A stretch of DNA of 64,000 nt, taken from Herbaspirillum sp. (GTDB taxonomy: Bacteria > Pseudomonadota > Gammaproteobacteria > Burkholderiales > Burkholderiaceae_D). Shown here piece by piece: positions 1-64,000 of the stretch; the stretch's first letter is position 1; each line of letters begins with the position of its first letter. Made by a program: the position numbers and the translations under genes. The stretch spans positions 7,766 through 71,765 of the forward strand of contig NZ_JAGIBI010000012.1 in NCBI RefSeq assembly GCF_017744395.1, read 5' to 3'. A model generated the notes under the pieces. It was not told the origin of the DNA, did not search any database, and was given only the letters and a program-made list of their open reading frames with translations.

Positions 1-226
1 GCAACCGCTTACAAGGGGTAGCTGGTATTTCAGCGCCGGCGGCATGACGCGGGTCGTCATCATCAATTTCATCGGACGGGTCCGTATTTGCAATCCCGCC
101 AGGGACAACAATTGCGGCAGCGGCTGAACCGCTTTTCCCGATCCGGCCGCGCAGCCGGGCCGGCGCCAAAGCCGTGTATATTGACGGGCATCCGGCGGCA
201 ATACCGCCCCATCCTTACTGCATCCC

Positions 227-1348
227 ATGACCCAGACAGAAGACCCGCTCTACCAACTCGACGTCGGCAACGACCACCAGGCCATGGCGCTGGCGCTGAT
301 CCAGGCCGGTTTCGGCATGCTCAACACCACGCCCAATCCGCGCGTGGGCTGCGTGATCGTCAAGGAGCGCCGCGTCATCGGCGCCGGCTTCACCCAGCCG
401 CCCGGCGGCAACCACGCCGAGATCCAGGCGCTGGCCGATGCTAGCGCCCGCGGCCAGGACGTGCGCGGCGCCACCGTCTACGTCACGCTGGAACCCTGCA
501 GCCACTTCGGCCGCACCCCGCCCTGCGCCGATGCGCTGGTGCGCGCCGGCGTGGCCCGCGTGGTGGCCGCCATCACCGACCCCAACCCTCTGGTGGCCGG
601 CCAGGGCCTGGCCAAGCTGCAGGCGGCCGGCATCGAGGTCGCCTGCGGCGTGCTGGAAGAAGACGCGCGCGAAATCAACATCGGCTTCCTGACGCGCATG
701 CGCACCGGCCTGCCCTGGGTACGCATGAAAAGCGCCGCCAGCCTGGACGGCAAGACCGCCCTGCACAATGGCAAGAGCCAGTGGATCACCAGCCAGGAAG
801 CGCGCGACGATGGCCATATCTGGCGCGCCCGCGCCTGCGCCATCATGGCCGGCATCGGCACCATCGCCAAGGACGACGCCCAACTCACCGTGCGCGCCAT
901 CGACACGCCGCGCCAGCCGCGCCGCATCGTGGTCGACAGCAAGCTCGTCGTTTCGCCGCAGGCGCGCGTGATCCAGGGCGGCGGCACCTGGATCTTCACC
1001 GCCACCGACGACAAGCAGAAAACCGCCATGCTGGCCGACCAGGGCGCCGAAGTCATCGTGCTGCCCAACGCCGACGGCAAGGTCGACCTGCCCGCGCTGG
1101 TGCGCGAACTCGGCCAGCGCCAGATCAATGAATTGCATGTGGAAGCCGGCTCCAAGCTCAACGCCGCGCTGATCCGCGCCGGCTGCGTCGACGAACTGCT
1201 GCTCTACCTCGCGCCCAACCTGCTGGGCGAGGGCCGCAACATGTTCGACCTGCCGCCGCTGGAAGACCTGTCGGGCAAGGTCGGCCTCGACTTCTACGAG
1301 GTCAAGCAGATAGGCCCGGATTTGCGTATCCTTGCACGGTTCAATTAA
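227..1348 (+). CDS. ribD: bifunctional riboflavin deaminase/reductase
   Basis: HAE and PCSHFGRTPPC zinc-deaminase motifs, C-terminal reductase (ASLDGKTA, LHVEAG); adjacent to riboflavin synthase. Confidence 0.97.
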   Translation: MTQTEDPLYQLDVGNDHQAMALALIQAGFGMLNTTPNPRVGCVIVKERRVIGAGFTQPPGGNHAEIQALADASARGQDVRGATVYVTLEPCSHFGRTPPCADALVRAGVARVVAAITDPNPLVAGQGLAKLQAAGIEVACGVLEEDAREINIGFLTRMRTGLPWVRMKSAASLDGKTALHNGKSQWITSQEARDDGHIWRARACAIMAGIGTIAKDDAQLTVRAIDTPRQPRRIVVDSKLVVSPQARVIQGGGTWIFTATDDKQKTAMLADQGAEVIVLPNADGKVDLPALVRELGQRQINELHVEAGSKLNAALIRAGCVDELLLYLAPNLLGEGRNMFDLPPLEDLSGKVGLDFYEVKQIGPDLRILARFN

Positions 1349-1381
1349 TCAGCAAGCCAGCTCCATTACAGAGGCAACAGC

Positions 1382-2002
1382 ATGTTCACAGGTATCGTCG
1401 CCGCCGTCGGCAAAATCACTTCCGTCCAACCGCTCGCCGCCGGCCCCGACGCCGGCGTGCGCCTGACCGTCGATGCCGGCGCCCTGCCGATGGCCGACGT
1501 CGGCCTGGGCGATTCGATCGCCCTGAACGGCGCCTGCATGACCGTGGTGGAAAAAAGCGCCAGCGGCTTCACCGTCGACGTCTCGCGCGAAAGCCTGAAC
1601 CTCACCGCCGGCCTGGACGCCCCCGGCGAAGTCAACCTGGAAAAAGCCCTGACCCTGGCCGAGCGCCTGGGCGGCCACCTGGTCTCGGGCCACGTCGACG
1701 GCCTGGGCCGGGTGCATTCCTTCGAACCGGTCGGCGAATCGCGCGAACTGATCGTCGACGCCCCCAAGTCGCTGGGCAAGTACCTCGCCTACAAGGGCTC
1801 GATCGTGGTCAACGGCGTTTCGCTGACGGTCAACCGCGTCGAAGACCTGGCCGATGCCTGCCGCTTCTCGATCAACCTGATCCCGCATACCGTGGAAGTG
1901 ACCACGCTCAAGCACCTGAAGGCCGGCAGCAAGGTGAACCTGGAAATCGACCTGATCGCGCGCTACGTCGAACGCATGCTCAGCGCTTCCCCCGCAGCCT
2001 GA
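1382..2002 (+). CDS. ribE: riboflavin synthase (alpha chain)
   Basis: MFTGIV N-terminus, GDSIALNGACMTV, VNLE and GGHLVSGHVDG motifs. Confidence 0.97.
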   Translation: MFTGIVAAVGKITSVQPLAAGPDAGVRLTVDAGALPMADVGLGDSIALNGACMTVVEKSASGFTVDVSRESLNLTAGLDAPGEVNLEKALTLAERLGGHLVSGHVDGLGRVHSFEPVGESRELIVDAPKSLGKYLAYKGSIVVNGVSLTVNRVEDLADACRFSINLIPHTVEVTTLKHLKAGSKVNLEIDLIARYVERMLSASPAA

Positions 2003-2035
2003 TCCTCAGTACCTGCCGGGGCACCCGCCCCGGCG

Positions 2036-2461
2036 TCACTCGCGGATCGCCGCCACCTCGGTCCGCTCCCCCTGCTGCACGATCCTCACCTGCTGGCCGG
2101 GCATGAATCCCTGCTCCGGCGTCGTAACGACGGTGGTGCCGCCGTTACTGGTCCTGACCGTCAGGTCGAACACCTGGCTGAGTTCCTGGTGCCTGCCGAC
2201 CTGGCTGCCGGCCGCCGCACCGGCGACGGCGCCGAGGATGGTCAGGGCGGTTTTCCCGTTGCCCTGCCCGAACTGGTGCCCCACCACGCCACCCGCCAGG
2301 CCGCCCACCGCGGCGCCCGCCAGGTTGGGCCGGTTCACGCTCACCAGGCGCGGCTGCACCGCCACGATCTTGCCGTAGGCGATATACACCGGCTCTTCTT
2401 TCCAACTGGCGCATCCGGCCAGCGATGAGGCGAGCAGGCATGCGGCAATGATGTTTTTCAT
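2036..2461 (-). CDS. glycine-zipper outer membrane lipoprotein (SlyB/Pcp-like)
   Basis: lipobox LAGC, GAAVGGLAGGVVG...LGAVAGAAAG zipper, GQQVRIV C-terminus. Confidence 0.85.
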   Translation of the reverse strand: MKNIIAACLLASSLAGCASWKEEPVYIAYGKIVAVQPRLVSVNRPNLAGAAVGGLAGGVVGHQFGQGNGKTALTILGAVAGAAAGSQVGRHQELSQVFDLTVRTSNGGTTVVTTPEQGFMPGQQVRIVQQGERTEVAAIRE

Positions 2462-2545
2462 GGAACTCCCGATCGGTTCGGACCGACGCTGATGTGAACG
2501 ATGGCCGGCGACGCGGGCCAGGCACAGCCCGCGCCGCCGCGGCCG

Positions 2546-3166
2546 TCAGAAGTTGTATTGCAGACCGAGGCCCAGCATGTAGGCATTGGTATCGGTCGCA
2601 TTGTCATTGGTCTTGGTGATCTTCGGATACCAATCCAGGTTCATGCGCAGATCCAGGTTGGAGGACAACTTGTAGGTGGCGCCGATGCCGAAGGTCGGAT
2701 GCAGTTGGTCGTCGGAGACATGGTAAGTGTCGTCATGCCCCGGCGCGCCGACGCGGTCGACCTTGGTATGCACGAAAGCGGCGCCGGCCTTGCCGGTCAG
2801 GGTAAACGCCTCGTTCAGGGGCAGGTAGCCGACGGCCGACAGCACCAGCGCGGTATTCTGGACCGTCAATTGGCTGACCTCGCCGCTGGTGCCGCGCACC
2901 AGGTCGTAGGTCGGTTTGCCGAAGTCGACGTAGGCCAGTTCGGCGCCGATGTGCTGGTTGAAACGATAGCCCAGCGCCAGCCCCAGGCCCAGCTTGTTGG
3001 TGCTGTCGCTGGTGATCGTGGTGGCGTGCATGGTGTTGGACGTATCGAGCGAGGTATGCGCCTGGCCGAGCGAGGCGGCGACATACAAGCCTTCGTTGGG
3101 CGCGGCCAGCGCCGATGCGGAAGTGGCGATGCAGGCGGCGGCCAGCAGGATGTGTGCAGTTTTCAT
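2546..3166 (-). CDS. OmpA-type 8-stranded outer membrane beta-barrel protein
   Basis: signal peptide, LGYRFN...AELAYVDFG, alternating beta pattern, terminal Phe (LQYNF). Confidence 0.85.
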   Translation of the reverse strand: MKTAHILLAAACIATSASALAAPNEGLYVAASLGQAHTSLDTSNTMHATTITSDSTNKLGLGLALGYRFNQHIGAELAYVDFGKPTYDLVRGTSGEVSQLTVQNTALVLSAVGYLPLNEAFTLTGKAGAAFVHTKVDRVGAPGHDDTYHVSDDQLHPTFGIGATYKLSSNLDLRMNLDWYPKITKTNDNATDTNAYMLGLGLQYNF

Positions 3167-3240
3167 TATCGAGATGCCATAGTAAGTTGAACGGGTATCC
3201 GGTTCGCGGTCAGGTTCCGGAATAGCGAACCTTGCGCGGG

Positions 3241-3278
3241 GACATCCTCCTATTCGTTGGCACCGTCAAAAAGCGGAA
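3241..3278 (-). promoter_or_regulatory. putative ECF promoter A: TTCCGCTTTTT-N11-CGAATAGGAGGATGTC
   Basis: near-identical to the motif at 6920-6957, same spacing; upstream of the OMP gene. Confidence 0.7.
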
Positions 3279-3317
3279 CAAAAAATCGCTTCTTTTTGCA
3301 AATTCCGCGCCAAGGCG

Positions 3318-3707
3318 TCATGGCGCCCGTCCGCATGCCTCGCGCAGCGACGCCACGAGCACCACATCGGGCTCGCGGTTGAGCGCATCGACCACGGCGC
3401 CGGCATTCCCGCCGGCCGGCCTCAGTTCGAACGCTCCATTCTGGTCCGGACCAAAGGCGATGCCGGTATCGAGACGGGCGAGCAGGCCGTTCAGCTTCCC
3501 CAACGGCGCATCTTCAGCGAAGGTCACAAGGATAGGATTGCAGGCCGCTGCACGCCCGCCCCCCGTCTCCGGCCGATACCAATAAGCCAGGGTGGCCAGC
3601 AGCCCGAGCAAGGCCGCCAGCGCCACCACGCACAGCATCGCCTGGGAAGAGAAAAACGATCCCGGCGGCTGCGGCCGGGAAGAAGAGAAAAAATCCTGTC
3701 GGGACAT
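3318..3707 (-). CDS. small single-TM protein whose periplasmic domain is homologous to the anti-sigma C-terminal domain
   Basis: ATG at 3707 with GGAG RBS; one TM segment; gap-free hand alignment 18/65 identical to the C-terminus of 7048-7707. Confidence 0.7.
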   Translation of the reverse strand: MSRQDFFSSSRPQPPGSFFSSQAMLCVVALAALLGLLATLAYWYRPETGGGRAAACNPILVTFAEDAPLGKLNGLLARLDTGIAFGPDQNGAFELRPAGGNAGAVVDALNREPDVVLVASLREACGRAP

Positions 3708-3742
3708 TGCGATGCTCCGGAATAAGTCGCCGTGACGCCGGT

Positions 3743-5089
3743 TTATTTGCCGGGCGCGGCCAGGCCCGGAATGGACTTGAACGACTCCAGCAGCAACTGC
3801 GCGGCCTTTTGCGGATCCTGGGCCGTGCCCAGCCCTTCGCCGGTCAGTTGCGCCAGGTCCAGCAGCGGGCGGCCGTATCCCGAACGGGACGCCACCGACA
3901 GCCATTTGTACGACTGCGCGTAATCCTGCCGCGCATACGCCAGCTCGCCCAGCAGGGTCTGAGCCGGCACATAACCGCGCAGCGCGGCGCGCTCATAGAA
4001 TTTGGCGGCCTGCCCCCGGTTCTTTTCGATGCCCTGCCCGCGATTGCCCGCCTCCAGCAACAGTCCGGCGATGCACAAGTCGCGGTCGGCGGCATTGCCC
4101 TGGCGGGCGCGCGCCATCGCCTGCGCCGCTTCGAAACGGTCCATGCGCGGCACGCCGATTTCCAGGCGGTACATCGTCTCGGCCCATTCGGCGACCGGAG
4201 TGCCGATGTAACGGTCGTCCAGTGGCAGGTCGGCGCGGTAGCTGGTCATGGCCAGGGAGCGTGCCGCGCCGCCGGCCTGCTGGGCCAGTTGCGTTTGCGG
4301 CAAGGCGCGCAGGCTCACCTTGCCCGCCTCCAGCCAGACCTGGCTGCGCAAATCGGAGTAATAACCTGGCGTCTGCTGATGGCCGGTCTGTGCGAAGACC
4401 TGGTCGGACGCGGCGCGGAAGGCATCTTCCAGCCCACGCGCGTGGGAATCGGTGAGTGCCGCCGACAAGGCGGCCGCATACGGGCCATTGCTTTTCTGCG
4501 GCCAGTCCAGCGCCTTGGTATATTCGGCGGTCGAATAAGCCACGAGCGTGCCGTCCCAAGCCTTGGGGACGATCCCCTTGTCGCCGCGTTCCAGCCCGCG
4601 GGTCTGGAACGGATTGTTGCGGCAAGCGTCGATGATGACCACCGAGATGCGCGGCTTGACCTGCGCCAGCATGCCCTTGAGGCGGTCCAGGTCGAAGCCG
4701 GATTTCTTCAGTTCTTCCTGCGAGCGCAGCGACACGTCGGTGCCCAGCAGCAGGCTCTTGCCCTCCAGCGCCGCGCCGTGTCCGGAAAAGAAGAACCAGG
4801 CGACGCCGATCTCGCGGCCCTGGATCTTGCGGATGAAATCGCCGACCGCCTTGTTCAGCCCGACGCCGTTGAGGTTGGTGCACAGTTCGCTGCGCGCCCC
4901 CAGCCGGCCGAAGGTGTCGTGCATGAGTTTGGCGTCGCGCCCGGCGTTGACCAGTTGCGCGGCATCCTTGTAATCGTTGTTGCCGATGGACAGGGCGACC
5001 TGCTCCATGCCCTGCGCCTGCGCCAGAAGCCAGCGCGGCATTCCCGCGCACAGAGCGCCGGCCCCCAGCAAGATGGCGCGGCGCTTCAT
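3743..5089 (-). CDS. caspase-like peptidase C14 with C-terminal Sel1-like repeats and probable Tat signal
   Basis: FFFSGHG and IIDACRNNPF His/Cys dyad; MKRRAILL N-terminus; helical repeats YERAALRGYVPAQTLLG and EGLGTAQDPQKAAQLL. Confidence 0.85.
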   Translation of the reverse strand: MKRRAILLGAGALCAGMPRWLLAQAQGMEQVALSIGNNDYKDAAQLVNAGRDAKLMHDTFGRLGARSELCTNLNGVGLNKAVGDFIRKIQGREIGVAWFFFSGHGAALEGKSLLLGTDVSLRSQEELKKSGFDLDRLKGMLAQVKPRISVVIIDACRNNPFQTRGLERGDKGIVPKAWDGTLVAYSTAEYTKALDWPQKSNGPYAAALSAALTDSHARGLEDAFRAASDQVFAQTGHQQTPGYYSDLRSQVWLEAGKVSLRALPQTQLAQQAGGAARSLAMTSYRADLPLDDRYIGTPVAEWAETMYRLEIGVPRMDRFEAAQAMARARQGNAADRDLCIAGLLLEAGNRGQGIEKNRGQAAKFYERAALRGYVPAQTLLGELAYARQDYAQSYKWLSVASRSGYGRPLLDLAQLTGEGLGTAQDPQKAAQLLLESFKSIPGLAAPGK

Positions 5090-5213
5090 CCGGCCCTCGC
5101 CGCGAACGATTCCAGCTTCATTGTTGTTTGCATTTTCCCTTGGAGCAGTGCCGCCGATTTTGGCAGCAGATTCTACCCGAATCCGCCGGCCCGCCCGCGC
5201 CGCCCCGGCGGTC

Positions 5214-5254
5214 AAAAAAACGGCGATGCCCTCCTGTCGAGCCGGGCATCGCCG
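5214..5254 (-). terminator. intrinsic terminator after the lipoprotein gene
   Basis: CGGCGATGCCC/GGGCATCGCCG stem followed by a U tract on the minus strand. Confidence 0.65.
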
Positions 5255-5264
5255 CCAGGAAAAA

Positions 5265-6008
5265 CTACTGCTGGGCCAGCACATTGCCCTTCTTGTCGCG
5301 CACCGCCACCTTGACGATTTCCGCCTTCACCTGGCGCGATGCCGTATCCGCTTCCTGCGCGAAGCAATAGACCACCAGCTCCAGCGCGTTATAGGTGCCG
5401 CGCAGATGCTCGATATTGCGCGCGACATCCTCGGGGACGTTGGAGAGATAACGGAACGCCTCGCCGTTGGTGAAGCTCAGGTGGTACGCGCTGTTGTCGT
5501 TGAAGTAACGGTACGCGCCGTTTTCCCACACCGAACTGTTGAGGGGGAAACCCTGCTTGTCGAAGTCGTACTTTTGCACCGGGTCGCTGAGCACGATCTT
5601 GAAGTAGCGGTTGGCGCGGGCGGCGGCGACCGAAGCGTCGATCTTCGGCTGCAGGGCCTTGAGCAGGTCGTTCTTCTGGAACTCGTCGCTGGAACGGGCA
5701 TAGTCGGCCGACACATTGCGGGCGATATCGCGGTAGTCGACCGGCATGCCCGCCAGCGCCAGGTAGGAATACATCAGCTGGTTGCCGCTTTCCAGCGCCT
5801 GGTAATTCTCCAGCGGCGTGGATTTGTCGGCCTTCTCGCGGGCATTGGCGATCACCGCCTGCTTGGCGGCTTCGGCCGCCTTGGCCGAGGTCGCATCCGC
5901 CAGTGTCGGCGCGGCGGGCGCATTCGCGGCAGGCGCCGCCTTGTCGTTGCAGCCGGCCAGGCCGGCGATGCTTGCTGCGACAGCCAGCGAATAAAGAATG
6001 TGGCGCAT
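5265..6008 (-). CDS. lipoprotein, DUF4852-like
   Basis: lipobox LAGC, Ala-rich linker, DEFQKNDLL...YDFDKQGFPL pattern recalled from this family (not searched). Confidence 0.7.
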   Translation of the reverse strand: MRHILYSLAVAASIAGLAGCNDKAAPAANAPAAPTLADATSAKAAEAAKQAVIANAREKADKSTPLENYQALESGNQLMYSYLALAGMPVDYRDIARNVSADYARSSDEFQKNDLLKALQPKIDASVAAARANRYFKIVLSDPVQKYDFDKQGFPLNSSVWENGAYRYFNDNSAYHLSFTNGEAFRYLSNVPEDVARNIEHLRGTYNALELVVYCFAQEADTASRQVKAEIVKVAVRDKKGNVLAQQ

Positions 6009-6077
6009 GGGGTTCTCCTTGATCCAGGTAATAAACATTGGGCGATGCATGGTGAAAGGCCGCGGCCGGATGGCCGA

Positions 6078-6878
6078 TCAGGCCCGCGACGACAGGTACT
6101 TGATGGCGCCGCGCCCCGCGAAGTACAGGCTGGCGAGCACGGAAAGGTAGGCGCCCAGGCCGAAGGAGACGGCGCGCAGCGCTTCCTTCATCATCCCCGA
6201 CGCCATTTCGGCCGCCATCGCCGCCGCCTGCCGGCCGCCGAACGCCAGTGCCGCGCCTTGCGCCTGCTTCAGGCCGTCCATGAGGCCGAAATAGCCGATC
6301 GCGCACACCGCCGCGATGAACAGCAACGGCAGCAGGTTGGCCAGGTGCGCCAGCGGGTTGCGCACGAAAAACGGCAGCAGGGGGCCGCACAGCGCCAGCA
6401 CCGCGAACAGGCCATAGGCGCCGCTGCCGCCGCCCGCTCCTCCCAGCGCATTCATGAAGCCGAGCGGGGAATTGAGCACGCCCAGCACTTTCCAGAACGA
6501 CAGCCCGCTGCTGTAGCCGGCCGCGATCTGCACGGTGATCGTGTTGAAGACGAACCAGCCGCACACCAGCGCGGCCATGCCGGCCAGCGTGCCCGCGCCG
6601 AAGCGCGCCACCATCTCCTTGCCCAGCGCCGCGCCCTTGTCCTTGGTCGCGCGCATCGCCGCCTCGGCCTGCTCGCGCGCCAACTGGCTTTCCGGCACGA
6701 CCTGCACCGAGGCCACGCGGCCGTCGGCGCCAAAGCCGACCTCCACCACCATGTTCACGCACGGCGCCACGTCGGATTTCCACATGCCTTCCAGCTCAAA
6801 AGGGAACTGCTGGCCGTCGATCGAGATCAGGCCGGTGCCTGCATTGGTGTCACGCACCACTTTGCCGCGCTTGTTCAT
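6078..6878 (-). CDS. membrane protein: N-terminal OB/cold-shock-like beta domain, helix, about 4 TM segments
   Basis: RGKVVRDTNAGTGLISIDGQQFPF beta-rich start; hydrophobic C-terminal half; GGAG RBS before ATG 6878. Confidence 0.7.
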   Translation of the reverse strand: MNKRGKVVRDTNAGTGLISIDGQQFPFELEGMWKSDVAPCVNMVVEVGFGADGRVASVQVVPESQLAREQAEAAMRATKDKGAALGKEMVARFGAGTLAGMAALVCGWFVFNTITVQIAAGYSSGLSFWKVLGVLNSPLGFMNALGGAGGGSGAYGLFAVLALCGPLLPFFVRNPLAHLANLLPLLFIAAVCAIGYFGLMDGLKQAQGAALAFGGRQAAAMAAEMASGMMKEALRAVSFGLGAYLSVLASLYFAGRGAIKYLSSRA

Positions 6879-6919
6879 ATGCACTCCGTCGTAGGGTTGG
6901 GCGCCCGGGATCGGACGCC

Positions 6920-6957
6920 GACACCCTCCTATTCGAAGCGACGGCGAAAAAGCGGAA
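6920..6957 (-). promoter_or_regulatory. putative ECF promoter B: TTCCGCTTTTT-N11-CGAATAGGAGGGTGTC
   Basis: matches 3241-3278; lies just downstream of a terminator, with an AT-rich upstream tract. Confidence 0.7.
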
Positions 6958-6988
6958 AGGAATTTTTAAATTTATTTTGTGACGCCGG

Positions 6989-7021
6989 AAAATAAAAAAC
7001 CCGACGCACCGACGTCGGGTT
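6989..7021 (-). terminator. intrinsic terminator of the sigma/anti-sigma operon
   Basis: AACCCGACG/CGTCGGGTT stem plus U tract on the minus strand. Confidence 0.7.
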
Positions 7022-7047
7022 CTGTTCTATTGGAATGATCCTGTCGA

Positions 7048-7707
7048 TCAGGGCCGATCCCTGCCGCGCAGATCCATCGCATGCACCTCCGTGACCAGCG
7101 ATGACGCTTGCAGGCGCTGTATCGCCTGCGCCAGCGATCCCTCGGTGACCACCACCTGGTAGGTGCCGTCGGCCGCCGGGCCGCTGCGGATGCGCAGGTG
7201 CATCTCCGCCAATTGCTCGCGCAGGCCGCCCAGCGCGGCATCGTCGCGGAACCTGACCAGCAGCACGCCCTCTTCTCCCTGCCCGGCGGGCTCCACCGCC
7301 CGATAGCCGTCGTCGGGAATGCCGTCGCGCTCGAACAGGTGGCGCGCCTGGAAAGCCGCCGTCACGCACAGCATGACCACCGCGGCCACCGCCCAGCGGC
7401 TGCCGTTGCTGGCCGGGGTCGACACCAGCCGGCGCCACCAGCCGGCCAGGCGGCCGCCGGCCGCGCCGCGCCGCGCCTGTTCGGCCTCCAGCGCCAGGCG
7501 GATCTGTTCGAACGACACCAGCGGCTTGCGCTCCTGCTCCAACCCTTCCCGCGCCAGGCGCACCAGTTCGCGCTCGGCATCGACTTCAGCCTGCAGTTCC
7601 GGATGGCGCGACAGCATGTCCTCCATCCAGGCGGCTTCCTCGGGGTCGAGCTTGTCGCAGGCGAACTGGAAGCAATGCGCCCGGAAACGGTTCAGGTCAT
7701 CGCTCAT
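7048..7707 (-). CDS. anti-sigma factor (cytoplasmic helical domain, TM, periplasmic domain)
   Basis: ATGA overlap with the ECF sigma stop; KLDPEEAAWMEDML N-terminal anti-sigma-like helix; single TM. Confidence 0.8.
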   Translation of the reverse strand: MSDDLNRFRAHCFQFACDKLDPEEAAWMEDMLSRHPELQAEVDAERELVRLAREGLEQERKPLVSFEQIRLALEAEQARRGAAGGRLAGWWRRLVSTPASNGSRWAVAAVVMLCVTAAFQARHLFERDGIPDDGYRAVEPAGQGEEGVLLVRFRDDAALGGLREQLAEMHLRIRSGPAADGTYQVVVTEGSLAQAIQRLQASSLVTEVHAMDLRGRDRP

Positions 7708-8396
7708 TTCATGCCTCCTTTGCCGAGACGCCCCAGCTTCGCGGTAATGCAGCCCTTCATCCGCTCCGCCGCCTTGCGTACCCACTTGCGCACCTGCTCG
7801 TCGTTAAGGTCCTGGTAACGCGGCGATTGCGCCGACAGGATGTCTTTCATCTGCTTGTAGTTCAACTCGTTTTCCAGCGACAGCTTCATCGCCAGGCGGT
7901 AATTCGGCCCCTTTCCCTTGGGCAGGCGCTCGATGCACTGGGCGATGGCCTGTTGCACCTGCTTGGCCTCCAGCTCTTCCTCCGGCCCCGGCAAATTGCA
8001 GGCGAAACCATCCAGGCCTGACAGTTCGCCTTGTTCGTCGTCATCCCTGCCATGCTTCTCGATATCGACGATCTTTTCCTGTTGGCTATAGAACCGGCGC
8101 AATTCGTCGATGGCGCACTGCTCGCCGATCTTCTTGGCCCAGGTCTTCACCGAGGCCAGCTTCGGATCGTAAGTATGCGCGGTCATGAAAATCTTGAGCC
8201 AGGCATTCTGCAACGCAGCCTGCGCCACATCTTCGTTGAACATGACCTGCGTGAGCACATGCCGTTCCAGGCCCTTCACCAGGTATTCATAGAACTCGCG
8301 CTGCGCCGCCTGCACGCCGCGGTCAGCCGGATTCCTGGACGCGAACAGCTTCAGCAGGCGCGCCAGTTCCTCGTTGTTATTCACGTTATCCGCCAC
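7704..8396 (-). CDS. ECF sigma factor (divergent)
   Basis: region 2 LQNAWLKIF...YDPKLASVKTW...AIDELRR; region 4 CIERLP...LNYKQMKDIL; GTG start at 8396 inferred. Confidence 0.85.
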   Translation of the reverse strand: MADNVNNNEELARLLKLFASRNPADRGVQAAQREFYEYLVKGLERHVLTQVMFNEDVAQAALQNAWLKIFMTAHTYDPKLASVKTWAKKIGEQCAIDELRRFYSQQEKIVDIEKHGRDDDEQGELSGLDGFACNLPGPEEELEAKQVQQAIAQCIERLPKGKGPNYRLAMKLSLENELNYKQMKDILSAQSPRYQDLNDEQVRKWVRKAAERMKGCITAKLGRLGKGGMK

Positions 8397-8398
8397 AG

Positions 8399-8842
8399 TC
8401 AGGCTCGGTGATTGTTTTCCCCAAGCGGGGATTGTAAGGCAGATTGCGCAGCAGCAGCGTCTTGCATCGCATCGACGAACAAATGCACCGCGTGCACCAG
8501 CGTATCGCGCGTGCGCACCAGGCAATAGCGCCAGGCGGCGGGATCGGGGAACCACAGCTCGATCAGGAAACTGACCTGGTTCTCGTTCATCACTCCCTTG
8601 ACCAATTTGAGCCGGCAGTTGATGTCGTTGAGCGCGATCAGCGCCTGCTGCGCTTGCGCCGGCGAAACCACCTGCCAGACGTTGGGCAGCAGCAGGCAGC
8701 CGAACTGGGCGTCGCCGGCATCCAGGCACAGCACATAGGAGAGGCCGTTGTGGGTAAAGACGATATCGTCGTCGCCATCCAGGGTCGCAGAAATGCCATC
8801 GGTACGGAATTGCTCCAGCAGAGCGGGAATATGGGGTGTCAT
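8399..8842 (-). CDS. YbjN/CesT-like chaperone-fold protein
   Basis: 147 aa, TLDGDDDIVF...ALNDINCRLKLVK pattern; first gene of the sigma operon. Confidence 0.65.
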   Translation of the reverse strand: MTPHIPALLEQFRTDGISATLDGDDDIVFTHNGLSYVLCLDAGDAQFGCLLLPNVWQVVSPAQAQQALIALNDINCRLKLVKGVMNENQVSFLIELWFPDPAAWRYCLVRTRDTLVHAVHLFVDAMQDAAAAQSALQSPLGENNHRA

Positions 8843-8895
8843 CGGAAACCTGTCGCGTTGGTGCGGCTGCCGCACCATGCGGCAGCTCACCATTG

Positions 8896-8925
8896 CCTAT
8901 TCGAAGCGAACAGCGATTTCCGGAC
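8896..8925 (-). promoter_or_regulatory. putative ECF promoter C (autoregulatory): GTCCGG...CGAATAGG
   Basis: TCCG-N17-CGAATAGG as in A and B; shares CCTATTCGAAGCGA (plus strand) with B. Confidence 0.62.
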
Positions 8926-8933
8926 CGCTAAAT

Positions 8934-10013
8934 TCAATATTTCGTATCGCCCGCCGAAAAAAACGGTCCCGACGGCCGATTTCCCCATTCCAGTTCCGAT
9001 TCCGCCACGCCCGGCACGCCCTGCCTGATCGCCGTCGAATAGTCATCCCCCGCCCGCACCGCCAGGGCGCGCTGCGTGATGCGGCCGGCGGCCTTGAGTT
9101 GCTCGAAGGAATAACCCGGCACCAGGCCGCCGTGGTCGTAGGCATATCCGGCGAAATATCCCGACAGCAGCAGCCGGTAGTCCAGCGGCAGCAGCGGCGA
9201 CAGCCGGCGCGCCAGCCCGAACACGATGGTGGTGCAATTGCTGGTGAGCGTGTTGTAGAAACGGGGAGCGGCCTGCAGCTGGGCGGCCCGCTCCAGGTAG
9301 CCGAGGAACACCTTGCGCAACTGTTCGGGACGCAGCCGCAGCCGGTACAAATAGACGTCTTCGCCACGCGCATTGGTGCGGGTGCGCAGGATGTCGTTCT
9401 CGTCGGCCGCCACGATGACCGTCTCGAAGCGGCGGAAGAAACCGCCGATGGCGGAAAAGTTCTCGCCTTTCTCGCGCCGGATTTCCAGCGAGAACACCAG
9501 GCGCCGGCCGTCGTCGAAGCCGAACGAGACCAGCGTATGCGCGATCGCCGGCCCCATCCAGTAAGACAGGACCAGGTCGGCCGAGGCCAGGCGCGCCAGG
9601 TCGTAACGGCGCGTTTCCCACCGCGCGTCGTAATCGGTCTCGCTGCGCCAGGCGAAGTTGCGCACATTGGCCAGCGTCACCTGGCCGCCCTGCACCTGCG
9701 CCTCCAGCAGGCGCGCGACATCGTCGGCCCATACCCGCCCATGCGACGGCCGGATGGTATGCCACCACGCCAGCAGCGCCACGGCAGCCGACAGGAACGC
9801 CGCCAGCCACCAGAACCCGCCGGCGCCGGCCATCCCCGCCAGCGCAACCGATGCCGCCAGCGCCAGCGACGACCAGGCGGCTATCGCCGCATTGCGCGCC
9901 CACGGCGGCGCCGGTAACTGGAACCACAGCGCGCACGCGCCCCAGGCGGCCAGGCCGGCCAGCGGCAGCAGCAACGGCCAGCGCAGCCACAATAAGGAAG
10001 TCAGAACCGCCAT
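8934..10013 (-). CDS. DUF4105 / Lnb N-terminal-like membrane protein
   Basis: N-terminal TMs, NVRNFAWR, AIAHTLVSFGF, FYNTLTSNCTT. Confidence 0.8.
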   Translation of the reverse strand: MAVLTSLLWLRWPLLLPLAGLAAWGACALWFQLPAPPWARNAAIAAWSSLALAASVALAGMAGAGGFWWLAAFLSAAVALLAWWHTIRPSHGRVWADDVARLLEAQVQGGQVTLANVRNFAWRSETDYDARWETRRYDLARLASADLVLSYWMGPAIAHTLVSFGFDDGRRLVFSLEIRREKGENFSAIGGFFRRFETVIVAADENDILRTRTNARGEDVYLYRLRLRPEQLRKVFLGYLERAAQLQAAPRFYNTLTSNCTTIVFGLARRLSPLLPLDYRLLLSGYFAGYAYDHGGLVPGYSFEQLKAAGRITQRALAVRAGDDYSTAIRQGVPGVAESELEWGNRPSGPFFSAGDTKY

Positions 10014-10270
10014 CTGGAAATCACGCCGCAAAGAAAGGAAAGGCGCGCCGGATTCCCGAGTTTCCGGCGCCAAGCGGCATTGTAGCCGCCTGGCTCATCC
10101 GTGTTGCGGCGGATATATCCATGGCAGGGATCGCCCGGGGCCGGCAACGTCTCCGGGCTGTTTTGCATCGGCCATCCGGAATAACGATATGACAAATCAT
10201 TCCTTGGCCGGCTTGGGCGTTCGCGCTAGCGTCTCGGAACATTCTTCCCAACAACGATGAGCGAGACACC

Positions 10271-11560
10271 ATGGCTGATACTCCCGATTGGAAATTCGAA
10301 ACCCTCTCCGTCCACGCCGGCTACGCGCCCGATCCGACCACGCGCGCGGTGGCGGTGCCGATCTACCAGACCGTGGCGTTCGCCTTCGACGATACCCAGC
10401 ATGGCGCCGACCTGTTCGACCTGAAGGTGCAAGGCAATATCTATTCGCGCATCATGAACCCGACCCAGGACGTGCTGGAGAAGCGCCTGGCGGCGCTGGA
10501 AGGCGGCATCGCGGCGCTGGCCGTGGCCTCGGGCCAGGCGGCGGTGACCTATGCGATCCAGACCATCGCCGAGGCCGGCGACAATATCGTCTCCGCCTCT
10601 ACGCTGTACGGCGGCACCTACAACCTGTTCGCCCACACCCTGCCGCAATTCGGCATCCAGACCCGCTTCGCCGATCCGCGCCGGCCGGAGTCGTTCGCGC
10701 CTCTGATCGATGCGCGCACCAAGGCCGTGTATGTCGAATCGATCGGCAACCCGCTGGGCAACATCACCGACATCGCCGCCGTGGCCGAGATCGCACACCG
10801 CCACGGCGTACCGCTGATCGTCGACAACACGGTGGCCACGCCCTACCTGCTGCGGCCGTTCGAACACGGCGCCGACATCGTGGTGCATTCGCTGACAAAA
10901 TATCTCGGCGGCCACGGCACCACGCTGGGCGGCGCCATCGTCGACTCCGGCAAGTTCCCCTGGGCCAGGCACAAGGAACGCTTCAAGCGCCTCAACGAAC
11001 CGGACGTGAGCTACCATGGCGTGGTCTATACCGAAGCGCTGGGCGAGGCCGCCTATATCGGCCGCGCACGCGTCGTGCCGCTGCGCAATACCGGCGCCGC
11101 CCTGTCGCCCTTCAACAGCTTCCAGATCCTGCAAGGCATCGAAACGCTGGCGCTGCGCCTGGACCGCATCACCGCCAACACGCTGGCGGTGGCGCAATAC
11201 CTCAAACGCCACCCCAAGGTGCGCTGGGTCAACTACGCCGGCCTGGAAGACCACCCCGACCATGCGCTGGCGCGCAAGTATTTCAACGGCCGTGCTTCCG
11301 GCCTGCTGACCTTCGGCGTAGGCAACGGCCGCGAAGGCGGCGCGCGCTTCCAGGATGCGCTGAAGCTGTTCACCCGCCTGGTCAACATCGGCGACGCCAA
11401 GTCGCTGGCCACCCATCCGGCCTCGACCACGCACCGGCAACTGTCGCCGGCCGAACTGGAAAAGGCCGGTGTGACGGAAGACACGGTGAGATTGTCGATT
11501 GGCATCGAACATATCGACGACTTGCTGGCCGATCTGGAACAAGCGCTGGCATCAACCTGA
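10271..11560 (+). CDS. metY: O-acetylhomoserine/serine sulfhydrylase
   Basis: [18 protein letters not shown] lysine in [19 protein letters not shown]. Confidence 0.92.
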
Positions 11561-11598
11561 GTCCATTGCCGCCTCCCCGGCTTCTCGCCCAAGCCATG

Positions 11599-11635
11599 AA
11601 AAAATGCAGGGATCGCTCCCTGCATTTTTCATTTT
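11599..11635 (+). terminator. intrinsic terminator after metY
   Basis: AAAAATGCAGGGA/TCCCTGCATTTTT hairpin. Confidence 0.7.
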
Positions 11636-11782
11636 CCCGCGCAGATAGAAGTGATTGTTTCAGGCATGCAGGTTTCCCTCACATGGCTGACGCGCGCTGC
11701 ACATATGTTTATGCGGATATATTCGTGGCCGACGCCAGGCACGCGGCACAAAATCCCCGGATCGCCACCCTGAGGAAACGCC

Positions 11783-12127
11783 ATGAGCCGCGACCTGTTG
11801 CTGTTGCTTGAGCAAGATTTCACCGATCCCGCCCATCCGGGCGAACGCTTCGCCTGCCCCGATGGCCTTCCTATCGAAGGCTTGCTGGCGGGCGACCCGC
11901 AGCGCGCGAAAAACCTGGACATCAAGCGCCTGCCCTTCCCGAAACCGCGGGCCGAAGTCGTCGCCGCGCTCGATGCCGAACACCAGAGCCTGCCGGTGCT
12001 GATCCTTGGCGATCAGCTGCCGGCGCCGGACGACGCACACAGCCTGGACGGCAAACGCTTCGTCACCGATACGCGCCGCATCCTCGAGCTGCTGGCGCAG
12101 CGCCACGGCTTCGCGCGCGTGCATTGA
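11783..12127 (+). CDS. DUF3088 family protein
   Basis: FTDPAHPGERFACPDG...IEGLL, FPKPRAEVV, QSLPVLIL. Confidence 0.75.
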   Translation: MSRDLLLLLEQDFTDPAHPGERFACPDGLPIEGLLAGDPQRAKNLDIKRLPFPKPRAEVVAALDAEHQSLPVLILGDQLPAPDDAHSLDGKRFVTDTRRILELLAQRHGFARVH

Positions 12128-12146
12128 CGCGGCAGCAAGGCCACCG

Positions 12147-13472
12147 ATGAGCGCTCCGCCCCGCCAGTTACACCTGAACGTCAACATCCTGCATTCCGGG
12201 TTCATCCCTTCGGCATGGCGCCTGCCCGATGCCGACCCGCTGGCCTTCACCGATGCGGCCCATTATGTGAAGGTGGCGCAGATCGCCGAGGCCGCCAAGT
12301 TCGATGCCGTGTTCCTGGCCGACAACGCCGCCATCGTCGAACAGATCGACTTTCGCCCGATCACCGCGCTGGAGCCCACCGTATTGCTGGCTACCGTGGC
12401 CGCCGCCACCACCCGCATCGGCGTGATCGGCACCGCCTCCACCAGCTACAACGAGCCCTACAACATCGCGCGCCGCTTCGCCACGCTGGACCATGTCAGC
12501 GGCGGCCGCGCCGGCTGGAATATCGTCACCACCGCCGATGCCGCCTCGGCGCGCAACTTCGGCCTCGATGCCACGCCCGACCATGCCGGCCGCTACGCGC
12601 GCGCCGACGAATTCACCGGGGTGGTCAAGGCGCTGTGGAACAGTTGGGACGCCGATGCCGTCATCGGCGACAAACAAAGCGGCCGCTTCATCGATGAAGC
12701 CAAGGTCAACCCCATCGCCCACCGTGGCCGGCACTTCAGCGTGCAAGGCCCGCTCAACCTGCCGCGCACGCCGCAGGGCCAGCCGGTGCTGGTGCAGGCC
12801 GGCGGCTCCGGCGATGGCCGCGAGCTGGCGGCGCGCCACGCCGAAGCCGTCTTCTCGGCCGCGCACACCCTGGAAGAATCGCTGGCATACAGCCGCGCCG
12901 TCAACGAACGCGCCGCCGCGCTGGGACGAGGCCCGCGCGCGGTCAAGATCCTGCCCGGCCTGGCCACCATCATCGGCGCCACCGAAGCCGAGGCCCTGCG
13001 CCGGCGCGACGAACTGATCGACATGATCCCCTGGAGCTACAGCCTCAAACGCCTGGCCGGCATCCTCGGCCTCCCGGTCGAACGCCTGCACCTCGACCAG
13101 GCGCTGCCCACCGATCTGGCCTTGCCCGCGGGCGGCAACGGCAACCACACCTTCTTCCACGCCACGCTATCGCTGGTGCAAGGCCGGCAGCACACGGTAC
13201 GCGACCTGATCCGCGCGCTATGCGGCGGCGGCGGACACCGCGTGCTGGTCGGCACGCCGGAACAGGTGGCCGATGAGATCGAAGCGTGGTTCAAGGCCGG
13301 AGCGGCCGACGGCTTCAACCTGATGCCGGACGCCTTGCCCAGCGGCCTGCAGGATTTCGTCGATGGCGTGGTGCCGATCCTGCAGCAGCGTGGATTGTTC
13401 CGCCGCGAATATGCGGGGCGGACATTGCGGGAGCATTTCGGGTTGGCGCGCCCGGCCGCACTACACTCATGA
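12147..13472 (+). CDS. NtaA/SnaA/DszA-family flavin-dependent monooxygenase
   Basis: AEAAKFDAVFLAD, LDHVSGGRAGWNIVT, QAGGSGDGRELAA, ADGFNL. Confidence 0.9.
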   Translation: MSAPPRQLHLNVNILHSGFIPSAWRLPDADPLAFTDAAHYVKVAQIAEAAKFDAVFLADNAAIVEQIDFRPITALEPTVLLATVAAATTRIGVIGTASTSYNEPYNIARRFATLDHVSGGRAGWNIVTTADAASARNFGLDATPDHAGRYARADEFTGVVKALWNSWDADAVIGDKQSGRFIDEAKVNPIAHRGRHFSVQGPLNLPRTPQGQPVLVQAGGSGDGRELAARHAEAVFSAAHTLEESLAYSRAVNERAAALGRGPRAVKILPGLATIIGATEAEALRRRDELIDMIPWSYSLKRLAGILGLPVERLHLDQALPTDLALPAGGNGNHTFFHATLSLVQGRQHTVRDLIRALCGGGGHRVLVGTPEQVADEIEAWFKAGAADGFNLMPDALPSGLQDFVDGVVPILQQRGLFRREYAGRTLREHFGLARPAALHS

Positions 13473-13484
13473 CCGGGCTACGCC

Positions 13485-14303
13485 TTAATTGCGCTTATCG
13501 GCGGCAAAGTAATCCGGCAAGGTAAACCCATCGTAAAAGCGATTTCCACGGATCGCCTTCTGGAAGCTCTCCGAACGGTAGGCCTGCGCCAGATCCCGCG
13601 CATAGGTTTCGGCCTGGCGCGTCTTCTTCACCGCCACCACATTGATGTAAGGCGACGTCATCTCTTCCAGGGCGAAAGCCTCGGACAACTTCAGCTTGGC
13701 GAAGATCGCGAAGTTGCCCTGCACCGCGGCGAAGTCGGCATCGTCCAGCGCCCGCGGCCCCTGCGCATTTTCCAGCGGCACCAGCTTCAGGCCGACCTTG
13801 TTTTCCACCACATCGAGTTCGGTCACATCGACCGGCTTGTTCTCGCGGATGCGTATCCAGCCCAGCCGCTGCAAGATCCGCAAGGCGCGCTGCAAATTGA
13901 CCGGGTCATTCGGGACGGCCACCGTAAAGCCTTTCTTGAGGTTCTTCAGATCCTTGTGTTTCTTGGAGTACAAGCCCATCGGCGGGGTGGGCACCTGGAC
14001 GATGCCCACCAGGTCGGTCTTGTTGCGTTCGTTGTAGGAATCGAGAAAGACCGTGTGCTGCATCACGTTGGCGTCGATATCGCCCTTGAAGACGGCGCTG
14101 TTGGCTTCCAGCCCGGTGGTGAATTCGTAGAACCGGATCTTGTAGCCCTTTTTCTCCAGCTCGGGCTGCACGCCCAGCTTGAATTCGTCGATGTAGGGGC
14201 CGGGGACGAAGCCGATCTTCAGTTCGCGCTCCTGGGGCGCGGCATGGGCGATGCCGATAACGGCGGCAGACAACAGCAGCGAGGAGAAAAGTCGTTTCAG
14301 CAT
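13485..14303 (-). CDS. MetQ/NlpA-family ABC substrate-binding protein
   Basis: DIDANVMQH, VAVPNDPVNLQRAL, YINVVAV. Confidence 0.88.
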   Translation of the reverse strand: MLKRLFSSLLLSAAVIGIAHAAPQERELKIGFVPGPYIDEFKLGVQPELEKKGYKIRFYEFTTGLEANSAVFKGDIDANVMQHTVFLDSYNERNKTDLVGIVQVPTPPMGLYSKKHKDLKNLKKGFTVAVPNDPVNLQRALRILQRLGWIRIRENKPVDVTELDVVENKVGLKLVPLENAQGPRALDDADFAAVQGNFAIFAKLKLSEAFALEEMTSPYINVVAVKKTRQAETYARDLAQAYRSESFQKAIRGNRFYDGFTLPDYFAADKRN

Positions 14304-14365
14304 GGACAATATCGCTTCAGTTGAACGAAGCAATACGCATGAGGATAGTTGCCGAATGAGCGGGA

Positions 14366-15571
14366 TCAGGCGTAGCCGTTGCCGAAGCGCTCATCATGCG
14401 GCAAGCCGTTGAGATGGTAATTGCCGATGGCGGCTTCGCGCTGGATCGCCGGGTTGTGCGAAGCCAGCGTGCGGGCGTTGCGCCAGTGGCGATCCAGCCG
14501 CAGGGTTTCGCTGGTAGCGGAGGCGCCGCCGACTTCGAACAGCAAGGTGGTGGCTTCCAGCACCTGACCGAGGACGATCTGCTGCGTTTCGAAGGTCCTG
14601 ATGTCGAGCGCGTCGTAATCCTCGGTAGTGACCGTTCCGGCGCGTCGCGCGGCATGCAGCGCATCCTGCTCGCGCGCCACGGCCAGCGTCAGCTGCTCGG
14701 CCGACCACGCCAGGCTGGCCAGGCGGCCGACCACGCGATGCACCAGCGGATTCTCGCGCGGGCTGGAATTGCCCGGCACGCCGAAGGTGCGCGTGCGCGG
14801 TCGGGTGAAGACCACCGCATCGCGCAGCGCGGCGCGCGCGATGCCCGCCAGCGCGGCTAGGTGGAAGGTCTGGTAGAACGAGGTGAGGATGGAGTTGCGG
14901 CGCGGCTGCGACGAATGGTAGCGGTCGAGCACCTGCTTGTCGTCGACCAGCACGTTATCGAAGCGCGTGGTGCCGCTGCCGGTCAGGCGTTGCCCGAAGC
15001 CGTCCCAGTCGTCGACGCGTTCGACGCCCGGCGCATCGGCCGGCACCAGCACGATGAAATCGGACACGTCGTCATGCGCGCGCACCAGTATCCAATCGGC
15101 ATACAAGGTACCGGTGGAATAATACTTCTCGCCGTTCAGGCGCAGATGGCCGTTGCCGTCCCTTTCCAGCAGCACGGAATTGCCGGTGGCGGCATTGCGC
15201 TCCGATGTGGCCGCGCCGAAAGTCTTGCCGCTGCCGATCAGCTCCAGCCAGCGGCGGGTATCGGCGTCGTCCTTGCGTTCAAGCAGCATCTCGGTGAAGC
15301 CGGCGTTCACGCGCAGGATCTGCGGCAGGTTGGATTCGGCCTCGCCCAGGCGGATCAGCAGGTAGAAATAATCCTCCAGGCTCACGCCCGCGCCGCCGTG
15401 CGCGAGCGGCACGCGCAGGGAAGAAAAGCCGGCTTCCTTCAACTGGCGCACCTCCTCGAACGGCAGGCGGCGTTCCGCCTCGCGGGCGATGGCGTCTTTT
15501 CCGATCAGTTCGAACAGGTCGGAAAAGCGTTGGTGCAGCGCGTGGGCGGATGCGTTGGCGGTTGTGCTCAT
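14366..15571 (-). CDS. DszC/SfnB-like acyl-CoA-dehydrogenase-fold monooxygenase
   Basis: LNGEKYYSTGTLYAD, DDWDGFGQRLTGSGTTRF, LDRHWRNARTLASHNP. Confidence 0.88.
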   Translation of the reverse strand: MSTTANASAHALHQRFSDLFELIGKDAIAREAERRLPFEEVRQLKEAGFSSLRVPLAHGGAGVSLEDYFYLLIRLGEAESNLPQILRVNAGFTEMLLERKDDADTRRWLELIGSGKTFGAATSERNAATGNSVLLERDGNGHLRLNGEKYYSTGTLYADWILVRAHDDVSDFIVLVPADAPGVERVDDWDGFGQRLTGSGTTRFDNVLVDDKQVLDRYHSSQPRRNSILTSFYQTFHLAALAGIARAALRDAVVFTRPRTRTFGVPGNSSPRENPLVHRVVGRLASLAWSAEQLTLAVAREQDALHAARRAGTVTTEDYDALDIRTFETQQIVLGQVLEATTLLFEVGGASATSETLRLDRHWRNARTLASHNPAIQREAAIGNYHLNGLPHDERFGNGYA

Positions 15572-15664
15572 GATGTCCTCGGGATGGTGAATCCCAGGAA
15601 TTATCTGGCAGCACAGCCCCCCGGCTGAAGGAAGGAAAACGGATATCGATATGCAGCCGCACAA

Positions 15665-16567
15665 TCAGCCACGTTGCCCTTCCAGCAGCAGCAACGCCAG
15701 CCGCGGCAGCACCGACTCGGCCGATGCCGCAAGCTTCAAGGCAAGCAGCGGATCGGCACGCGTCAGGCCGCGATTGATGGCCGCGAGCGACTTGCCCGCT
15801 TGCGCCGCCATGCGGGCGAAACGGAATCCCGACAGCACCATCAGCGACGATCCCACCACCAGCATGGCATCGCAGGCATGCACGGCCTGTTCCGCTTCGG
15901 CGCTGCGCGCGGCGGGAACGCCGTCGCCGAAGAACACCACATCCGGCTGCAGCATGCCGCCGCAGCGGCCGCACGGCGGCACATGGAAATCGGCATCGGC
16001 GTCCGGTTCCAGTTGGGCGTCGCCATCGGGCAAGGCAGCGGCCTCGGCGTGCGCCAGCGCCGGGTTGAGCCGCTCCAGTTCCTCTTGTACCTGCGCCCGC
16101 TCATGCATCGTGCCGCAAGACAGGCAACGCACCGCGTGAATGCTGCCATGCAGTTCGATCACCCGGCGACTGCCGGCTTGCTGGTGCAGGCCGTCGACGT
16201 TCTGGGTGAGCACGCCAGCCACACGCCCGGCCGCCTCCAGTTGCGCGATGGCCAGGTGCGCGGCATTGGGCCGCGCCTGCGCCAGGCGCGGCCACCCCAG
16301 CATGCTGCGCGCCCAGTAGCGCTTGCGCGCCGCCTCCGAGGCGCGGAATTCGGCGCCCTGGATCGGCAGGCGGCCGCGGCGCACGCCGTCTTCGTCGCGA
16401 TAATCGGGAATGCCGGAAGCGGTGCTGATACCGGCGCCGGTCAGCACCAGCACCTGGCCGCGCGCGAACAACAGATGCGCCAGCGCCGCCAGTTCATCGC
16501 CTGCGGCCGCATCGGCGCTGGAGGCACTCGCCAGCATTAGATCGCTCATGGGAACCTGGACAGTCAT
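15665..16567 (-). CDS. NAD-dependent deacylase, class II (SIRT4-like) sirtuin
   Basis: [33 protein letters not shown]-Cxx[10 protein letters not shown]; start could be 16549. Confidence 0.92.
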
Positions 16568-16657
16568 GGGAACAGCATGCAGCGTAAGGCATTTTTACCG
16601 GACGTGCCGGCGCTGCTATAGAATCGTCAGTCTTTTCCTGCATCGAAGACGATTCCC

Positions 16658-17293
16658 ATGGATGCCCTCTTCTTCATCCCCGTTGCCATCATGCTGGCCC
16701 TGGTTCCCGGCCCGAACAACTTTTGTGCACTTAACAACGGTATCCGGCGCGGCATCGCCGCCGCCTTGCTGGCGACCTTCGGCCGCGTGGCAGCGTTCGC
16801 CATTTTCCTGACGATTTCAGCGATCGGGCTGGGCGCCATGCTGCTGGCGTCGGAAACGGCGTTTACGGCGGTCAAGTGGGTCGGCGCGCTCTATCTGTTC
16901 TATCTCGGCTGGCGCGCCTGGCGCAGCCGCGAATTCCAGGGGCTGGAACTGGCCGACGGCACGGCGCCGACTGCTGGCCGCCCATCCCAAAAAGGCATTC
17001 GGGCGCTGGTCATGCAGGAATTCCTGCTCGGCATCACCAACCCCAAAGCCATCATGCTGTTCGCCGCGATCTTCCCGCAATTCATCGACCAGTCGCGGCC
17101 GGCTCCGCATCAATTCCTGGTGCTGGGGTCGATCTACCTGGGCGCCGAGTTCGTCTCCAGCACGGTCTACTCCGCCTGCGGCAAGCAGATCCGCCACTTC
17201 ATCCGCACCTCGCGCGGCGTGGCGCGCCTGAACAAGGCGACCGGCGGCTTCTTCATCGGCGCCGGCGCATTGCTGCTGGCGGCGCGCCAATAA
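16658..17293 (+). CDS. LysE/RhtB family exporter
   Basis: PGPNN motif, KWVGALYLFYLG, TNPKA. Confidence 0.9.
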   Translation: MDALFFIPVAIMLALVPGPNNFCALNNGIRRGIAAALLATFGRVAAFAIFLTISAIGLGAMLLASETAFTAVKWVGALYLFYLGWRAWRSREFQGLELADGTAPTAGRPSQKGIRALVMQEFLLGITNPKAIMLFAAIFPQFIDQSRPAPHQFLVLGSIYLGAEFVSSTVYSACGKQIRHFIRTSRGVARLNKATGGFFIGAGALLLAARQ

Positions 17294-17302
17294 GCCTTTC
17301 TC

Positions 17303-18334
17303 TCAGGTCCCGGCGACGCGCACCACCAGCTTGCCGAAATTGCGGCCCTGCTGCAGGCCGATGAATGCCGTGGGGGCGTTTTCCAGCCCGTCGACGATAT
17401 CTTCGCGCAGCTTCACTTGGCCAGCGGCATGCCATGCCAGCATGTCCCGGCGGAAGGCATCGAAGCGCGTGGCGTAATGGTCGAGGATGATCAGGCCCTG
17501 CATGCGGATGCGCTTGGCCAGCAGCGTCGCCATCCATCCCGGCAGGCGATCCGGGCCGCTTGCCGTTTTGTCGTTGTAGTGTGAGATGAAGCCGCATACC
17601 GGCACGCGCGCATTGAGGTTGAGCAGCGGCTGCACGGCATCGAACACCGCGCCGCCGATGCTCTCGAAATACACGTCGATGCCATCGTGGCAGGCAGCCG
17701 CGAGGCGCTGCGCGAACTGCGGGTCGCGATGGTCCACGCAGGCGTCGAAACCGAGTTCCTCCACGGCGTAGCGGCATTTGTCGGGGCCGCCGGCGATGCC
17801 CACCACGCGCGCTCCCTTGAGTTTCGCAATCTGCCCGGCCACCGCCCCGACCGCGCCTGTGGCGGCACCGACCACCACCGTTTCACCCGGTTTCGGCTCG
17901 CCGATATCCAGCATGCCGACATAGGCCGTGAACCCCGGCATGCCGAGCCCGCCCAGCGCCAGCGAAGGCTGCCCGATGTCGCCCAACGGCATGAGGTCGC
18001 TGCCATCGGAAATCCCGTAGTCCTGCCACCCGGCGTAGGCGACCACCAGCTCGCCGGCCTTGAACTGCGGATGGCGCGATTCAACGACCCGGCTGACGGT
18101 GCCGCCGACCATGGTCGCGCCCAGGGACATCGACTCGGCATATCCCGGCCCGGTTTCCTCCATCAGGTTGCGCATGTAAGGATCAAGCGACAGCCATTCC
18201 GTGCGCAACAATACCTGGCCTTCCTGCGGCGCCGGCACCGGCCCCTGCTCCAGGCGAAAATCGGCGGGAACCGGCACGCCATGCGGACGGGCGGCCAGGA
18301 CGATGCGACGGTTGACGGGCTTATCGGATGGCAT
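17303..18334 (-). CDS. NADP-dependent oxidoreductase (CurA/YncB family), copy 1
   Basis: [32 protein letters not shown]. Confidence 0.92.
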   Translation of the reverse strand: MPSDKPVNRRIVLAARPHGVPVPADFRLEQGPVPAPQEGQVLLRTEWLSLDPYMRNLMEETGPGYAESMSLGATMVGGTVSRVVESRHPQFKAGELVVAYAGWQDYGISDGSDLMPLGDIGQPSLALGGLGMPGFTAYVGMLDIGEPKPGETVVVGAATGAVGAVAGQIAKLKGARVVGIAGGPDKCRYAVEELGFDACVDHRDPQFAQRLAAACHDGIDVYFESIGGAVFDAVQPLLNLNARVPVCGFISHYNDKTASGPDRLPGWMATLLAKRIRMQGLIILDHYATRFDAFRRDMLAWHAAGQVKLREDIVDGLENAPTAFIGLQQGRNFGKLVVRVAGT

Positions 18335-18378
18335 GTCGTTAACTCGCTTTCAGGTTGGAAAACATCGCGACAGCGGCT

Positions 18379-19617
18379 TCACGCGGTTTCGATGCGCGCC
18401 GGACGCGGGCCGTAGCGCAAGGTCAGCAAGGTGCCCAGCATGATCGCGATGGCGGCGAAGATGGGGCCGCCCAACGCGCCGACCTGGTCGACCAGGATGC
18501 CGCCGCCGACCGCGCCGCTGGCGATGGCGATCTGGAAGGCCGCCACCAGCAAGCCGCCCGCGCCTTCGGCCTGGTCCGGCGCGGCGCGCACGATCCAGGT
18601 CTGGAAACCGACCGGGAAGGCGCCGAAGGCGAAGCCCCAGAGCGCGATCGACACCGCCGTCACCGCCGACGATGTGCCGGCCACCCACAGCGCGACGGCC
18701 AGCACGGTAATCGCCGCCCCGCCGAAGACGATGGCATGGCGCTCGCTGCGTTCGGCGATGAAGGCCCCGGCGAAGTTGCCGAAGAAGCCGCCGATGCCGT
18801 AGCCCAGCAGCACCGCCGAGATAGTAGCCACCGACAGATGCGTGATGTGTTCCATCAGCGGACGGATATAGGTGAACCCGGCGAAGTGGCCCGAGATCAC
18901 CAGCAGCACGGCCAGCAAGGCTACCCGTACATGGGAGCGGCCCAGCAGTTCGAACAGCACCTTCAGGTTCGGATTGTCCTTGGGCGGCAGCTTGGGAATG
19001 GCGAACACCTGCACCGCGAGCGTCGCCACGCTGACGATACCGGCCGCCACGAAGGCGCTGCGCCAGCCCCACAGGTTGCCCATGTAAGCGCCGATGGGGG
19101 CGGCGCAGACGGTGGCCACCGATACGCCGGTGAGGATCAGGGACATGGCGCGCGCGAATACGTTTTCCGGCACCAGGCGCATCGCCAGCGCGGCGGCCAT
19201 CGACCAGAAACCGCCCAGCGCGACGCCCAGCATCACGCGCGAGACCAGCAGCACCGACAGGCTGCCGGCAGTCACCGCCAGCACGTTCGACAGCACCAGC
19301 AAGGCGGTCAGTGCCAGCACCACCTTCTTGCGGTCGAAGTTGCGCGTGAGCACCGGAATCGTCGGCGCGGCGATGGCGCCGACGATGGCGGTGGCAGTCA
19401 CGGCCTGGCCGGCGGCGCCGTCCGACACGCCCAGGTCGGTCGACATGGCCGTCAGCAGGCTGGCCGGCAGGAATTCGGCGGTCACCAGGCCAAACACGCC
19501 CAGCGCCAGGCTGGCGATGCCGGCCCAGTTGGCGCGGCCGGAAGTGTCGGCGGTCATGGCGGCCGGGTCGCCCGGGTAGGACGAATCGGGGCATTCAATG
19601 CAAGCGGAATCAGACAT
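18379..19617 (-). CDS. MFS transporter (NepI/DHA1-like)
   Basis: TAEFLPASLL, LGVALGGFWS, about 12 TMs. Confidence 0.9.
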   Translation of the reverse strand: MSDSACIECPDSSYPGDPAAMTADTSGRANWAGIASLALGVFGLVTAEFLPASLLTAMSTDLGVSDGAAGQAVTATAIVGAIAAPTIPVLTRNFDRKKVVLALTALLVLSNVLAVTAGSLSVLLVSRVMLGVALGGFWSMAAALAMRLVPENVFARAMSLILTGVSVATVCAAPIGAYMGNLWGWRSAFVAAGIVSVATLAVQVFAIPKLPPKDNPNLKVLFELLGRSHVRVALLAVLLVISGHFAGFTYIRPLMEHITHLSVATISAVLLGYGIGGFFGNFAGAFIAERSERHAIVFGGAAITVLAVALWVAGTSSAVTAVSIALWGFAFGAFPVGFQTWIVRAAPDQAEGAGGLLVAAFQIAIASGAVGGGILVDQVGALGGPIFAAIAIMLGTLLTLRYGPRPARIETA

Positions 19618-19733
19618 GGCGGTCCTCAATATAAGGTGGATGCCGCAGTCTACGGTCAAGCCACTGGACTTTCCATGCCATTAACGTCTATTCTCTTGAC
19701 TATTCGTCCAAGACAACGAAAGGTGCTTCCCCC

Positions 19734-20726
19734 ATGGCCGCCAAAGACATTCCCGATCCCCTGACCGAGATCCTGCTGGGCTTGCGCCTGGACGGGGTGG
19801 AGTATGGCCGCTGCGTGATGCGCGAGCCGTGGGCGGTGGCGTTCCCCGCCAGACCCGAGGCGACCTTCCATTTCGTCGCGCAAGGCGATTGCTGGATGCG
19901 CACGCAAGCGACCGACTGGATCCAGCTCCGCACCGGCGACGCGCTGCTGTTGCCGCGCAGCACCTTCCATGTGCTGGCGAGTTCGCCGGATGCGCCTTGC
20001 GTGGACATCGATACGCTGGCGCGCAAGGCCGTGTCGGAAAACCTCTACCTGGTCAACGGCACAGGCTGCGCGGCTGTCGGCGCCAAGCCCGCGCAAACGG
20101 CAAACGCCGAGGCCGATGCCGGCACCGAGGCCGAACCGTCGCACACCCTGTTCACCGGCACGATGCGCTTCAACCTCGACCCCTTGCATCCGCTGCTGGC
20201 GATGATGCCCGATGTCATGCGCGCCAACGACCTGGCGCAACGGGACCCGGCGGTGCTTCCCATGCTGGAGGCGATGGAGCGCGAAGTGACCCTGAACCGC
20301 ATCGGCGCCTGCGGCATCCTGGCGCGCCTGGCCGATGTGCTGTCGGCCAGCATCATCCGCGCCTGGGTCGAATGCGCCTGCAGCGATGCCACCGGCTGGA
20401 TCGCCGCCGTGCGCTGCCCGCAGGTCGGGCGCGTGCTGGCGGCGGTGCATCGCCAACCGGAACGCGAATGGTCGGTGGCGGAACTGGCCGGGGTGATGGG
20501 CGCGTCGCGCTCCAGCTTCATCGAGAAGTTTTCCAATACCGTCGGCGAAACGCCGGCCAAGTACGTGGCGCGCGTGAAGATGTTCCAGGCGCGCCACTGG
20601 ATCGCGCGCGAAGGCATGCGCGTGGCGGTGGTCGCCAACCGCCTGGGCTACGATTCGGAAGCCTCGTTCAGCCGCGCCTTCAAGCGCATCATCGGCCATC
20701 CGCCCAGCGAGGCGCGCCTCGGATAA
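19734..20726 (+). CDS. AraC-family regulator with N-terminal cupin
   Basis: FHFVAQGDCW cupin; WSVAELA and LGYDSEASFSRAFKR HTH; divergent from the MFS gene. Confidence 0.9.
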   Translation: MAAKDIPDPLTEILLGLRLDGVEYGRCVMREPWAVAFPARPEATFHFVAQGDCWMRTQATDWIQLRTGDALLLPRSTFHVLASSPDAPCVDIDTLARKAVSENLYLVNGTGCAAVGAKPAQTANAEADAGTEAEPSHTLFTGTMRFNLDPLHPLLAMMPDVMRANDLAQRDPAVLPMLEAMEREVTLNRIGACGILARLADVLSASIIRAWVECACSDATGWIAAVRCPQVGRVLAAVHRQPEREWSVAELAGVMGASRSSFIEKFSNTVGETPAKYVARVKMFQARHWIAREGMRVAVVANRLGYDSEASFSRAFKRIIGHPPSEARLG

Positions 20727-20799
20727 GTGCGCGCAATACGGCTAGAATCCCGCCATTCCATTCAATCCACACTCTACACATACACACAAAGGATTTTCC

Positions 20800-21501
20800 A
20801 TGACTGACAAGGTTGCCCTGATCACCGCCGGCGGCAGCGGCATGGGCGCCGCCGCCGCGAAGAAACTGGCGGCGGACGGCTACAAGATCGCCATCCTCTC
20901 CTCTTCCGGCAAGGGCGAGGCGCTGGCCAAAGAACTGGGCGGCATTGGCGTGACCGGCTCCAACCAGTCAGCCGACGACCTCAAGGCACTGGTCGATCTG
21001 GCGGTGGCGCAATGGGGCCGCATCGACGTGCTGGTCAACAGCGCCGGGCACGGCCCGCGCGCGCCTATCCTGGAAATCAGCGACGACGACTGGCACCGCG
21101 GCATGGACACCTATCTCCTCAACGTGATCCGCCCGACCCGGCTGGTGACGCCGTTCATGCAGCAGCAAAAAGGCGGCGCCATCATCAACATCTCCACCGC
21201 CTGGGCGTTCGAGCCTAGCGACATGTTCCCGACCTCGGCGGTGTTCCGTTCGGGCCTGGCGGCGTTCACGAAGATCTTCGCCGACACCTACGCCAAGGAC
21301 AACATCCGCATCAACAACATCCTGCCGGGCTGGATCGACAGCCTGCCGGCGCGCGAAGAGCGCCGCGCCAGCGTGCCGATGCAGCGGTATGGGAAAAGCG
21401 AGGAGATCGCGGCGACCGTGGCCTTCCTCGCGTCCGAGGGCGCGGCCTATATCACGGGCCAGAACATCCGCGTCGACGGCGGACTGACCCGGTCGGTCTG
21501 A
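20800..21501 (+). CDS. short-chain dehydrogenase/reductase
   Basis: TAGGSGMG, DVLVNSAG, NNILPG, YITGQNIRVDGG. Confidence 0.9.
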   Translation: MTDKVALITAGGSGMGAAAAKKLAADGYKIAILSSSGKGEALAKELGGIGVTGSNQSADDLKALVDLAVAQWGRIDVLVNSAGHGPRAPILEISDDDWHRGMDTYLLNVIRPTRLVTPFMQQQKGGAIINISTAWAFEPSDMFPTSAVFRSGLAAFTKIFADTYAKDNIRINNILPGWIDSLPAREERRASVPMQRYGKSEEIAATVAFLASEGAAYITGQNIRVDGGLTRSV

Positions 21502-21502
21502 A

Positions 21503-22213
21503 TTACTGTTCGCGTTCGACGTGGTTGCGGCCGCCGCGCTTGGCGCGGTACAAGGCCTCGTCGGCGCGCGCGTAGGCATCTTCGAAATTGCCTTGCGCCG
21601 CGCTCCAGGCGACGCCGAAGCTCGATGTCACCGGCCGCGCCGACAGGCAGCAAAAGCGCTCGCCGGCGATCGCGGCGCGGATCTTTTCAGCCAGCGCCAC
21701 GGCCTCGTCCAGCGGCATGCCGGGCAGCAGGATGGAAAACTCCTCGCCGCCGACGCGGCCGATCAATCCCATGCCATCGACCACGTTGCGCAGCCGGCTC
21801 ACCAGTTCGCGGATGACCGCGTCGCCGGTGGGGTGGCCGAACTCGTCGTTGATGCGCTTGAAGAAATCGATATCGAGCACCACCAGCGACATCGCCGATT
21901 TTTCCAGGATCTGGCGCGCGCAGTCGAACACCGCGCCGCGGTTCAGGGCGCCGGTCAGGTTGTCGTGCCGGGCCTTGTAGTCGAGTTCGTCGCTGAGCTG
22001 CTGCAACCGTGAATTGAGCTGGTTCAGTTCGCGCTCGGTGCGGTCGCTGCGCGAGATCAGGCGGCGGCTCTGGCGCATCAGCTGGCCGTAGTTCTGCACC
22101 AGCACTTCCAGCGCCCCGCGATAATGGTCGAGCTCGCCGGTGCCGCTGGCCAGCACGCGCCGGGCGCTTTCCAGCGCTTCCGCTTCCGCCTCGAAAAGGT
22201 CAGCGTCGGTCAT
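21503..22213 (-). CDS. siaD: SiaD-like diguanylate cyclase
   Basis: coiled coil then DNLTGALNR, DIDFFKRINDEFGH, GGEEF; last gene of a sia-like operon. Confidence 0.8.
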   Translation of the reverse strand: MTDADLFEAEAEALESARRVLASGTGELDHYRGALEVLVQNYGQLMRQSRRLISRSDRTERELNQLNSRLQQLSDELDYKARHDNLTGALNRGAVFDCARQILEKSAMSLVVLDIDFFKRINDEFGHPTGDAVIRELVSRLRNVVDGMGLIGRVGGEEFSILLPGMPLDEAVALAEKIRAAIAGERFCCLSARPVTSSFGVAWSAAQGNFEDAYARADEALYRAKRGGRNHVEREQ

Positions 22214-22602
22214 TGGCTCTTTACCGCATGGTCATGGAAAGCGAGCGCGGGGAAATCCTCCTGCAGTTCCTGCCCGAATTCGAAAATGGTGTCGTCGTCT
22301 TCGTCGTGGTACCAGTTCAGCACCACCTCGGCGCCGGACTCGGCCTTCTCGTTCAAGGCATCGAACAGCGAGAACAGCATCTTGGTGCTGGAGCTGTTGA
22401 AGTAGGCCAGCGCCACGTTCACGGTGATGGCGGCGGACGCATCGTCAGCGGCCAGGAAGCGGCGCAGCGCGGCGATGATCTCGCCCCAGAACTGGGCCGC
22501 GTTTTCGGGATAGGACTCCCCTTTCAGGGAGAGCGTGCGTTCATCGAAGCGGAAATCCACTTCCGGGGAACTGGGACTGGCCGCTATAAATAAGTTATCC
22601 AT
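22210..22602 (-). CDS. siaC: SiaC/DUF1987 phospho-switch protein
   Basis: SSPEVDF, GESYPEN, YFNSSSTK, NWYHDEDD. Confidence 0.85.
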   Translation of the reverse strand: MDNLFIAASPSSPEVDFRFDERTLSLKGESYPENAAQFWGEIIAALRRFLAADDASAAITVNVALAYFNSSSTKMLFSLFDALNEKAESGAEVVLNWYHDEDDDTIFEFGQELQEDFPALAFHDHAVKSQ

Positions 22603-22653
22603 ACATTCATTCCAAAAATACGGGCCGGATACCGGACTGAATACGCCGGCCCC

Positions 22654-23223
22654 TCAGATGGTGGCCCTCAGGTAGAACATCGAGGTGTCGTCCGCGGCGG
22701 CGGGCGAGAATTCGAAATCGAGCGGCGCGCTGGCATCGCGCGCCATGGTCAGGAAACCGAGGCCGGCGCCCTTGCTGTCGGACGGCGTTTCCGCACGCAG
22801 CATTTCCTTGTATTCGGACTTGATCTCGTCGATGGTCAGCGAACGCAGGTGCGCCAGCTTTTCTCGCAAGCTCTCGACGATCTCGCTGCGGACCGGATTG
22901 GCGCAATGCAGGTAGTAGCGCCCTTCGGTCAGCGAGATGAAGACCGCGCCATGCCGCATCAACGGTTCGGTCGCCTGGCCTTCCTTCTCATGCAGGTCGG
23001 ACGAGTAATGCAGGATGTTCTGCGCCATCTCGATGAAGGACGAAAACAGCTTGCGGCGGGTCTGCGCGACCGCGCCGGTATGCTCGACCCGCAACTTGAC
23101 CGCATCGGCCATGGCCGCGATGATCGTTTGCGAAAAATAGCCGACGTAGTAGAAGATCACGTCGCGCCGTTCGACGTAGCTGTAGAAATCGGCCCACTCC
23201 CATTCCCGCTCAATGACGCTCAT
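22654..23223 (-). CDS. siaB: SiaB/DUF6272 kinase
   Basis: FIEMAQNILHY, GAGLGFLTMAR GHKL-like motifs; ATGA overlap with the upstream stop. Confidence 0.85.
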   Translation of the reverse strand: MSVIEREWEWADFYSYVERRDVIFYYVGYFSQTIIAAMADAVKLRVEHTGAVAQTRRKLFSSFIEMAQNILHYSSDLHEKEGQATEPLMRHGAVFISLTEGRYYLHCANPVRSEIVESLREKLAHLRSLTIDEIKSEYKEMLRAETPSDSKGAGLGFLTMARDASAPLDFEFSPAAADDTSMFYLRATI

Positions 23224-24500
23224 GTCCGTTGCTCTTGTTGCCTGTGGTTGTTGAAAGGCGCCGCGCCCGGCCGGCACCCGAAAAATGTGACGTCGTCGCG
23301 CCGGCGCTGCGCGCCCTGGTACTGGCGGTGCGCCGCCATCACCTGCCGGCCCAGTTCCGGCATCGGCGCGTCGCTGTGCTCCTGCAGCAGCTTGCGCAGG
23401 CGCTGCTTGCCGAAGGCGATGTTCTTGGCGCCGCCGATCTGGTCGGTCACGCCGTCGGTGGAAACGAAGATGAGCGCGCCCGGCTCCACTTCGATGCTGC
23501 GGTTTTCCCACTGCATGCCGTCGGGCGTATCCACATAGCCCAGGCCGGTGCGCTGGCCTTCGATGGCTTCCACCGTTGCGCCGTCGCCGGACAAGACGAA
23601 CAGCGGCATCTTGGCGTTGGCGCAGACCAGCCGGCGCGATGCGGTCTCGAACCAGAAGAAACAGGCGTCCATGCCGTCGTCGGATTCCGACGGCTTGTCC
23701 GAACCCGCCTGCTGGCCCAGCACCCGCTTCATGCCGCGGTTGACCTCGTGCATCACCCGCGCCGGGTCGCGCGGGCCGTACAGCTCCAGCGCCTGCTTCA
23801 GCGACGAGGAAGCGATCAGGGTCAGGAAGGCGCCGGGCACGCCGTGGCCGGTACAGTCGGCAACGGCGGCGAACCAGCCGTCGGCATGGTGTTCGAAATG
23901 GTAGAAGTCGCCGCCGACCACGTCGCGCGGCTCCCAGACCAGGCAGGCATCGTCCAGCGCCTGCGACATGGCCGAGCGCGACGCGCTCAGCATGGCGCGC
24001 TGGATGACGCTGGCGTAGTCGATGCTCTGCATCACCTGGCGGTTCTTTTCTTCCTGCTGGGCCACCAGCATGCGCATCAGCTCCAGCCCCGAGCCCAGGC
24101 CCGACAGCTTGCCGTCCTGCACGATCAGGAAACCGTCGGCCAGCGTCTTGTCGCCGGAAGCCACCGCCAGCGCGCCCAGCGTCTCGATCGGGGTATCGGC
24201 GTCGGCGATCAGCGGATCCTTGTCCATGAACGCGATGCAGCTTTTGCGCTCGTACAGTTCGCGGTGGTAGGGCTTGGACATCTGCGACATGAAGATATGC
24301 CGGCTGATCAGGCCGATCGGCCGCCCCTGCTCGACTACCGGCAAGCTGACCAGCTCCCTGTGCTGGCCGAAGATTTCCAGCACCTTGGCATTGTTCTCAT
24401 CGAACGAGACCACCGGAACGCCTACCGCCAGCGCCCCTGCGGTCGGCTGATAAAGGCTGCTCCCCAGCGCCGGGGTAAGGCTGAAATGGCTGTCCACCAT
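23220..24500 (-). CDS. siaA: SiaA-like PP2C/SpoIIE phosphatase with N-terminal CBS pair and no TM
   Basis: SIDYASVIQ, PRDVVGGDFY, DCTGHGVPGA, DGMD, TDGVTDQ, RRDDVT; N-terminal LPVVEQGRPIGLISR CBS-like. Confidence 0.8.
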   Translation of the reverse strand: MVDSHFSLTPALGSSLYQPTAGALAVGVPVVSFDENNAKVLEIFGQHRELVSLPVVEQGRPIGLISRHIFMSQMSKPYHRELYERKSCIAFMDKDPLIADADTPIETLGALAVASGDKTLADGFLIVQDGKLSGLGSGLELMRMLVAQQEEKNRQVMQSIDYASVIQRAMLSASRSAMSQALDDACLVWEPRDVVGGDFYHFEHHADGWFAAVADCTGHGVPGAFLTLIASSSLKQALELYGPRDPARVMHEVNRGMKRVLGQQAGSDKPSESDDGMDACFFWFETASRRLVCANAKMPLFVLSGDGATVEAIEGQRTGLGYVDTPDGMQWENRSIEVEPGALIFVSTDGVTDQIGGAKNIAFGKQRLRKLLQEHSDAPMPELGRQVMAAHRQYQGAQRRRDDVTFFGCRPGAAPFNNHRQQEQRT

Positions 24501-24578
24501 GCTCGACCCCTGTCATGTTTTTTTGATTGATCGGCGATCATATGTAATTCGTATGACAACCATATGACTGCGAGCGGC

Positions 24579-24620
24579 AAAAAAACAAAACCCGGAGCCG
24601 CATCGCGGACTCCGGGTTTT
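24579..24620 (-). terminator. intrinsic terminator after the MFS gene
   Basis: AAAACCCGGAG/CTCCGGGTTTT stem and long U tract on the minus strand. Confidence 0.72.
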
Positions 24621-24638
24621 CATGGGTATGCCTGGTTC

Positions 24639-25961
24639 TCAGTTCTTGCCGGCAGCGCGGTATCCCTTGCTGCTCATCGGCACGAACGCCAGCAGCACGC
24701 CGAGGATGGACAGCGCCAGCACATAGTGCGCCGGCCCCTGCACGTCTTGCTTGATCCACAGCGAAATCAGGATCGGAGTCAGCCCGCCGAACACCGCATA
24801 TGCCATGTTGTAGGCGAAGGACAAACCGCTGAAGCGCACCGGCGGCGGGAAGGCGCGGGTGGCGACGATGGGCGTCAACGAGATACTGCCCACGAACAGG
24901 CCGACCAGCCCGTAGCCCCAGACCAGCGATTCGGGCGAACCCGGCAACTGGCCGTAGAACCACACGCTCGACAGCGCCAGGCCGCCCCAGCCGATGATCA
25001 TCGAGGCACGCGTGCCGATGCGGTCGCACAGCCAGCCGATAACCAGGCAGCCGATGGTGAGCATCAGCGTGCCGGCGCAATTGGCCTGCATCACCAATTT
25101 GGCCGGCAGGTGGTGCACGGTCTGCAGGTAGGACGGCGTCATCAGGATCACCACCACGACGGCGCCCGACAGGCACCAGGTCATGCCGGCGGTCAGCACG
25201 CTGGCGGCACGGTGCTCGCGCAGCACCGTCTTGAGCGGCAGTTCGCGGGACTGAGCGCGACGCGCGGCCAGCTCGCGGAACACCGGCGTCTCTTCGAGGT
25301 AGCGGCGCAGGTAGACCGACACCAGGCCGAACACGCCGCCCAGGATGAAGGGGATGCGCCAGGCATAGCCGGCCACCTCGCCGGGTTCGAACACGCTGTT
25401 GATGAAGATGCCCATCAGCGAACCCAGCAGGATGCCGCCGGTGATGCCCGAGGTCAGCGAACCGACGCCGAAGCCATAGCGGTTGGCCGGCACGTGTTCG
25501 GCCACGAACACCCAGGCGCCCGGCATCTCGCCGCCGATGGCCGCGCCCTGCAGGGTGCGCATCAGCAGCAGCAGGATAGGCGCGGCCACGCCGATGCTGG
25601 CGTAGGTCGGCAGCAGGCCGATCACCAGCGTCGGCACCGCCATCAGGAAGATCGACAGCGTGAACATGCGCTTGCGGCCGATCACGTCGCCGTAGTGGGC
25701 GATGATGATGCCGCCCACCGGGCGCGCCAGGTAGCCGGCGGCGAAGATGCCGAAGGTCTGCAGCATGCGCAGCCACTCCGGCATGTCGGCCGGGAAGAAC
25801 AGCTTGCCGACCACCGCCGCGAAGAATACGTAAATGACGAAGTCATAGAATTCCAGCGTGCCGCCCAGGGCCGACAGGCCGAGCGTCTTGTAGTCGGAGG
25901 AAGTGAGGGGTCGATGCCGGGACTCGTCGATGGCCCCGGAGTATTGAGCGGAAATAGACAT
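24639..25961 (-). CDS. MHS-family MFS transporter (ProP/YhjE-like)
   Basis: LEFYDF, GYLARPVGG, GDVIGRK, QGAAIGGE, EETPVF. Confidence 0.92.
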   Translation of the reverse strand: MSISAQYSGAIDESRHRPLTSSDYKTLGLSALGGTLEFYDFVIYVFFAAVVGKLFFPADMPEWLRMLQTFGIFAAGYLARPVGGIIIAHYGDVIGRKRMFTLSIFLMAVPTLVIGLLPTYASIGVAAPILLLLMRTLQGAAIGGEMPGAWVFVAEHVPANRYGFGVGSLTSGITGGILLGSLMGIFINSVFEPGEVAGYAWRIPFILGGVFGLVSVYLRRYLEETPVFRELAARRAQSRELPLKTVLREHRAASVLTAGMTWCLSGAVVVVILMTPSYLQTVHHLPAKLVMQANCAGTLMLTIGCLVIGWLCDRIGTRASMIIGWGGLALSSVWFYGQLPGSPESLVWGYGLVGLFVGSISLTPIVATRAFPPPVRFSGLSFAYNMAYAVFGGLTPILISLWIKQDVQGPAHYVLALSILGVLLAFVPMSSKGYRAAGKN

Positions 25962-26423
25962 GTTTTTTCAACACGACCGGCAACGCGGCCCTCGCGGCCC
26001 GTGCGCCCCGCATTTGCCGATGCAAATGCCAAGGCGCCCGGATCCGATGGCCGGTTTCGTATCGTCTTCAAGCGGGTGGATCGCAAGCGGCATGCCTGCG
26101 AAGGAAGATTCAGCGGAAAACGCAAAGCGAAGATTTACGTTTTAGCGGCGAAACAGGGAACATGATACCTGAAAGCGGCAAATCTTTCGCAACGCAGCAT
26201 TTTTTGCCGCCGTTCACGCCAATGGCAGCATCCAATTCATTCTTCACCCTGGCGACGAACGGATGCGAATTAATTTGCATCGCAGCAAAAGAATCAAGGC
26301 GAGCCATCGCTCCGTCATTTCATGAGCAATACGACCCGCCTCCTTCACAACTTCCGTAAAAGCAGCGATGAATACCGTTCCAAGACACGAATTCCGATCG
26401 CCGTCTTTTGCGAGCCGCCGGCC

Positions 26424-27134
26424 TCAGAAATCCAGCACGATATCCACCGATGCGCTCCGGCGCAGCATCAGGAATCCTTCGCCATAGATGTTGCGGATCT
26501 GCATCGGCGCATCCTCCAGCGAACGCAGTTTCTGCCGCACGCGGTAAATCAGCGCATCGATGCGGTGTGAATCGTATTCCTCGGCGCCGGACCTGAGCAG
26601 GTCGAACAGCTGCGCGTGCGAGACCGGATAGTTGGGGCTTTGCAGCAATGCCGCCAGCGCGATGCTTTCCTTGTCGGTGAATTGCAGCGATACCGAATTG
26701 CCGTCGGCCAGGCGGCCCGACTTGCGGCTGAAGCTCCATTTCTCCGACTCCGGCAGGTGCTGGTGCGGCACGGTCTTCATGCGGCGCGACAGCGCCGTGA
26801 GCGTGGCCGAGATCTCATCGAGCTTGACCGGCTTGACCAGGTAATAATCGGCGCCGTCGCGCATGCCGCGCACGCGCTCTTCCAGCCGGGTGCTGGCTGC
26901 CAGGATGACGATGCCCATCGATGGGAAATGCTGGCGGATCGAAGCGAGTTCTGCCAGGAGATTGCCGTCCGGCAGGCTGGCATTGGCGATCAGGATGTCC
27001 GGCTGGCGGTTTTTCAGGATTTCAAGCGCTTGCGCGAGGGCCGAGCAGGTGCCGGCCTCGTAGCCCAATCCCCCGACATGGGCGGCAAGCGAGTTGCGCC
27101 AGTCGATCTCGTCTTCAACGATTAATACTCTCAT
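26424..27134 (-). CDS. orphan OmpR-family response regulator with atypical receiver
   Basis: MRVLIVEDE, GADYYLVKP, winged-helix C-terminus; phosphoacceptor position reads Asn. Confidence 0.8.
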   Translation of the reverse strand: MRVLIVEDEIDWRNSLAAHVGGLGYEAGTCSALAQALEILKNRQPDILIANASLPDGNLLAELASIRQHFPSMGIVILAASTRLEERVRGMRDGADYYLVKPVKLDEISATLTALSRRMKTVPHQHLPESEKWSFSRKSGRLADGNSVSLQFTDKESIALAALLQSPNYPVSHAQLFDLLRSGAEEYDSHRIDALIYRVRQKLRSLEDAPMQIRNIYGEGFLMLRRSASVDIVLDF

Positions 27135-27497
27135 CTATCTAGCGTTCCGGACGATACTATTCTTATGACTACTGGAAGCATCGCCGCCGCGCCCCTGCCA
27201 AACACACGTCCGGGCCCACCCTCAGGAGCTTGGCAATGCTTCCCTTATTCACAACGTTATACAGAAAATCTTTGCCGATAAACTCATAAAAACTCGCAAA
27301 TTTTTCTCCCGCCAAGGAGCCGGCGCCATCGATGCCAGGCCGCCGGCGACATTGCATCTCCTCTGCCGACGCAGGAAATTCCATCCGTATTGCGAGCTGT
27401 CGCGGAAGGGTTGAATCGGTGCGCCACCGGGATGGCCAATCCCTGTTAAGGTGTCGTATCGATGCCACTATTTGCCGGCCGAAGGCCCGCCCACCCC

Positions 27498-28277
27498 ATG
27501 CGTCTATTGATCCTGTCCGACCTGCACCTTGAAGTCTGGCGTGAAAACGCACCACCCATCCGCCCCGAAGCCAGCCGCCCCGACGTCGTCATCCTGGCCG
27601 GCGACATCGACAAGCCGGCGCGCGCGCTGGCCTGGGCCGAACGCACGTTCGCCGGCCTGCCGGTGCTCTACGTCAGCGGCAACCACGAAGGCTATGGGAA
27701 TACCTGGGAAGGCACGTTGCGCGATCTAGCGCAACGGGGCGCAGCGTCATCCAACGTGCGCCTGCTGGAGCGGGGTGAAACCGTGATCGGCGGCGTGCGT
27801 TTCCTCGGCGCCACGCTGTGGACCGACTACGCCTTGTTCGGGGAGGAAAACCGGCAGCGCGCGATGGCCGCGGCCGAGCCGGTGATGATGGACTATCGCC
27901 GCATCGAAGTGGAAGACGGCGGCGTGCGTCCGATGACGCCGGACGACACGGTGCGGCTGCACCGCGCCGACCTCGCCTGGCTGGCGGAAAAACTGGAAAC
28001 GCCTTTCGACGGCCGCACCGTGGTGATCACCCACATGGCGCCGTCGCTGCGCTCGGTGGCGCAACGGTATGCGCAAGACCTGGTGTCGGCGGCGTTCTCG
28101 TCCAACCTCGATGCGCTGGTCGAACGCGCCGACCTGTGGGTGCATGGCCACACCCACGACTCCTTCGACTACCGCGTCGGCGATTGCCGCGTCGTGTGCA
28201 ATCCCTGCGGCTATCTCCGGCGCGACGGCACGCCGGAGAACGAGCGCTACGACCCGGACCTGATCGTGGAGATCTGA
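27498..28277 (+). CDS. calcineurin-like metallophosphoesterase
   Basis: SDLHLE, AGDI, GNHEGY, THMAP, HGHTH. Confidence 0.9.
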   Translation: MRLLILSDLHLEVWRENAPPIRPEASRPDVVILAGDIDKPARALAWAERTFAGLPVLYVSGNHEGYGNTWEGTLRDLAQRGAASSNVRLLERGETVIGGVRFLGATLWTDYALFGEENRQRAMAAAEPVMMDYRRIEVEDGGVRPMTPDDTVRLHRADLAWLAEKLETPFDGRTVVITHMAPSLRSVAQRYAQDLVSAAFSSNLDALVERADLWVHGHTHDSFDYRVGDCRVVCNPCGYLRRDGTPENERYDPDLIVEI

Positions 28278-28299
28278 GGTCCGGGCCGCATCTTCATTT

Positions 28300-28953
28300 T
28301 CAGATATCGGTGAACACCGTCGCTGCCGGCAGGCGCGACTTCGGCAGCTTGGCATTGAAATCGCCGGCGCCGCTGTAGCCCAGGCCGACCAGCACGGTGC
28401 TGGTGAAGCCTTTGGCGCGCAGGCCCAGTTCCTCGTCCAGCACCTTGGCGTTGAAGCCCTCCATCGGCACCGCGTCGATCTCGAAGGTCGCCGCGCCCAG
28501 CAGCAGCGTGCCCAGCGCCAGGTAGACCTGCTTGTCCATCCAGTGCTGCGCATCCTTCAGGTCGTAGCGGTGCAGGTCGCTGTACGACAGGCGCGAACCG
28601 CGCTGGCCGGCCTTGGCGTCGGCATTGGCGAAGCGGCCGTCATGCTCTTCCTGCGCCAGCAGCGCTTCCAGGTGCGCCTCGGTGATCGCGGTGCGGGTGC
28701 ACAGCACCAGCACGTGCGAAGCGTCGACGATCTTGGAGACGTTATAAGGGAAACCCGCCTCCGCCGCCTTGGCGATGCGCGCCTTGCCCGCATCGGTGGA
28801 CGCCAGCACGAAGTGCCAGGGTTGCGAGTTGACCGAGGACGGCGAGAAGCGCAGCAGCTCGCGCAGCTCGGCGATCACGCCTGCGGGAATCTTGCGGTTG
28901 GGGTCGAAGGCTTTGGCGGAATGGCGCTTCTTGGCGAATTGGACGATGCTCAT
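28300..28953 (-). CDS. nfsB: oxygen-insensitive NAD(P)H nitroreductase
   Basis: KRHSAKAFD, SPSSVNSQPWHF, IDAVPMEGF, KLPKSRLP. Confidence 0.9.
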   Translation of the reverse strand: MSIVQFAKKRHSAKAFDPNRKIPAGVIAELRELLRFSPSSVNSQPWHFVLASTDAGKARIAKAAEAGFPYNVSKIVDASHVLVLCTRTAITEAHLEALLAQEEHDGRFANADAKAGQRGSRLSYSDLHRYDLKDAQHWMDKQVYLALGTLLLGAATFEIDAVPMEGFNAKVLDEELGLRAKGFTSTVLVGLGYSGAGDFNAKLPKSRLPAATVFTDI

Positions 28954-29133
28954 GGATTCTCCTTGTTGATGGCGGTCGCATTGGATCTGAATGGAAGCGC
29001 ATTGCTGCGTTCCCCGGCCGCTATCATCGGCGATCCGCCAGTCTCGAAAAAGGAGATGGCCGCAGAAACATTTTCAAAAATATTTTGAAAGTAGAATAAG
29101 GGCCATTTCCTTTTTGCGTTCCCGCCCCTTGCC

Positions 29134-30039
29134 ATGATCCGCCTGGAAGACCTGCTCATCTTCGTCAGCGCCGCCGACAACGGCAGCCTCTCGGCCGCCG
29201 CGCGCCAGCACGATATCACGCCCGCCGTGGCCAGCGCCGCCATGAAACGACTGGAAAGCGAACTGGGCGCGTGCCTCTTGACGCGCTCCACCCGCAGCCT
29301 GCGCCTGACGCCCGATGGCGAGCGCTACCTGCAATACGCGCGCAACACGCTGGCCGAGGTCAATACCGGGCGCGACGCGGTGGCGCACGGGCGCCGCATC
29401 GTGGGCGGCAACCTGTCGCTGTCGGTGCCGTCCGACCTGGGACGCAACCTGATGTGCCAATGGCTCGACGAATTCCAGTCGCTGCATCCGGCGGTGACGC
29501 TGCAGGTGCGCATCAGCGACCGCGTGGCCGACATGTTCCGCCAGCCGGTGGACGTGGCGATCCGCTACAGCGCGCCGGAAGACTCCAGCCTGGTGGCGCT
29601 GCCGCTGGCGCCGGACAACCGCCGCGTGGCCTGCGCCTCGCCCGACTACCTGGCGCGCCACGGCCGCCCGCGCACGCCGGCCGACCTGCGTCAGCACAAC
29701 TGCCTGCGCTACCTGCTGTCGGACACGCTGCATACGCGCTGGAGTTTCATCAAGGAAGGCGTGTTGTCGCACGTGGCGGTCAACGGCGACCGCGTCTGCG
29801 ACGATGGGGAAATGGTGCACCGCTGGGCCGCCAACGGCCACGGCATCGCCTACAAGTCGCGCCTGGACGTGCTGGCCGACCTGCGCAGCGGCCGGCTGGA
29901 AACCGTGCTGGACGACTACGACGGGGAAAACGCGCCGCTCAACCTGGTCTGCACGCACCGCAGGATGCTGTCGCCCACGGTGACGGCGTTGCGCGAACTG
30001 CTGGTGGAACGGATCGGACGCTACATGGCGGCGCGCTGA
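29134..30039 (+). CDS. LysR-family regulator
   Basis: GSLSAAAR...LLTRSTRSLRLT HTH; divergent from the nitroreductase. Confidence 0.92.
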   Translation: MIRLEDLLIFVSAADNGSLSAAARQHDITPAVASAAMKRLESELGACLLTRSTRSLRLTPDGERYLQYARNTLAEVNTGRDAVAHGRRIVGGNLSLSVPSDLGRNLMCQWLDEFQSLHPAVTLQVRISDRVADMFRQPVDVAIRYSAPEDSSLVALPLAPDNRRVACASPDYLARHGRPRTPADLRQHNCLRYLLSDTLHTRWSFIKEGVLSHVAVNGDRVCDDGEMVHRWAANGHGIAYKSRLDVLADLRSGRLETVLDDYDGENAPLNLVCTHRRMLSPTVTALRELLVERIGRYMAAR

Positions 30040-30054
30040 CGCCGCGGCTTCCGT

Positions 30055-31041
30055 TCAGGCCTTAAGAACCCGTTTCATTGTGAAACGGGTTCTAAGCGCC
30101 ACGCGGCGCCAGCCGAAGGAAGGCAGCGCGGGCAAGGCCAGCCCCAGGCACAGCAAGCCCATGCCCAGCAGCAGGTCGGAAGACAGCCGCTCGCCGAAGA
30201 ACAGCGACGACAGCGTCAAGCCGACCACCGGCACGCCCAGCATGCACACCGACACCGTCACCGGCGACAGGCGCTGGGTCATCTGCAGCACCACCAGGAA
30301 CGTCAGCGCGGTAGCCAGCGGGCCGGTATAGGCGATCACGTACCAGGAGTGATGGTCGAGCAGGAAGGCTGGCGCGCCTTCGAAGGCGAACGCCAGTACG
30401 CACAGCGGCAACGCGGCCACCAGCGTCTGCCAGGGCAGCAGGTCGAAGTCCAGTTTCACGCCCGGGGTCAGCTTGATCTGCAGGATGTTGGCGGCCCACG
30501 ACAGCGACGCCGCGCCCAGCATCAGGTAACCGACCATGCTGTGCAGGTCGGCATGCAGCAGCGCGGGCAACACGATGACCGCGATCCCGGCATAGCTGCA
30601 CACCGAAGCCAGCGACTGCTGCTGGGTCAGCTTCTGCTTGAGCACCAGCGCCGCCCCCGGCACCACCCAGATCGAGGTGGCGTAGGCGATCAGCGAGGCG
30701 CGGCCGGGCATGACGAAATGCAGGGCGCCGGTCACCAGCGCCGTGAACAATCCCATCTGCAGCACGCCCACGCCGATAACGACCGGCCATTCGCGGCGCG
30801 TCGGCAGGCGCAGCTTGCCGATGGCGAAGGCGATCGCGAAACTCAATACCGCGGCCGAGAAGAAGCGGCTGGCCGCGAACCACAGCGGCGAGATGAACTG
30901 GCTGCCGATCTTCATCACCGGCCAGTTGCCGCCCCAGATGCAGATCGCCAGCACCACGCAGGCCAGGAACCATCCGCTCATCGGCTTGTGTTTGGCGGCG
31001 GGCTTGGGGGTGGCGCGGGGGACCGCGTTTTCGATCGACAT
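30055..31041 (-). CDS. DMT/EamA-family transporter
   Basis: IWGGNWP, two EamA repeats, FFGERLS. Confidence 0.88.
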   Translation of the reverse strand: MSIENAVPRATPKPAAKHKPMSGWFLACVVLAICIWGGNWPVMKIGSQFISPLWFAASRFFSAAVLSFAIAFAIGKLRLPTRREWPVVIGVGVLQMGLFTALVTGALHFVMPGRASLIAYATSIWVVPGAALVLKQKLTQQQSLASVCSYAGIAVIVLPALLHADLHSMVGYLMLGAASLSWAANILQIKLTPGVKLDFDLLPWQTLVAALPLCVLAFAFEGAPAFLLDHHSWYVIAYTGPLATALTFLVVLQMTQRLSPVTVSVCMLGVPVVGLTLSSLFFGERLSSDLLLGMGLLCLGLALPALPSFGWRRVALRTRFTMKRVLKA

Positions 31042-31346
31042 GCAGGACTCCGTGGAAGGCAAAAGGAGCATGGCAACAGCGCATGTTGCAATGCATCCAA
31101 AACGGCTACATGGTAGAGAAGAGGCGGCAAATAGTGCTGCCGTATTGCAGAGAGGAAAGCGGCTTTTGCAGCATTTACTGCTGTAAAAAATATTTTTACA
31201 GATTTATTATTTTTTCAAATCATTTTGGTGCAGCATCTTTGGCTTTGCACCATGCTTCCAGCCCAAGCCTGCCGTGACGCACCACGGAGCCCGCAAACGA
31301 CAACGGCGCCCACCAGGGGCGCCGTTGTCCAGACTGCCGCCGCCAA

Positions 31347-32945
31347 TCAGTGCGGCAGCGCCTTCTGCCCTGCCGCCGCCCGGCCGCGGTCGAGCGTGAA
31401 CACGCCGACCAGCGCCACCAGCTTCTGCGCCTGTTCCTGCAGCGACTGCGCCGCCGCCGCGGCCTGTTCCACCAGCGCGGCGTTCTGCTGCGTGGTTTCG
31501 TCCATCTGCGTGATGGCATGGCCGACCTGCTCGATGCCGGCGCTCTGCTCGTGGCTGGCGGTGGCGATCTCGTTGACCACGGTGGAAACGCCCTGGATGC
31601 TGGCGACCACCTCCTGCATGGTCTGGCCGGCCTGCTGCACCAGTTGGGTGCCGGCATCGACCTTGCCCACGGAATCATCGATCAAGGTCTTGATTTCCTT
31701 GGCCGCCGCGGCCGAGCGCTGCGCCAGCGAACGCACCTCGGAAGCCACCACGGCGAAGCCGCGCCCCTGCTCGCCGGCGCGCGCGGCCTCCACCGCCGCA
31801 TTCAGGGCGAGGATGTTGGTCTGGAAGGCAATGCCGTCGATCACGCTGATGATGTCGACGATCTTGCGCGAGGAATCGTTGATCGAATCCATCGTCTGCA
31901 CCACCTGGCCGACCACGTCGCCGCCAGCGATGGCCACCTTGGAGGCGGTCGCCGCCAGTTGGTTGGCGTGCTGGGCGTTGGCGGCGTTCTGCTTGACGGT
32001 GGAAGTGAGCTCCTCCATCGCCGAGGCGGTCTCTTCCAGCGAGCCGGCCTGCTGCTCGGTGCGGTTGGACAGGTCCATGTTGCCGGTGGCGATCTCGTCC
32101 ACCGAGGTCTTGATCGATTCGGTGGCGTTCTGGATGCCGTGCACGGTATCGACCAGGCGGTCGCGCGTATAGGCCACCGCCGCCACCAGGCTGCGGTTGT
32201 CGCCGGCGCCGGTGTGGATGGTGCCGGTCAGGTCGCCGGCGGCGATCTTGCGCGCCATCTCGGCAGCCTCGGTCGGTTCGCCGCCGATGGAACGGAAGAT
32301 ATTGCGCGAAACCAGGCCGGCGATCAGCGACAGCAGCACGCCCAGCGCCACCAGCACCGCCACGGCCTGGATCAGCGCCTTGCGGAAGTCGGCTTCGATG
32401 TCGTCCGAGTACACGCTGCAGATCAGATCCCAGTTCCAGGGCTTGAAGCGCTTGACGAAGCCCATCTTGGGGCTGGGCTTGTCGGCGCCGGGACGCGGCC
32501 ACCAGTACTCCAGGAAGCCCTTGCCGGCAGGCGAGGCGCCGATGGCGGCGATCATCTTGTAGAGCTCGTTGCCCTTGGCATCCTTGAAGTCGAGCAGGTT
32601 CTTGCCGTCCAGCTTGGCATTGATCGGATGCATCACCACCGTCGAATCGGCGCCGATGATGGTCGCATAGCCGTCGCCGGTATAGCGCTGCCCCTTGACG
32701 CGGGCGATGGCGCCCTTTTGCGCATCCTCATGCGACATCTGGCCATCGGCCTCCAGCTTGGCGTAGCCGGCGATCACGGTATAGGCCATCTCGGTGACGT
32801 CTTCCAGCGCGCGCTGGCGTTCGGCGATCTGCAGGTCGCGGGTCTGGTAAGCGTGCCAGACCGAGAGGAACAGCAAGGCGATCAGGGAGAAGATCAGGGG
32901 CAGCCAGAGTTTTTTCTTGAGCGAAAGATTGTTCATCATCGACAT
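31347..32945 (-). CDS. methyl-accepting chemotaxis protein with sCache_2 sensor
   Basis: TM-VMHPIN...DAKG...YWWPRPG-TM; [30 protein letters not shown]; start may be 32939. Confidence 0.93.
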
Positions 32946-33089
32946 CGGAACGTTGTTGGAATGGGTTCCGGGGCGTCATCGATGGCCGCCGCCAATCGGC
33001 GGCGCGCAACGCCAGAACTCGCCCGGGCACGCCCTTGGCGTGCCCGGGACTGGCCTGGCTGACATTATCTTTGACCTTCCCCTGCTGCG

Positions 33090-33116
33090 TTTACGGCAAG
33101 GACTAGGCGCCGCTAA
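33090..33116 (-). promoter_or_regulatory. possible sigma28 promoter for the MCP
   Basis: TTAG-N15-GCCGTAAA versus consensus TAAA-N15-GCCGATAA; imperfect match. Confidence 0.35.
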
Positions 33117-33154
33117 AGGGCTGTCCGGCATGCGACACGAAAAATATTTTCCCA

Positions 33155-34579
33155 TCAAGCAGGAATATTTTTCCTGGGGCGCGCCGGATCGGGCAAGCCG
33201 CACGCCAGGAATTGCCCGCGGCCAACAGCCCCCCGGACCTGCCCGCCATCCCACACCACTTCCCCGCGCGAGAGCGTGGTCTCGGGCCAGCCGGTGATCC
33301 GCATGCCTTCATATGGCGTGTAATCGACGTCATGGTGCAGCATCTCATTGCGGATAATGACTTCCTTATGCGGATCCCAGATCGCGATATCGGCGTCGCT
33401 GCCGATAGCGATCGTGCCCTTGCGCGGATACAGGCCGTACATCTTGGCCGGATCGGTAGCGGTCAGCGCGACAAAGCGGTTCAGGTCGATGCGCCCTTTG
33501 CCCACGCCTTCCGAAAACAGGATCGGCATGCGCGTCTCCAGCCCGGGCGTACCGTTGGGGATGTAGCGGAACGGCACCTCCTTGCCGCCCGGTTTCTTGC
33601 CTTGCGGGTCTTCGTAACGGAACGGCGCATGGTCGGACGAGAATACCGTGAACAGGCCGCTGGCCAGGCCGTCCCATACATATTGCTGGTTGGCCTTGTC
33701 GCGCGGCGGCGGACTGCACACGCACTTGGCGCCGTGGTAACCGTCGTCGAGATGGTCCGCCGTCAGCACTAGGTATTGCGGACAGGTTTCGGCATAGATG
33801 CGCAGGCCGTGGCCGTGCGCCCAGCGGATCTGCTCGATGGCCTCCCGCCCCGAGACATGCACGATCAGGATCGGCACGTCCGCCAGCTCCGACAAGGCGA
33901 TGGCGCGGTGCGTGGCCTCGCGCTCGACCAGCATCGGGCGCGAAGCCGCGTGGTATTTCGGCGCGGTCAGGCCGGCCTGCTCCAACTGCTCGGTCAGCCA
34001 GCCGATGCAGTCGGCGTTCTCGGCGTGCACCATGACCATCGCTCCCTCGCGCCGCGCCAGGGCCAGCAGGTCGAGTATCTGGCGATCATTGAGCTTCAGG
34101 TCGTCATAGGTCATATAGATCTTGAACGAGGTATAGCCCTCCCGCACCAGCTGCGGCAACTCTTCCTTCAATACCTGCTCGCTGGGGTCGCTGACGATCA
34201 TGTGGAAGGCGTAGTCGATCACCGCTTTGCCCTCGGCGCGGCGATGGTAGTCCTCGACCGCCGCGCGCAGCGAACCGCCCTTGGCCTGGGCGGCGAACGG
34301 GATGACGGTGGTGGTGCCGCCGCAAGCGGCTGAAATGGTGCCGCTCCTGAAATCGTCGGCCATCTTCAATCCCTCTTCCATCGGTTGGTCGAGGTGGCAG
34401 TGCGCATCCACGCCGCCGGGCAGCACCAGCTTGCCGGTCGCATCGATCTCTTTCTTGCCGGGCGCCAGGCCACGTCCCAGCATGGCGACCTTGCCGTCCT
34501 TGATGCCGACGTCGCACTGCATGATGTCGGCAGCGGTAGCCACGGTGCCGTTGCGGATCACTACATCGAATGCGTCCAT
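33155..34579 (-). CDS. hydA: dihydropyrimidinase / D-hydantoinase
   Basis: VDAHCH, SFKIYMTY (carboxylated Lys), VHAEN, IVHVS, SSDHAPF. Confidence 0.92.
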   Translation of the reverse strand: MDAFDVVIRNGTVATAADIMQCDVGIKDGKVAMLGRGLAPGKKEIDATGKLVLPGGVDAHCHLDQPMEEGLKMADDFRSGTISAACGGTTTVIPFAAQAKGGSLRAAVEDYHRRAEGKAVIDYAFHMIVSDPSEQVLKEELPQLVREGYTSFKIYMTYDDLKLNDRQILDLLALARREGAMVMVHAENADCIGWLTEQLEQAGLTAPKYHAASRPMLVEREATHRAIALSELADVPILIVHVSGREAIEQIRWAHGHGLRIYAETCPQYLVLTADHLDDGYHGAKCVCSPPPRDKANQQYVWDGLASGLFTVFSSDHAPFRYEDPQGKKPGGKEVPFRYIPNGTPGLETRMPILFSEGVGKGRIDLNRFVALTATDPAKMYGLYPRKGTIAIGSDADIAIWDPHKEVIIRNEMLHHDVDYTPYEGMRITGWPETTLSRGEVVWDGGQVRGAVGRGQFLACGLPDPARPRKNIPA

Positions 34580-34585
34580 AAGATC

Positions 34586-35314
34586 CTACTTCACGTCGCG
34601 GAACAATGAACCCCAGCCGCGGATGCGCGACGGGTCGGCGCCGGCCTGCTTGAGCGACTTCCACACTACGGTGGAGATGGTGTCATAGATAGGGATGCCG
34701 ATTTCCTTCTCCAGCTCTTCCACCAGCGGCGCACCGCGCAGGTTGGTGCAGAAGATGGTGATGGCCTGCGGCTTGTCCTTGGCGACTTCACGCACCATCG
34801 CGCGCAACGCGTCGGCGCCCACTTCGGAGAACGAGAAATTATCCTGCTTGCGCAAGTGGCGTTCGGACACGCATTCATAGCCGGCGCTGCCGTAGTTCTT
34901 GACGATGGCGGCCTGCACGTCGTCCAGGTAGGGCGTTACCAGTCCAAAGCGTTTGACGCCGGTCTTATCGAAAATCTCGTTCAAGGCCAGCACGGAAGTA
35001 CAGGCGGCAATGCCGGTGGCTTCGGTAATGCGCTTGCATAAACGCTCGTCCGCCTCGAAACCGAGCCAGCCGGACGAAGTGCCATTCCAGCCGATGCTGC
35101 CGACCTTGGCATGCGACAGCAGCTCGGCTGCGCGCAGGATTTCGCCATCGTCGAACTGGGCCAGCGCCTGGTTGGACAGTGCTATCTCGGTGACGCGGAA
35201 GCGTCCGAAGTGGGCGCTGGCCTCGGGGATATCGGCGATCATCGCGGTGGTCACCGGCTCCAGCGTAGTGTTGGAGGACGGCGTCAGCATGCCGAGCAAA
35301 GTACGTTGCGTCAT
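34586..35314 (-). CDS. Asp/Glu racemase - maleate isomerase - AMDase superfamily protein
   Basis: GMLTPSSNTTLE, LVTPY, WNGTS, FCTNL. Confidence 0.85.
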   Translation of the reverse strand: MTQRTLLGMLTPSSNTTLEPVTTAMIADIPEASAHFGRFRVTEIALSNQALAQFDDGEILRAAELLSHAKVGSIGWNGTSSGWLGFEADERLCKRITEATGIAACTSVLALNEIFDKTGVKRFGLVTPYLDDVQAAIVKNYGSAGYECVSERHLRKQDNFSFSEVGADALRAMVREVAKDKPQAITIFCTNLRGAPLVEELEKEIGIPIYDTISTVVWKSLKQAGADPSRIRGWGSLFRDVK

Positions 35315-35324
35315 TGGTATCCTT

Positions 35325-36116
35325 TCACGCCGCCAGCTTCGCGGCATCCGCATGCGCCAGCGCCGATTCCTCGCGGATCAGGCCCAGCACATGGCGCTTG
35401 TATCGGTTGAATTCGGTCGTAGTGGTGTCGCGCGGGCGCGGCAGGTCGATGTCGATCAGCTCGCGCATGCGCCCTGGCCGGTGCGTCATCACCGCCACCT
35501 TGGTCGCCAGGATCAATGCCTCGTCCACGCTATGGGTCACGAAGACGATGGTGCCTTCATAGCGCTGCCACAGCGCGACCAGCTCTTCCTGCATCTCCAG
35601 CTTGGTCTGCGCATCCAGGGCCGCGAAGGGCTCGTCCATCAGGATCACGGACGGGTTCTGCAGCAAGGCGCGGGCGATGCCCACGCGCTGCGCCATGCCG
35701 CCGGAGAGCTCGCTGGGATAGTGATTTTCAAACCCCTTGAGTTTCACGGTCTCGATGAAGGGCTGGGCCGCCGCGCGCCGTTCGGCCGCGCTCTTGCCTT
35801 GCAGCTTGAGCGAGAAGGCGACGTTGTCCCACACCGGCAGCCAGGGCATCAGGTTGGCCTGCTGGAACACCATGCCGCGGTCGGCGCCGGGGCCGGCGAT
35901 GGCCTTGCCAGCCACCTTGACTTCGCCGCCGGTCGGGAACTCGAAGCCCGCGATCATGTTCAAGAGCGTCGACTTGCCGCAGCCGGAGGGGCCGAGCAGG
36001 CACAGGAATTCCTTCTTTTCCAACTTGAGGCTGACGTTGTCGATGGCCAGCATTTCCGTGCCGCGCTTGCTGTCCTTGAACACCTTGACGATGTCGTTCA
36101 GTTCGATGAATGCCAT
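35325..36116 (-). CDS. NitT/TauT-type ABC ATPase
   Basis: GPSGCGKST, LSGGMAQR, LMDEPFAALD, VTHSVDEA. Confidence 0.93.
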   Translation of the reverse strand: MAFIELNDIVKVFKDSKRGTEMLAIDNVSLKLEKKEFLCLLGPSGCGKSTLLNMIAGFEFPTGGEVKVAGKAIAGPGADRGMVFQQANLMPWLPVWDNVAFSLKLQGKSAAERRAAAQPFIETVKLKGFENHYPSELSGGMAQRVGIARALLQNPSVILMDEPFAALDAQTKLEMQEELVALWQRYEGTIVFVTHSVDEALILATKVAVMTHRPGRMRELIDIDLPRPRDTTTTEFNRYKRHVLGLIREESALAHADAAKLAA

Positions 36117-36128
36117 GATGTTCCTTTC

Positions 36129-36968
36129 TTACGCTTTGCCTTGTACGGTGGAGACATGCTGCCAGCGCAGCACCGAATTCATGATCCGCTTCAATATCCA
36201 GTCGGCCAGAAATCCCAGCAGGCCGATGCTGATCATCGCCGCGATCACCAGGTCATAGCGCAGGAAGTAATACGAATCCCATAGCGCATAGCCCAGGCCG
36301 CTCTTGACCGCCACCATCTCGGCCGTCACCGTCAGCATCCAGGCGCTGCCGATGCCGATGCGCAAGCCGGCGAAGATGCTCGGCATGGCAGCCGGCAGGA
36401 TCACGAAACGCAGCAGCTGCCCTTGCCTGGCGCCGGCCATGGCGGCGGCGCGCAGCAGGTTGCGGTCGGACGTCTTCACGCCATGCACGGTATTCATCAG
36501 GATCGGGAAGAAGGCGCCGAGGAACACCAGGAAGATCGCCGGCTTGTTGGCGATGCCGAACCAGATGATGGCCAGCGGAATCCACGAGACCGGCGGGATC
36601 GGCCGCAGCATCTGCACGGTCGGTTCGATGGCGCGCTCGACCCAGCGCCACCAGCCGATCGCCACGCCCAGCGCGATGCCGGACACGGCCGCGATCAGGT
36701 AACCGGCGGTCACCCGCATGCAGCTTGCCATGGCGTCGTAGATCCACTTGCCGCTGCTGTCCTGGGCGGCATCGTTGATGCCGAAGATCCAGTCCATCCA
36801 GGTGGCGAACACGCGCGACGGCGCCGGCAGCAACGCCGGCGGAATCACGCCGGAACGGGAGAATGCCTCCCAGAACAGCACCAGCAGCGCCGGAACCGCG
36901 AAGCGCCACTTCGCCTCCGACAGGGAACGCATCAATCCATTCATGGCGATTCCTTCCGTCTTCATCAA
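36129..36968 (-). CDS. NitT/TauT-type ABC permease
   Basis: LRPIPPVSWIPL, ILPAAMPSIFAGLRIG. Confidence 0.92.
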   Translation of the reverse strand: MMKTEGIAMNGLMRSLSEAKWRFAVPALLVLFWEAFSRSGVIPPALLPAPSRVFATWMDWIFGINDAAQDSSGKWIYDAMASCMRVTAGYLIAAVSGIALGVAIGWWRWVERAIEPTVQMLRPIPPVSWIPLAIIWFGIANKPAIFLVFLGAFFPILMNTVHGVKTSDRNLLRAAAMAGARQGQLLRFVILPAAMPSIFAGLRIGIGSAWMLTVTAEMVAVKSGLGYALWDSYYFLRYDLVIAAMISIGLLGFLADWILKRIMNSVLRWQHVSTVQGKA

Positions 36969-38005
36969 TAGCCCAGCTCGGACTTCGGCTTGCCCGTGAC
37001 GCCCATCAGGAAGCTGTAGTCCATGTTCTTTTCCGCCAATGCGGAAACGTCGCCGGAGACATACTTCAGGTCCTTCATCATGCCGGCGATAGCCTTGGTC
37101 TGGGTGCGGTACATGCGGTAATCGGGATAGGCATTGTTGAGCGCCTCGGTAGCGACCTTGGCATCCAGGCCGGTGCCCTTGACGATGCTGTTGACCCAGC
37201 CCTGCTTGTCTTTCTGCAAGCCGTCCACCAGCCTGACCACGGCGGCCACCGTCTCCTTCACTTCAGCCGGATGCTCCTTGATCACGTCCGAACGGGTCAC
37301 GATCAGGTTGGTCAGGCGGCCGGCCGCCTGGTCGTACGGATAGGCGAAGTGCTTGCCCACGCCGGTCATGCGGATCTGGGATGCGAACGGCTCGACCGAG
37401 CAGATCAGCTCGACCTCGCCGCGCGACAGCGCCGCCGCGTGGTCGGACGGATTGGGGATATTGACGAACTGCACGTCCTTGGACGGGTCGATGCCGTGCG
37501 CGGCCAGCTCGCCGCGCATGTGCAGATCCTGCGCATTGCCGCGCGAGGCGGCGATGCGGAAGGGCTTGCCCTGCGCCTTGTAGTCCGCGATCAGCTTCTT
37601 CAGGCCGGCCCAGTCGTCCGAGGCCAGCTTGGTGTCCTTGCCCAACAGCATCTCGGAACCGCCGTTGACCTGGCCCGACACCGCCACCAGGTCGAAGCCC
37701 TTGTCCAGGCCGCTCACATACGCGAGGTAGGTCACCTGGGCGATGTCCACGCTCTTGGAGACCAGCGCCGTCAGCGCGTCGCTACCGGCGGTGAAGTTGA
37801 TGCCTTCGATCTCCACGTTCTGCGCCAGCGCCGGCACCATGGCCATCGACATGCAGTGCGCGCACTTGGCATAGGCCAGCTTGATCTTCGGTTTGGACTG
37901 GGCGGCGGCCGAACCCGCCGCCATCGCGCCGCAGGCCAGCATGGCAGCCAGGGCGACACCTTTGAAGGACAGGCCGAACGGGGACTTGCGAACTTGCTTT
38001 TGCAT
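36965..38005 (-). CDS. NitT/TauT-type ABC substrate-binding protein
   Basis: signal peptide, ALSRGEVELICSVEPF; head of the ABC operon. Confidence 0.88.
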   Translation of the reverse strand: MQKQVRKSPFGLSFKGVALAAMLACGAMAAGSAAAQSKPKIKLAYAKCAHCMSMAMVPALAQNVEIEGINFTAGSDALTALVSKSVDIAQVTYLAYVSGLDKGFDLVAVSGQVNGGSEMLLGKDTKLASDDWAGLKKLIADYKAQGKPFRIAASRGNAQDLHMRGELAAHGIDPSKDVQFVNIPNPSDHAAALSRGEVELICSVEPFASQIRMTGVGKHFAYPYDQAAGRLTNLIVTRSDVIKEHPAEVKETVAAVVRLVDGLQKDKQGWVNSIVKGTGLDAKVATEALNNAYPDYRMYRTQTKAIAGMMKDLKYVSGDVSALAEKNMDYSFLMGVTGKPKSELGY

Positions 38006-38037
38006 CGTTTTCTCCCTGAAATTAACAAACCACATAA

Positions 38038-38052
38038 AAATTGTGACAATTT
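38038..38052. promoter_or_regulatory. putative GntR operator 1 (AAATTGTGACAATTT)
   Basis: perfect palindrome around a central G; core TTGTGACAA repeated at 38298-38306. Confidence 0.65.
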
Positions 38053-38074
38053 AATTTTTCATTGCCACCGTTTA

Positions 38075-38090
38075 TGCAATAGATGTGCCA
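38075..38090 (-). promoter_or_regulatory. sigma54 promoter TGGCAC-N5-TTGCA
   Basis: exact -24/-12 consensus, 70 bp upstream of the ABC operon start. Confidence 0.8.
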
Positions 38091-38296
38091 GCCAGGGAGA
38101 TGACGGTGAATGCGCCACGCGATGGCGCGCAAAGACATGCCTCACAGAGGCAAGCAAGCCGTGAGGACAAAAAGATGGCGAAGAGGAAAGATCGCGGTTC
38201 GCACCAACTTGCAACTAAAAACGCATCAGGCAGAGAAAAATCTCACCACATAAGTGCGCCAAAATGACCCGCTCCCGCACAACGGATTCTTATTAT

Positions 38297-38307
38297 TTTG
38301 TGACAAA
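38297..38307. promoter_or_regulatory. putative GntR operator 2 (TTTGTGACAAA)
   Basis: palindrome identical in core to operator 1, upstream of gntR. Confidence 0.6.
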
Positions 38308-38398
38308 TCAATCCCACAATTTTCAGCTATCATGGCGCCAACCACGACACCGATAACGCCAGGCATACGCTGCGGGCGAGAACCTACGCCGAGACGAC

Positions 38399-39157
38399 AT
38401 GAGCACCAGCACGACCCAGTCCAGCCGCAAAAAGAGCATCGCCAAACCCGATAACAGCCCCCTGCCCGGCCAAGCCATCAACGCCCGCCCGATGGCCGGC
38501 GACCTTATCTACGAGCGCATCCTGGGCTCGATCATGGAACATCGCCTCACTCCCGGCACCAAGCTGGTGGAAGAAAAGCTGGCCGGCATTTTCGGCGTCA
38601 ACCGTACACGGGTACGCGAGGTGCTGGCGCGGTTGTCGCACGAAGGCCTGATCACGACCATCCCCAACCGCGGCGCCTTCGTCGCCAGCCCCACGCCGGA
38701 CGAAGCGCGCGCCATCTTCGGCGCGCGCCGCCTGCTGGAACCGGCCCTGCTGCGCCACCTGTGCGAACACACCCAGCCCGCGCACATCGCGCAACTGCGC
38801 GAGCATGTGGCCCAGGAAGCGCGTGCCCGCGAAAACAACGACCGCCGCGCCATCATCCGCCTCTCCGGCGAATTCCACATCCGCATCGCCGACATGGTCG
38901 GGAACCCGGTGATGAGCAAGATGATGCGCGAACTGGCCTCGCTCACCTGCCTGATCATCGTGCTGTACGACTCCCCCACGATGCCGGCCTGCGCCCACGA
39001 CGAACACGGCCGCATCATCGACGCGATCGCCGCCGGCCGCGCCGAAGACGCGGTGGCCGCGATGATCGGGCACCTGCACCATATTGAGGAAGTACTGGAC
39101 ATGTCGGCGCCGCCCAGCGAGGACGAGGATCTGGAGGCGATGCTGGGCATGGTGTGA
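38399..39157 (+). CDS. GntR (FadR/FCD) regulator
   Basis: LTPGTKLVEEKLA...RVREVL, SGEFH, DEHGRII. Confidence 0.92.
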   Translation: MSTSTTQSSRKKSIAKPDNSPLPGQAINARPMAGDLIYERILGSIMEHRLTPGTKLVEEKLAGIFGVNRTRVREVLARLSHEGLITTIPNRGAFVASPTPDEARAIFGARRLLEPALLRHLCEHTQPAHIAQLREHVAQEARARENNDRRAIIRLSGEFHIRIADMVGNPVMSKMMRELASLTCLIIVLYDSPTMPACAHDEHGRIIDAIAAGRAEDAVAAMIGHLHHIEEVLDMSAPPSEDEDLEAMLGMV

Positions 39158-39180
39158 ACGCGCCGAGGCGCTCCACAACA

Positions 39181-39825
39181 TCAAGCCCTCAACATCCCCC
39201 AGGCCAGGCGCACCAGTTCGTCCTCGAACTGCCGTGTCCCCAGCAAGGGGGACTCTTCCAGGGATGCGCTGCGTATCGCCCCCATCACTGCCCGGGTGAG
39301 GACAAAAATTCCCGCCGCGTTCGGCACGCGCATCCCCGGCGACTCCACCTGCGCCAATGCCGCCGCAATATGCTCGGCGCCCTCGCGCATGGCCTGCATG
39401 ATGTTCTCGTGATGATCCATGCGCCAGGCCAGCCGTATCATCGAACGCTTGAACACCCCGCCGGCGCCGAAGGCTTCGATCAGTACCCGGATGCGTTCGC
39501 GGATGATGCGTTCCGGATCGGCGCCCTGCGCCACCGACCTGGCCAGCATTTCCTGCATCTCATCCATCACCTTGCGCCGGCCGCGGTGGATCATCGCCAG
39601 CAGGATCGCCTCCTTGGTCGGGAAGTACTGGTACAGGGTACCGATGGAAAAACCGGCCCGCTCGGCGATCTTGTTGGTGGTCAGTTGCGCCTCGCCTTGT
39701 TCGTCGACGATCTGAGCAGTGGCGTCGAAGATGGTCTCGATGGTGCGCTGCGCGCGGTCCTGCACCGGCTGCTTGCGCATGGCCTGCGCGGCCTCCGGCG
39801 TTTTTTTCTTGCGGGAAAGTGCCAT
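39181..39825 (-). CDS. TetR-family regulator
   Basis: PVQDRAQRTIETI, IAERAGFSIGTLYQYF. Confidence 0.9.
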   Translation of the reverse strand: MALSRKKKTPEAAQAMRKQPVQDRAQRTIETIFDATAQIVDEQGEAQLTTNKIAERAGFSIGTLYQYFPTKEAILLAMIHRGRRKVMDEMQEMLARSVAQGADPERIIRERIRVLIEAFGAGGVFKRSMIRLAWRMDHHENIMQAMREGAEHIAAALAQVESPGMRVPNAAGIFVLTRAVMGAIRSASLEESPLLGTRQFEDELVRLAWGMLRA

Positions 39826-39912
39826 GATGGAAAACTGAGCCTGAAACGAGTTGAGGGGTGCCGGGCAAAACTGAATAATGCTCATATTCTTTAATCGCAG
39901 CAAGCCGCCCTC

Positions 39913-40749
39913 ATGCCCATCGCCGCCATCGACCTTCCCGTGCGCAAACTCGCCATCGACCTGTCATCCGGCTTCGCACGCCACTGGCATGGTGGCGACG
40001 CCTATCGCAGCATGTATTTCAATGCGCTGTCGATGAGTTTCCCGGTGGGGGAACAATTCTTCATCGACGCGGTGCGCGCGGGCGCCGCCACCTTGCCGGA
40101 CGATGAGGCCCATGCCCCGCTGCATGCGCTGGTCGCGCAATTCACCGGCCAGGAAGCCACGCATCGCCACCTGCACGGCCTGTACAACCGCCATCTTGAA
40201 CGGCAAAACCTGCGCAACCGCTGGCAAGGCTGGGCCCAGCGCCGCGTCGACTGGTGCCATGCGCTCGGCCTCTCGCCGCTGAACCTGGTGGCGGTGACCG
40301 CCGCCTACGAACACCTCACCGCCGTCTTCTCCGACGCCCTGCTGCGCCACGGCTGGATGGACGGCGCCGACGAACCGATGCAGACGCTGTGGCGCTGGCA
40401 CGCCTCGGAAGAAACCGAACACAAGGCGGTCGCCTTCGACCTCTACCGCGCCATGGGCGGCGGCAATCTGCGCCGGATGGCCTGGTATCTCTACGTGTTC
40501 GCCATCTTCTCGCTGGAAAGCAATGTGCAAACGCTGCTCAACCTCAAGCGCGACGGCAGCCTGTTCCGCCCCCGCACCTGGGGTTCGGCGTTGCGCTTCT
40601 GGTTCGGCCGCAACGGCCAGCTGCGCCGTTGCACCGGGGCGCTGCTGGGCTACCTGCGCCCCGGCTTTCATCCGGACGACGACGACAACCGCGCCATCGC
40701 CGCGCAATGGCTGGCGCGAAACAGCAGCCGTTGGACCCGCGTGAAATAA
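39913..40749 (+). CDS. predicted metal-dependent hydrolase
   Basis: FNALSMSFPVGEQFF, QEATH, WHASEETEHKAVAFD. Confidence 0.85.
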   Translation: MPIAAIDLPVRKLAIDLSSGFARHWHGGDAYRSMYFNALSMSFPVGEQFFIDAVRAGAATLPDDEAHAPLHALVAQFTGQEATHRHLHGLYNRHLERQNLRNRWQGWAQRRVDWCHALGLSPLNLVAVTAAYEHLTAVFSDALLRHGWMDGADEPMQTLWRWHASEETEHKAVAFDLYRAMGGGNLRRMAWYLYVFAIFSLESNVQTLLNLKRDGSLFRPRTWGSALRFWFGRNGQLRRCTGALLGYLRPGFHPDDDDNRAIAAQWLARNSSRWTRVK

Positions 40750-40816
40750 TTGCAAGCACATCGCATCGCCATCGCGTTACCATCTCCGCAGACCAAAAAC
40801 ACCGAGGAGACCTGCG

Positions 40817-41623
40817 ATGAGTGCAGCCAACGGCACAGACGCATCCCAACCCATCCTGCTGCGCGAAGACAAGGCGGGCATGGCCACGCTGACGCTGAAC
40901 CGCCCGCAGCAATTCAATGCCCTGTCCGAAGCCATGCTCGATGCGCTACAGGCGCAGCTCGACCGGCTGGCCGCGGACGACAGCGTGCGCTGCGTGGTGC
41001 TGGCCGCCAGCGGCCGCGCCTTCTGCGCCGGCCATGACCTGCGCGAGATGCGCGCCACGCCGCAACTCGGCTACTACCAGGAACTGTTCCAGCGCTGCAG
41101 CCGCGTGATGCAGGCCATCCAGGCGCTGCCGATGCCGGTGATCGCGCGCGTGCACGGCATCGCCACCGCCGCCGGCTGCCAGCTGGTCGGCAGCTGCGAC
41201 CTGGCCGTGGCCTCGCATGCGGCACGCTTCGCGGTCTCGGGCATCAACGTCGGCCTGTTCTGCGCCACGCCCTCGGTAGCGCTCACGCGCAACATCCCCA
41301 TCAAGCGCGCTTTCGAGATGCTGGTGACCGGCAAGTTCATCGATGCGCAAACCGCCGCCGACTGGGGCTTGATCAACCACGCGGTGGCCGAGGAAGAACT
41401 GGATGCCGCCGTCGCCGCGCTGGCGGCGCAGATCGTCGCCAAGAGCCCGGTATCGATCCGCTACGGCAAGGCCATGGTCTATCGCCAGAAGCAGATGGCC
41501 TTGTCCGACGCTTACGAATACGCGGCCGATGTCATGGCGCGCAACATCATGGAAGACGATGCGATGGAAGGCATCGATGCCTTCCTCGAAAAACGCACGC
41601 CGAAGTGGGGGCCGCCGGCGTAA
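40817..41623 (+). CDS. enoyl-CoA hydratase family protein
   Basis: TLNRPQQFNALS, FCAGHDL, ATAAGCQL. Confidence 0.9.
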   Translation: MSAANGTDASQPILLREDKAGMATLTLNRPQQFNALSEAMLDALQAQLDRLAADDSVRCVVLAASGRAFCAGHDLREMRATPQLGYYQELFQRCSRVMQAIQALPMPVIARVHGIATAAGCQLVGSCDLAVASHAARFAVSGINVGLFCATPSVALTRNIPIKRAFEMLVTGKFIDAQTAADWGLINHAVAEEELDAAVAALAAQIVAKSPVSIRYGKAMVYRQKQMALSDAYEYAADVMARNIMEDDAMEGIDAFLEKRTPKWGPPA

Positions 41624-41625
41624 TT

Positions 41626-41690
41626 TTTACGCCCCGTTAATGCGGCGCACCGAAAGTTTTACCAGGATTAAACGCGCATAAAACTAAGCT
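41626..41690 (+). promoter_or_regulatory. putative KdpE-dependent promoter
   Basis: TTTAC-like repeats at offsets 0/11/32/43 and TAAGCT at offset 59, the same geometry as the kdpF promoter. Confidence 0.68.
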
Positions 41691-41720
41691 GGAAGCTCCT
41701 CAACCCGTGGAGTTTCCAGC

Positions 41721-42572
41721 ATGAACCGCAAGGCACAACAAGAACAAGGTCCTGTCTTCCCGCAACACGCGCCGCTGGGCCGCCGGCGCCTGCGCAACGC
41801 CCAGTTCGCAGGCATTGCCACGCTGGCCGCTGCCGGCGCGCTGCTGGCCATCGCCGTCATCGCACCGGCGCAAGCCGCCGACAACACCGAAGCCGCCGGC
41901 GCCTCGCCGCTGCACCTGGCCGGCAATCTCGGCATCGTCAGCCAGTACGTCTTCCGCGGCACCACCCAGACCAACGAAAAGCCGGCACTGCAAGGCGGCT
42001 TCGACCTCACCCACGACAACGGCTTGTACGCCGGCCTCTGGATGTCCAACATCAGCTGGATCTCCGACAGCAACCCGGCCGCCTCGGCCAGCCTGGAAGC
42101 CGATCTCTATGCCGGCTGGAAACCGGCCGTCACCGACTGGCTCAACGCCGACCTCGGCGTGCTGCACTACGCCTATCCCGGCAGCTATCCGGACGGCATG
42201 ACCAGCCCCGACACTACCGAAATCTACGCCGGCCTGGATGCCAAATGGATCGCCTTCAAATATTCGTACAGCACCGGCAATACCTTCGGCAACGCCGGCA
42301 CCAGCGGCAGCAGCTATGCCGACCTGTCGGTCAACCATGAACTGTTCGCCGGCATTACCGGCGCTGCCCACATCGGCCGCCAGCGCTATACCGGAGCGAA
42401 TGCTTCCATGCTGTCCTATACCGACTGGAAGCTCGGCCTGAGCCGTGATTTCTCCGGCTACGTCTTGGGACTGGCCTATACCGGCACCAACGCATCGGAT
42501 GCCGGCTACACCATCCGCGGCAAGAACATCGGGCGCAGCCAGGTGGTGCTGTCGCTGAACAAGACGTTTTGA
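41721..42572 (+). CDS. TorF-family putative porin
   Basis: SQYVFRGTTQT...PALQGGFD, GLYAGLWMSN, terminal LNKTF; true start uncertain. Confidence 0.85.
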   Translation: MNRKAQQEQGPVFPQHAPLGRRRLRNAQFAGIATLAAAGALLAIAVIAPAQAADNTEAAGASPLHLAGNLGIVSQYVFRGTTQTNEKPALQGGFDLTHDNGLYAGLWMSNISWISDSNPAASASLEADLYAGWKPAVTDWLNADLGVLHYAYPGSYPDGMTSPDTTEIYAGLDAKWIAFKYSYSTGNTFGNAGTSGSSYADLSVNHELFAGITGAAHIGRQRYTGANASMLSYTDWKLGLSRDFSGYVLGLAYTGTNASDAGYTIRGKNIGRSQVVLSLNKTF

Positions 42573-42603
42573 ACTTGAAAGGCCGGTACAAGGAGTCATC
42601 ATC

Positions 42604-42987
42604 ATGCGCACCCAACGCCTACATCCGCTCTCCCCGCGCCATCTCTTCCTGCGTACCGGCCGCCGCCACCACTACCGCTGCGCGCTGGCCGCGCTGCTGG
42701 TCTTCATCGCCTGCGCCGGCCTGCTGCCACTGGCCCAGGCGGTGGTCCCCTACCGCTCACCCGACGACTACGGCCCTTCGCCGCAAGCGCAACGGCACCG
42801 CGGCGACTGCCGCCGCCAGGTATTGCAAGCGGTGAACGGGAAGATAGAAAGCGAGGATTTCGTCGCTCGCACCGACCGCGAATACTTCCGCTACGTGGTG
42901 CGCCAGAAGCTGCGCGAGGTGATGTTCATCTGCGATGCCCGCAATGGCGAAATACGCAGGCAGATCGATATCTGGGGGGATCTTTAG
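42604..42987 (+). CDS. exported PepSY-like protein
   Basis: hydrophobic leader; C-terminal ICDARNGEI resembles the PepSY DAxTGE motif. Confidence 0.5.
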   Translation: MRTQRLHPLSPRHLFLRTGRRHHYRCALAALLVFIACAGLLPLAQAVVPYRSPDDYGPSPQAQRHRGDCRRQVLQAVNGKIESEDFVARTDREYFRYVVRQKLREVMFICDARNGEIRRQIDIWGDL

Positions 42988-43012
42988 GTTCAGAACGATA
43001 GAGTGAAATCGT

Positions 43013-43531
43013 TCAATACGAAAATTGCCGCATTACCATTTCCATCAGATCCCTCGCCTCCTTTCTGGAACACAAGCGAAGCTTGGCTCCGGCAAAACCT
43101 TCGAAGAAGGATTGATGAAAAATACGGGCGCTCGATCCATCACGCGTGCAATAGCTGTCGGCCCAGGCCAGCAAATCCGCAAACGACTGTTCCGACGCGC
43201 CGCCACGTGGGCCGCGTTGCCGGATATTGGCGACACATTCCTCCTCCCCGATATCAAGCCAGAGCAGCATGGTCGCCCTATCGGCAATTTCGGTCGCAAT
43301 CCAACCGTAGATACCTTCCATAATCCACTGATCGCCTACAGCAACTTCCTTGGCCATGCGAATCACCTCTGTCCGCTCGCGTGCCTTGTTATAGCCATCC
43401 GCCAGCCAATGGATGGAATCCCAGTCCGTCCACTTCATTCCGGTCTCCCGCTGCAACTGCTCGGCCAGCCAACTTTTCCCCGACCCCGAGTTCCCGATCA
43501 CAACGATTCTGTTGAAATCACACCTCCTCAT
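43013..43531 (-). CDS. adenylate-kinase-like P-loop protein (FlaR/topology-modulation-like)
   Basis: VIGNSGSGKS, WIMEGIY; ATGA overlap with the kdpE stop; low GC. Confidence 0.75.
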   Translation of the reverse strand: MRRCDFNRIVVIGNSGSGKSWLAEQLQRETGMKWTDWDSIHWLADGYNKARERTEVIRMAKEVAVGDQWIMEGIYGWIATEIADRATMLLWLDIGEEECVANIRQRGPRGGASEQSFADLLAWADSYCTRDGSSARIFHQSFFEGFAGAKLRLCSRKEARDLMEMVMRQFSY

Positions 43532-44241
43532 GGCTCCCCCACGACTTCCGCCACCCGATACCCCACCCCGATCTCGGTAAGGATATGCACCGGCTGCGCC
43601 GCATCCCGCTCCAGCTTCTGGCGCAGGCGCTGCATGTAGATGCGCAGGTAATGGTGGTCTTCCGCATGCGACGGTCCCCAGCCCGCCACCAGCAATTGCC
43701 GGTGCGTGATCACGCGGCCGGCGTCGCGCAGCAGGGTGGCAAGCAGGCGGTATTCGATCTGCGTCAGGTGCAGCGCCTCGCCGTTGCGGGTGACGCTGCG
43801 CGCCGGCAGGTCGACCACCACCTCGCCCAGGCGGTAGCGGCCGCTCGCCTTGTCGACGCCGGAGGCGCGCGCGTGGCGGCGCAGTTGGGCGCGCATGCGG
43901 GCCAGCAGTTCGGGCATGCCGAACGGCTTGGTCAGGTAGTCGTCGGCGCCAGCGTCGAGCGCTTCGACCTTTTCCGACTCCTGCGTGCGGGCCGAGAGGA
44001 TCACGATGGGCACGCCGCTCCAGCTGCGGATCTCGCTGATGACCTGCTTGCCGTCGAGGTCGGGCAGGCCGAGGTCGAGGATGATCAGGTCGGGCTTGCG
44101 GGTGCCGGCTTCGGTCACGCCCTCGCGCGCGGTCTTGGCTTCATGGACGATGAAACCCTCTTGCTCCAGCGCGCCTTTCACCAGCTTGCGGATGTGCGGG
44201 TCGTCTTCGATGAATACGATGTTGCCTGCGTGTTCCTGCAT
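43528..44241 (-). CDS. kdpE: K+ response regulator
   Basis: PDLIILDLGLPDLDG, GADDYLTKPFG, HYLRIYMQRLRQKLE, LTEIGVGYR. Confidence 0.96.
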   Translation of the reverse strand: MQEHAGNIVFIEDDPHIRKLVKGALEQEGFIVHEAKTAREGVTEAGTRKPDLIILDLGLPDLDGKQVISEIRSWSGVPIVILSARTQESEKVEALDAGADDYLTKPFGMPELLARMRAQLRRHARASGVDKASGRYRLGEVVVDLPARSVTRNGEALHLTQIEYRLLATLLRDAGRVITHRQLLVAGWGPSHAEDHHYLRIYMQRLRQKLERDAAQPVHILTEIGVGYRVAEVVGEP

Positions 44242-44250
44242 GTTCTTTCC

Positions 44251-46974
44251 TTATTCTTCCGGCAAGTCGGGCTGCGCCTCCACCGGCAGCGTGAAACAGA
44301 CGGTAGCGCCTTGCCCCGGCTCTTGCGGCGCGATCCAGATGCGGCCCTGGTGGGCTTCGACGATGGCGCGGCAGATCGCCAGGCCGAGGCCGACGCCGGG
44401 CGTGCTGGACTCATTGTCGCCGCGCGTGAATTTTTCGAAAGCGTGCTGCGCCATCGCCGGCGGGAATCCGCGGCCGTGGTCGGACACGCTGACCTTGACC
44501 TGCTGCGCGCCGTCCAGCGTCTCGACATGGGCGGCGATGGCGATGGCGCTGCCCGGCGGCGAATACTTGGCCGCATTCTCCACCAGGTTGGAGAATACCC
44601 GTTCCAGCAGCACCGCATCGACCCGCAGCAGCGGCAAACCGGCCGGCAGGCGCACTTCGACCGAACGGCCTTCGAGCGTCTTTGACAGCAAGCGCAGCGC
44701 CGACCCCGCCACTTCCTCCAGCGCATTCCACTGGCGATTCAGCGTGACTGCGCCGGCCTGCAGGCGCGCCATGTCGAGCAGGTTGTTCATCAGGCCGACC
44801 ATCTTCTGCGACTGTTCACCGATAGTGCGCGCCATGGCGCGGGCATCCTCGTCCAGCCGGGGATTGGCGGCCAGCACGTCGGCGCTGCCGACCAGGGAAG
44901 TCAGCGGTGTGCGCAGGTCATGCGAGATGGCCGACAGCAGCGAGTTGCGCAGGCGTTCCGACTCCATGCTCACCAGCGCATCCTGCGCCACCTCGGCGTA
45001 ATGCAGGCGCTCGATGGCCATGGCGATCTGCGAGCAGAAGATTTCCAGCATCTGGCGGTTCTCGGGCAATGCCAGCTGTGCCGCGGCAAGCTGGCGCTCG
45101 TCCTCGCTGGCGCCTTCGATGGCGAAGGCCAGCACGCCGCGGGTGCGCATGGTGGCCGTCAGCGGCAGGTAAAGCGCGGCGGCCGAAGGCAGCGTGGCGG
45201 TGCCCTTGCCGGCCGGCTGGCCGTTGTCGTAGACCCATTGCGCCACCCCGGCATCGACGCTCTTGAGCACATGGGCGCCGCCCGCCTCCTGCTCCGGCTC
45301 GGCCAGATGCAGCTGGTTGGCGCTGTCGGGCAGGAAAAAGGCGATGCGCGCGCCGAACACCGCGGCCAGGTGGCGGCGGCCGATTTCCAGGATCTGGTCC
45401 AGCGTCAGCAGGGCCGACAATTCCTTGCCCAGCATGTACAGGTTGGAGGCGCGCGTCTCGCGCTGCATGGCCACGCTGGCCTGGCGCCGCAGCCTGGCGG
45501 TCAGCGAGCTGATGAACAGCGACACCGCCAGCATCACCAGCAGCGTCAGCAGGTATTGCACATCCGAGACCGAGATCGAAAACCGTGGATCGACGAAGAA
45601 GAAATCGAAGGACAGCACCGACAGCACCGACACCAGCGCCGAAGCCGAACGGCCATGGCGCATCGCCACCAGCATCACGCCGACCAGGTACAGCATGATG
45701 ACATTGGCCGGATGCAGGAAGTCGTTGAGCACGAAAGCCAGCGCGGTGGTGACGGCGCAACTGGCCACCGCCCAGGCATAGCCGCGTATGCGCCGACGGC
45801 GCGTGAGCAGGTCCTGCGCCGCATCGGCGACGGAATCTTCGCGGCTGTCGCCATCGCCGGCGGCGGTCCGGCTGCGGGCGACGGTATAGATGTCGACGCC
45901 TTCGCCCAGCGCGGCGATGCGCTTGGCCAGCCGGCCGCGCTGCTGGCCGATCACCAGCTTGCCCGCATTGCGGCTCTTGGTGAACTGCAGCAGCGCCGTG
46001 GCGAGTTCGTCGCCGCTGATGCTGGCGGTTTCCGCGCCCAGCGACTGCGCCAGCTTGAGATAGCCGAGCACGCGCTCGCGCCCGGCCAGCGCCTGGCTGC
46101 CATTGGCCAGGTCGACATGCACCGCCAGCCATTCGGCCTGCAGCTTGGCCGCCAGCCGCGCCGCCTCGCGGATCAGCCGCTCCTCGCCGGCACCGCTACC
46201 GACGGCCACCACGATGCGCTCGCGCGCCTGCCATAGCTGGGCGATGGAACGGTCGGCGCGGTACTCGCGCATGTCGGCATCGACCCGGTCGGCGGTGCGG
46301 CGCAAAGCGATCTCGCGCAGCGCGATCAGGTTGCCCTTGCGGAAGAAATTGCGCCCGGCCTTCTCGGCCTGCTGCGGCATATACACCTTGCCTTGCTTCA
46401 GGCGCGCCAGCAGTTCGTCGGGCGGGATGTCGACCAGCATGACGTCGTCGGCCTGGTCGAACACGTGGTCGGGCACGGTCTCGAACACGCGGATGCCGGT
46501 AATCTGGCCGACCACGTCGTTCAGGCTTTCGATGTGCTGGACGTTGAGGGTGGTGTAGACGTCGATGCCGGCTCGCAGCAGTTCGTCGATGTCCTGCCAG
46601 CGTTTGGCATGGCGCGAACCGGGCACGTTGGAATGGGCCAGTTCGTCCACCAGCATGACTTGCGGCTTGCGTTGCAGGGCGGCGTCGAGGTCGAACTCGG
46701 GGAGCAGGCGGTCGCGGTAGGCGACCTTTTTCATCGGCAGGCGTTCGATGCCTTGCAGTTGTTCCTCGGTCTCGCTGCGGCCGTGGGTTTCAACCACGCC
46801 GGCGACCACGTCGATGTTTTGCGCGCGCAGGACCTGGGCGGCTTCCAGCATGGCGAAGGTCTTGCCTACGCCTGCCGAAAAACCGAAAAAGACCTTCAGG
46901 CGGCCGCGGGATTGGCGGTCTTCCTCGCGCATTACGCGTTCGAGCAGGTCGTCGGGGTTGGGGCGGGTGGTCAT
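44251..46974 (-). CDS. kdpD: K+ sensor kinase
   Basis: GFSAGVGKT, VDELAHSN, LRELALR-type motif, USP, TM, GAF, ISHDLRTPL. Confidence 0.96.
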   Translation of the reverse strand: MTTRPNPDDLLERVMREEDRQSRGRLKVFFGFSAGVGKTFAMLEAAQVLRAQNIDVVAGVVETHGRSETEEQLQGIERLPMKKVAYRDRLLPEFDLDAALQRKPQVMLVDELAHSNVPGSRHAKRWQDIDELLRAGIDVYTTLNVQHIESLNDVVGQITGIRVFETVPDHVFDQADDVMLVDIPPDELLARLKQGKVYMPQQAEKAGRNFFRKGNLIALREIALRRTADRVDADMREYRADRSIAQLWQARERIVVAVGSGAGEERLIREAARLAAKLQAEWLAVHVDLANGSQALAGRERVLGYLKLAQSLGAETASISGDELATALLQFTKSRNAGKLVIGQQRGRLAKRIAALGEGVDIYTVARSRTAAGDGDSREDSVADAAQDLLTRRRRIRGYAWAVASCAVTTALAFVLNDFLHPANVIMLYLVGVMLVAMRHGRSASALVSVLSVLSFDFFFVDPRFSISVSDVQYLLTLLVMLAVSLFISSLTARLRRQASVAMQRETRASNLYMLGKELSALLTLDQILEIGRRHLAAVFGARIAFFLPDSANQLHLAEPEQEAGGAHVLKSVDAGVAQWVYDNGQPAGKGTATLPSAAALYLPLTATMRTRGVLAFAIEGASEDERQLAAAQLALPENRQMLEIFCSQIAMAIERLHYAEVAQDALVSMESERLRNSLLSAISHDLRTPLTSLVGSADVLAANPRLDEDARAMARTIGEQSQKMVGLMNNLLDMARLQAGAVTLNRQWNALEEVAGSALRLLSKTLEGRSVEVRLPAGLPLLRVDAVLLERVFSNLVENAAKYSPPGSAIAIAAHVETLDGAQQVKVSVSDHGRGFPPAMAQHAFEKFTRGDNESSTPGVGLGLAICRAIVEAHQGRIWIAPQEPGQGATVCFTLPVEAQPDLPEE

Positions 46975-46997
46975 TTTGAGGATGGTTTTAGAGCATT

Positions 46998-47723
46998 GTA
47001 GTCTGGTCTTGCTGCGTTCTGATGCTCTGGCTTTATTACTTGGTCTCTCCGGTCGAAAGGGAGCGCCGGGGGCGGCCCGGCAGCCGCTCACTTTCTTTGG
47101 CCCGCCAAAGAAAGTAAGCAAAGAAAACGGCCCCTAAGTGCCAGCCCTCCTGCGGAGGGTGCCCGTTGGAGCGCCATGAAAAATGGATCAGCGCGGCAGT
47201 CGGAGCGAAGCGACTCTGCCGAGCCCATTTTTCATGGCGCTCCAACGGCTGGCCCACAAGGGGAAATGCTTAAATGCCTCGCCTGCGGCATCGGGATTGG
47301 GATCGTGGTTCGCTATCTACTGTGGATTTGCCGGCGTCTTAACGACACTGGGTCCTGACTTTCGTCAGGACGACGCGTAGATGCGATAGCGATACACCGC
47401 ACCGATGCCGCAGGCGAGAAGCAAGCACCGCAATGCCGAAGGCGAGCCGTCTCCGCAGTCCGCTTCTGACCAGCCGCTGGAGCGAGGGGAAAAATGGATC
47501 AGAAAGGACGCCGGAGCGCAGCGACTTGCGGCCTTTCCCATTTTTCCCCTCGCTCCAGCGGGTACCCCGAAGGGGCTGGGCAGTAGCGGTCGCCTTCTTT
47601 TGCTTACTTTTCTTGGCGAGACAAGAAAAGTGAGCGGCTGCCGGGCCGCCCCCGGCGCTCACCTTCGACCGAAGAAAGATAAGCATAGAGCCAGTACACC
47701 GACACGCAGCAAGACCAGACTAC
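46998..47723. repeat. 726-bp nested palindromic element, copy 1
   Basis: perfect 20-bp terminal IR GTAGTCTGGTCTTGCTGCGT; mirrored internal modules; central CGTC-type REP hairpin at 47348-47375. Confidence 0.9.
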
Positions 47724-47736
47724 CCAAAAACCCAAA

Positions 47737-48339
47737 CTACTTAGCAGCCAAAGGCAAAGGCGCCACCTCATCCAAAGCCAAATTCAACTTCAACACATTA
47801 ACCCGAGCCTCCCCTAAAAACCCCCACTGCGGCGCCTCGGTATAAGTCCCAACCAACCCACGAACCAGCTCAACCCCAATCCCCCGAGCTCGAGCCACCC
47901 TCCCCACCTGATAATCCGCAGCCGCCGGACTGATATGCGGATCCAGCCCGCTACCGGAAGCCGTCAACAAATCGATAGGAACAGCCGGCCCGCCGCCAGC
48001 CTCGCGCAACACCTTGACCCGCTCCTCGGCAGCCTGCTTGAGCGCCGGATTGGTCGGCCCCAGATTGCTGCCGCCGGAAGCCATGCCGTTATTGGGAAAC
48101 TCGCCGCTAGCCGACGGCCGCCCCCAAAAATACCCGGCCCCGGAGAAATTCTCGCCGATCAGCTCAGAGCCAACCGCCACCCCGCCGCGCTCGATGATGC
48201 TGCCATTGGCCTGGCGCGGAAAGAAAGCCTGCGCCAGCCCGGTAACGACCGCCGGGTAAATGCCGCCGAGCACCACGCCCAACAGGATGAACAAGGTCAG
48301 CGCGGGACGCAGCGCATTATTCGAAAAAGGTGATTTCAT
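47737..48339 (-). CDS. kdpC: Kdp ATPase C chain
   Basis: [46 protein letters not shown]. Confidence 0.96.
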
Positions 48340-48366
48340 GATGTTTCCTTGAGAAGTCAGGATGGC

Positions 48367-50565
48367 TCAAACCAAGCCAAAGGCAGCCAGCAGCATGTCG
48401 ATCAACTTGATGCCGACAAACGGCACCAGCAACCCGCCCACGCCATAAATCAGCAGATTGCGCCGCAGCAGCACCGCCGCGCCCAGCGCGCGGTAAGGCA
48501 CGCCGCGCAGCGCCAGCGGAATCAGCGCGACGATCACCAGCGCATTGAAGATCACCGCCGACATGATGGCCGAGTCGGGGCTGGCCAGATGCATCACGTT
48601 CAACGCGCCCAATTGCGGATAGGTCGCAACGAACATGGCCGGAATGATGGCGAAATACTTGGCCACATCGTTGGCGATGCTGAAGGTGGTCAGGCTGCCG
48701 CGCGTCATCAGCATCTGCTTGCCGATCTCAACGATCTCGATCAGCTTGGTCGGGTTGCTGTCGAGGTCGACCATGTTGCCGGCTTCCTTGGCGGCCTGGG
48801 TGCCGCTGTTCATGGCCACCGCCACATCGGCCTGGGCCAGCGCCGGGGCGTCGTTGGTGCCGTCGCCGGTCATCGCCACCAGCTTGCCTTCGGCCTGGTG
48901 CTGGCGGATCAGCGCCAGCTTCTGCTCCGGCGTGGCTTCAGCCAGGAAGTCGTCGACGCCAGCCTCGGCGGCGATGGCGGCGGCGGTCAGGCGGTTGTCG
49001 CCGGTGATCATCACGGTCTTGATGCCCATGCGGCGCAGCTCGCTGAAGCGCTCCTTGATGCCGCCCTTGACGATGTCCTTCAGTTCCACCGTGCCGAGGA
49101 TGCGGATCGGCGCGCCGTTATGGACCGCTTCGGCATCGCTATGCCACTCCGCCACCACCAGCGGCGTGCCGCCGCGGCGGGCGATCGCTTCGATATCGGT
49201 TTCGACCTGGTTCGGCAGGCGCTGGTCGGCTTGCCGCGCCAGCTTGCGGATGGCGTCGGCCGCGCCCTTGCGAATGCGGCGCGCGCCGAGGTCGATGCCG
49301 GAGACGCGGGTCTGGGCCGAGAACGGGATGAATTGCGCGCCCATGCCCGCCATTTCGCGTTCGCGCAGGTTGAAGCGGTTCTTGGCCAGCACCACGATGC
49401 TGCGGCCTTCCGGCGTCTCGTCGGCCAGCGATGCCAGTTGCGCGACATCGGCCAGCTCGCGCTCGGACACGCCCGGCGCCGGCAGGAAGGCGGCGGCCTG
49501 GCGGTTGCCCAGCGTGATGGTGCCGGTCTTGTCCAGCAGCAGCACGTCGACGTCGCCGGCGGCTTCCACCGCGCGGCCGGAGGTGGCGATCACGTTGGCC
49601 TGCATCATGCGGCTCATGCCGGCCACGCCGATGGCCGACAGCAGGCCGCCGATGGTGGTCGGGATCAGGCAGACCAGCAGCGCGATCAGGGCGGTGACCG
49701 TGACCGGCGCGCCAGCGCCGGCAGCCGTAACCGAGAATTGCGAGAACGGCAGCAGGGTCACCGTCACCAGCAGGAACACGATGGTCAGCGCCACCAGCAG
49801 CAGCGTGAGCGCGAGTTCGTTGGGCGTCTTCTGGCGGCGCGCGCCTTCGACCATGGCGATCATGCGGTCGAGGAAGGCTTCGCCCGGGTTGACCGAGACG
49901 CGCACGACGATCCAGTCCGACAACACCCGGGTACCGCCGGTCACGGCCGAGAAGTCGCCGCCGGATTCGCGGATCACCGGGGCTGATTCGCCGGTGATGG
50001 CGCTCTCGTCCACGGTGGCGACGCCTTCGATGACGTCGCCGTCGGCCGGCACGGTGTCGCCGGCTTCGATCAGCACCAGGTCGCCTTTGCGCAAGGAGCC
50101 GCCCTCCACCACTTCACACTGGTCATGGCTGACGCCGGCGCCGCGCACCAGCTCGGCGCGGCGCAGCTTCTTGGCCAGCACGCTTTTCTTGACGCCGCGC
50201 AGCGCCGCCGCCTGGGCCTTGCTGCGGCCCTCGGCCAGCGCTTCGGCGAAGTTGGCGAACAGCACCGTGAACCACAGCCAGGCGGCGATGGCGAAGATGA
50301 AGCCGGCCGGCGCCTCGCCCTTGGACACCAGCGCCTGGATGAACAGCAGCGTGGTCAGGATGCTGCCGAGGTAGACCACGAACATCACCGGGTTGCGCCA
50401 CTGCACGCGCGGCGACAGCTTGCGGAAAGAGTCGACCAGTGCCGGCTTGACGATCCTGGGATCGAACATCCAGCGCGCGGTCTGCGCGGCGGACGGTATC
50501 GCATCCGATGCCGCAGCGGCGCCGGACGGAGTATGGGAGGAAGGAGTAGTCATATCAGTATCCAT
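48367..50565 (-). CDS. kdpB: Kdp ATPase B chain
   Basis: [37 protein letters not shown]. Confidence 0.97.
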
Positions 50566-50568
50566 TTT

Positions 50569-52350
50569 TTACATCGCCATCATTTGCAGATGCTCGACCA
50601 CCGGACCCAGCGCCAGCGCCGGGACATAGGTCAGCGCACCGACCAGGATCACCGCGCCGATCAGCAGGGCCACAAACAGCGGGCCGTGCGTGGGCAAGGT
50701 GCCGGAAGTCGCGGCCAGCCGCTTCTTGCCGGCCAGCGAGCCGGCCATCGCCAGTACCGGGACGATGATCCCGAAGCGGCCCAGCCACATGGCGATGCCG
50801 GTGGTGATGTTGTAGTACGGCGTGTTGGCAGAAAGCCCGGCGAAGGCGCTGCCGTTGTTGTTGGCGGCCGAACTGAAGGCGTACAGGATTTCGGAGAAGC
50901 CGTGCGCGCCGGGGTTGGCGATGCCGGCCAGGCCGCTCTCCACCATCACCGAGACGGCGGTGAAGATCAGCACCAGCGCCGGCGTCATCAAGATGGCGAT
51001 CGACATCATCTTCATGTCGAACACGCCGATCTTCTTGCCCAGGTATTCCGGCGTGCGGCCGATCATCAGGCCGGCGATGAACACCGCCAGCACGGCGAAG
51101 ATCAGCATGCCGTACAGGCCGGCGCCGACGCCGCCGTAGACCACCTCGCCCAGCTGCATCTGCAGCATCGGCACCAGCCCGCCCAGCGGCGAGAGCGAAT
51201 CATGCATGGCATTGACCGCGCCGCAGGAAGCGGCCGTGGTGATGGCGGCGAACAGGCTGGAAGCGATGATGCCGAAGCGGGTTTCCTTGCCTTCCATCAT
51301 GCCGGGGCCGGAGGCGTGCAGCGACGCCAGCATGGGGTTGGGCTGCGATTCGAAATACATGATCGTCAGCGTCATCGCCGCGAACAGGATGGTCATCGCC
51401 GCCAGGATGGCCCAGCCCTGGCGGCGGTCGCCGACCAATACGCCGAAGCTGGTACACAGCGCGGCGGGGATGATCAGGATCGCCAGCATCTCCAGGAAGT
51501 TGGACAATGGGGTCGGGTTCTCGTACGGGTGTGCCGAATTGGCGTTGAAGAAGCCGCCGCCGTTGGTGCCCAGCATCTTGATCGCTTCCTGCGAGGCGAC
51601 CGGCCCCATCGGCAGGATCTGCTTATCGGTGCTCTTGGCCTCGACCACCGGCTCGCCCTTGGCATCCTTCATCGGCTGGCCCGCGGCGTCCAGCTTGGGC
51701 GTCGTGTAGTGGGTCGTTTCCAGCGTCTTCACTTCCTGGTAGGGCTTGAAGTTCTGGATGCTGCCCTGCTGCACCAGCGCCAGCGCCAGGACCACCGACA
51801 GCGGCAGCAGCACGTACAGCGAGGAGCGCAGCATGTCGACCCAGAAGTTGCCGATGCTCTTGCTGCTGTGGCGGGCGAAGCCACGGATCAGCGCGAAGGC
51901 GATGGCGATGCCGGTGGCGGCCGAGACGAAGTTCTGCACCGCCAGCGCCACCATCTGCGTCAGGTAGCTCATGGTGGACTCGCCCACGTAGCCTTGCCAG
52001 TTGGTGTTGGCGACGAAACTGATTGCGGTGTTGAACGAGGAATCGACGCCGACGTTGCCCAGTGCCTGCGGGTTCAGCGGCAGCCATTGCTGCACGCGCT
52101 GCAGGGCGTAGACGAACAGCAGGCCGAGCAGGTTGAACAGCACCGCGGCGATGGCGTATTGCTTCCAGTCCATCTCGGCATCGCGCTGGATGCCGCACAG
52201 GCGGCACAGCACGCGCTCCACGCCGCCGAAGATACGGTTGATTGCCGATTTCCCTTCCATCACGTGCGCGATGTAGCCGCCCAGCGGTACCGACAGCACC
52301 AGCAGGATGGCGAGATAGAGGGCTAGTTGGAGATAGGCGTTGCCGTCCAT
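50569..52350 (-). CDS. kdpA: Kdp ATPase A chain
   Basis: NTNWQGY, LGTNGGGFF, SCGAVN, NNGSAFAG. Confidence 0.97.
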   Translation of the reverse strand: MDGNAYLQLALYLAILLVLSVPLGGYIAHVMEGKSAINRIFGGVERVLCRLCGIQRDAEMDWKQYAIAAVLFNLLGLLFVYALQRVQQWLPLNPQALGNVGVDSSFNTAISFVANTNWQGYVGESTMSYLTQMVALAVQNFVSAATGIAIAFALIRGFARHSSKSIGNFWVDMLRSSLYVLLPLSVVLALALVQQGSIQNFKPYQEVKTLETTHYTTPKLDAAGQPMKDAKGEPVVEAKSTDKQILPMGPVASQEAIKMLGTNGGGFFNANSAHPYENPTPLSNFLEMLAILIIPAALCTSFGVLVGDRRQGWAILAAMTILFAAMTLTIMYFESQPNPMLASLHASGPGMMEGKETRFGIIASSLFAAITTAASCGAVNAMHDSLSPLGGLVPMLQMQLGEVVYGGVGAGLYGMLIFAVLAVFIAGLMIGRTPEYLGKKIGVFDMKMMSIAILMTPALVLIFTAVSVMVESGLAGIANPGAHGFSEILYAFSSAANNNGSAFAGLSANTPYYNITTGIAMWLGRFGIIVPVLAMAGSLAGKKRLAATSGTLPTHGPLFVALLIGAVILVGALTYVPALALGPVVEHLQMMAM

Positions 52351-52351
52351 G

Positions 52352-52441
52352 TCAGAACTCCTCCGGCTTGATCAGGGCGTACACCAGGTACGCCAGCAGG
52401 CCGACCGAAACGGCCAGGCCGAGCAAGGTCATGGCGTTCAT
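52352..52441 (-). CDS. kdpF: Kdp ATPase F peptide (29 aa)
   Basis: LLAYLVYALIKPEEF signature. Confidence 0.93.
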   Translation of the reverse strand: MNAMTLLGLAVSVGLLAYLVYALIKPEEF

Positions 52442-52551
52442 TTCTTGTCGCCCTCCTGCCGTTCGAGGCGGCTGCACAGGGCGATGAAGCCCCACATCGA
52501 GGCGCCGCACAAGAGCAGCATGCCTACATAGAGAAAATCGGTTTGCCACAT
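52438..52551 (-). CDS. 37-aa hydrophobic ORF coupled to kdpF
   Basis: MWQTDFLYVGMLLLCGASMWGFIALCSRLERQEGDKK; GGAG upstream; TGA overlaps the kdpF ATG. Confidence 0.7.
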   Translation of the reverse strand: MWQTDFLYVGMLLLCGASMWGFIALCSRLERQEGDKK

Positions 52552-52611
52552 TTCCCACTCCATTGTTTGCGTTGTTCGATCCGTTCCGCATGCGGAATCG
52601 GAGACAGTCCA

Positions 52612-52676
52612 ACGATAGGCGGATGGGCGTTAAATCCTGGTAAAACTATGGGGATGGGGTGTAAACAGGATGTAAA
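52612..52676 (-). promoter_or_regulatory. KdpE-binding sites and -10 of the kdpFABC promoter
   Basis: GTTTACATCCTGTTTACACCCC resembles the E. coli KdpE box (TTTACACCCC); second tandem site; TATCGT -10. Confidence 0.8.
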
Positions 52677-52754
52677 CAGGCGCCGGCAGCCGGCCTGGGG
52701 AAAACCGGAGCGGCACTGGATTGGCGAGATGAAGGGAAATGCGGAAAGGCGGGA

Positions 52755-54914
52755 TCAGACGTCGGTGATCTTGGCCACATGCACCCGGTCCTTGCCCAGG
52801 CGCTTGGCGGCGTACATCGCCTTGTCGGCCATGGCCAGCAGTTCTTCCGGCCCGGTCTCGCCATCCTCGTCGGGGAGGTAGACGGCCACGCCGATGCTGC
52901 TGGAGACATTGATGCGCGAATGCGTCAGCTCGAACGGTTCGCGTATGGCATTGAGGATCTTTTCGGCCACGTTGACCGCATCCTGCTGGGTCTGCAACTT
53001 TTCCAGGATCACCACGAACTCGTCGCCGGCCAGCCGCGACACGGTGTCGACGTCGCGCACCGAATCCTGCAGGCGCCGGGTGAACTGGACCAGCAGCTCA
53101 TCGCCGGCCTCGTGGCCGTAACGGTCGTTGACGCCCTTGAAGCCGTCGATGTCCATGAAGAACAGCGCCATCGGCTCATGCGCACGGCGCGCGCGCATCA
53201 TCGCTTCGGGCAGGCGGTCGGAGAAGGCGCGGCGGTTGGGCAGGCCGGTCAGCATGTCGGTCAGCGCCAGCTCGCGCATCTGGTCGCGGAAGGCCAGCCG
53301 TTCGGTGATGTCGTGCAGGAAGGCGATGAACAGGTGCCCGCTGTGGCGCTTGACGTGGCCGACCGTGATCTCGACCGGCAGTTCGTGGCCGTCATGGTGC
53401 AGGGCCTGCAGTTCGATACGGTTGTTGATGACCACGCTGGCGCCGGTTTCGAGGAATTCCTTCATGCCCCGGTAGTGGGCCTCGCGCATGTCCTGCGGGA
53501 TGATCAGCTCGGCCATCTTGCGGCCCACCGCCTCGGTGCGCATCCAGCCCAGCAGCAGTTCGGCCTGGCGGTTCCATTCGACGATCACGCCCTGCTCGTC
53601 GGCGGCGATGAAAGCATCCTGGGCGTTCTCCAGGATCGCGCGCAGTTCGTCGGCGGTTTCTTCCAGCTTGATCTGGTTGGCGTGCTGCACGTCCAGCGAC
53701 TGCTGCAGCGCCATGGCGGTTTCATGCAGGCGGCTGGTGCGCTCGGCGACCCGCTGTTCCAGGCTTTCGTTGAGCGAACGCATTTCGCGCAGGTAGGTTT
53801 CTTCCCGCTCCACCATGTTGACCAAGCTCGCCGACAGCAACTGCACTTCGCGGTAGCTGTTGACCAGCGGGATAGGCACGTCCTGCGCCCCGGCGCCGCG
53901 CAGCTCCAGCGCCGCGCTCAAGGCATTGACCGGTCCCACCAGGCGGCGCGTGAGCGCATAGGCCAGGATCACCAGCACCGCGCCGATTAGCGCGCCGACC
54001 ATGATCACCCGACGCTCCAGGCTATGGAAGGCTTCCAGCGCGATATGCTCGGGCTGGCGCACGATCACGCTCCAGTTGGGCATCATGCTGCTGCCCTGGC
54101 CGGTGCGCGAAAAGCCGGTGATGTAGCGGCGGCCGTCAGGCCATGCTTCCAGCACGACGCCGCCGTCCTGCGATTTTTGCGAAGCGGTGAAGCTGGCGGT
54201 GGCGATCTTCCGTTCTTCGAGTTCCTTGGGACCGAGTATCACGGTGCCGTCGGCGCGCACGACCATGACTTCGACGCCATACCGGTCGCCGGCCGGATTG
54301 ATCAGCTTGGTCGCGATCTCGCGCGCCCAGGTCCAGGAGAGATGGATGCCGACCACGCCGATAAAGCGCCCCTGCACGTCCTGCACCGGCGCGGAGAGAT
54401 CGACGAAGCGCCAGGGTTCCGGCTGCTGCGGCAGCTTCGGCTCCAGCAGGATGGCGGGATGGTAATCGCCGGAATAGAAATGGCTCCGGCCTTCCTTGAA
54501 CCATGGGCGCTCAGCCACGCTCTGGCCTTCAAGCACACCGTTGGTCGCCGCCAATACCGTGCCGTCGGGAGCGGCCATGCCGATCCAGGCGTAGTTGGGA
54601 ACATTGGCCTGCAAGTCGTTGAAGACGTCGCGCATATGCGGCACATCCTTGCCGGCACGGACGGACGGTCGCGCCACCAGGATGCGCAAATCGATCTGGC
54701 GCTCGGCCATGCTGCGCTCCAGCGCCTCCTGCATCTGCCAGGCGATCTGCTTGAGGCGAGTCTCCGCTTCCGAGCGCGCGTAGCCCCGGGTGAACTGATC
54801 CACCAGGATCAGCACCGACACGGTCGTGATCAGCACGGTAACGACCACCCCCATCGTGATCAGCGATGACAGATTCGGAGGAGATGGGACTTTTTTGTTA
54901 TTCAATTGGGACAA
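52755..54914 (-). CDS. dCache-HAMP-PAS diguanylate cyclase
   Basis: 2 TMs flanking Cache, PAS, DMLTGLPNR, RDVD I-site, AGDEF active-site variant. Confidence 0.9.
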   Translation of the reverse strand: MSQLNNKKVPSPPNLSSLITMGVVVTVLITTVSVLILVDQFTRGYARSEAETRLKQIAWQMQEALERSMAERQIDLRILVARPSVRAGKDVPHMRDVFNDLQANVPNYAWIGMAAPDGTVLAATNGVLEGQSVAERPWFKEGRSHFYSGDYHPAILLEPKLPQQPEPWRFVDLSAPVQDVQGRFIGVVGIHLSWTWAREIATKLINPAGDRYGVEVMVVRADGTVILGPKELEERKIATASFTASQKSQDGGVVLEAWPDGRRYITGFSRTGQGSSMMPNWSVIVRQPEHIALEAFHSLERRVIMVGALIGAVLVILAYALTRRLVGPVNALSAALELRGAGAQDVPIPLVNSYREVQLLSASLVNMVEREETYLREMRSLNESLEQRVAERTSRLHETAMALQQSLDVQHANQIKLEETADELRAILENAQDAFIAADEQGVIVEWNRQAELLLGWMRTEAVGRKMAELIIPQDMREAHYRGMKEFLETGASVVINNRIELQALHHDGHELPVEITVGHVKRHSGHLFIAFLHDITERLAFRDQMRELALTDMLTGLPNRRAFSDRLPEAMMRARRAHEPMALFFMDIDGFKGVNDRYGHEAGDELLVQFTRRLQDSVRDVDTVSRLAGDEFVVILEKLQTQQDAVNVAEKILNAIREPFELTHSRINVSSSIGVAVYLPDEDGETGPEELLAMADKAMYAAKRLGKDRVHVAKITDV

Positions 54915-55307
54915 ATTGCGGCGATACGGGCAAGTGCATGACGGTTCCCCCCTGAGAGCCGCGCTCGTTGTTTACATGGCATCTTGCCAGAACGTTCACA
55001 TTTTTTCATCGGCTTTAATCAAAAGTACGACAAATATTTTTCCGGGGGGAAAGCGGTGTGGGCGAGTATATCCATCAATACGAGCACGGTGGAAACGGAT
55101 GCGGGCAACATGCCGGAGATAGGCGCGAAATCTCAAACAATGGGAAATTCTGTGAGGAGGGGGCGGTGCAAAAAGACAACGAACGCGGGATGGAGGGGGG
55201 GGGGCTGCCGTCAGTTGGGGATGGGATGGTGGTGCGCCGATGTTTTCTTGGCGTTGAAGTTGGAGTTGAAGCAAGGCAACATCTCTGGATTGCTTGGGTT
55301 GTTCTGG

Positions 55308-56048
55308 GCAGTCTGGTCTTGCTGCGTGCAGATGTACTGGCTCTATGCTTTTCTTTCTCCGGTCGAAGCGGAGCGCCGGGGGCGGCCCGGCAGCCGCTCA
55401 CTTTCTTTGGCCCGCCAAAGAAAGTAAGCAAAGAAAACGGCCCCTAAGTGCCAGCCCCTTCGGGGTACCCGTTGGAGTGCGCTGAAAAATGGGAAAGGCC
55501 GCAAGTCGCTTCGCTCCGGCGTCCTTTCTGATCCATTTTTCAGCGCACTCCAACGGCTGGCCCACAAGGGGAAATGCTTAAATGCCTCGCCTTCGGCATC
55601 GGGATTGGGACCGTGGTTCGCTATCTTCTGCGGCTTTGCTAACGTCTTAACGACACTGGGTCCTGACTTTCGTCAGGATGACGCGTAGATGCGATAGCGA
55701 TCAAAAACACCGAAGCCGCAGGCGAGATGCAAGCACCGCAAGGCCGAAGGCGAGCCGTCTCCGCAGTCCGCTTCTGACCAGCCGCTGGAATGAGGGGAAA
55801 AATGGATCAGAAAGGACGCCGGAGCGCAGCGACTTGCGGCCTTTCCCATTTTTCCCCTCATTCCAGCGGGAACCCCGAAGGGGCTGGTTAGTAGCCTTGT
55901 TGGAGCAGTGCTCCAACCCTTCTTTTGCTTACTTTTCTTGGCGAGACAAGAAAAGTGAGCGGCTGCCGGGCCGCCCCCGGCGCTCCCTCCCGACCGAAGA
56001 AAGATAAGTATAGAGCCAGTACATCTGCACGCAGCAAGACCAGACTAC
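55308..56048. repeat. 741-bp nested palindromic element, copy 2 (same orientation as copy 1)
   Basis: terminal IR of about 41 bp with 1 mismatch; 55370-55457 identical to 47060-47147; central REP hairpin at 55656-55683. Confidence 0.9.
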
Positions 56049-56061
56049 CTATACCACCACA

Positions 56062-57072
56062 TTAAACAACAGCACTACGCTCCAACTGATCCCGAACCTC
56101 AGCCACAATCTCAAACGAATACAACCGCGCTGCATGATCATAAATCTGCGCAGTAATCATCAACTCATCCGGCGCCATCTCGTCAATAAAGTTCTGCAAC
56201 CCCTCACGCACGGACTCCCGATCCCCCACCACGGCACAAGCCAGCGACCGCTCCACATGCGTCTGCTCCCCCGGCTGCCAGTAATCGGCGATATCGTCCA
56301 CCGGCGGATTCAACTGTCCCGGCGTCCCCCGGATCAGGTTGATGAACTGCTGCTGCAGCGAACTGAACAGGCGCACCGCCTCGCGGTCGGTATCGGCGGC
56401 GAACACGTTCAGGCCCAGCATCACATACGGCTTTTGCAGAGCGGCTGACGGCTTGAAGCGGGCCCGGTAGATCTCCACCGCCGACTTCATGAAGCCCGGC
56501 GCGAAATGCGAGGCGAAGGCGAACGGCAGGCCCATCTCAGCCGCCAGTTGGGCACTGAACATGCTTGACCCCAGCAGCCAGATCGGCACGTTCAGGCCGG
56601 CCCCCGGCACCGCCCGCAGCGGCTGGTAGTCGGATGGCCCGGCGAAATAATCCTGCAGCTCCTGCACGTCCTGCGGAAAATTCTCGGCAGTGTCGCCGCC
56701 CATGTGGCGGCGCAACGCGCGGGCGGTGCGCTGATCCGAGCCGGGCGCGCGCCCCAGGCCGAGATCGATGCGGCCGGGATAGAGCGACTCCAGCGTGCCG
56801 AACTGCTCGGCGATCACCAGCGGCGAATGGTTGGGCAGCATGATGCCGCCGGAGCCGACACGGATGCTTTGGGTATTGGCCGCCACATGCGAGATCACCA
56901 GTGAAGTCGCGGCGCTGGCGATGCCGGCCATGTTGTGGTGCTCGGCCAGCCAGTAGCGCCGGTAGCCGAGTTTTTCGGCCAGTTGCGCCAGTTCCTTGGT
57001 GTTGTTGAAGGCCTGGGCGGCGGTGCTGCCCTTGTTGATCGGGGACAGGTCTAGGACGGAAAACGGAATCAT
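56062..57072 (-). CDS. LLM-class (luciferase-like, YhbW-type) monooxygenase
   Basis: [36 protein letters not shown]. Confidence 0.92.
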
Positions 57073-57146
57073 GGGGATGCGATCCTTGAAAGCGCGGCGG
57101 GATCGCCGCCGCGCCGGGTTGCCGGGCAGCGCGCCCGGATAGATTG

Positions 57147-58175
57147 TCAGTCCAGCTTGACCACCAGCTTGCCGAAGTTCTTGCCTTCCAGCAGGCCGAT
57201 GAAGGCTTGCGGCGCGTTCTCCAGCCCCTGCACCACGTCCTCGCGGTAGCGCAGCCGGCCTTCCTTGAGCCAGCCGCCGACATCGTGGTGGAACGCCGCC
57301 AGCAGATCGGGGCGGTTGACGTAGTAGTCGAAAATGATGAAGCCGCGGATCTGGATGCGTTGCGTCAGCACGCGCCGCAGCAACGCGCTGGCATCGGCCT
57401 GGACCTGGCCGCCGTTGTAATGCGCGATCAGGCCGCACACCGGGACGCGGGCATGCACGTTCAGCAGCGGCACCACGGCATCGAACACGGCGCCGCCGAC
57501 GTTCTCGAAATAGACATCGATGCCCTTGGGGCAGGCAGCGGCCAACTGCGCGGCGAAATCCGGCGAGCGGTGGTCGATGCAGGCGTCGAAGCCTAGTTCC
57601 TTGACCGCGTACTCGCACTTCTGCGCGCCGCCGGCCACGCCGACCACGCGGCAGCCCTTGATCTTGGCGATCTGTCCCACCAGCGAACCGACCGCGCCGG
57701 TGGCGGCGGCCACCACCACGGTTTCGCCGGGACGCGGCTGGCCGATGTCGATCAGTCCGGCGTAGGCGGTATAACCGGGCATGCCGAGCACGCCCAGCGC
57801 GTGCGAAGGATGGCTGAAGCCAGCCGGCAGCTTGGTCAGGCCGCTGCCGTCGGCGAGCGCGTATTCCTGCCAGCCGGTGTAGGCCATCACCAGGTCGCCC
57901 TCATGGAAATCGGTATGGCGCGATGCCACCACGCGCGAAACCGTACCTCCGGTCATCACCGCATCGATCTCGACCGGCGGCGCATAGGACGGCGCATCGC
58001 TCATCCGTCCGCGCATGTAGGGGTCGAGCGACAGCCACTCGGCGCGCAGCAGGACCTGCCCTTCCGCGGGCGCGGGGATGGCGGCTTCTTCGAGGCGGAA
58101 ATTGGCGGCCGTGGGCGCGCCGGTGGGGCGCGAAGCGAGGACGATCCGGCGGTTGACGGTATGGTTGGCACTCAT
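57147..58175 (-). CDS. NADP-dependent oxidoreductase (CurA/YncB family), copy 2
   Basis: [35 protein letters not shown]. Confidence 0.93.
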
Positions 58176-58228
58176 GGCGAGTCCTTTCTGGAATGACTGG
58201 GCTTGGAAGACAAGAGAAAACGGCGAAG

Positions 58229-58828
58229 CTACTGCGGCACAACCAGCACCCGGCGGGTGACGTGCATCGCGCTTTCCATCGGCGCGCGGTCGCGGCTGAG
58301 CTTGGACAGCAGGCTCGCCCCCAGCCAAAGCTGGTAGAGCATGGTGGCGGTGGCCTGCGGTTCCAGCACGGTATGCAGCGAACCGTCCGCGATGCCCTCG
58401 CCGATGCAATCGGCGATACGGTCGATGAAGCGCCCGGTGCCTTCATGCAGGGCCACGCGCATGTCGTCGGACAGGTCTGCCACTTCGGCGCTGAGCTTGA
58501 CCACCAGGCAGCGCTGCTCGAACTCCTGGCAGCACTGGCTTTCCAGCCAATAGCCCCAGTAGGTCAGCAGGCGTTCGCGCGCGCTGGCGCCATAGGCGGC
58601 GTCTCCGAGCACTTTGCCCAGCAGTTCCAGGTAGCCTTCGACGTAGTGCTCGATGAGCTCGCGACCGTAGCGCTCCTTAGAGCCGAAGTAGTGATAGAAG
58701 GACCCCTTGGGAATATCGGCCGCCGCCAGGATCTCGGACAGGCCGACGCCGGAGAAGCCTTTTTGCGCGATGATCGCGCGCCCGGCCATGAGGATGTTCC
58801 GCTTGTTTTCGTCGTAATTTTCTCGCAT
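58229..58828 (-). CDS. TetR regulator, NemR-like
   Basis: KGSFYHYFGSKE, CLVVKLSAEVADLS. Confidence 0.88.
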   Translation of the reverse strand: MRENYDENKRNILMAGRAIIAQKGFSGVGLSEILAAADIPKGSFYHYFGSKERYGRELIEHYVEGYLELLGKVLGDAAYGASARERLLTYWGYWLESQCCQEFEQRCLVVKLSAEVADLSDDMRVALHEGTGRFIDRIADCIGEGIADGSLHTVLEPQATATMLYQLWLGASLLSKLSRDRAPMESAMHVTRRVLVVPQ

Positions 58829-58849
58829 GGCGGACATTCTAGCGAAAAA

Positions 58850-58866
58850 TTAGACCGGTCGTCTAA
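58850..58866. promoter_or_regulatory. TetR operator TTAGAC-CGGTC-GTCTAA overlapping a -35
   Basis: inverted repeat resembling the NemR box; TAGACG-N18-TAGAAT promoter on the minus strand. Confidence 0.7.
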
Positions 58867-58897
58867 GACCGGCCTTTTTCGGAAAAACACGCCTCCG

Positions 58898-60145
58898 TCA
58901 TTGCTTTCCCGGCGCCGGGAATAACGGCCGTACCGCCAATGCCACCGCCGCCATCGCCAGCCAGACGGCGGCCCAACCCCGCCATTGCAGCAGCGCCGGC
59001 ACCGCCTGCGCGCTCAGGAAGAACACCGTGAATACGCAGCTATTGCCCAGGCCCAGCGCGGTGCCGATCTGCGCCGGCCCGGCCTGCACCGCCAGTTCTG
59101 TATAGGCCACGCCGTGCCAGGCCGACACCGCGATACCGGCGACGGCAAGCGACAAGGCCAGCGGCGCCAGCCCGGCGCCGCATAAGGCCAGCATGCCCAG
59201 CAGCGCGAACAGACCGGCACTCAATAAGGCGCAGCCGCGCAGGAACCCGCGGCGATTGCCGCGACGATCGGTCCAGCGCCCGCTGGCGATGCGCGACACC
59301 GCGGCGCCGACTTGCACGGCCGTCATCACCGCGCTGATCAGCACCAGGCCGGCATGGCCGAAGTCGTGCAGGAAGATGCCGCCGAAACTGATCAGCGCCA
59401 CTTGCGGCGCGCACAGCAAACCGGTGCCCAGCGCCAGACGCCAGACTGTGCCGTTGCGCAAGGCCGGCGTTGCGGTATGTTCCTGCCGGATGGCCTGCTG
59501 CGGCTGCGCCGATGGCGGCGGCTCGCGCAGCCACAGCAAGGTCAGCCAGACGCCGGCCAGGCATCCCGCGATCAGCGCGCCATAGACCGCGCCGAAGCCG
59601 GCATGGGCCGCCAGCGACGGCAGCAGCAAGGCGCCGATGCCGCCGCCCAGCGGCACCGCGGTCTGGCGGATGCTCATCGCCAGGCCGCGCTCGCCGTCGC
59701 GAAACCATCCCATGATCGCGCGCCCGCTCGATCCGTTGACGCTGCCGCCCAGCAAGCCGGCCAGCATCAGCCCGGCGCACAGCCAACGGTAAGTGTTGGC
59801 GCCCTGCCCCGGCAACCCGAACAGCACCAGCAGCCACAGCGCCGCCACCGTCCCCAGCAAACCCGCCAGTAGCACCTTGCGGTCGCCCAGGCGGTCGGTC
59901 AGCACGCCCCAGGGCAGCTCGCCCAGCGCCACACCCAGGCTCAGCAGGCCCAAGGCCAGGCCGAGCTGGGTATTGCTGAGCTGGTAATCCGTGCGCAACA
60001 CCACCGAGGTCACCGGGATGCCGGAAAAGATGGCGGAAAAACTGGCATTGGCGGCCACGCCGGCGGCCAGGACCTTCCAGCGGTGGCGGGCGGCGTTGGG
60101 TGTGGTGATATGCGCTTGGGCGACGGTAGCGGCGGTGGGTTCCAT
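58898..60145 (-). CDS. MFS transporter
   Basis: about 12 TMs, LTDRLGDRKVL, ERGLAMSIRQ. Confidence 0.88.
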   Translation of the reverse strand: MEPTAATVAQAHITTPNAARHRWKVLAAGVAANASFSAIFSGIPVTSVVLRTDYQLSNTQLGLALGLLSLGVALGELPWGVLTDRLGDRKVLLAGLLGTVAALWLLVLFGLPGQGANTYRWLCAGLMLAGLLGGSVNGSSGRAIMGWFRDGERGLAMSIRQTAVPLGGGIGALLLPSLAAHAGFGAVYGALIAGCLAGVWLTLLWLREPPPSAQPQQAIRQEHTATPALRNGTVWRLALGTGLLCAPQVALISFGGIFLHDFGHAGLVLISAVMTAVQVGAAVSRIASGRWTDRRGNRRGFLRGCALLSAGLFALLGMLALCGAGLAPLALSLAVAGIAVSAWHGVAYTELAVQAGPAQIGTALGLGNSCVFTVFFLSAQAVPALLQWRGWAAVWLAMAAVALAVRPLFPAPGKQ

Positions 60146-60246
60146 GACAGGCTCCGGTGAAATCGACCTGCGCAGTGTGCGCTGCATATCTGCGTCCAAA
60201 ATGTCATAATTCCGGCATTTCAAGCCATTCGCTTCCGGAGACGCCC

Positions 60247-61215
60247 ATGCCCATCCGCGACACCGCCTTCCTGATCTTTGCCGATTGCAGCATGCTCGAC
60301 TTCACCGGCCCGCTCTCGGCATTCGACGCCGCCAACCGGGTCGCGGGCAAGACGCTGTACCGCCTGTCGCTGCTGTCGGAGCCGGGCGGCCTGATCCGCA
60401 GTTCGGCCGGTGCCCTCATCCAGACCGAACGCATCGGTGATGCCAAATTCGACACGCTGCTGGTCGCCGGCGGCGGCGCGCCGCGCGAGGGGCTGGTGTC
60501 GGAAGCGTTGCGCAGCTACATCGTGCGCGCGGCCAAGCGCTCGCGCCGCATCGCCGGCGTCTGCACCGGCGCCTTCGTGCTGGCTGCCGCGGGCGTGCTG
60601 GACGGCAAGCGCGCCACCACCCACTGGCGCGTGGCCGCCAAGCTGCAGAAGATGCATCCGAAGGTGCTGGTGGACAGCGACAGGATTTATTCGCGCGATG
60701 GATCGGTATGGACTTCGGCCGGCATCTCAGCCGGCATCGACCTGGCGCTGGCCTTGATCGAGGACGACCATGGCGCCGAACTGGCGCGTGCGGTAGCGCG
60801 CGAACTGGTGGTCTACCATCGCCGCCCGGGCGGGCAATCGCAATTCTCGGCGCTGCAGGAAATGGACGGCGGCAGCGAGCGCATCCGCCGCGCATTGAGC
60901 TTCGCGCGCGAACATTTGCAGCAGGACTTGACGGTCGATGCGCTGGCCGAAGTGGCCTGCCTCTCGCGCCGCCAGTTCGACCGCGCCTTCACCGCCGAAA
61001 CCGGCCAGACACCGGCCAAGGCGATCGAGCAGATGCGCGCGGAAGCGGCGCGCATCCGCATCGAGGAATCCTCCGACTCGCTGGAACAGATCGCCCGCGC
61101 CTCCGGCTTCGGCGACGCCGAGCGCATGCGGCGCGCCTGCATGCGGCTGTTCGGGCAGCCGCCGCAGACCTTGCGCCGGCTGGCGCGCGGGCATGAGGAA
61201 CAGGCGGCGGCCTGA
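60247..61215 (+). CDS. GlxA-family (DJ-1 plus AraC) regulator
   Basis: CTGAF, TTHW, WTSAGISAGIDLAL, RPGGQSQFS. Confidence 0.92.
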   Translation: MPIRDTAFLIFADCSMLDFTGPLSAFDAANRVAGKTLYRLSLLSEPGGLIRSSAGALIQTERIGDAKFDTLLVAGGGAPREGLVSEALRSYIVRAAKRSRRIAGVCTGAFVLAAAGVLDGKRATTHWRVAAKLQKMHPKVLVDSDRIYSRDGSVWTSAGISAGIDLALALIEDDHGAELARAVARELVVYHRRPGGQSQFSALQEMDGGSERIRRALSFAREHLQQDLTVDALAEVACLSRRQFDRAFTAETGQTPAKAIEQMRAEAARIRIEESSDSLEQIARASGFGDAERMRRACMRLFGQPPQTLRRLARGHEEQAAA

Positions 61216-61217
61216 AA

Positions 61218-62375
<1,158 letters not shown>

Positions 62376-62670
62376 GGGGACTTTCTTGTTGTTGGGAGGA
62401 TAAGCCGAAGCCCGGCCCCAGGCCGGCATGGCGAAAAATGCGATTAAATGCTTGCATCGAAATAGCGATATGGCGGCTTGATGGCGGGTTTTCAATCGCA
62501 GCCATCCAAATACCCGAAAATCCATATCGGACCTGGCTTTGCGGGCGATTTCCCGAACCCGCCGCGCAGAAAAAATCGACGATGAGCATGCAAGATGACG
62601 AACAGAGGAGGATAATATTGTCTCGATCCCCGCTTTTTTTATTTTGCGCGACCTTGCCGGCGATTGCCGC

Positions 62671-63261
62671 ATGACCTCATCGGTACAAGGACGCGCATGG
62701 TTCATTGGAAGATTTATTTTGAGTTCAAGCAAAACCAAGCGCTGGCACGGCAACGTCGAGGCCATCAAGCCCGAGTTCCTCAACGGCGTCGTCGGGCAGA
62801 TGACCGCCTATGGCGACCGTGTCCATTTCTCCATGTTCGGCTCGGTGCAAAAGCCGCACTACGAAGTCATCAACAGCTTCGACAAGAAGATGGCTTTCGA
62901 CGGCAACCACCACCTGCATCGTCCCGATGACGAGGAATTCGGCGCGGGCAACGTCACCCCCATCTTCACGATGGACCAGATCAAGCGCATCATAGCCACC
63001 GGCGGCAGCGGCGTGCGCAGCAGCATCCCGCGCGCGGCACGCGCGGCCTCGGCCCGCAGCACCGGCACCGCCCGCCCGACGACTGCGGCGGCGCGCGCCC
63101 GCGAAGCCATCGACGGCGAGAAGTACGCCTACTTCAAGGCCAACCGCGACATGCTGCCGGAAGGGATCAACCAGTATTCGGACGACATCAGCGCGCTGAT
63201 GCTCAAAGGCATGTCCGCCGAACAGGCGTTCGGGGAAATCATCGAGAAGCATTTCGGCTGA
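62671..63261 (+). CDS. hypothetical protein
   Basis: typical codon usage from about 62730; start may be TTG at 62719. Confidence 0.7.
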   Translation: MTSSVQGRAWFIGRFILSSSKTKRWHGNVEAIKPEFLNGVVGQMTAYGDRVHFSMFGSVQKPHYEVINSFDKKMAFDGNHHLHRPDDEEFGAGNVTPIFTMDQIKRIIATGGSGVRSSIPRAARAASARSTGTARPTTAAARAREAIDGEKYAYFKANRDMLPEGINQYSDDISALMLKGMSAEQAFGEIIEKHFG

Positions 63262-63294
63262 TCCGTTTTTCAGCAGCCTCAGCAGCCACGAATG

Positions 63295-63330
63295 AAAATG
63301 GCCGGTGCGATGCACCGGCCATTTTTGTTT
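63295..63330. terminator. bidirectional terminator
   Basis: AAAATGGCCGGTGC/GCACCGGCCATTTT hairpin between convergent genes. Confidence 0.78.
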
Positions 63331-63340
63331 GCGCGCCGGC

Positions 63341-64000
63341 TCAGTAGTACTCCGGCACCATCATGCTATCCGGCACCGGGTGGCGCTCGTAGTCCTCGTG
63401 GCGCTCGCGTTCCGGCAGTATCACCGGCGGATGCGGCACTTCCTGGTACGGCATCTGCCGCAGTAGGTGCTCGATGCAATTCAGGCGCGCCTTTTTCTTG
63501 TCCACCGCCTGCACCACCCACCACGGCGCCTCGGGAATGTGGGTGCGCTCCAGCATCACTTCCTTGGCCTTGGTGTATTCCTCCCAGCGGCGGCGCGACT
63601 CCAGGTCCATCGGACTCAACTTCCACTGCTTCAGCGGGTCGTGGATGCGTGAAAGAAAGCGCAGGTGCTGTTCGTCGTCGGTAATGGAGAACCAGTACTT
63701 GATCACCTGGATGCCGGCGCGGGTGAGCATGCGCTCGAACTCAGGCACCGAGCGGAAGAATTCCTCGTACTGCTCGTCGCTGCAAAAGCCCATGACGCGC
63801 TCGACGCCGGCGCGGTTGTACCAGCTGCGGTCGAACAGCACCATCTCGCCGGCTGCCGGCAGGTGCGACACATAGCGTTGGAAATACCATTGGGTGCGTT
63901 CGCGGTCGTTGGGCGCCGGCAGCGCGGCCACGCGCGCCACGCGCGGATTCAGGCGCTGGGTGATGCGCTTGATCACGCCGCCCTTGCCGGCCGCGTCGCG
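63341..64000 (-). CDS. ppk2: polyphosphate kinase 2 (5' end beyond the window)
   Basis: RDAAGKGG, LFDRSWYNRAG, KQWKLSPMD. Confidence 0.95.
   Translation of the reverse strand, partial: RDAAGKGGVIKRITQRLNPRVARVAALPAPNDRERTQWYFQRYVSHLPAAGEMVLFDRSWYNRAGVERVMGFCSDEQYEEFFRSVPEFERMLTRAGIQVIKYWFSITDDEQHLRFLSRIHDPLKQWKLSPMDLESRRRWEEYTKAKEVMLERTHIPEAPWWVVQAVDKKKARLNCIEHLLRQMPYQEVPHPPVILPERERHEDYERHPVPDSMMVPEYY

Follow-up and report, generated by a model that had tools for sequence, protein, structure and literature searches.

In a window of 64,000 nucleotides from Herbaspirillum sp., we have identified two copies of a repeat element, each bordered by about 300–600 bases of normal host sequence, coding as well as non-coding, where one strand is poor in cytosine and rich in G and T. 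The C-poor strand is the one that runs 5′ to 3′ towards the element. Our comparison of homologous sites shows this "halo" to be a mutational scar which, on the evidence of base composition, the element has put on the host DNA beside it. As the initial annotation of this DNA had supposed, a strand-specific scar of this local kind seems to be new for bacteria; no description of similar halos was found in the literature searched.

The element and the halo beside it

The element is built of GTAG-ended units of about 380 nt (range 320–405 nt), with several nested hairpins, in which only the inner end is REP-sized; the terminus ...CCAGACTAC|CCAA is common to 19 ends. Both copies in the window are dimers (Table 1), and all dimers, 5 in the genome holding the window (G000; coordinates count from the first letter of the window) and 20 in four other genomes, carry their GTAG ends outward, while tandem arrays are present in the genome G019. 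Copy 1 is 87–92% identical to other genomic copies and has inverted repeats with 125-nt arms (82% complementary), with nested hairpins in addition; folded as ssDNA, half of it reaches −100 to −104 kcal/mol (z about −8). A strong ssDNA structure is predicted for both strands of the unit, and a strand-specific hairpin stability was rejected, as the two strands fold equally. An Rfam search over 46500–56600 returned chance microRNA-like matches only, well under threshold.

Table 1. Element copies, halos and neighbouring genes in the window
Feature	Coordinates	Strand	Description
Halo left of copy 1 (weaker)	46700–46997	plus C-poor	kdpD 5′ end and 23-nt spacer; GC skew +0.21 at 46900–47099 (200-nt windows)
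kdpD start codon	46974–46972		gene reads away from element; Pfam KdpD match
Element copy 1	46998–47723	.	726-nt head-to-head dimer of two ~380-nt units
GTAG end of copy 1	46998–47001		outward
Central REP hairpin of copy 1	47350–47372		CGTC-type
CTAC end of copy 1	47720–47723		outward
Halo right of copy 1	47724–48339	minus	13-nt A/C-rich spacer and whole kdpC; GC skew −0.50 at 47700–47899 (200-nt windows)
kdpC	47737–48339	minus	CDS
Cache-PAS-GGDEF gene	52755–54914	minus	reads away from copy 2
Halo left of copy 2	55000–55307	plus G/T-rich	non-coding, upstream of Cache-PAS-GGDEF gene; GC skew +0.33 to +0.43 at 55000–55299, peak +0.43 at 55100–55299 (200-nt windows)
G10 run	55195–55204		within halo left of copy 2
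Element copy 2	55308–56048	.	741-nt head-to-head dimer; 87.5% identical to copy 1
Left end of copy 2	55308–55311		GCAG, a GTAG variant
Central REP of copy 2	55658–55679		
Right end of copy 2	56045–56048		CTAC
Halo right of copy 2	56049–56650	minus	13-nt spacer and 3′ part of LLM gene; GC skew −0.37 at 56000–56299 (200-nt windows)
LLM gene	56062–57069	minus	CDS, luciferase-like monooxygenase

The halo was found at 19/19 element ends of G000 and at all 76 flanks pooled from six Herbaspirillum genomes, with the polarity that the initial annotation had read from the window; every dimer has a C-poor plus strand to its left and a C-poor minus strand to its right. Over the 76 flanks, outward-strand A+C excess is fitted by 0.035 + 0.42*exp(−x/179 nt), i.e. 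a length constant of about 180 nt, so that the reported fading over a few hundred bp, with intact proteins, is borne out by this decay and by the Pfam matches.

The signal is most readily seen in the genes to the right of the two copies. The replication fork arrives at copy 1 from the kdpC side, where the coding strand is C-poor and G/T-rich; at third positions the last 60 codons of kdpC hold C1, G35 and T22, with 1 C-ending codon vs 19–27 in nine congeners without the element. In the LLM gene, whose coding strand is C-poor as well, the corresponding figures are C4, G31 and T24, vs C19–28 in 28 congeners without the element. Against 2890 ORFs of the same genome serving as gene-end control (mean 26.5 C-ending codons in the last 60, sd 5.8, minimum 5), these counts correspond to z = −4.4 and z = −3.9, and C depletion is thus not general at element-free gene ends. 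The earlier hand counts proved exact for kdpC (1/60 last codons C-ending vs 19/40 at 48181–48300, Leu being TTG 7 times and Gly GGG 7/7) and for LLM (0/32 and 4/72 last codons, 9/20 at 56341–56400). In the last 70 codons of kdpC, 36/66 conserved C sites were lost (21 C>T, 13 C>G and 2 C>A), while the protein is intact, its Pfam KdpC match spanning 1–182 of 182 positions; with elements 228–303 nt distant, C loss is intermediate. In LLM, polarised changes affected conserved C sites at 16/32 within 150 nt (14 of them C>T), at 10/46 between 150 and 300 nt and at 2/42 between 300 and 450 nt, with 2/32 and 4/36 in controls. To the left of copy 2 the outward-strand A+C excess is 0.33 in the first 150 nt, and the kdpD side had rightly been called weaker (0.17 vs 0.49), with 0.17, 0.16 and 0.17 in successive 150-nt bins.

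At both kdpC and LLM, no skew is seen in orthologous sites that lack the element. In G019, LLM has a unit 61 nt downstream of it, yet the gene end shows no halo (C25), which indicates that the halo is neither a precondition of insertion nor instantaneous. The converse case was found at one site, where scarred gene ends abut without an element in three species (G000, G042 and G052); G045 is unscarred at this site, and the element was seen there in none of the genomes. A scar without its element would imply seamless excision, as by HUH transposases. Where halos are shared by two species, divergence inside them is only slightly raised, as would be expected if the free sites were already saturated.

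Other element families with halos were sought by a genome-wide scan for switches from G/T-rich to A/C-rich sequence, allowing gaps of 0–1600 nt between the two sides. Only these elements ranked at the top and strong double halos in the genome lie only at them, weaker matches being equally frequent in reversed polarity and other extreme-composition windows being mostly low-complexity coding sequence. Solitary REP hairpins (n = 27) showed almost no halo.

Mutation spectrum and selection

Among the polarised changes C>T predominates; C>G is found chiefly at GpC (14/21, p = 3e-5), and there is some A>G, so both the C-to-T and the C-to-G changes proposed initially are present. The 5′ base of the C>T changes is T in 10 cases, C in 8, A in 6 and G in 2, and at kept C sites T in 8, C in 6, A in 4 and G in 6; there is no preference except that G is avoided, and the changes do not follow the APOBEC-type TpC context. 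The concentration of C>G at GpC argues against simple deamination and would need an extra step, e.g. abasic-site bypass with misalignment. Dinucleotide odds ratios of the halo resemble those of the genome, and selection against RAYT C|T cleavage sites was considered and rejected, the CT dinucleotide not being specifically depleted.

Synonymous C has been lost nearly everywhere, while C at first and second codon positions was mostly kept, and some amino-acid replacements run in the same direction (T>M, H>Y, A>V, I>V). Saturated free sites together with kept proteins point to many small events under selection and not to bursts, which speaks against this part of the kataegis-like signature suggested in the initial annotation. 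To judge by the sequences, the halo is a sustained mutation pressure filtered by purifying selection, with synonymous and non-coding sites nearly emptied of C.

Replication direction and the origin of the halo

In single units, the GTAG end faces the oncoming fork at 30/30 loci of seven complete genomes and at a further 5/5 in G000, and this tie between element orientation and replication is a new observation. Replication direction in G019 was taken from the position of dnaA, since the skew of short loci is too noisy. A strong halo lies on the fork-facing (GTAG) side of single units only; in G019 the excess per 100 nt is +0.24/+0.22/+0.10 on this side and +0.06/+0.09/+0.02 on the far side. As the GTAG end faces the fork, the G/T-rich halo strand of single units is the lagging-strand template, with the sign of the genome-wide skew at about 10 times its strength. 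Dimers, by contrast, have halos on both sides, which are symmetric in the 20 dimers of four other genomes, the halo of the far GTAG end being as strong as that of the near one. Thus the C-poor strand is the lagging-strand template at all single units and on the near side of dimers, but not on their far side. A stronger near side in dimers, seen at 4/5 in G000, was dismissed with 7/20 in further dimers. It should be noted that all single units share one orientation, so that "fork-facing side" and "GTAG end" are confounded.

The explanation that we favour, tentatively and at slightly below even confidence, was drawn from composition: replication would leave single-strand gaps 5′ of a structure that blocks synthesis, and cytosines in them would deaminate. 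Once unwound, the ~380-nt unit and the palindromic dimers would fold into very stable hairpins, and DNA synthesis would stall where the folded template must be crossed; the stalled synthesis would be the Okazaki fragment on the lagging-strand template and, with long palindromes, also the leading strand before re-priming. In most rounds of replication, a few hundred nucleotides of template 5′ of the block may then remain unpaired, allowing cytosines and, more slowly, adenines to deaminate in the gap, and gap filling would fix the change. In single units only the lagging-strand template beside the GTAG end would be exposed, leading to a one-sided halo, while dimers would block both templates and acquire halos on both sides. 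The symmetric dimer halos fit the hairpins that perfect palindromes reportedly form on both leading and lagging strands (PMC4245961). As both strands of the unit fold equally, a one-sided halo requires the assumption that folding is completed in time on the lagging-strand template alone. Okazaki fragments in E. coli are spaced at 1–2 kb. The 180-nt halo decay is shorter than this spacing, which counts against such gaps, and so does the strength of the far-end halo in dimers, which a GTAG-end-specific nick would predict as well.

The initial annotation had proposed that the DNA is repeatedly nicked or broken where the element ends, with 5′-to-3′ resection and deamination of the 3′-ended strand; in a more specific version considered here, a REP-associated tyrosine transposase (RAYT) bound at the GTAG end would cut nearby ssDNA. 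The polarity on which this rested stands, and the symmetric halos at 20 dimers fit it too, as does the way in which strength tracks the GTAG end: on the far side, which is a GTAG end in dimers and a REP end in single units, the halo is strong in the former and weak in the latter. A candidate enzyme is available: G000 has one Y1_Tnp gene at C5:587614–588336 (78.1 bits vs NF047646, cut-off 80), and the RAYT-like gene occurs in one copy each in 43/44 genomes of the genus, 7 exceeding the NF047646 cut-off. In vitro, the E. coli enzyme TnpA-REP cleaves ssDNA in cis at C|T sites across more than 400 nt around a BIME (PMC3333891). The seamless excision suggested by the element-free scar is what HUH transposases perform, and RecC was searched for and not found, so RecBCD is probably absent. 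Yet a two-ended break would give two sides, whereas the halo of single units is one-sided and their orientation fixed relative to replication, and HUH enzymes cut ssDNA only, which makes equal cutting at the far end of dimers hard to picture. The hairpin cutter SbcCD was searched for and not found, which fits the tolerance of near-perfect palindromes of 600–1280 nt in these genomes and argues against hairpin cleavage. An AddAB-like pair was found, and as enzymes of this class digest the two strands as far as Chi, the single-stranded stretch would start away from the break. On the affected strand, CT dinucleotides show no specific depletion, and no element matches were found within about 1.5 kb of the RAYT-like gene in seven genomes. 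We regard nicks or breaks as possible but somewhat unlikely, less so at the palindromic dimers, and the replication-coupled gap accounts for more of the data than break and resection.

A putative enzyme recruited to the element, either a cytosine deaminase or an error-prone polymerase filling patches outward, would turn it into a natural targeted mutator. This could account for the very strong effect (third-position C falling from about 25 to 1–4 per 60 codons), for the mix of C>T and C>G, which resembles deaminase action followed by abasic-site bypass, and for the GpC to GpG neighbour effect, which looks like a polymerase misalignment error. We consider it quite unlikely, as the C>T changes have no preferred 5′ base apart from the avoidance of G, and as it predicts neither the replication-linked orientation nor the one-sided halo. 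Transcription is a still less likely source: where genes read toward the element, RNA polymerase may stall at the hairpins and the non-template strand deaminate in R-loops, and both kdpC and LLM do read toward it, with a C-poor, G-rich non-template strand. However, all 76 flanks have the halo regardless of the neighbouring gene, non-coding flanks too, and this idea is largely refuted by flanks whose genes read away, namely kdpD, the GGDEF upstream region and the gene with its start at G000 C9:234848 (excess 0.43/0.33). These cases were checked by eye, automatic calls of neighbour-gene orientation being error-prone (kdpC was mis-called). Least credible of all is a halo without mutation pressure, due to a selected composition (e.g. 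C-rich, G-poor RNA read outward, for Rho loading), insertion into pre-skewed DNA or an assembly artefact. The outward strand is indeed C-rich and G-poor, as known Rho-utilisation sites are, but an origin of this kind is contradicted by the unskewed empty orthologous sites, by the G019 unit near LLM and by a scar that seems to outlast loss of the element; dozens of synonymous sites per flank, and the amino-acid changes, would each need selection, and the same pattern recurs in independent assemblies of at least 10 species with reading frames intact.

Perhaps each element is a built-in site at which, nearly every time the DNA is replicated, a single strand is exposed or cut, and an element-bound enzyme (the conserved single-copy RAYT-like nuclease, or a recruited deaminase or polymerase) would act in cis over several hundred nt. 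We find this rather doubtful. If true, each copy would be a natural local mutator reshaping the neighbouring genes, and past insertions could be dated and mapped from their scars, also where the element has departed.

Significance and comparison with known systems

If the halo is such a scar, a small non-coding repeat can alter codon choice in its neighbours, and some of their amino acids too, over hundreds of bases, an effect currently not credited to mobile elements. The halo would offer a natural time-integrated readout of single-stranded DNA in living bacteria, making the encounter of replication with a stable hairpin, and the duration of the gap, testable at defined loci. Element-free scars would allow the detection of past insertions and seamless excisions, and scans of codon usage, horizontal transfer or selection could misread halo stretches. 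Finding no SbcCD together with dozens of stable long palindromes suggests that repair-gene content may be linked to palindrome tolerance.

The element shares GTAG/CTAC ends with the GTAG-tagged REP/BIME/REPIN and RAYT systems and with IS200/IS605 (PMC3733652, PMC3333891, PMC3116915, PMC5027513). Like the former it contains a CGTC-type REP and occurs as head-to-head dimers and in tandem arrays, and one RAYT-like gene per genome is found here; the orientation of single units tied to the lagging-strand template and the apparently seamless loss recall the IS200/IS605 type. The REP/REPIN repeat unit is 20–40 nt, however, against 320–400 nt in the Herbaspirillum element, whose RAYT-like gene lacks flanking elements, and a mutational halo was not reported in the REP/BIME/REPIN, RAYT and IS200/IS605 literature examined. 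Long palindromes in E. coli (PMC4245961, PMC3315005) resemble the near-perfect palindromes of 600–1280 nt in that template-strand hairpins are expected in replication; there SbcCD removes or cleaves them, whereas here, where it was not found, they are stable, numerous and conserved across species.

As in kataegis of yeast and human cancers (PMC6786661, PMC3521656), C changes, both C>T and C>G, are coordinated on the 3′-ended strand, with a change of affected strand at a central point. Kataegis, however, consists of single somatic events, usually by APOBEC at TpC, whereas the halo has no TpC preference, is fixed in species and shared between them, saturated, filtered by selection and, in single units, tied to replication direction. 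The C>T/A>G gradients of the vertebrate mitochondrial H strand (PMC8565317) likewise involve deamination-type transitions that scale with single-stranded time in replication, but they extend over the whole organelle genome as the replication mode dictates, and do not form a local halo around a repeat. Finally, replication strand skew, with deamination of the lagging-strand template, shares with the halo an excess of G over C and of T over A on that template, and at single units the sign equals that of the local genome skew. Yet genome skew here is 0.02–0.05 across whole replichores, against 0.4–0.5 in a halo that decays over about 180 nt beside one repeat family, and the far-side halo of dimers is opposite to it in sign.

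Composition of the DNA flanking the elements

Both elements of the window, each of about 730 nt, are head-to-head dimers of a unit of approximately 320–400 nt. A REP hairpin of the CGTC type (GGGTCCTGACTTTCGTCAGGAC) marks one end of the unit, the interior holds nested long hairpins, and the opposite end reads ...GCAGCAAGACCAGACTAC followed by CCAA, i.e. it ends in CTAC (GTAG on the complementary strand). As ssDNA the unit has a predicted folding energy of -100 to -104 kcal/mol (z about -8) on either strand, and an Rfam search of the element region returned no family match. The window belongs to a Herbaspirillum genome (G000), which contains dimers and single units (5 of each) as well as several copies truncated by contig ends. 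The family is spread across the whole genus, and matching termini occur, for example, in the species H. robiniae and H. chlorophenolicum and in two others. Tandem arrays are found in the congener G019, where 3–5 units are repeated in a single orientation within each replichore, with a period of 470–500 nt that contains a second conserved module of about 120 nt with two more hairpins.

The initial annotation had claimed an element-linked loss of C in the adjacent gene ends, and recounting gave the identical figures. In kdpC, 1 of the last 60 codons ends in C, versus 19 of 40 at 48181–48300; within those 60, TTG encodes Leu 7 times and every Gly codon (7/7) is GGG. In the luciferase-like monooxygenase (LLM) gene, 0 of the final 32 and 4 of the final 72 codons end in C, returning to 9/20 at 56341–56400. 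The gene identities are supported by Pfam, the KdpC model being matched end to end. Such a loss is not shared by gene 3′ ends at large; in 2890 control ORFs of G000 C-ending codons per final 60 number 26.5 ± 5.8 (minimum 5), to which kdpC and LLM stand at z = -4.4 and -3.9, and the claimed link survives this comparison.

This halo, in which the strand whose 3′ end points toward the element is C-poor and G/T-rich, was measured as A+C excess on the strand read outward. At 19/19 ends in G000, the first 50 nt outward from CTAC have a mean composition of A 0.41, C 0.33, G 0.13 and T 0.135, reaching A 0.17, C 0.34, G 0.33 and T 0.165 by about 600 nt. The excess over the first 150 nt is 0.16–0.53 at every one of them, against a background of mean 0 and sd 0.12 in genome-wide 100-nt windows. 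The halo is also present at 13 termini of four other species, at 17 loci of G019 and on both sides of 20 dimers (40 flanks) in four additional complete genomes, the pooled flanks being positive in 76/76, with loci of related species partly non-independent. Their excess follows 0.035 + 0.42*exp(-x/179 nt), and a weak tail extends as far as about 900 nt. A genome-wide scan for switch points from G/T-rich to A/C-rich DNA placed only these elements in its top ranks, lower-ranked hits being equally common in the opposite polarity, and solitary REP hairpins (n=27) have nearly no halo (+0.06 upstream). At two loci A/C microsatellites directly follow the CTAC end, which suggests that slippage has added to the base bias, and a G10 run within the halo on the left of copy 2 may be a slippage-prone tract made by the mutation bias.

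Coordinates of the elements, neighbouring genes and related sites
Feature	Location	Strand	Remark
Element copy 1	window 46998–47723		GC skew +0.21 left, -0.50 right
Element copy 2	window 55308–56048		GC skew +0.43 left, -0.37 right
kdpC	window 47737–48339	minus	right of copy 1
LLM gene	window 56062–57069	minus	right of copy 2
GGDEF gene start	window 54914		
G10 run	window 55195–55204		about 280 nt upstream of GGDEF gene start
Microsatellite flank	L014, ~7252 onward	minus	(CAACA)n, (CCA)n at L014/L015
Microsatellite flank	L015, ~1651 onward		
Tandem array, example	G019:C1, L030 2376–5010		
Single unit beside LLM	G019:C1:3923559–3923939		L058 / L037
Element remnant	G007:C1:1331449–1331498		50 nt, between kdpC and kdpD
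Deaminase-family scar	G000 C8, ~86200–86620		L104/L107; gene ends near 86464
Second scar candidate	G000 C5:384900–385408		L106; L023
gyrB/parE-like gene end	G000 C8:95750–96310		
Gene reading away from element	G000 C9:234848 (start)		
AddAB-like pair	G000 C6:600400–606200		
SbcD-like match	G000 C6:387460–387711		about 600 nt from the next unit
Single unit	G000 C6:388294–388698		

Element-free sites and the spectrum of changes

At the third positions of the final 60 kdpC codons, nine congeners that carry no element between kdpC and kdpD show C19–27 and T3–8, versus C1 G35 T22 in G000, and two congeners with elements 228–303 nt off are intermediate (C10–12). A distant congener retains a remnant of the element between these two genes, whose junction may be a site of old or repeated insertion. 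Similarly, the final 60 codons of LLM hold C19–28 in 28 element-free congeners versus C4 G31 T24 in G000. In G019 a single unit lies 61 nt past the LLM stop codon, yet the gene end is normal (C25/60); the skew is therefore neither a prerequisite for insertion nor made at insertion. This unit may be a young insertion, which could help to calibrate the build-up of the halo.

A scar lacking any element was found at the end of a deaminase-family gene (C1/60 third positions). The convergent neighbour of this gene has the mirror-image composition, and hardly any spacer and no element separate the two. The scar is common to the two closest species (G042 and G052, C3 and C1), and G045, of equal gene order, has C25 and no scar. 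A second candidate, also element-free, is a G/T-rich gene end with C12/60, and in H. chlorophenolicum CPW301 an element lies directly past the orthologous stop codon. Taken together, the element-free orthologous sites and the scar show that the halo is caused by the element. Elsewhere in G000, a gyrB/parE-like gene end with 5/60 C-ending codons adjoins a low-GC stretch of about 550 nt unmatched to the element family.

With the nine element-free congeners as ancestor proxy, conserved C was lost at 36/66 sites in the final 70 kdpC codons (21 C>T, 13 C>G and 2 C>A) and one change only was toward C; ancestral states are majority proxies at 8–25% divergence, and some C>G are possibly multi-step. 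LLM was polarised with six closer outgroups and distances were counted from the stop codon. Conserved C changed in G000 at 16/32 sites within 0–150 nt (14 C>T, 2 C>G; controls 2/32 and 4/36, p = 1e-5), at 10/46 within 150–300 nt and at 2/42 within 300–450 nt. A comparison with closer species added A>G on the affected strand, and the amino-acid replacements in LLM (T>M, H>Y, A>V, I>V) go in the same direction. C>T has no 5′ base preference and C>G is enriched at GpC (14/21 vs 2/26 for C>T; p = 3e-5, or 2e-4 in four-fold codons); GGG and GGT are of roughly equal rarity genome-wide. In the halo genes synonymous C is almost all lost and constrained C is kept, therefore the halo has probably formed through many events under purifying selection and not in a single burst.

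Orientation relative to replication and origin of the halo

Replication direction was taken from the dnaA position as origin in complete genomes and from regional GC skew in G000. Single units have their GTAG end toward the oncoming fork at 30/30 loci outside G000, some of them possibly orthologous: 14 loci with 40 copies in G019 ('+' at 3.35–4.72 Mb, '-' at 1.15–1.88 Mb), 7 in G007, 4 in G043, 2 in G022 and 1 each in G046, G047 and G058. By regional skew the same holds for 5/5 in G000. In the main halo of single units, the lagging-strand template is thus the strand rich in G and T. This fixed orientation agrees with published descriptions of single-strand transposition into the lagging-strand template (PMC5027513, PMC3971601). 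In G019 the excess is +0.24/+0.22/+0.10 per 100 nt on the fork-facing side (positive in 17/17) and +0.06/+0.09/+0.02 on the far side, at the REP end. Dimers have their GTAG ends outward without exception and about equal halos on both sides (means: near 0.35/0.12, far 0.32/0.21; near > far in 7/20). The fork in the window travels toward lower coordinates, therefore kdpC and LLM lie on the near side of their elements.

The polarity of the halo fits any process in which the strand lying 5′ of the element becomes single-stranded. Transcription or R-loops are a very unlikely cause, as halos lie beside genes reading away (kdpD, the GGDEF gene upstream region and a gene on contig C9) and in non-coding DNA, and none of the flanks was without one. 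Insertion preference or selection on composition is contradicted by the empty sites, the halo-free LLM unit of G019 and the element-free scar, and the recurrence of the halo in separately assembled genomes from many species, together with intact reading frames, rules out an assembly artefact. A break or nick at the element, making the flanking DNA single-stranded, stays alive: halo strength in dimers tracks the GTAG end, one gene resembling a REP-associated tyrosine transposase is kept in 43/44 genomes, and E. coli TnpA-REP cuts ssDNA in vitro between C and T over >400 nt around a BIME (PMC3333891). Nevertheless, the CT dinucleotide is not depleted and the transposase-like gene has no flanking elements within about 1.5 kb in seven genomes.

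By inference, replication-coupled gaps are the origin that we favour. An Okazaki fragment that starts past the element on the lagging-strand template would halt at the folded unit, and the flank that it was due to cover would stay single-stranded; on the leading-strand template the polymerase might stall and re-prime downstream, chiefly at long palindromes. Deamination of cytosine proceeds much more rapidly in ssDNA than in duplex DNA. Cytosines exposed in the gap could become U, which gap filling would fix as T; speculatively, GpC could be converted to GpG if U were removed and the resulting abasic site bypassed with misalignment. Such gaps would explain why the halo is one-sided at single units and two-sided at dimers, and would also account for its sign versus the genome skew and for its absence at small REPs. 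Neither SbcCD nor RecC was detected in G000 (99.8% complete; RecC as PF04257, SbcD as PF12320, TIGR00619 at 29.6 bits only) and an AddAB-like pair is present, which fits the survival of palindromes of 600–1280 nt and weakens a hairpin-cleavage model; the missing RecC and SbcD may be the reason why long palindromes are tolerated. The sole weak SbcD-like (metallophosphatase) match in the genome lies near a single unit, probably by coincidence.

Comparison with known systems

Our literature search found no report of such a halo. It shares its chemistry and asymmetry with replication skew, with the ssDNA gradient of mitochondria and with kataegis where breaks are resected. The novelty lies in the setting: the halo is steep, local, evolutionarily fixed and tied to every copy of a bacterial repeat, its strength suffices to strip gene ends of third-position C and to alter amino acids, and it apparently outlasts the loss of the element.
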